Shown here: positions 1 through 24,153 of the stretch, in pieces
Numbering within the stretch: position 1 is the first letter of the stretch
Layout of the letters: each line of letters opens with the position of its first letter
Source: Candidatus Aenigmatarchaeota archaeon
GTDB lineage: Archaea > Aenigmatarchaeota > Aenigmatarchaeia > CG10238-14 > SCSR01
DNA length: 24,153 bases
Direction of reading: 5' to 3'
NCBI GenBank assembly: GCA_039000165.1
Contig: JAWBTW010000011.1
Location: 1 to 24,153, forward strand
Translations under genes and position numbers: made by a program
Notes under the pieces: model-generated
The model's database searches: none
Told to the model about the DNA's origin: nothing
What the model saw: only the letters and a program-made list of their open reading frames with translations

Positions 1-1
1 T

Positions 2-2686
2 AAATTAACTGCAATAGAGAAAAAATGGCAAAAAGTTTGGGAAAAAGAAAAAATTTTTGAAGCTAATGTAGATAAACAAAAACCAAAGTTTTTTGTAACT
101 TTTCCTTATCCCTACGTGAACGGAGCACCTCACGTTGGGGCAGCTTTTACTGCTTTTAGGGTAGATTCTTACGCTAGATTCAAAAGAATGCAAGGTTTTA
201 ACGTTTTGTATCCTCAAGGTTTTCATGCTACTGGTGAACCCATACTTGGAGCAATAGAAAGATTAAAACAAAAAGATAAAACACAGGAAGAGACTTTCAA
301 GCTTTACGGAGCAACAAAAAAGGATATAGAAAATTTTATCAAGAAAGGGGCTGAATTTACTGCAAGATTCTGGATGAAAAGATGGATAGAAGATTTAAAA
401 CTTGCTGGCTTTTCCATCGATTGGAGAAGAAGTTTTATAACTGCTGTAACTCCAACTTATTCTCGCTTTATCGAATGGCAGTACAACACTTTAAGAAAAA
501 AGGGTTATGTAGTTCAAGGCACGCATCCTGTGATTTATTGCCCTAATTGTCAAAGTCCAACAGGAGATCATGATAGGTTAGAAGGTGAAGGTGAAAGCCC
601 AATAGAGTTTGTTTTGATAAAGTTTAAGCTTGATTCTGGGGAAATATTGCCTTGTGGTACTTTAAGACCAGAAACAGTTTTTGGAGTAACGAACATTTGG
701 GTTAACCCAAGTATAGAATACGTAAGAGCAAAAGTTGATTCTGAAGTTTGGATAATAAGTAAAGAAGCAAACGAAAAATTAAAGGATCAACTTAAAAAAG
801 TTGAAATTTTAGGAAAGGTAAAAGGCGAAGAATTAATAGGAAAATATGTTGAGAACCCAAAAACAAAAGAGAAAATAATAATTCTGCCAGCAGAATTTGT
901 TGACCCTGATGCTGCTTCAGGAGTAGTTATGTCTGTTCCTTCTCATGCTCCATATGACTGGATTGCTTTGTTTGAGCTACAAAAAAACCCTGAAAAAATC
1001 AAAAAGTATGGGATAGAGGAAGAGGTAAAGAAAATAAAGCCAGTTTCTATAATAAAAACTCCTGGCTTTGGCGAGCATCCAGCAATAGAAGTTTGTAACA
1101 ATTTGAAAATAGAAAGTCAGAAAGAAAAAGAAAAGCTTGATGAAGCAACAAGCATAGTTTACAAAAAAGAATTTCACCAAGGAGTTTTGAAAGAAAACTG
1201 TCAAGAATATTCTGGCTTAAAAGTTTCTGATTGCAAAGAAAGACTTTCAAAAGAGTTTATAGAAAAAGGAATCGCAGATATAATGTGGGAATCTACAGGA
1301 AAAGTTGTTTGTAGGTGTGGAACAAAGAATTATGTAAAAATTTTAGAAAACCAATGGTTCCTTAAATATTCAGATTTAGAGTGGAAGAAAAAAGCCTTAG
1401 AGTGTATAAGAAAAATGAAGTTTTATCCAGAAGAAGTTAGAACGCAATTTGAAAAAACTGTTGAATGGCTTAAGGATAAAGCATGCACAAGAAAAGCAGG
1501 TTTAGGAACAAACTTACCTTGGGATAAAGAATGGAAGGTTGAAACCCTTTCAGACAGCACAATCTACATGGCCTATTATACTATAGCAAGAATAATAAAC
1601 GAAAAAAATATTCCTGCTGAAAAGCTTACTGATGAAGTTTTTGACTATGTTTTCTTGGGAAAAGGAAGTTTAGAAGAAATAAGCAAAAAATCAAAGCTTG
1701 ATAAAAAAATCATACAAGAAATGAGGGAAGAGTTTGAGTATTTTTACCCAGTTGACTTAAGAAATTCAGGAAAAGACTTGGTTCCAAACCATTTAACATT
1801 TTACATTTTCCATCATGTTGCAATTTTTGAAGAAAAGCATTGGCCAAAAGCTATAGGAGTTAATGGGTACGTAAACGTTTTCGGGACAAAGATGAGCAAG
1901 TCAAAAGGAAACATAATTCCTTTAAGAAACTTGGTTGAAAAAATTGGTTCAGACTTGGTGAGAATAAACCTCATTGCTTCAAACGAAGGCCTTAACGATG
2001 CTGAATGGAGAGATGAACCCTTAGAAAGCTATAAGGTAAGAATAAAATTCTTAGAAGAAATTGTAAAAAATGTAAAGAAGGCAAAAAGAAAAGAAAGGAA
2101 AAAAGTGGATCTTTTCTTGAGAAGCAAAGTTCAAGAGCACATAAAAAATTCCACTCAAGCTTATGAGGAAATGAGGTTTAGGAGTGCGGTACAGCATGCT
2201 TTCTTCGATTTTATTAACGATTTAAAATGGTACTTGGAAAGAAACGGAAAAATAGAAAATTGTAACAGAGAAATTTTGATGGAAGCTTTAGAGAGTATTG
2301 TTAAGCTCCTGGCTCCTGTTTTACCTCATTTGTGCGAGGAATTCTGGCACAAGCTTGGTAAAAAAACCCTAATCGTAAAAGAGAAATGGCCAAGTTATGA
2401 AGAGAATAAAGTAGACAAAAAAGCCTTAGAGTTAGAGGAAATCTTGAAGAAAACAATAGAAGATTTAAAAGAAGTTATAAAACTTGCAGGAAAAAAAGAG
2501 AATTGCTATTTATACTTAGCTTCTCCCCAGGAATATGAATACTTTAAGGAAGCTGAAGAATTTATCACAAGGCACTTTGGTTTTAAGAAAACATTTGTTT
2601 TTAGAGCTTCTGACGAGAAAAGGTTTGATCCAGAAAACAAAGCAAGCAGAGCAAAGTACGGAAAACCAGGAATTTACCTTGCTTAA
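2..2686 (+). CDS. leuS: Leucyl-tRNA synthetase, archaeal type (5' end just outside the window)
   Basis: Frame is open from position 2 (KLTAIEKKWQKVW...TFPYPYVNGAPHVG). HIGH-like HVGA, CP1 editing motifs TLRPET and GVVMSVPSHAPYD, SDSTIY, GKDLVPNHL, KMSKS, C-terminal KPGIYL. The track start at 116 is an internal GTG. Confidence 0.97.
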   Translation, partial: KLTAIEKKWQKVWEKEKIFEANVDKQKPKFFVTFPYPYVNGAPHVGAAFTAFRVDSYARFKRMQGFNVLYPQGFHATGEPILGAIERLKQKDKTQEETFKLYGATKKDIENFIKKGAEFTARFWMKRWIEDLKLAGFSIDWRRSFITAVTPTYSRFIEWQYNTLRKKGYVVQGTHPVIYCPNCQSPTGDHDRLEGEGESPIEFVLIKFKLDSGEILPCGTLRPETVFGVTNIWVNPSIEYVRAKVDSEVWIISKEANEKLKDQLKKVEILGKVKGEELIGKYVENPKTKEKIIILPAEFVDPDAASGVVMSVPSHAPYDWIALFELQKNPEKIKKYGIEEEVKKIKPVSIIKTPGFGEHPAIEVCNNLKIESQKEKEKLDEATSIVYKKEFHQGVLKENCQEYSGLKVSDCKERLSKEFIEKGIADIMWESTGKVVCRCGTKNYVKILENQWFLKYSDLEWKKKALECIRKMKFYPEEVRTQFEKTVEWLKDKACTRKAGLGTNLPWDKEWKVETLSDSTIYMAYYTIARIINEKNIPAEKLTDEVFDYVFLGKGSLEEISKKSKLDKKIIQEMREEFEYFYPVDLRNSGKDLVPNHLTFYIFHHVAIFEEKHWPKAIGVNGYVNVFGTKMSKSKGNIIPLRNLVEKIGSDLVRINLIASNEGLNDAEWRDEPLESYKVRIKFLEEIVKNVKKAKRKERKKVDLFLRSKVQEHIKNSTQAYEEMRFRSAVQHAFFDFINDLKWYLERNGKIENCNREILMEALESIVKLLAPVLPHLCEEFWHKLGKKTLIVKEKWPSYEENKVDKKALELEEILKKTIEDLKEVIKLAGKKENCYLYLASPQEYEYFKEAEEFITRHFGFKKTFVFRASDEKRFDPENKASRAKYGKPGIYLA

Positions 2687-2687
2687 G

Positions 2688-3473
2688 TTATAAAGCTAAA
2701 GAAATTGTTTCTATAAAAGCTGCGATTCCAAGGATTACGATAGAAATTAAAAGAAGTTTTAAGCTGTCAAAAACTATTAACCAAAAGTTTTTAGATTTTC
2801 TTCTTGTGATTGCGACAGAAATTAGTCCGCCAGCTATCGCTCCTATGAAAAAGGCTAAAAATTCTAAGCTACCGTGAGGAAGAAACGGCAAAGCAGCTAC
2901 TGGCAAAGCTTTTACTCCACCAATACTTTTTGCTAAAGAGCCAATGGCTGCAGCTAAAACAGAAGCATTCCAGGAAATTATGAATATAGCACCTGCACCA
3001 AAAAGGAAAGAAAGCAAGAAAGATAAAAACATTACTCCTACATTATTGAAAAATATTGCTTGGAAGGTGTCAGCAAAGGTTGCTTTTCCTCTTATCGCGT
3101 TTATTGTGTCTATTTGATCTTTAAAAAGTTTGTAGCTTGTTTCTTCTGGAAGGAGAACATAAGTTAAAGATAAAGCAATGACTACGCCTGCACAAAAAGC
3201 TGCATAAACTTTTAGTATGTCAGCATGTCTTTTTAGAAGAGAAGTATCTTTTTCTATTACTTCTTCCTCTTTAGCTTCATGGTATCTTATTAAGTTAAGC
3301 ATGAAAGGAAGGGAAGCTATAGTAATCAAAAGGTTTGTCATTAAGCCAATTGAAGATTCAAAAATTATGGAAGCGATAAAGAGACATGCTAACGAAATTA
3401 TTGCCCCATAGATTATCATTACCAAAGGGTTTCTCAAGGCAAGTTTTAAGGGTACAAGCTTTTCAAGAACCAT
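2688..3473 (-). CDS. SpoIIM/DUF95-like integral membrane protein
   Basis: Multi-TM protein with IFFNN, WNASVL, LPHGSLE and AAFIE motifs typical of the family. Start moved to ATG 3473 (MVLEKL) because the longer track ORF runs through the promoter and repeat region. Confidence 0.8.
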   Translation of the reverse strand: MVLEKLVPLKLALRNPLVMIIYGAIISLACLFIASIIFESSIGLMTNLLITIASLPFMLNLIRYHEAKEEEVIEKDTSLLKRHADILKVYAAFCAGVVIALSLTYVLLPEETSYKLFKDQIDTINAIRGKATFADTFQAIFFNNVGVMFLSFLLSFLFGAGAIFIISWNASVLAAAIGSLAKSIGGVKALPVAALPFLPHGSLEFLAFFIGAIAGGLISVAITRRKSKNFWLIVFDSLKLLLISIVILGIAAFIETISLAL

Positions 3474-3482
3474 AATCTCTAA

Positions 3483-3515
3483 ATTTAAATAGGTTAGAAG
3501 AAAATAAATTTCTTG
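3483..3515. repeat. 33-bp direct repeat, left copy (ATTTAAATAGGTTAGAAGAAAATAAATTTCTTG)
   Basis: Identical to 4523-4555, 1040 bp away. The two copies bracket the MNT-HEPN pair. Confidence 0.97.
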
Positions 3516-3536
3516 ACTTATCTTTTTAAATGTTAG

Positions 3537-3562
3537 ATTTATATAACAATTGTTATATAAAT
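3537..3562. promoter_or_regulatory. Perfect 26-bp palindrome overlapping the TATA box of the MNT-HEPN operon; probable operator
   Basis: ATTTATATAACAA|TTGTTATATAAAT is its own reverse complement and contains TTTATATA (3538-3545) about 30 nt before ATG 3570. Confidence 0.75.
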
Positions 3563-3569
3563 AATACAT

Positions 3570-4103
3570 ATGTTAGAAAAATATGACACTTGGAAAGTAT
3601 TAGAATTGTTCTTCAAAAAACCTACCTATCCCTTTCACCTAAGAGAAATTTGTAGAATACTTAAGTGGAGTCCTACAAAAGTCAGAGACAACTTAAATTT
3701 TCTTAAAAAAAGAAATTTGATAGTAGAACAAAAAGAGAAAAATCTTTCTATTTTCAAATCTAACAGAGAAAACAAAGAATTCAAAATCTATAAGATTATT
3801 TACAACCTAATTAAAGCAGAAGAAATAGGTGAAATGATAGAAAATAGCTTAGAAGATTTTGAAGCCATCGTGTTTTTTGGTTCAGCTCTAAGAGGAGAGG
3901 ATATAGAAAATAGTGATTTGGACTTTTGTGTAATAGGATCCAAAGAAGTTGAAATCCGACTAGAAAAAATGGAAGAAGCATTAAACAGGAAGATTTCTTT
4001 AATCTTCCTAGAGAATTTAGAAAAATTGAAAAAAGAAAACAAAGAATTGTTAAATAATTTAATTAACGGTTTTGTCGTTAAGGGTTACTTGAAGGTTTTT
4101 TGA
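3570..4103 (+). CDS. wHTH-fused minimal nucleotidyltransferase (MNT/MntA-like antitoxin)
   Basis: N-terminal HTH (HLREICRILKWSPTKVRDNL) and Pol-beta motif FFGSALRGEDIENSDLDF (GS-x10-DxD). TGATG overlap with the HEPN gene. Confidence 0.9.
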   Translation: MLEKYDTWKVLELFFKKPTYPFHLREICRILKWSPTKVRDNLNFLKKRNLIVEQKEKNLSIFKSNRENKEFKIYKIIYNLIKAEEIGEMIENSLEDFEAIVFFGSALRGEDIENSDLDFCVIGSKEVEIRLEKMEEALNRKISLIFLENLEKLKKENKELLNNLINGFVVKGYLKVF

Positions 4104-4528
4104 TGAAATGGGAAGAGTGTGTAAAGTTGAAAATGGTCGAAAAGAGAACAAAAGATATAGAACTAGCAAAATCACTTTTGAAAATAGCAAAGGAAAGGTT
4201 TAACTTTTTTTCTTCAAAACCATTTTCAATATTTGTTTTAGAGGGAATTTACGAGTCTATAATGGAGTTATGTCATGCTATTTTAGCTTTAGAAGGATTT
4301 AAAACACTTTCACACGAATGTGCGATTGAATTTTTAAGAGGTAAATACATAGACGATTATGAAGCAGAAATTCTACATAAATTAAGAAAGAAAAGGCATG
4401 GGATTAAATACTATGGCAAAATCATTAGCGAAGAAACAATAAAAGCAAACTTAGAAAAAGGTAAGAGTTTATTCTTAAAATTGAAATTAAGAGTAGAAAA
4501 AGCAATCAAAAAGCAAGAGCAGATTTAA
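4103..4528 (+). CDS. HEPN-domain protein (toxin partner of MNT)
   Basis: About 141 aa, helical, with Y..(I)..L..A.L...G, SHE and LRKKRHGIKYYG signatures; coupled to the MNT gene. ATG 4103 preferred over TTG 4100. Confidence 0.85.
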   Translation: MKWEECVKLKMVEKRTKDIELAKSLLKIAKERFNFFSSKPFSIFVLEGIYESIMELCHAILALEGFKTLSHECAIEFLRGKYIDDYEAEILHKLRKKRHGIKYYGKIISEETIKANLEKGKSLFLKLKLRVEKAIKKQEQI

Positions 4529-4555
4529 ATAGGTTAGAAGAAAATAAATTTCTTG
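4523..4555. repeat. 33-bp direct repeat, right copy
   Basis: Identical to 3483-3515. It supplies the HEPN stop codon, a TTTAAATA TATA-like box and the first base of the next GTG start. Confidence 0.97.
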
Positions 4556-5001
4556 TGAAGATAAAAATAAACACAGCAACCATGATTAGCCTAGTACTCA
4601 TTTTCTTAATGCTAGGCTCAAGCATAATAGTAGGAATCGAAAGGTTTTTAAGCCCAACTGCTTCTACAATAAAACTTCCTGAAAAGAATATAATAGATTA
4701 TGAGCTTGGAATAAACGAAGAAAAATATCTTCTGGAAAGAGGAGTAACGATAGTTAAAGCTTATTTTCCAAGAAATTGTTTAGATTGTTTGGAAATAAAA
4801 AATTACTTGGAAAGTTTTGTTAATCAAAATTCGAATCAGATTATAATGCAAGAGCTAGACTCCAACTCAACAAAAATAATAATTAGAAGCTATAGAGGGC
4901 AAAATGTTTTAGAGAATACTACTCAAGAAGAAATTTTTGAATCTTTTTGCGAGCTAATGCTTCAGCCTCCTGCTAACTGTGTTTTGAAAGGTTTAACATG
5001 A
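4555..5001 (+). CDS. Hypothetical membrane-anchored protein, possibly thioredoxin-like
   Basis: N-terminal hydrophobic helix, CLDC motif after a beta-like segment, C-terminal C-x8-C. ATGA overlap with the next gene. Confidence 0.65.
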   Translation: MKIKINTATMISLVLIFLMLGSSIIVGIERFLSPTASTIKLPEKNIIDYELGINEEKYLLERGVTIVKAYFPRNCLDCLEIKNYLESFVNQNSNQIIMQELDSNSTKIIIRSYRGQNVLENTTQEEIFESFCELMLQPPANCVLKGLT

Positions 5002-5585
5002 AAGTTGTTGGAATAGATTTAGCAGGAAGTGAAAAAAGGGAAACAGGTTTTTGCATTCTAGACGAAAGCCTTAAAGCAGAAACTTCGATTCTTTTCACGG
5101 ATAAGGAAATAATAGAAGAAATTGAAAAGGTTAAGCCAAGAGTAGTAAGCATAGATGCTCCTCTTGCTTTACCAAAAGGGAGACCAAGCCTTTCAAAAAA
5201 GTATAAGAATTATCCTCATTTAAGAGAGTGCGATAAGGAATTGCTAAAAATGGGAATAAAATTTTTCCCTATAACTCTTGGGCCTATGAGAAAGCTAACA
5301 GAAAGAGGAATTAGATTGAAAAAAATTCTTGAAAAAAAAGGTTTTGAAGTTATAGAAACTTTCCCTGGAGCAGCTCAAGACTTGCTAAAAATTCCAAGAA
5401 GAAAGGAAAAAGAAAAATTGAGAAAAGGTTTGATAAAACTTGGAATAAAAGGAATAAAGAAAAATGTAAGTGAGCATGAATTAGATGCTATAACTTGTGC
5501 TTTGGTAGGAAAACTTTACCTTGAAGGAAATTATTTAGCTATAGGTGATAAGGAAGAAGTTTTGATGATTCTTCCAAAAGTTTAA
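4998..5585 (+). CDS. DUF429-family predicted nuclease (RNase H-like fold)
   Basis: VVGIDLAG, IDAPL, LRECD, IETFP and HELDAITCALVG motifs. Confidence 0.85.
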   Translation: MKVVGIDLAGSEKRETGFCILDESLKAETSILFTDKEIIEEIEKVKPRVVSIDAPLALPKGRPSLSKKYKNYPHLRECDKELLKMGIKFFPITLGPMRKLTERGIRLKKILEKKGFEVIETFPGAAQDLLKIPRRKEKEKLRKGLIKLGIKGIKKNVSEHELDAITCALVGKLYLEGNYLAIGDKEEVLMILPKV

Positions 5586-5587
5586 AT

Positions 5588-7360
5588 TTATTCCAGAATC
5601 GCTTTTATCCTTCTTATCCCAGCAGCAACCCCTTCTTCCTTTATTATCTTAAACTTTCCTAACTCTTTTGTGTTTTTTACATGCGGCCCTCCACAAATTT
5701 CAACCGAAAAATCACCTATAAAATAGACAGAAACCTTTTCCCCATACTTATGCTCAAAAACTGCTTGCGCACCTCTTTTCTTTGCTTCTTCTACAGTCAT
5801 CTCTTCCCTCCAAACAGGCAGACCTTTTCTTATTTGTTCATTAACCAAATCTTCAATCTTTTTAATTTCTTCTTCAGTTAATTTCCTTTCAAAGTTGAAG
5901 TCAAACCTTAATCTTTCAGGAGTGATGTTTGAACCTTTTTGAACTATATCCTTTCTTTTCAAGACTCTTCTTAAAGCTTCGTTTAGCAAATGAGTTGCTG
6001 TATGAAGCTTGATAGTTTGTTCAGAAGCATCTATTAGTCCGCCTTTAAACTTTTTCTCAGCTCCTTTCCTTGAAATTTCTTTATGTTTTTCGTATTCTTT
6101 CCAAAATCCTTCCTCGTCAACCTCTATTCCTTTTTCTTTTGCGAGCTCTTTTGTCATCTCGAAAGGAAATCCAAAGCTTTGGAATAAGAGAAAAGCATCT
6201 TTTCCACTTATCATTTTTTCCTTTGCCATTTCCTCAAATTTTTTCAAACCTTTTGAAAGAGTATTCCTAAATTTATTTTCTTCCTTTCCAAGTTCTTCAA
6301 GAATAAAGCCTTCTTTTTCTTGTAAAAGAGGATACCTTTTCTTGTAAATTTCTATAACAACCTTTGCAATCTCACCCAAAAACCCTTTCTCTATTCCTAG
6401 AATCTTTCCATACCTTATAGCTCTTCTTATAAGTCTTCTCAAAATATAGCCTCTGTCAACATTGCTAGGCAGAACAGGGTTTTCGTCACCAAGGATAAAA
6501 GTCGAAGCTCTTAGATGGTCTGTAACAATTCTTATAGAGATTTCCTGCTTTTCGTCTGATTTTTCTATCCCAGCAATTTCCTTTATCTTTTCGTATATCG
6601 GCCTTAAAGTTTCTATTTCATAAACGCTTTTTCTCCCTTGCAAAATAGCAACAGTTCTTTCAACTCCCATTCCTGTATCAACATTCTTTTGTTTCAAAGC
6701 TTCAAATTTTCCTTCTTTTGTTTTGTTGTATTCCATAAAGACATTGTTCCAAAGCTCGAAGTATTTTCCGCAATTGCATCCAGGCCTACAATTTTTACCG
6801 CAAGCCTCTTTTCCACTATCGTAAAAAATTTCTGTACATGGACCACAAGGTCCTGTTGAACCAACAGGTCCCCAGAAATTCTCTTCTCTGGAAAGGAAAA
6901 AAATCCTTTCCCTAGGAATTCCCAAGCTTTGCCATATCCTTGCGCTTTCTTCATCTCTTGGCAAATCTTTATCACCAGCAAAAACTGTAACATAGATTCT
7001 TTCTTTATCTAAACCGAGCCATTTCTTGCTAGTTAAAAACTCTAAGCTCCATTTTATAGATTCCTCCTTGAAATAGTCTCCTAAGGACCAGTTTCCAAGC
7101 ATCTCGAAAAATGTTAGATGAAAAGCGTCACCAACCTTTTCTATATCATCAGTTCTCAAGCATCTTTGAACGTTAACAAGCCTTTTCCCTAAGGGATGGG
7201 GCTGACCTAGAAGATAAGGAATTAAAGGATGCATGCCTGCAGGAGTAAACAAAACAGTGGGGTCATGCTCAGGAACTAGCGAAACGTTAGGAATAACTTT
7301 ATGACCTTTTTCTTCAAAAAATTTTATGTAGAGTTGGATAAGCTTTTCTGAATCTATCAT
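5588..7360 (-). CDS. alaS: Alanyl-tRNA synthetase, short form (aminoacylation plus editing domains, no C-Ala)
   Basis: DPTVLFTPAGM, QRCLRT, HLTFFEMLGNWS, GPCGPCTE, VDTGMGVER; editing motifs HTATH and CGGPH; ends at GIRRIKA. Confidence 0.96.
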   Translation of the reverse strand: MIDSEKLIQLYIKFFEEKGHKVIPNVSLVPEHDPTVLFTPAGMHPLIPYLLGQPHPLGKRLVNVQRCLRTDDIEKVGDAFHLTFFEMLGNWSLGDYFKEESIKWSLEFLTSKKWLGLDKERIYVTVFAGDKDLPRDEESARIWQSLGIPRERIFFLSREENFWGPVGSTGPCGPCTEIFYDSGKEACGKNCRPGCNCGKYFELWNNVFMEYNKTKEGKFEALKQKNVDTGMGVERTVAILQGRKSVYEIETLRPIYEKIKEIAGIEKSDEKQEISIRIVTDHLRASTFILGDENPVLPSNVDRGYILRRLIRRAIRYGKILGIEKGFLGEIAKVVIEIYKKRYPLLQEKEGFILEELGKEENKFRNTLSKGLKKFEEMAKEKMISGKDAFLLFQSFGFPFEMTKELAKEKGIEVDEEGFWKEYEKHKEISRKGAEKKFKGGLIDASEQTIKLHTATHLLNEALRRVLKRKDIVQKGSNITPERLRFDFNFERKLTEEEIKKIEDLVNEQIRKGLPVWREEMTVEEAKKRGAQAVFEHKYGEKVSVYFIGDFSVEICGGPHVKNTKELGKFKIIKEEGVAAGIRRIKAILE

Positions 7361-7396
7361 AATATCACTTTTAAATTTTTACCTTAAAGAATTTAT

Positions 7397-8638
7397 TTAA
7401 ATTCCAAGAAAGGATAAAACTGTATGATTTAAACCTGAAAAATAAAGAATTGAAGGAATAAGCAAACAGCCCATGCAATGTGAGCGTTTAATTTCTAAAA
7501 GAGCACAAAGTAAGCCTATACTAGTTGAAACAAAAGCTATAAGTAGACCAAAAATTCCAGTCATCAAAAAAATTATTGTTGAAATAAAGATTAAAATAAA
7601 AATGCAAAGTTTTCTGTAGTTCAGCTTTTCTAAAAATTTTGGAATTTTTTTGCCTAAAAATAAAGTTAAAGCTGATGCTATTCCTGCTGAAAAACAAACC
7701 GAACCAATAAGGTAAACTATATCATAAAAATTTAGCTCACTTAAAACTCTTTGAACTGCAACGCTGCTCCCGCTTCTCGGGTTTCCTACTAAAAACAAAT
7801 TGACCAAGGAAAAAATTTCATTTCCAACGTTTATTCCAGAAACAGTAATCAAAAAGCTTCTTGCGTCGCTTGCTTTGCCCAAATACTGAACTAGAGTAGC
7901 AGCCTGAGAAACTCCTATTGCTGGAAGTAAGCCTACAATAATTCCAGCGAAACAACCTAAAATTACTGATTTAATTATTTGAAAATTTCCAATTTTCAAT
8001 TTAGAATCTTCTTCTTGCTTCGGGATAAAAGCCCTTTCTGTTAAGCTTAAAATGAGAGTGCTTAAACCAAAAAGTCCTGTTAGAATCGGAAAAAGAACGT
8101 TCTGTTGTGAGACTAAAGAAGAATTAAGAGTTATTATCCCTAAAAAACCTGAAAGGAAGATTATTAGAATTGCATAAAAAATTTTCTTTAATTTTTTCTC
8201 GGAAGCTACCATAAGAATTACAACAAAAGCTATTAAATAATGGACATAAGGCCTAGAAATTTCATAAAGATAAACAAAAGCATTTCCAAAAGCTAAAATA
8301 AAAGCTAGGCTTAAAATTAAAGATAAAATTCCTCCCAAAACGGTAAGTTTAATTGCTTCATACCCTCTTCCTTCTAACAAAAGTCTGTGACCAGGTAAAA
8401 CAGAAAGGCTTGTGTCTTCGTCTGGTGCGCCAAGAAATATCGAAGGAATAAAATTCATGAAAATTTCTGATATGCTTGTTGAAACTATTAACACTGCGAG
8501 AAAGTAAGGATTATGAACAAGAAATGAAAAAGAAAGTATAATCGGAAGTATAAGGTTGACGTGAAAGCCTGGCACCAAACCACAAACTATTCCAAAAGCA
8601 ATTCCAATCAAACAAAAAATTAGAGTCTCAAAAATCAT
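7397..8638 (-). CDS. TctA-like (tripartite tricarboxylate transporter permease family) membrane protein
   Basis: GLVPGFHVN, FIPSIFLGAP, SVLPGH, GRGYEA, GLFG, GLLPAIG and NPRSG motifs with an internal duplication. ATG 8638 preferred over TTG 8647. Confidence 0.85.
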   Translation of the reverse strand: MIFETLIFCLIGIAFGIVCGLVPGFHVNLILPIILSFSFLVHNPYFLAVLIVSTSISEIFMNFIPSIFLGAPDEDTSLSVLPGHRLLLEGRGYEAIKLTVLGGILSLILSLAFILAFGNAFVYLYEISRPYVHYLIAFVVILMVASEKKLKKIFYAILIIFLSGFLGIITLNSSLVSQQNVLFPILTGLFGLSTLILSLTERAFIPKQEEDSKLKIGNFQIIKSVILGCFAGIIVGLLPAIGVSQAATLVQYLGKASDARSFLITVSGINVGNEIFSLVNLFLVGNPRSGSSVAVQRVLSELNFYDIVYLIGSVCFSAGIASALTLFLGKKIPKFLEKLNYRKLCIFILIFISTIIFLMTGIFGLLIAFVSTSIGLLCALLEIKRSHCMGCLLIPSILYFSGLNHTVLSFLGI

Positions 8639-9023
8639 GAAAATCAACTTTTATATCCTCAACTTTCCTTGGAATTATTTGTAGTTCTCCTTTGTATTCG
8701 CCAACAATTCCTGTAAGACTTATAATTTTCCCTTCCTTAAGCTCTTCTTCGCCAATTCTTTCTTTCAACTTTTCCATAAAACTTGAGAAAAGTGGAATTT
8801 GCAACTTTTTCTTTCCGTCGGTAACCGTTAGGAACAAATGGCCTGAAGGATGAGAGTTTGCGTAAATTATTTTTCCGCTCGTTCTCACACTTTTCCCAAC
8901 AAACTCAAAGGTAATTTCGCTTATCTTTACTTCCTGAGGTTGAATGCTTAAAGCAGAAAAGTAGATTAAAATTAAGCCTAAGATAGAGCAAAAAAAGCAG
9001 AGTAAAGTAAAAAAGTTTTCCAT
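8628..9023 (-). CDS. Membrane-anchored OB-fold nucleic-acid-binding protein
   Basis: N-terminal TM followed by an OB pattern (GHLFLTVTDG ... G.VGEYKGELQIIP). Confidence 0.75.
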   Translation of the reverse strand: MENFFTLLCFFCSILGLILIYFSALSIQPQEVKISEITFEFVGKSVRTSGKIIYANSHPSGHLFLTVTDGKKKLQIPLFSSFMEKLKERIGEEELKEGKIISLTGIVGEYKGELQIIPRKVEDIKVDFHDF

Positions 9024-9064
9024 AATCTAAGGGAAACAGCAAAAAATTTTTATAAAATTTTAAC

Positions 9065-11941
9065 TTACTTTGGTGGTAGTTTTTGAAAAGCTATTTTTAT
9101 TTCTTTATCTTCAAACTTTAAGACATCTTGAAATTCGCCTTTAAGCTTTCCTAAGGAAACCTTGCTTGCTCCCACTTCTTTCTTAAGTTTTTTAGAATAA
9201 CTTTTAATCACTTCCAAAGTTTTTTCATCACTTTCTAAGGTTAGAGCAATTCTTTCCTCAACTTTAAAGCCATGTTTCTTCCTCATCTCCTGTATTTTTC
9301 TTATTAACTCTTTCAGCAAAGCTTCTTCCATAAGCTTTTCATCAAGCTTAGGGTTAACAAAAACTTTTCCAAAATCAAAGCTTGCTTCACAATAACCTTT
9401 TGGTTCTTCCTCTGCTATTTTAACAGTCTTTGAGTTGCAAATAAAAGCTAGAATTTTTTCCAACCTTTTAACCGCAGATAAAACTTTTTCTTCTTTTGAG
9501 AAAACTAAAACTTCAGAAACAGGCCATCTCAACTTAATCCTTGCTTTTTGCCTTGCAGCACTACAAGCCTCAAAGATTTTTTTCGCAACTTCCATTTCTT
9601 CTTCAAGTTTTTTATCTATAAGTTTTTTGTTTGCTTTTGGCCAAAGGCAAAGATGAACAGATTCTTCCCCTCCTTTTAAAGGTTTAACTATTTCTTGATA
9701 AACTTCTTCTGCGAAGAAAGGAACAAAAGGAGCAAGAAGCTTGGCAAGATTTTCTGTTATTGTTAGCAAAGTGAAGAAAGCTGCCTTCTTATCTTTTCCC
9801 CTATACTCAGGCCAGACCCTATCTCTTATCAACTTAATGTACCACCTTGAAAAGTCATTTATTATAAAATCAACTATTTCTTGCGCTGCTTTGAAAGAGT
9901 GATAATTCCAAAAGTTTTTCTCACAACTTTCTATCAGAGAATTAAGTCTTGAGATTATCCATTTATCTTCTTCCTCAAGTTTTCTCACTTTTTCATAATT
10001 TTTCACGTAAGTCTTAACAAAGTTGAAAGCGTTTTTTACTATTATAAAAGATTTTGCTACTTCCTCAACATCTTGCCATTTGAAATAATAATCTTCCCAA
10101 GGTGGAGAAAGCAAGTAATATAGCCTTAAAACATCCCTTCCGTACTTTTCTATAACTTCTTCAGTTGTTACTATGTTTCCTATACTTTTAGACATTTTTT
10201 GGCCATGAGCATCTAAAACAAAACCATGGAACAAAACACTCTTGAAAGAAGCTTTGCCAAAAGTCATTAAGCTTGTTATCATCAAAGAATTCCACCAGCC
10301 TCTAATCTGATCAGGCCCTTCAAGGATAAAATCAGCTGGAAACATTTTCTCAAAAGGTTCTTTTTTCTCTGGATAACCTAAGGAAGCCCAAGGAGCTACC
10401 CCAGAATCGAACCAAACATCCAGCACGTCAGAAACTCTTCTCATCTTTTTCCCACATTTTTCACAATCCAAAAGAATTTCATCTATATAAGGCTTGTGCA
10501 AATCCTCTGGAACATAAGGCAATTCTTTCCTTGAGCCTACAACCCTAATGTTTCCACAATTCTCGCAAACCCATATTGGTAGAGGAATTCCCCAGTATCT
10601 TTGCCTTGAGATTGGCCAATCTCCCAGACTTTCTAACCAATTTCTAAACCTTTGTTTTGCCCATTCAGGAACCCATTTTATTTTCTCATTTTCTTTCAAA
10701 AGCTTTTCTCTTATAGCTGTGACTTTAAAGAACCACTGAGAAGCCAGCATTAAGATTAAAGGAGAGTCGCACCTCCAGCACAAAGGATAATCGTGAGTAA
10801 TTTTTTCTTCATGTAAAAGCAATCCTCTTTCCTTCAGCTCTTCGATTATTTTTTTATCAGCATCTTTAACAAAAATTCCTGCATATTCTCCGCAACTTTC
10901 GTCATAAGTTCCATCCATTTTTACCGGAGAAACTGCAGGTAAACCTGTTTCTAAACCAACTTTATAATCTTCTTGACCATGGCCAGGAGCTGTGTGAACT
11001 AAACCAGTACCTTCTTCTAAAGTAACAAATTGGTCCGAAAGCACTACCCTAAAACCATTTTCTATTTTCTCGATAAAAGGAAACAAACCTTTCAAGGGAG
11101 GTTCGTACCTTAAACCTTCTAAATCTTTTCCTTTCACAACTTCTAAAATTTCAAACTCTTTTATCCCAACTTTATTCAAAACATTTTCAACAAGCTGCTT
11201 AGCAATTATCAAAACCTCTTCTCCAACTTTAACTTTTGCATATTCTGCGTCAGGTTTTACCATAACTCCAGTATTAGAAGGTAAAGTCCAAGGAGTTGTT
11301 GTCCAGATAAGCAAAAACTCCTTCTCCTTATCTTTAACTTTAAATTTAACATAAATTGAAGGGTCGCTTACTTTTGCGTACTCTATTTCATTGTAAGCAA
11401 CTACTGTTTCACACTTTGGACAAACATGAACAGGATAGCTTCCTTTATAAAGTAAACCTTTTTCAAAAGCTTTCTTAAAAGTAAACCATGCCCCTTCCAT
11501 GTAATCGTTAGTCAAAGTTAGGTAAGGGTTTTTCCAGTCCATCCAAACTCCTAAATTTTTGAACTGGTTGCTCATCGTATCTATAAATTGTGTAGCAAAT
11601 TTCCTGCATTCTTTTATGAAATTCTCAACGCCAAACTTTTCTATATCCTTTTTTGATTTAAAACCAAGTTGCTTTTCAACTTTGTTCTCTATTGGCACAC
11701 CATGACAATCGTAGCCTGGCTGGTCCCAAGTATTAAAACCTTGCATCCTGAAAAACCTTAAAAAGCAATCTTTTATAACTTTGTTAAAAGCAGTGCCAAC
11801 ATGAATTGAGCCAGTAGCATAAGGCGGGCCATCCAAGAAAAAGAATTTTTTACCTTCTTTTCTCATTTCTTTAAGCTTTTCATAAATTTTTTTCTCTTCC
11901 CAAAATTTAAGCATTTGCTCCTCTTTTTCTGAATCTTTCAT
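9065..11941 (-). CDS. ileS: Isoleucyl-tRNA synthetase (archaeal/eukaryal type)
   Basis: FLDGPPYATG, HVGT, GYDCHG, WTTTPWTLP, GTGLVHTAPGHG, DWPISRQRYWG, EGPDQIRGW, KMSKS. SD GGTGA upstream. Confidence 0.98.
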   Translation of the reverse strand: MKDSEKEEQMLKFWEEKKIYEKLKEMRKEGKKFFFLDGPPYATGSIHVGTAFNKVIKDCFLRFFRMQGFNTWDQPGYDCHGVPIENKVEKQLGFKSKKDIEKFGVENFIKECRKFATQFIDTMSNQFKNLGVWMDWKNPYLTLTNDYMEGAWFTFKKAFEKGLLYKGSYPVHVCPKCETVVAYNEIEYAKVSDPSIYVKFKVKDKEKEFLLIWTTTPWTLPSNTGVMVKPDAEYAKVKVGEEVLIIAKQLVENVLNKVGIKEFEILEVVKGKDLEGLRYEPPLKGLFPFIEKIENGFRVVLSDQFVTLEEGTGLVHTAPGHGQEDYKVGLETGLPAVSPVKMDGTYDESCGEYAGIFVKDADKKIIEELKERGLLLHEEKITHDYPLCWRCDSPLILMLASQWFFKVTAIREKLLKENEKIKWVPEWAKQRFRNWLESLGDWPISRQRYWGIPLPIWVCENCGNIRVVGSRKELPYVPEDLHKPYIDEILLDCEKCGKKMRRVSDVLDVWFDSGVAPWASLGYPEKKEPFEKMFPADFILEGPDQIRGWWNSLMITSLMTFGKASFKSVLFHGFVLDAHGQKMSKSIGNIVTTEEVIEKYGRDVLRLYYLLSPPWEDYYFKWQDVEEVAKSFIIVKNAFNFVKTYVKNYEKVRKLEEEDKWIISRLNSLIESCEKNFWNYHSFKAAQEIVDFIINDFSRWYIKLIRDRVWPEYRGKDKKAAFFTLLTITENLAKLLAPFVPFFAEEVYQEIVKPLKGGEESVHLCLWPKANKKLIDKKLEEEMEVAKKIFEACSAARQKARIKLRWPVSEVLVFSKEEKVLSAVKRLEKILAFICNSKTVKIAEEEPKGYCEASFDFGKVFVNPKLDEKLMEEALLKELIRKIQEMRKKHGFKVEERIALTLESDEKTLEVIKSYSKKLKKEVGASKVSLGKLKGEFQDVLKFEDKEIKIAFQKLPPK

Positions 11942-12010
11942 AAATTCACCTTAGAAATAGGAATAAATAAAAATTTAGAATCAGATCCGCTTATCACTCA
12001 CTTGCCTCAC
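11938..12010 (-). promoter_or_regulatory. ileS 5' leader with candidate upstream micro-ORFs
   Basis: TATA-like TTTTTATA at 12040-12033 and a second SD (AGGTGAGG). uORFs: 12001-11981 (MSDKRI*) and 11997-11938 (MISGSDSKFLFIPISKVNL*, ATGA overlap with ileS). Confidence 0.45.
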
Positions 12011-12042
12011 CTTAAAAAATTATAAAAGCAAGTATAAAAAAC

Positions 12043-13035
12043 TTACAGCTTCCTTATCTGATTGCAAAAATCTGTAGCAAGCTTTGCTTTATCTTGTGTT
12101 TTTTCTGAAGAAAGAATAAACCAGCACATAAGATAATCTATTTCCTTCCTTTTTTCTTCATCAAGCTTTTTTGAAATTTTTATTTCATACTCTATCTTTG
12201 CCCTTCTTTCGTGAAAATTGTAAGCTGGAGGAGAGTAAGAACTTACTATTTCTTTAACTTTATCGTAAGGAATTTCTTTAACTTTCTCTAGAGTAATCTC
12301 TTCCCTCACTTCTTTGACTTCCTTTTTCTCGATTTTCTTTTTGCATGTTTTTGCTTTAACTTTTTCTCTTTTTTCCTCTGCAATTATAGGAACAGTTTCC
12401 TTAATTTCAGGCTTAGCTTGTAAGGGTTGAGGTTGTGAAGGTATAACTGAAACAACTTTTGGGAAAATTTCTGGATAATATTCCTTAACAAGATTGTTTA
12501 TTTCATCCTCAGAAAGCCTCTTTCCAAAAGAAATGTGATATAGTTTAGCCAAATCCTCTTCCAGCTTATCCAAAGAAGCCTCTCCTTCTTTTCCAACAAA
12601 ATCACTTCCTAAGTAAATAATCAGGGAACCTTCACCTATATGTAAACCTAAAACAGTAGTAGTTTCTCCTTTAACTCCAGTATACCTTTTTTCAAAGATT
12701 GGGAAAAGTTTTCTTCCATAAACTACTTTCTCTATAAAATGTGTTTTTTTACCACGAAAAGAAGGAGGAAAATAAAAAATTAAATTTCCTTTCTCGCAAA
12801 TTATCGGAACCCTGTGAAACTCGTAACCAACTTCTTCGAAAAGATTTTTAAGTAAAGTTTCAAAAGTATGATAGCTTTTTTCTCTTAAGCTATCAAAGTT
12901 TGTTATTCTGACTCTTTCCCACTTTCCCTCTTTTTTATACTTCACATACTTTTTATCGATTATTTTTAACTCTGTTATTTCGCTTGTATCAAAACATGGA
13001 AAAATTTTTTTAACACGCTCGAAAAGGTCTGTCAT
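12043..13035 (-). CDS. Hypothetical protein (two domains joined by a Pro/Gln and Lys/Glu-rich linker)
   Basis: About 330-aa ORF co-oriented with neighbours, with host-like composition. No family recognised. Confidence 0.75.
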   Translation of the reverse strand: MTDLFERVKKIFPCFDTSEITELKIIDKKYVKYKKEGKWERVRITNFDSLREKSYHTFETLLKNLFEEVGYEFHRVPIICEKGNLIFYFPPSFRGKKTHFIEKVVYGRKLFPIFEKRYTGVKGETTTVLGLHIGEGSLIIYLGSDFVGKEGEASLDKLEEDLAKLYHISFGKRLSEDEINNLVKEYYPEIFPKVVSVIPSQPQPLQAKPEIKETVPIIAEEKREKVKAKTCKKKIEKKEVKEVREEITLEKVKEIPYDKVKEIVSSYSPPAYNFHERRAKIEYEIKISKKLDEEKRKEIDYLMCWFILSSEKTQDKAKLATDFCNQIRKL

Positions 13036-13067
13036 CAAATAAAAAATAAACTAAAAATTTTTAAGTT

Positions 13068-14525
13068 TTACTCGTACAACCTTCCTTCCCTTTTAATTCC
13101 TCTTTCAAAATCTTTTCTTGCCGAATCAGCAATTTCTTGAGCTTTTCTTGTAGGGTATTTTCCTGTAACGCAGCCAAAGCATAACTCGCTTTCTTTAAAA
13201 CCTGTAGCCTTTACATAATTTTTAATAGATTGATAAAAAACTCCGTCTACTCCTATAATTTTTGCTATTTCTTCTGGTTCATACCTTGAACCAATAAGTT
13301 CGTCAAAAGTTGCCATGTCTATGCCATAAAAGCAAGGAGAAGTTATTCTTGGAAAAGTAACGAAAACATAAACTTTTTGTGCACCCATATCTCTTAACTT
13401 CTTGACAGTAACTTTTGTTGTATCGCCTCTAACAATACTATCATCTAAAACAGCTACTCTTTTTCCAAAAACTTTTTGTTTCAAAACGTTAATTTTTCTG
13501 AAAATCTTTTCTTGTCTTTCATTCTGCAAAAGAATAAAGGCTCTTTCAGTGACGTAGCGATGCCTTCTTGTTGCTCTTTCCCATCTTATACCACTTTCTT
13601 CCTGAAAACCATAAGCTGCATCGTCAGCAGTTTCTGGCATAGAAATTACTATATCTATCTTATCCAGCAAGTCAGAATATTCTCTTGCTAGGTTTCTTCC
13701 AAACTCTTCCCTTATCTCATAAACATATTTACTTCCGTAAATTGTGTCTGGTCTTGAGAAGTAAGCAAACTCAAAAGAGCAAAATGCTTTTTTGGAAGTT
13801 TTGAGCTTACATCTTTCGAAACCCTTTTTATCAAGAGTTATAAGCTCTCCAGGCTCTAATTCAAACATAAAATCTATCCCGTTAATGTCAAAACCAACGC
13901 TTTCAGAAGAAAAAGCATAAAGGTTTTTGGTTTTTCCGAAGCACAATGGCTTAATCCCATGAGGGTCTTTAAAAGCAAACATTTCTCCCTTTTTGTTCAA
14001 CCCTACAACAGAAAACGCACCGTCTATTTCTTCCATGCAACTTTTAACTGCAGCACAAACATCTTTTTTCTCTTTTAACTCAAGAAAAAGTTTACCTGTA
14101 AGCAGTTCTAAATCACAGTTATAAGAAACCTTTCCTATTTCTTCTTTAATTTCTAAAGCATTCACAATGTTACCGTTAAAAACCGTCGCAAGAGCGAGCT
14201 CTTTATCCTTAACAACTATTGGTTGAGCTCCTCTAATCAAAGATTGTTTGTCAGTTTTCCCAGAAGTTGTATACCTTACATTACCTATTCCCAAATTTCC
14301 TCTTAATTTTTCTTCCCATTTTTTAGCATCTTCTTTGCTAATTTTTGGAACCAAGTCTAAAGCTTTGTAGATATTAAATTTTCCGTCGTAAGTTAAAATT
14401 CCATGGGATTGATGACCTCTGTGATTTAAAGCCCTCAAACCCCAGTAAACATAAGGAAAGGCTTGCTCGTCAAAACAATAAGCAGCAAAAACACCGCAAG
14501 CCTCTTTTACTTCCATTTTCTTCAC
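13068..14525 (-). CDS. purF: Amidophosphoribosyltransferase
   Basis: Short propeptide then CGVF (Ntn Cys), HRG, VRYTTSG, NGNIVN, CSFEFAYFSRPD, PRPP motif LDDSIVRGDT, Fe-S Cys in SPCFYGID and CFGC. Confidence 0.95.
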   Translation of the reverse strand: MKKMEVKEACGVFAAYCFDEQAFPYVYWGLRALNHRGHQSHGILTYDGKFNIYKALDLVPKISKEDAKKWEEKLRGNLGIGNVRYTTSGKTDKQSLIRGAQPIVVKDKELALATVFNGNIVNALEIKEEIGKVSYNCDLELLTGKLFLELKEKKDVCAAVKSCMEEIDGAFSVVGLNKKGEMFAFKDPHGIKPLCFGKTKNLYAFSSESVGFDINGIDFMFELEPGELITLDKKGFERCKLKTSKKAFCSFEFAYFSRPDTIYGSKYVYEIREEFGRNLAREYSDLLDKIDIVISMPETADDAAYGFQEESGIRWERATRRHRYVTERAFILLQNERQEKIFRKINVLKQKVFGKRVAVLDDSIVRGDTTKVTVKKLRDMGAQKVYVFVTFPRITSPCFYGIDMATFDELIGSRYEPEEIAKIIGVDGVFYQSIKNYVKATGFKESELCFGCVTGKYPTRKAQEIADSARKDFERGIKREGRLYE

Positions 14526-15775
14526 TCGTATTCTATTGTAGCAGGTGGCTTGCTTGAAACGTCAAAGTAAACTGCAGCAACATTACATTCATCAACTATT
14601 TTCTTTCCTATCTTTTCCAAAACATCGAAAGGAACCTCAAAAATTTCAGCATAGATAGCATCTTTGCTTCTGACAGCTCTCAAAGAAACAACATAAGGCG
14701 AGGTTTCATTTCCTTCAGCTATTTTATAAAGGGTTCTGGAATAACCTGTAACATAAGGAGTCACTTTTCCTCCCCAGCACTTAAGTTCTTCCATGTTTGG
14801 GATTTTTTCTTCCACACAAAGCGGAAAACTATAAACTCTTTTTTCATTAACTATTCCTGTAGCTTTAGAGCAGAGAACCCTTGCCCTTACTTTCCTCCAT
14901 GCTAATTTAATTCTTTCAGAAATTTCTTTAGGGACTTTTTCAAACTTGTTGTCAAAAGTTGCGGCAAAATATTGAAACGGAATTTGTTCCTCTGTTTCTG
15001 GATCGATAAACATAGTTGTACCGTAAAGTTCTTTTGTGTATTTCTCTATTCCTTGCTCAGCTATATCGTTTGCGTTTTTTTCTACTTCTAGCTTTTCTAT
15101 GTTTATCTTACCCACAGTTCTAACAGCTAAGCCAGGACCAGGAAAAGGCTGCCTTTTATCGACGCCTTTCAAAAACTTATAACCATAATCTTCGAATAAA
15201 GCTTTTGCAAGTTTTCTAACGTCATTTTTATACAAGCTTGCTAAGGGCTCGACAACTTTTTTAACTTTTTTAAATGGAACATCAACATTATGCTGAGTTT
15301 TGATTACAGGTGTTTCTTTTATGTCAGGAAAAATTGTACCATGCGTCATAGCATTACAATCAAGAGAAGAAACAAGGTTATCTGTAGTCAACGCATAAGC
15401 TTCTTGGAACCCTTTCCTTTTCTCTTCTGCATCCTCCTTACCAAAAACTTTTTCATAAAAAACTTCTCTTGCACTTATTAAAGAAAAGTTTTCTAAAGAA
15501 GAAAACCTTTCCTTTACTATTTCCGGCTCTTCTCTTCCTCTTATTCTTCTCATAAAGCCTGTATCTATATGAACAGGATATAGCCTTTCACCGATTGCCA
15601 AATCAAAAAGAGCAGTGTTAACTGAAGAGTCAACACCACCAGAAACCAAAGTTAGAACTTTATCTTTAGGCTCTATCTTTTCTTTTATAAATTTCGTTGC
15701 TTCCTCGATAAACTTTCTTGGATTTTTTCTTATTTCATCTTCGGGAAAAAACCTATGGCATACAGCTAAACTCAT
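14522..15775 (-). CDS. guaA: GMP synthase, ATP-pyrophosphatase (B) subunit with extended C-terminal region
   Basis: PP-loop VSGGVDS, GTIFPDIKE, IKTQHNV, RQPFPGPGLAVR, QYFAA, KPPATIEYE; no glutaminase domain. ATG 15775 preferred over TTG 15823. Confidence 0.9.
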   Translation of the reverse strand: MSLAVCHRFFPEDEIRKNPRKFIEEATKFIKEKIEPKDKVLTLVSGGVDSSVNTALFDLAIGERLYPVHIDTGFMRRIRGREEPEIVKERFSSLENFSLISAREVFYEKVFGKEDAEEKRKGFQEAYALTTDNLVSSLDCNAMTHGTIFPDIKETPVIKTQHNVDVPFKKVKKVVEPLASLYKNDVRKLAKALFEDYGYKFLKGVDKRQPFPGPGLAVRTVGKINIEKLEVEKNANDIAEQGIEKYTKELYGTTMFIDPETEEQIPFQYFAATFDNKFEKVPKEISERIKLAWRKVRARVLCSKATGIVNEKRVYSFPLCVEEKIPNMEELKCWGGKVTPYVTGYSRTLYKIAEGNETSPYVVSLRAVRSKDAIYAEIFEVPFDVLEKIGKKIVDECNVAAVYFDVSSKPPATIEYE

Positions 15776-15827
15776 GAGTAAAATAAAATCGTTAAAAAAT
15801 AAATATTTTCGGTCCCACCTCAAACTA

Positions 15828-15909
15828 TTTAAAAGCTTTGTTCTAATTTAATTTTTAGTGAGCAAGATGGGAGGTAAGCGCCTTCACGAAAAGTGATTTA
15901 GTTCACTTT
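15828..15909 (+). promoter_or_regulatory. Promoter and leader of the AbrB/tRNA-His unit, with a micro-ORF and hairpin
   Basis: TTTAAAA at 15828-15834. uORF 15867-15896 MGGKRLHEK* (in-frame GTG at 15858). Hairpin AAAGTGA/TCACTTT (15890-15909) covers the SD-like GTGAT and the TTG start. Confidence 0.45.
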
Positions 15910-16168
15910 GCTTAGTTCTGTTTCTAAAGTTGACTCGAAGGGAAGAGTTTCTATTCCCATTAAGTTAAGGGTAAAGTTAAAGATACTTGAAGGCTGTAGA
16001 GTGAAAATTCTAGCCAGAAAAGATAGACTGATTCTTATTCCTGAAAGATGGCCAGAATGGTGTAAGGGTAGCACAGGAGTCTGTGGAACTCCTGGAGCGG
16101 GTTCGAATCCCGCTTCTGGCCCAAAGGAGGTAATGCTATGGTATCGGAAGGGTCTATCGAAAAAATGA
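15908..16168 (+). CDS. AbrB/MazE/SpoVT (MraZ-like) DNA-binding protein whose ORF continues through tRNA-His
   Basis: SKVDSKGRVSIPIKLRVKLKILEGCRVKILARKDRLILIP is a full swapped-hairpin domain. TTG start with upstream GTGAT. No stop before the tRNA. Confidence 0.8.
   Translation: MLSSVSKVDSKGRVSIPIKLRVKLKILEGCRVKILARKDRLILIPERWPEWCKGSTGVCGTPGAGSNPASGPKEVMLWYRKGLSKK
16050..16121 (+). tRNA. tRNA-His(GUG) with encoded G-1
   Basis: Acceptor GCCAGAA/TTCTGGC, D stem GTGT/GCAC, anticodon arm GGAGT-CTGTGGA-ACTCC, T arm GCGGG-TTCGAAT-CCCGC, G-1 (16050):C73 (16121). CCA not fully encoded. Confidence 0.97.
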
Positions 16169-16422
16169 AAATGTTAGAAACGAAAATTTATAGCAATTTT
16201 TCAGAGTTTGTGAAAGATTTGAATTGCGCAAAGGTTTTCATAGAAAAAATTTTACCCGTAAAAGAGTTTAATCAGCGTACATTTCCTCCTGATAGTAAAT
16301 ATAGCAGAATAGAAGTAGAAGGCAAAAAATACCTAGTAAAACTCTCTTACTGCTTAACTAAAACAGTCTACATTCCATACCCTGTTTATAAGGATAGGGA
16401 ACCAGAACCTCCTCGACACTAA
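16138..16422 (+). CDS. Hypothetical protein
   Basis: 94-aa ORF with strong SD AGGAGG (16125-16130). Alternative in-frame ATG at 16165 overlaps the AbrB stop (ATGA). Confidence 0.6.
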   Translation: MVSEGSIEKMKMLETKIYSNFSEFVKDLNCAKVFIEKILPVKEFNQRTFPPDSKYSRIEVEGKKYLVKLSYCLTKTVYIPYPVYKDREPEPPRH

Positions 16423-16467
16423 AGCATAAACTAAAAATTATAAAACAAATATAATTAGAGGATTTTT

Positions 16468-17772
16468 ATGGAACTCAAGCCTTTAAAAGGGACAAGAGAT
16501 TTTTTGCCGGAAGAAATGATAATAAGACAGAAAATCTTGGAAAAAGTTAAGAATACTTTTGAATTGTTTGGCTTTCAGCCTCTAGAAACTCCTGCTCTCG
16601 AATCTTGGGAAATACTTTCAGCAAAAGGTGCTGGGGGAGAAGAGATTTTAAAAGAAACTTACAACTTCAAGGATTTAGGGAAAAGAAGAGTTGGATTAAG
16701 ATATGATTTAACAGTTCCTCTGGCAAGAGTTGTTGCTTCAAACCCAAACTTGCCTTTACCTTTTAAAAGGTATCAAATTCAAAACGTTTGGCGCTACGGA
16801 GATGTTTCAAAAGGCAGGTTAAGGGAATTTTTGCAAGCAGACATTGATATAGTAGGCTCAGAAAGTATGCTCGCAGATGCTGAAGTAATTGCCTGTGCGG
16901 TTTCTTGTTTGAACTCCTTAGGATTCAAAAATTTTCTTGTAAGAATAAATAACAGGAAAATTTTGAGCGCTTTAGTTAAATTTGTTGGGATAGAAGAAGA
17001 AAAAGCTTTGGAAGTTTTTAGAAGTATAGACAAGCTTGAAAAGATTGGTGAAGAAAAAGTAAAGAAAGAACTGGAAGAAAAGGGAATTTCTCAAGACTCT
17101 ATCAAAAAAGTTTTTGATTTTATAAAAATAGATGAAACTCCAGAAAAAGTTTTTGAAAAGATTAAAGATTTAAGCTTTGATGAAGGGAAAGAAGGAATAG
17201 AAGAACTGAAAGAAATCGTTTTTTATCTTAAGGAAATGGGAACTGATGCAAAAATTAAAATTGATTTAAGCTTGGCAAGAGGCTTGGATTATTATACTGG
17301 TCCTATTTTCGAGATTTCTGCTGAAAAAGAAATAGGAAGCATAGCCGGAGGAGGAAGGTACGATAAGCTAATAGGAATATTCGCAAAGAAGGAAATTCCA
17401 GCGACAGGAATCAGCTTAGGGATTGAAAGAATAATTGAGGTTATGAAAAAAAGGAAAATGATTGAGGAAAAAAAGTGTAAAACTAAAGTTTTTGTCGCAA
17501 CAATCAACAAAGAAATTCTCAAAAAATCTTTACCTCTAATCCAAAAGTTGAGAGAAAATGGAATAAAAACTGACTTTGACTTGAGGGAAAGAAGTTTAAC
17601 TAGACAATTAGAGTATGCAAACTCTTTGGGAATTCCTTTTGTCTTGATTTTAGGGGAAAAAGAGCTTAAAGAGAAAAAGTTCAGGCTAAGGCTTATGGAA
17701 AAAAAGATTGAAAAAGAGCTTAGCTTTGATGAAGTGATTAGAATTTTAAGAGAACCTCAAGAAAATTCTTGA
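16468..17772 (+). CDS. hisS: Histidyl-tRNA synthetase
   Basis: KGTRDF, LRYDLTVP, GRLREFLQADIDIVG, ARGLDYYTG, GGGRYD, GISLGIER and a C-terminal anticodon-binding domain. Confidence 0.98.
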   Translation: MELKPLKGTRDFLPEEMIIRQKILEKVKNTFELFGFQPLETPALESWEILSAKGAGGEEILKETYNFKDLGKRRVGLRYDLTVPLARVVASNPNLPLPFKRYQIQNVWRYGDVSKGRLREFLQADIDIVGSESMLADAEVIACAVSCLNSLGFKNFLVRINNRKILSALVKFVGIEEEKALEVFRSIDKLEKIGEEKVKKELEEKGISQDSIKKVFDFIKIDETPEKVFEKIKDLSFDEGKEGIEELKEIVFYLKEMGTDAKIKIDLSLARGLDYYTGPIFEISAEKEIGSIAGGGRYDKLIGIFAKKEIPATGISLGIERIIEVMKKRKMIEEKKCKTKVFVATINKEILKKSLPLIQKLRENGIKTDFDLRERSLTRQLEYANSLGIPFVLILGEKELKEKKFRLRLMEKKIEKELSFDEVIRILREPQENS

Positions 17773-17864
17773 AAAAAATGTAGCTTTTGAAAAATTTTCC
17801 TTTAAATTTTATAGCTTTTGAGAAATGAAATAGAGAAAAGTACAAAAATTTAAGGATTAGTTTT

Positions 17865-17969
17865 TTATTCAGTTGTGAATTCTAAAATAACCAAACCACA
17901 TTTTTTACAAACAATCTCGCTCGATTTTTTCTCCAGCTTCTCGCTTCCGCACTCTGGGCATGACTTCAT
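17865..17969 (-). CDS. Stand-alone TFIIB-type zinc-ribbon microprotein (34 aa)
   Basis: Manually translated MKSCPECGSEKLEKKSSEIVCKKCGLVILEFTTE*, matching the CPECGS...EIVCxxCGLVI pattern. Purine-rich SD upstream. Below the ORF-track cutoff. Confidence 0.85.
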   Translation of the reverse strand: MKSCPECGSEKLEKKSSEIVCKKCGLVILEFTTE

Positions 17970-18088
17970 TCCTTACCCTTAATTAAAACATTAACCAAAC
18001 TTTAAATTTTTTTCTGTTTAGTAAAAGTTATTTTTGTTACTAAAATCAAAAGTTTAAATAACCAGAAAATAATTTTAAAGAGATTAGC

Positions 18089-19888
18089 ATGGTAAAAAAG
18101 TTTGTTTTAGATACAAGCATAATAATCGATAGAAAAGTTAAGGAATTGTTGGAAAAGGAGAAAGAAGTAGAAGTAATTATTCCTTTGGCTGTTCTTGACG
18201 AATTGCAAGCTCAAGCCTCAAAAGGAAGGGAGCCTGGGTTTATTGGTTTAGATGAACTTAAAAAGTTAAGAGAATTTTGTAAGGAGAAAAACATAAAAAT
18301 AAGATTCACAGGAGAAAGACCAAGTTTAGAGGATATAAAACTTGCAAGAAGTGGAAGAATCGATGCTTTGATTAGAGATGTGGCAAAAACAGAGAAAGCA
18401 ATTTTGGTAACAGCAGATTATGTACAAGCTTTGGTAGCTGAGGCTGAAGGTTTAGAAGTACTTTATATTGCTCCAGAAGTAAAAGTTACTGGTTTAAAGT
18501 TTGAAAAATTCTTCACTCCCGACACTTTAAGCGTTCATTTGAAAGAAAAAGTTCCTCCTTTAGCGAAAAGAGGAAAACCTGGAAGGTTTGAACTTGTAAA
18601 AATAAGGGAAGAGCCTTGCACTTCTGAAGAAATAGAGGAAATAATAAGAGAAATTTCTGAAGCAACAAGGATAAGCGAAGAAGGCTATGTAGAAGTTGCA
18701 AGAGCAGGAGCAACAGTTTTGCAACTAGGAAATTACAGAATTGCAATAGCTAGACCGCCTTTTTCTGACGGTTTAGAAGTTACTATTGTAAGACCAATAG
18801 TTAAGCTTAGATTAGAAGATTATAAGCTTTCAGAAAAACTAATGCAAAGATTAAAGGAAAAGGCAGCAGGAATCTTGATCGCAGGTCCTCCTGGTTCTGG
18901 AAAAACAACTTTGGCCTCAAGCTTAGCAGAATTCTATAAAAATCAGGGGAAAATAGTTAAAGCAGTTGAAAGTCCTCGCGACCTACAAGTTGGTCCTGAA
19001 ATTACTCAGTATGGCCCTTTAGAGGGAGATTTTGAAAAAACTGCTGAGATTCTTTTGCTTGTTAGGCCTGATTATTCGATATTCGACGAAGTAAAAAAAA
19101 CAAAAGATTTCGAAATTTTTGCAGATTTAAGGTTAGCGGGAATTGGAATGATCGGCACAGTACATGCTACTGACCCAATAGATGCTATTCAAAGGTTTAT
19201 AACAAGAATTGAATTAGGAATGATTCCTCACATAATAGATACGATAATTTTTGTTAAAGATGGAGAAGTAAAAAAAGTCTACAAGCTTAGCATGGTAGTA
19301 AAAGTTCCTACTGGCATGACAGAAGCAGATTTGGCTAGGCCTGTTGTTGAAGTTAGAGATTTTGAAACTGATAAGTTAGAGTATGAAATTTACACTTATG
19401 GTGAAGAAAATGTGATAGTTCCTGTTAGCGAAAAAGAAAAAGTTTCTGCTTTAAGAAAGTTAGCAAGTGAAAGAATCTTGCAAGAAATAAGAAAGTTTGA
19501 TTCTAATGCTGAAGTTGAGTTCGTTAGTGATGAAAAAGTTTTGGTAAGGGTTGATAATGAAGTTATTCCTCGTTTGATAGGAAGGAATGGTAGTATGATT
19601 TCAAAAATAGAAGAAAAGCTTGGAATAAGCATAGAGGTTGAACCAAAAATTCCTGCCTTAGGGAAGGAAGTATTTTTCCAAATAAATGAAACTGGAAATA
19701 GTTTAGAGTTTATTTTTGATCGTAACTTAACAGGAAAACCTGCAAACTTTTATGTTGATGAAGATTTCTTGTTTTCAGCAACCATAGGTAAAAAAGGAAG
19801 TATAAAAATAACTAAAGCTTCTGAAATAGGAAAAGAATTGATGAGAGCTATAGTTTCGAAGAAAAAGATAAAAGTACTGACTTATTAA
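18089..19888 (+). CDS. PINA-like ATPase (PIN domain + PilT/VirB11-like ATPase + KH domains)
   Basis: VLDTSIIID PIN start, Walker A GPPGSGKTT, VESPRDL, FDEV, GTVHAT, KVPTGMTEADLARP, KH motif LIGRNG. Confidence 0.92.
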   Translation: MVKKFVLDTSIIIDRKVKELLEKEKEVEVIIPLAVLDELQAQASKGREPGFIGLDELKKLREFCKEKNIKIRFTGERPSLEDIKLARSGRIDALIRDVAKTEKAILVTADYVQALVAEAEGLEVLYIAPEVKVTGLKFEKFFTPDTLSVHLKEKVPPLAKRGKPGRFELVKIREEPCTSEEIEEIIREISEATRISEEGYVEVARAGATVLQLGNYRIAIARPPFSDGLEVTIVRPIVKLRLEDYKLSEKLMQRLKEKAAGILIAGPPGSGKTTLASSLAEFYKNQGKIVKAVESPRDLQVGPEITQYGPLEGDFEKTAEILLLVRPDYSIFDEVKKTKDFEIFADLRLAGIGMIGTVHATDPIDAIQRFITRIELGMIPHIIDTIIFVKDGEVKKVYKLSMVVKVPTGMTEADLARPVVEVRDFETDKLEYEIYTYGEENVIVPVSEKEKVSALRKLASERILQEIRKFDSNAEVEFVSDEKVLVRVDNEVIPRLIGRNGSMISKIEEKLGISIEVEPKIPALGKEVFFQINETGNSLEFIFDRNLTGKPANFYVDEDFLFSATIGKKGSIKITKASEIGKELMRAIVSKKKIKVLTY

Positions 19889-19901
19889 ATTTTAGTAGGG
19901 A

Positions 19902-20456
19902 TTGATTATCAAAAAATTAGGAAACTTTGAGATTCTCTTGCTTTCAACTTCCATTGCTAGTTTCGCAAGTGGTTTGATAGGACCGTTTTATGTATTATAC
20001 ATCAACAAGCTGGGTGGGGCTATAGAAAACTTTGGAATCGCTTATGGTTTACTTATTTTAACTAACTCTTTAGCTTCTTACTTTAGTGGTAAATACTCGG
20101 ATAGGCTGGGGAGAAAGATGTTTTTAATAGCAAGTAATATCGCCTCTGCAATCATAATTCTCTTTTATTTGTTTGTTTCAGCTTTATGGCATCTGTTTTT
20201 TCTCCAAATTTTAAATGGTTTAATTAACGCAATGTGGAATGTCGCAGAGACAACATTCCTTGCAGACATTACAAAAAAGAAAACGAGAGGTTTAATGGTA
20301 GGAAAATATCGCGGTGTAATTGGTTTACTTACAGGAATTGCGGTAATGGTAAGTGGAATGATAATCGGAAAGTTTGGATTTGAGCTAATGTTTTATATCT
20401 ACTCCTTTATCGTTGGAATTTCTACCTTACCTTTATTTTTTATAGAAGAGAAGTAG
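19902..20456 (+). CDS. Half-size MFS transporter (about 6 TM)
   Basis: MFS motif A GKYSDRLGRK, ADIT...RG...G, six hydrophobic segments. The TTG start is uncertain. Confidence 0.8.
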   Translation: MIIKKLGNFEILLLSTSIASFASGLIGPFYVLYINKLGGAIENFGIAYGLLILTNSLASYFSGKYSDRLGRKMFLIASNIASAIIILFYLFVSALWHLFFLQILNGLINAMWNVAETTFLADITKKKTRGLMVGKYRGVIGLLTGIAVMVSGMIIGKFGFELMFYIYSFIVGISTLPLFFIEEK

Positions 20457-21203
20457 TTAAACTTCGATTTCCAGCAATTTAGACTTTGTTAAAATTCTTA
20501 CTCCTTTTCTAGTTAGTAAAGCATCGTTCTCTATCCTACAACCTGAAATTCCTTTAACATAAATCCCTGGCTCTATAGTAAAAACCATGCCTGGTTGAAA
20601 ACTTATTTTTTTGATTTTTTCCCACTTCCTTTTTAACTTTTCTTTCTTTTTCTTGCTCATTTTTTTCCTAAAGTTTGGTTTCCCTATTGTTGGTAATTCA
20701 TGAATTTTTTTACCAAGACCATGACCTAAGGAATGACCAAGCTTGAAACCTTTTTTTCTCAAAAAAGAGTTTACTTTTTCATGCAATTTCCAACAAGGCA
20801 TTCCTACCTTTATCGATTTTATCGCAATTTCATAAGCCTTTAAAGTTGCTTCAACTATTTCTCTTTCTTTTTTACTTATTTTTCCTTTTATAAAAGGAAC
20901 TGTCACATCAGATTTGTAACCTTTATAACAAGCTCCAAAATCAACATAACCTAAACCTTTTATTATTTTATTAGTTGCTCTCGGCTTAGGATGAATTTTT
21001 GCTGCTCTTTTACCACAAGCAACTATTGTTCTAAAAGAGAGAGTTGCCCCTTGCTTTCTTATGTTTCTTTCTATTTTTTTCCTCAACTCTTTTTCTGTAA
21101 TTTTTTCTTTTAAAGATCTTTCTATGATTTTTAAACAAGAATTAGAGATTTCACAAGCTTTCTTTATAAGTTGAATTTCCTTACCTTTTTTAATTATGCC
21201 CAT
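20457..21203 (-). CDS. M24-family (Xaa-Pro/prolidase-like) metallopeptidase, catalytic domain only
   Basis: Metal ligands VDFG, SDVT, HSLGHGLG...HE, TIEPGIY and GCRIEND are all present. No N-terminal creatinase-like domain. Confidence 0.9.
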   Translation of the reverse strand: MGIIKKGKEIQLIKKACEISNSCLKIIERSLKEKITEKELRKKIERNIRKQGATLSFRTIVACGKRAAKIHPKPRATNKIIKGLGYVDFGACYKGYKSDVTVPFIKGKISKKEREIVEATLKAYEIAIKSIKVGMPCWKLHEKVNSFLRKKGFKLGHSLGHGLGKKIHELPTIGKPNFRKKMSKKKKEKLKRKWEKIKKISFQPGMVFTIEPGIYVKGISGCRIENDALLTRKGVRILTKSKLLEIEV

Positions 21204-21298
21204 GAGTAGATACCGTTTATTCTCCTCAATTTTCTAATCTCCTTTATAGAAATTGGACGATTTTCTGGAAGTGCTACTTTATTCAAATAACTTTCCAT
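21194..21298 (-). CDS. Candidate 34-aa micro-ORF between the two peptidases
   Basis: MESYLNKVALPENRPISIKEIRKLRRINGIYSWA* fills an otherwise 119-bp gap in a genome with tiny spacers and overlaps the downstream start by 10 nt. Confidence 0.45.
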   Translation of the reverse strand: MESYLNKVALPENRPISIKEIRKLRRINGIYSWA

Positions 21299-21322
21299 AC
21301 CAATTTTATTTCTTAATTAAAA

Positions 21323-22426
21323 TTAAAAAACATTCCCATTTTTCATCACAAGTTTTTTATCAGCATATACAAAGCTATTCTTCATATCCTTAAAGAAATC
21401 CCAGTGAATAGTGGAATCATTTTTTCCGCCAAAGTGCCTATTTCTACCTATTGCTAAATGAACAGTCCCTCTAACTTTTTCGTCAACTATTATTAGTCCA
21501 CCAGTAATTTTTGCTTTCGGGTTTGTTCCTATAGCAAATTCTGCTATTCTATCCTTATCACCAGAAGCATTTTCTAAAACCTCTTCAAAACTTTTCTTCC
21601 CTTTTTTTATATCATATTCCACAACCCTTCCATTTTCAAACCTGAACCAAACTCCTTCTACCTGCTTACCATAATGCCACATACACGGCAAATCAAAATA
21701 AATTTCGCCGTTAGCTGAATTTTCAACAGGAGCACAAAAAACTTCTCCTTCTGGCAAGTTAATGTAGCCAAAATTCTCTTTCTCAATTATTCCACAAGAA
21801 TTTATGAAATTTCTTCCCTTGATTGAAAATTTCAAGTCAGTTTGCTCGCCAACTATTCTAATTTCCTTTGCATTCTGCAATTTTTTGATTAGCATTCTAT
21901 TATACTCATAAAGCTTGTAATAATTGATTTTCATAGAATCCCAGAAAATTTTTTCTAAAGTTTTAAACGGAATTTTTAAGGCTTTAGCTACTTCTTTGTT
22001 TGGAAAGCCTATCAAAGCAGTTCTAAGCTCTTTTTTCATTTCTCTTCTTTCTTTCCTCTCTCTTATAGGCTTAGTTACTTTCCTTCTTATCTCGATTTTC
22101 TTCTGAGGTAATTGTCCTGCAATAAAAGGGTTTGTATCCTCTATTATTATTTCAACATTAGCAATTCTTGATAAAACGTCAGCAAGCCTAGGAAAATTTT
22201 TCAAGTACTTTATTTTTATCGAGTTGTAAGTTTTAAGTGCTAATTCATCGCTCCCGTAAAAAATTGCTGGTTGAGCTCCAACCTTAGAAGCCTCTAAAGC
22301 CAAAGCTTCAGCAAACTTTAAAGATTTTGGACCAGCGTTTATTATTGTAATATCTTTCTCTTTTACACCAAGATTAATTCTAATTATTGTTCTTGCTATT
22401 CTTTGGAGTTCTTCTTCGCGCAGCAT
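21323..22426 (-). CDS. M29-family aminopeptidase (AmpS/AmpT type)
   Basis: NLPEGEVFCAP, IAEFAIGTN, DEKVRGTVHLAIG and NDSTIHWD motifs. Confidence 0.93.
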   Translation of the reverse strand: MLREEELQRIARTIIRINLGVKEKDITIINAGPKSLKFAEALALEASKVGAQPAIFYGSDELALKTYNSIKIKYLKNFPRLADVLSRIANVEIIIEDTNPFIAGQLPQKKIEIRRKVTKPIRERKERREMKKELRTALIGFPNKEVAKALKIPFKTLEKIFWDSMKINYYKLYEYNRMLIKKLQNAKEIRIVGEQTDLKFSIKGRNFINSCGIIEKENFGYINLPEGEVFCAPVENSANGEIYFDLPCMWHYGKQVEGVWFRFENGRVVEYDIKKGKKSFEEVLENASGDKDRIAEFAIGTNPKAKITGGLIIVDEKVRGTVHLAIGRNRHFGGKNDSTIHWDFFKDMKNSFVYADKKLVMKNGNVF

Positions 22427-22463
22427 ATTAATAATTTAAAACAGAGAATAATTTAATAGTTAA

Positions 22464-22563
22464 GCCCCTGTAGCTCAGTTTGGACAGAGCAGCGGCTTAA
22501 GTATAGTTTAATGAGCTGCCGAACCTAAGCCGATGGTCGAGGGTTCAAATCCCTCCAGGGGCA
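22464..22563 (+). tRNA. tRNA-Arg(CCU) with a 25-nt intron (22499-22523) at position 33/34
   Basis: Acceptor GCCCCTG/CAGGGGC plus A73, D loop with the Arg identity base A20, T arm GAGGG-TTCAAAT-CCCTC. Removing 22499-22523 gives the loop TT-CCT-AA. Strict BHB with central helix CGGC/GCCG and bulges TT^A and AA^C. Confidence 0.92.
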
Positions 22564-23112
22564 TTAGTATTTTTTGAAGGTAGAAAAAACTATAACAAGC
22601 TCTCTTTCTAAAGGCAAACCAAAAAGTTTGAAGAGCTCGTTAGAAAGAAAATCAAGAGAAGCTTTGCAGCTACATCTTGCGTAGATATTAAAAGGCTTGC
22701 TATTTTTCACCACATAAACTTCTTTTAACCATTCCCTCTCGATAAGGGGAAGAGAAAAACTTGAAACGTTAGCTAAAAACCATATTTTTTCGTCTTCTAA
22801 AACTTCTTCTGACTTTATTGTTTTATAAATTTCCTTTATTCTGAACAAGCTTTTTCCCAACTTCTCCAATAGTCTTAAGTTTTCTTTCCCCTTTTCTGTT
22901 GCTTTCGAATAAGCTTCCATTTTTGCCATAAGTAAAGCTTTCGTTAACTTTTCTTCAGAAATCTTGCTGAATTTTCCTATCCCATCCCGCAAGTAACCAC
23001 TAGTTGAGTCAAAGTAAACGCATTCCTCTATTTTTGCTAAATTTTCGATTAAAGGAAAGTCTGGTTCGCTGTAAGCTACTTCTACTATATAATCCTTAAG
23101 TTTGCTTCCCAC
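22564..23112 (-). CDS. Hypothetical protein
   Basis: 182-aa ORF with GTG start; its stop directly abuts the tRNA 3' end. No family recognised. Confidence 0.65.
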   Translation of the reverse strand: MGSKLKDYIVEVAYSEPDFPLIENLAKIEECVYFDSTSGYLRDGIGKFSKISEEKLTKALLMAKMEAYSKATEKGKENLRLLEKLGKSLFRIKEIYKTIKSEEVLEDEKIWFLANVSSFSLPLIEREWLKEVYVVKNSKPFNIYARCSCKASLDFLSNELFKLFGLPLERELVIVFSTFKKY

Positions 23113-23162
23113 AATTAACTGATTAAACCAAAAATATTAAACTTTTAAGTTCAAAAGTTCAA

Positions 23163-23648
23163 ATGAAAATTATGCTGCCTTTAATAGTTGGAGTCCTTCT
23201 TTTACTAATAGCTGTATATATAGGAATAAAAATTCTAAAAAACATAATCCTAGGAATAATTCTTATTTTCTTGGTTCTTTTTGGCTCATTTCTTATCTTT
23301 GGTTCCATTCCAAACTTAAGAGAAATTCCTTTTATTGGGCAGTTTCTTCCTTCAATTTCAGGGCCTCAAGACGTTATTTTAGCGATAAAAAACATTCTTT
23401 ATAGCATAGAAGTTGTTGATGTTAGCAGAGATTCTCAAAACAATTTACTTATCGCAATAGCTAATACAGGAAAGTTAGAAGTTTCCCAAATAAAAGTTTT
23501 TATTGACAATCAAAGCGTGAAAATACTTAACAGTCCAAAAGACCCTTTAAAATCTGGAGAAATTACTCTTATCCAAACAGATTGGAACCAAACTTTTTCT
23601 GAAATTTTAGTCCAAACAAAACAAGTGAACGCAACCTACAAAAGCTAA
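23163..23648 (+). CDS. Hypothetical membrane protein (2 N-terminal TMs plus an Ig/CARDB-like beta domain)
   Basis: Hydrophobic N-terminus, then IAIANTGK...IKVFID...LKSGE pattern. Confidence 0.7.
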   Translation: MKIMLPLIVGVLLLLIAVYIGIKILKNIILGIILIFLVLFGSFLIFGSIPNLREIPFIGQFLPSISGPQDVILAIKNILYSIEVVDVSRDSQNNLLIAIANTGKLEVSQIKVFIDNQSVKILNSPKDPLKSGEITLIQTDWNQTFSEILVQTKQVNATYKS

Positions 23649-23686
23649 CAATAATTTTATAAAAAACCAAATTATAAGAAGAGAAA

Positions 23687-24153
23687 ATGAAAAAATTTTT
23701 AATTTTTTGCTTTGCAGCAATACTTTTTTTAATCTTGTTAGAAGTTAGTTTTTCTTCATTTAGCACAAGTGGAGAGTTTGATGTTAAAGCTTATGTTAGG
23801 CTAAGCCTTGATAATTACTTCACAGAAAACATTTCAGTAAACAATACTAAAGAGTATAATATTTCTGTAACTTTTGATAATTCTTCTGCTCTTGAGTTTC
23901 TCTACGGTCCTTTCAATCTTTTATTTTTACTTGTAGTCAATGACACAGGGGATTTTTCAAATGAAAATTACGTTACAAACAATTCATTAGTTAATTTTAC
24001 TTTGATAGCATACTGTAATCAAACTTGCCTCCCTGGGAAATATAAAAGCAACTTCACAGTTTACAATTCAACAAATTCGACAGAAAACACAACGATAGAG
24101 GTAGAAGTTGATTGGCCCATTTTTGTTAACGAAAATGGAACAGGTTATTTCAT
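23687..24153 (+). CDS. Secreted/cell-surface glycoprotein, 3'-truncated by the window
   Basis: ATG 23687, signal peptide MKKFLIFCFAAILFLILLEVSFS, frame open to the window end, 13 N-x-S/T sequons in 155 codons. Absent from the ORF track because it has no stop. Confidence 0.85.
   Translation, partial: MKKFLIFCFAAILFLILLEVSFSSFSTSGEFDVKAYVRLSLDNYFTENISVNNTKEYNISVTFDNSSALEFLYGPFNLLFLLVVNDTGDFSNENYVTNNSLVNFTLIAYCNQTCLPGKYKSNFTVYNSTNSTENTTIEVEVDWPIFVNENGTGYF

Follow-up and report, generated by a model that had tools for sequence, protein, structure and literature searches.

Cognate codons in a tiny leader report charged tRNA and control the genes of that amino acid in bacterial his, trp and phe attenuation, and in Firmicutes the T-box riboswitches of aaRS genes respond to the charging of a specific tRNA. 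A different association is found in the E. coli tufB operon and in mitochondrial tRNA punctuation, where tRNA and protein genes lie on one transcript that is split by RNase P and tRNase Z. To our knowledge, archaea have neither T-boxes nor classical attenuators, and for this reason their sensing of amino acids or charged tRNA is largely unknown. Recoding sites are also relevant here. The consulted part of a 2016 recoding review describes a conserved RF2 shift site, CUU_U with a 5′ SD stimulator, and the shift of Ty1 at the hungry codon of CUU_AGG_C; it further states that starvation-induced shifts at hungry codons could yield functional proteins, but that "no examples are known" (PMC5009743). 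For archaea, the one programmed frameshift named in the consulted part of a 2021 review is a −1 case (PMC8211752).

The window analyzed here is a 24,153-nt stretch of DNA from the metagenome-assembled genome of a Candidatus Aenigmatarchaeota archaeon, a DPANN lineage (contig JAWBTW010000011.1), which contains a short leader followed by an AbrB-type ORF, a tRNA-His and hisS. This conserved leader resembles a frameshift device for gauging charged tRNA-His, and such a way of sensing an amino acid would be new to archaea. No account of the AbrB-tRNA-His/leader arrangement was found in the literature searched, subscription-journal papers and preprint supplements being outside its scope, and one match on tRNA-His mentions it, in the part consulted, only for split tRNAs. 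The elements of the unit are as follows.

15813 to 15820, + strand: conserved promoter-like element TCCCACCT, candidate operator, with little or no variation across 26 related leaders
15826 to 15833, + strand: TATA-like box TATTTAAA, putative operon promoter, a conserved column block in the leader alignment
15857 to 15862, + strand: SD-like AGTGAG, separated from the leader ATG by 4 nt, kept as GGTGA/AGTGA in relatives
15867 to 15896, + strand: leader mini-ORF in frame 0, ATG plus 8 codons (one His) plus TGA, present in 26/26 leaders
15870 to 15887, + strand: module 1, SD-like GGAGGTAA (15870-15877), spacer, CTT (15882-15884) and CAC (15885-15887), His codon in frame 0
15892 to 15906, + strand: module 2, AGTGA (15892-15896), spacer, GTT (15901-15903) and CAC (15904-15906), His codon in frame +1
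15899 to 15901, + strand: TAG in the AbrB frame, directly 5′ of TTC ACT, which would block entry from the GTG at 15893
15902 to 16049, + strand: output frame with a predicted AbrB/SpoVT-type DNA-binding domain (PF04014), including the first part of the ORF previously drawn from TTG 15908
16050 to 16121, + strand: tRNA-His(GTG) with encoded G-1 and discriminator C73, inside the open frame (ARAGORN, Rfam)
16122 to 16168, + strand: read-through tail to TGA 16166-16168, overlapping an SD (16126-16130) and the ORF94 start region
16138 to 16422, + strand: ORF94, a small protein outside the known families, with orthologues in loci L002 and L005
16468 to 17772, + strand: hisS, histidyl-tRNA synthetase (PF13393, E 4e-50; PF03129)

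As in bacterial prfB, according to the consulted part of the recoding review (PMC5009743), a short zero-frame ORF carries a putative shift codon, often CUU (in prfB CUU, with UUU in a minority), before a presumably slow A-site codon, with a candidate SD-like stimulator on the 5′ side, and the +1-frame product lacks a start of its own and would relieve the slow step. Unlike prfB, in which the slow codon is UGA, the presumed slow codon here is a sense codon for the cognate aminoacyl-tRNA; in addition, the SD spacing is initiation-like, modules can be arranged in tandem, the outputs comprise a regulator, a tRNA, an aaRS and biosynthetic enzymes, and the host is archaeal. With the CUU_AGG_C site of yeast Ty1 and ABP140, again as partly consulted (PMC5009743), the locus would share a P-site CUU followed by the sense codon of a scarce tRNA, whereas scarcity in Ty1 is constitutive (a rare tRNA) and no gauge is wired to the amino acid's own pathway. 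A tiny leader with cognate codons upstream of the amino acid's genes is common to this unit and to leader-peptide attenuators, but here each module holds one cognate codon rather than a run, and the readout is a change of frame; between 15500 and 16700 the + strand has no intrinsic-terminator-like site, no antiterminator hairpins and no U-tract. T-boxes likewise sense the charging of a specific tRNA upstream of cognate aaRS or biosynthesis genes, although the specifier-loop architecture is absent here and sensing would take place in the ribosomal A site; a scan of the window at Rfam gathering thresholds gave no T-box match and returned only two tRNAs. Finally, tRNA and coding sequence would share a transcript as in tufB and mitochondria, but the tRNA lies here inside a same-strand ORF, an arrangement conserved across orders, and is cognate both to the sensor codon and to the following aaRS.

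Leader anatomy and frame arithmetic

The sole conserved promoter-like element of the unit lies 5′ of the leader, and no conserved TATA was found about 30 nt before tRNA-His in the alignment of related leaders. These data agree with a preliminary description of this DNA, which had noted the missing TATA-like box before the tRNA and had placed both genes on one transcript. The leader itself, where the probable link to histidine status lies, is absent from that description. The element TCCCACCT is perhaps an operator for the AbrB-type protein, whose feedback on its own promoter, considered earlier, is conceivable; element and TATA are found together in this context at one site of the 783-kb genome. 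Downstream, insertions and deletions within the mini-ORF are multiples of 3, and its His codon (CAC or CAT) encodes the sole invariant residue after Met. This codon belongs to a module of the form [SD-like GGTGA]-N4-[CTT/TTT/GTT]-[His codon], and the geometry SD-like 5-mer-N4-NTT-CAY is seen in all leaders. The 3′ end of the 16S rRNA of this genome, GGATCACCTCCT, is complementary to both GGTGA and GGAGGT, one of which always lies 4 nt 5′ of NTT, a spacing like that of ordinary initiation. The putative shift codon is commonly CTT or TTT at the first His site, as it is in 9/11 Cys leaders, while GTT is used at the second His site and TCC in L005 and L006.

Relative to the frame of the leader ATG, the AbrB frame is displaced by +1 per module. 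Nineteen of the 26 leaders have two modules and AbrB in +2 (17 tabulated by program, with L005 and L006, whose first site is TCC CAC, added by eye), five have one module and AbrB in +1, and two (L046 and L044) are exceptions; in two-module loci, frame 1 is that of the second His codon and frame 2 that of AbrB. The prfB-type layout, that is, a short zero-frame ORF and a +1 product without its own start, is found in 24/26 His leaders, in 11 Cys leaders and at the hisG of L201.

The AbrB frame seems, from the leader alignment, to be without a usable start codon in most loci. The codon at the TAG site is TAG in 18 of the 26 leaders, CAG in 3 and TGG in 1, and three leaders with CAG or TGG in this place have it behind an in-frame GTG. 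A TTG two codons past the TAG, which might serve as a weak start, is present in 7-8 leaders including that of the window. In L004, L006, L007, L010, L014 and L016 there is no ATG, GTG or TTG from the in-frame TAG to the domain, and all indels in this interval are multiples of 3.

The AbrB-type frame and the embedded tRNA-His

The ORF at 15908-16168 (+ strand; 86 aa counted from the TTG start) matches PF04014 (SpoVT/AbrB-MazE) over residues 5-47 with 27.9 bits against a cut-off of 24.7, and a 19-sequence profile of this domain matches the solved N-domains of B. subtilis AbrB (1yfb and 1z0r) with E about 2e-8. Between the end of the domain (LILIPER) and tRNA-His there is no stop codon, and the frame closes only at TGA 16166-16168, overlapping the in-frame ATG (16165) of ORF94. 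Public DNA contigs from four independent runs showed 0 differences over 15869-16077 and 16048-16427, which excludes an assembly error at the junction. Hence the AbrB/MraZ-type assignment, the missing stop and the ATGA overlap of the preliminary description all hold, as does its DPANN placement, and its suggestion that reads might reveal a lost stop does not apply. About half of the listed strain variants in the AbrB frame fall at third codon positions (hand count), and the output frame of this window has no His codons.

The tRNA-His(GTG) was placed at 16051-16122 by ARAGORN and at 16051-16121 by Rfam (62 bits), with G-1 at 16050, so that both programs agree with the earlier call; the SD noted 3′ of the tRNA is also there. 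Among 15 linked orthologues, 99% of cells are paired and a compensatory (both-side) change is found in 12/22 pairs, values equalled by 0/500 shuffles, and G-1:C73 is kept in 14/14 distinct rows. By these measures the embedded tRNA-His is clearly functional. The 0.78-Mb genome carries a second tRNA-His gene. No Pfam match was obtained for ORF94, which is missing in some strains and relatives; one strain contig skips 16125-16468. The synthetase encoded by hisS contains 0 His in 434 residues. An element integrated at the tRNA was considered and rejected, as upstream neighbours differ among loci while the cassette is constant, and neither a repeat nor an integrase was seen.

Conservation across relatives, proposed in the preliminary description as a check, was borne out both for the adjacency and for the open frame. 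The stop-free AbrB/tRNA-His junction was found in 21 distinct loci (21/21) from several families and orders, and the frame is open through the whole tRNA in 20/21, including L040, whose tRNA has an insertion; the two remaining frames are seldom open at these loci. In this genome, 23/129 tRNA-by-frame combinations are open. As 6/9 tRNA-His genes without AbrB linkage can likewise be read through in this frame, openness alone constitutes weak evidence of selection. The recurrence of the stop-free junction in 21 loci exceeds chance, the loci being, as relatives, non-independent samples. The linkage to hisS, noted previously for this contig, recurs: a same-strand hisS follows in 12/12 of the first AbrB-tRNA-His loci versus 0/9 unlinked tRNA-His loci, and hisG, a hisZ-like gene or a hisC-HAD fusion follow in other loci. 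In about half of the loci the read-through stop contacts the next start (ATGA, TAATG or adjacent), and in L007 the read-through frame is fused in frame to hisS. Indels at the junction leave the frame intact, with lengths of 7, 10 and 22 nt for one type and of 11 and 14 nt for the second, and at least twice a 1-nt junction change is matched by a 1-nt change in the D-loop.

Modules before other genes

The same module also occurs before genes other than AbrB, in part in loci that lack AbrB. Directly before a gene in the +1 frame, the His module is found at a hisZ-like ORF (L040) and hisG (L046), and likewise at GNAT genes (L143, L144, L150), HisRS (L160), hisG (L201, with no canonical start codon) and a racemase (L206). 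The sensor codon matches the pathway: Cys-codon modules precede a +1-frame ArsR-type regulator (wHTH) with tRNA-Cys and cysS, or cysK-like PALP enzymes; a Trp-codon module precedes trpE in the +1 frame; and a Pro-codon module precedes a short +1-frame ORF that crosses tRNA-Pro ahead of proS, a domain-less connector seen in 4 loci. Where tRNA-Cys is adjacent, the frame is open in 2/4 loci, and the other regulators stop before or inside the tRNA.

The pattern ATGGGTGAANNNCTT gave 81 matches in 371 genomes, compared to about 25 for the reversed control. Cassette-like contexts were found for 41 matches (36/76 fetched plus 5 already known), the next codon being Cys in 18, His in 12, Pro in 6, Trp in 3 and unclear in 2, while the remaining 40 fetched matches have diverse next codons and long frame-0 ORFs. 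A looser pattern, GGTGANNNNGTTCAY, matched 191/371 genomes and was too unspecific for a clean census. In the genome of the window, a scan for further modules detected only a Cys module and weak Lys/Asn-type candidates. The cognate amino acid is avoided in the products. His accounts for 2/2240 codons in the output ORFs, both in the two loci that are exceptions to the frame rule, against a background of 1.29%; HisRS has no His at all in the 20 Aenigmatarchaeota genomes examined, compared with 4 in the single outgroup; and a module-linked TrpE has 0 Trp in 452 residues.

Proposed mechanism and alternative readings

We consider it probable, if well short of certain, that the unit is a conserved His-responsive operon of Aenigmatarchaeota in which a +1 frameshift like those of prfB and Ty1, taking place at a hungry cognate codon, gives access to the AbrB frame. 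The operon would run from its promoter through the short leader, the AbrB-type protein and the extra tRNA-His to hisS (elsewhere hisG, a hisZ-like gene or a hisC fusion). A ribosome starting at the leader ATG would by default stop after 9 codons. In each module, however, an internal SD-like sequence would act 4 nt before a shift-prone CTT, TTT or GTT followed by the His codon, and when charged tRNA-His is scarce the empty A site would favour a +1 slip; two slips would be needed to reach the AbrB frame in this window and one in other lineages. The shifted ribosome would then translate the His-free AbrB domain and the tRNA-His sequence, ending at or next to the following start, where it could hand over to the next gene or escort RNA polymerase. 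A shortage of His-tRNA would thus raise the regulator, tRNA-His and HisRS together. Several features count against this model. The gap between GGTGA and the shift codon is 4 nt (7 nt after GGAGG), an initiation-like spacing, whereas in prfB the SD lies at a tight 3 nt from the shift site. Moreover, GTT, as well as TCC in L005 and L006, re-pairs poorly after a +1 slip, two successive low-efficiency shifts would yield very little product, and L046 and L044 break the frame rule. As for the tRNA, the closed frames at 2/4 adjacent tRNA-Cys loci speak against a need for read-through.

The preliminary description offered another explanation, in which each transcript is either mRNA or pre-tRNA, and what is left once RNase P and tRNase Z have released the tRNA is a non-stop AbrB mRNA, tying regulator output to tRNA-His maturation and ribosome rescue. 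A functional tRNA that must be excised, the lack of any stop before it in all 21 loci and the missing TATA would fit this scheme, and so would the reading of the tRNA-encoded tail in three different frame combinations, which implies that the tail sequence is not under protein-level selection. In an mRNA that ends at the tRNA 5′ end, frame and downstream stop would be irrelevant, yet the junction indels keep the frame, the 1-nt junction and D-loop changes are paired and the stop is mostly placed where the following gene starts; nor does the scheme account for the leader, for an AbrB frame that lacks a start codon or for His-free products. The open frame through the tRNA, the frame-keeping indels and the position of the stop point instead to translation of the unprocessed transcript, and we regard the coupling through a non-stop mRNA as very unlikely. 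Completion of the stop by polyadenylation once RNase P has cut, a solution known from mitochondria, was discarded: only the 72-nt type has the T at −2 in codon position 1, and unlinked tRNA-His genes likewise have AT before G-1. The read-through could also be functionless, with the leader possibly still a sensor: in a compacted genome the stop would have been lost, and the frame would by chance run stop-free to the first AT-rich stop. The 6/9 open unlinked genes and the Cys-system regulators that stop before or inside tRNA-Cys (2/4) agree with this idea, as do AbrB copies without a following tRNA, which also carry non-conserved tails of 11-29 residues. We find it improbable in view of the 20/21 open loci (with the tRNA insertion of L040) and the rarely open alternative frames, the compensated frame changes, the stop-start contact in about half of the loci, the hisS fusion of L007 and the connector ORF through tRNA-Pro in 4 loci.

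It is also conceivable that no recoding takes place. AbrB would then arise from normal or leaky starts, be it at TTG, at a near-cognate codon, on re-initiation downstream of the mini-ORF, or at GTG if TAG is read through, and GGTGA...TTCAC would represent palindromic operators or RNA hairpins for AbrB autorepression. Archaeal repressors usually bind at or just after the transcription start, where the GGTGAA-N4-TTCAC inverted repeat would be located, and AbrB-family proteins commonly autoregulate; furthermore, some leaders (7-8) do have the TTG, and the sense codons replacing TAG (CAG, TGG and TAY) are each one change away from it. On the other hand, the SD-half variants GGCGA, GGTAA, GGGGA and GAGGA break the inverted repeat and are uncompensated in TTCAC, the module precedes hisG, hisS, cysK-like genes and trpE in AbrB-free loci, and its last codon becomes Cys, Trp or Pro with the pathway while GGTGA-N4-CTT is unchanged, a behaviour unlike that of an AbrB operator. 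Several outputs, such as the hisG of L201, also lack a canonical start. Expression without recoding therefore seems unlikely to us. Variants in putative leader stems are uncompensated, and an RNA hairpin or DNA palindrome is therefore not supported as the selected feature. TAG as a sense codon was dismissed because it ends 100/490 long ORFs in this genome. A hop of the ribosome across both TGA and TAG was discarded from the sequence, as was a lone −1 shift, there being no matching take-off and landing codons and the TAG lying after the TGA; so was a bulge-helix-bulge intron joining the mini-ORF to AbrB, as the bulges are symmetric (4x4) with no 4-bp helix between them (by eye).

For the frameshift gauge, a wider formulation has in our judgement about an even chance of being right. 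In Aenigmatarchaeota, and perhaps in archaea more widely, modular aminoacyl-tRNA gauges for His, Cys, Trp and Pro would hold the ribosome on CUU by means of an SD-like sequence, and an empty A site would move it by +1 into a start-less frame encoding a dedicated transcription factor, with an inducible extra cognate tRNA and delivery to the cognate aaRS and biosynthesis genes, the products being purged of the limiting amino acid. In archaea, such gauges would take the place that attenuation and T-boxes have in bacteria, and they would be the first natural case of a starvation-induced hungry-codon frameshift that makes functional trans-frame proteins; translation across the tRNA would have a ribosome follow the polymerase (anti-polarity). 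Three oddities would acquire a rationale: the ORF through a tRNA, the extra tRNA-His in so small a genome and the His-free HisRS. Since the module is compact and can be moved, and since the downstream pathway can be predicted from its sensor codon, reporters allow a direct test of the question. Start-less, module-driven frames would also cause gene callers to miss or mis-start such genes; in a protein database of 5.8 billion sequences, the AbrB-type ORF has only 2 relatives.

The AbrB-tRNA-His-hisS locus and its relatives

The locus lies on contig C11, whose full length makes up the window, in a 783-kb assembly (25 contigs, 33% GC); the following features were found:

15813-15833, + strand: TCCCACCT-N5-TATTTAAA, conserved in leader alignments, with an SD-like motif next
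after the SD-like motif, + strand: mini-ORF of about 9 codons beginning with ATG, followed in the AbrB frame by TAG, TTC ACN and the domain
15908-16168, + strand: AbrB-type ORF, residues 5-47 matching PF04014 (SpoVT/AbrB-MazE) above the curated threshold
16051-16121/2, + strand: tRNA-His(GTG), with G-1 at 16050
16468-17772, + strand: hisS, downstream of tRNA-His

The AbrB-type ORF reading through tRNA-His upstream of hisS, as proposed in the preliminary description, was confirmed by the PF04014 match, the tRNA call, hisS itself and a stop-free junction: no stop separates the AbrB domain from tRNA-His, and the frame terminates at TGA 16166-16168, within the start region of ORF94, a small ORF (16138-16422) between tRNA-His and hisS. 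The junction is not an assembly artefact, as 0 differences were seen in the contigs of four public DNA runs from hot springs. About half of the strain variants listed in the AbrB part fell at third codon positions (hand count), and none was listed in tRNA-His. ORF94 is absent from one strain in a public run, whose contig lacks 16125-16468 and has 42 other letters joining the tRNA 3' flank to hisS, in a manner resembling the relative L003.

Related loci were collected by searching 61 related genomes in six frames (the first set) and by a one-genome-per-species scan that yielded 80 loci, 20 of them from Aenigmatarchaeota, a DPANN phylum; loci of other orders of the class were added later. The adjacency and the open frame were conserved: the AbrB domain abuts tRNA-His without a stop in 21 distinct loci (L001-L011, L014, L016, L035, L040, L046, L048, L091, L144, L150, L151), and the whole tRNA is stop-free in the AbrB frame in 20 of them, the exception (L016) being interrupted by a TGA 3 nt short of the tRNA 3' end. 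All 12 of the first loci have hisS downstream on the same strand, versus 0 of 9 unlinked tRNA-His loci, and other loci carry hisG, a hisZ-like HisRS paralogue, a hisC-HAD fusion, or an Asp/Glu racemase or GNAT gene between tRNA-His and hisS. Because hisS and other his-type genes recur downstream in relatives, the cassette is, judged by gene content, a histidine-related operon with the AbrB-type protein at its head.

Its sequence places this protein securely in the AbrB N-domain family. In L013, L018 and L043 the domain and the racemase form a single in-frame fusion, and in L012, L017, L019, L021 and L044 the domain carries a short, non-conserved tail. Homologues outside the phylum lack both leader and tRNA, with hisS present in one exception only. 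Upstream neighbours of the cassette differ among loci. In L002 a PIN-ATPase gene adjoins it on the upstream side; the window encodes a PIN-ATPase-KH fusion protein (18089-19888), and the strand opposite to it encodes a TFIIB-type zinc-ribbon mini-protein of 34 aa (17865-17969).

The linked tRNA-His is evidently under strong structural selection, with 99% of alignment cells paired, 12 of 22 pairs changed on both sides and an invariant G-1:C73. A second tRNA-His(GTG), canonical and GC-richer, is located at 9649-9723 on the minus strand of contig C8 (locus L111), which also carries the 16S rRNA 3' end. Given this second gene, the copy embedded in the operon is an extra isodecoder. A canonical tRNA-His accompanies the linked one in at least seven other genomes. 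The linked tRNA of L011 has a degenerate T arm and no ARAGORN call, and that of L040 (=L152) has an insertion of ~12 nt between the D and anticodon arms, across which the AbrB frame is open. In nearly all tRNA-His genes (L001-L028), AbrB-linked or not, the encoded G-1 is preceded by an AT dinucleotide, which may be a 5'-processing determinant. Introns occur in many tRNAs of this genome, some at unusual positions; a 100-nt tRNA at 22464-22563, detected by Rfam only, was called by ARAGORN as tRNA-Ile with an 11-nt intron when introns were allowed.

Leader modules and reading frames

In alignments of related leaders, upstream nucleotide conservation exceeds that of the coding region. No start codon is conserved in the AbrB frame, six loci lacking any, yet all indels between TTCAC and the AbrB domain are multiples of 3. 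Each mini-ORF always contains one His codon (CAC/CAT), its sole invariant residue after Met. Tabulation of 26 leaders revealed a repeated module, consisting of an SD-like 5-mer (GGTGA or a variant), N4, CTT, TTT or GTT, and CAY. The 3' end of the 16S rRNA of the window's genome, GGATCACCTCCT, is complementary to GGTGA and GGAGGT.

Frames were counted from the mini-ORF ATG. In all two-module loci (n=17 by script), the ATG frame holds the first His codon, frame +1 the second, and frame +2 AbrB; L005 and L006, with TCC CAC at a first site missed by the script, fit this rule by hand reading (n=19). In the one-module loci (n=5), AbrB is in frame +1. In the exceptions, L046 and L044, the AbrB frame has a GTG start. 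Frame 0 is closed by a TGA lying within the second SD-like motif and frame 1 by a stop 2-9 codons past the second His codon, and entry into frame 2 from upstream is blocked by the TAG, a normal stop in this genome.

The AbrB-frame outputs contain 2 His in 2240 codons, both in the two exceptional loci, when about 29 would be expected at the 1.29% genome background. HisRS from 20 Aenigmatarchaeota genomes (that of the window and 19 relatives, down to 37% identity) has no His, versus 4 in the single outgroup sequence of the set (Nanohaloarchaea), and a TrpE output of 452 residues contains 0 Trp. The outputs and HisRS appear to be built for synthesis during shortage of the cognate charged tRNA.

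Modules with other sensor codons and outputs

The His module is also found directly before other ORFs, with the output always in +1: a hisZ-like ORF (L040), hisG (L046), GNAT genes (L143, L144, L150, L146) or a 400-aa ORF (L155). The genome of the window has a second cassette (L112; contig C13, minus strand, about 12973-14760), whose mini-ORF carries CTT TGC. Its +1 frame is an ArsR-type wHTH ORF (PF01022) without a start codon, which crosses an intron-containing tRNA-Cys without a stop and is followed by cysS. NTT-TGC and the +1 relation are kept in eleven related Cys loci.

A phylum-wide search for ATGGGTGAANNNCTT gave 81 matches, spread over 69 of the 371 genomes, and a reversed control gave roughly 25; sequence context was retrieved for 76, and 5 were already known loci. 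Cassette-like matches were those whose ATG follows an SD-like motif, whose frame 0 is closed within 20 codons, and which have either a tandem module or a long +1 ORF; 41 were counted, the codon after CTT being Cys in 18, His in 12, Pro in 6, Trp in 3 and unclear in 2. The remaining 40 retrieved matches had long frame-0 ORFs and varied next codons.

Sensor codons and +1 outputs
Cys: PF00291 cysK-like enzymes (L184, L190, L169) or wHTH
Trp: anthranilate synthase I (L189)
His: HisRS (L160), hisG (L201), racemase (L206), AbrB (L158)
Pro: connector of ~30 codons through tRNA-Pro(UGG), then tRNA-binding protein and ProRS (L175, L177)

In L201 the conserved HisG N-terminus starts immediately past the shift site, without a start codon. 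From these sequences the module is evidently portable, its last codon tracking the downstream pathway. In L197 and L202 (Trp modules), L166, L167, L195 and L155, the +1 outputs are of 245-414 aa without a Pfam family, or of 35 codons, before unannotated genes. Contig C2 of the window's genome has two weaker module-like sites, TTT AAA (Lys; minus strand near 38933), with a 316-codon +1 ORF resembling a radical-SAM protein, and GTT AAC (Asn; near 67370); both may be chance matches.

Next to the TATA box, the invariant TCCCACCT suggests itself as a candidate site for AbrB. Conserved promoter-proximal elements of the Cys and Pro leaders differ from that of the His leader, which fits one dedicated regulator per system.

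Proposed frameshifting and the run through the tRNA

The simplest reading covering all these data, and a fairly likely one, is programmed +1 frameshifting at the hungry cognate codon. The anatomy parallels that of bacterial prfB, for which a review describes a CUU_U shift site (UUU_U in a minority of species), a 5' SD stimulator and a product encoded in +1 that relieves the slow step (PMC5009743); yeast Ty1, with CUU_AGG_C (PMC5009743), offers a parallel in CUU followed by the codon of a scarce tRNA. Unlike in prfB, the SD-like motif is spaced as for ordinary initiation (GGAGGT-N6-ATG at ORF94 versus GGAGGTAA-N4-CTT in module 1), which suggests that it holds the ribosome instead of pushing it. 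Against frameshifting, GTT and TCC re-pair poorly, and tandem modules would multiply two small probabilities. The stop-free ORF of the preliminary description stands, and its interpretation is supported in part: leader frameshifting is favoured over the proposed coupling through a non-stop mRNA, and we infer an autoregulatory +1 frameshift joined to a conserved ORF through the tRNA. A literature search on this AbrB-tRNA-His/frameshift-leader arrangement found nothing. A 2021 review of archaeal recoding gives one -1 case only (PMC8211752), and a 2016 review states that no natural example was known of hungry-codon frameshifting yielding functional trans-frame proteins (PMC5009743).

The purpose of the run through the tRNA can be proposed more tentatively than the frameshift. 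The read-through stop could provide translational coupling to the next gene or, alternatively, a ribosome keeping pace with the polymerase could ensure completion of a transcript including the tRNA; archaeal polarity factors are the background to the latter idea. Both would fit the many loci whose stop overlaps or abuts the next start, the arrangements being ATGA-type overlaps (L004, L010, L040, L091; at an internal ATG in L001, L002, L005), direct adjacency (L046), 4-5-nt gaps (L008, L009) and in-frame fusion to hisS (L007). That the run has no function deserves appreciable weight. Only 23 of 129 tRNA-by-frame combinations of the genome are open, but openness alone is not to be over-read, since 6 of the 9 tRNA-His genes unlinked to AbrB are likewise free of stops in this entry frame; the Cys system is open through the adjacent tRNA-Cys in only 2 of the 4 loci having one. 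Junction variation is more telling: within each entry type, lengths differ by multiples of 3, entry "W" pairs with a 72-nt tRNA and entry "G" mostly with a 73-nt tRNA, and a 1-nt junction change is paired with a 1-nt D-loop change in at least two origins, the L001-3 lineage and L007, which shares only 64% hisS identity with the window.
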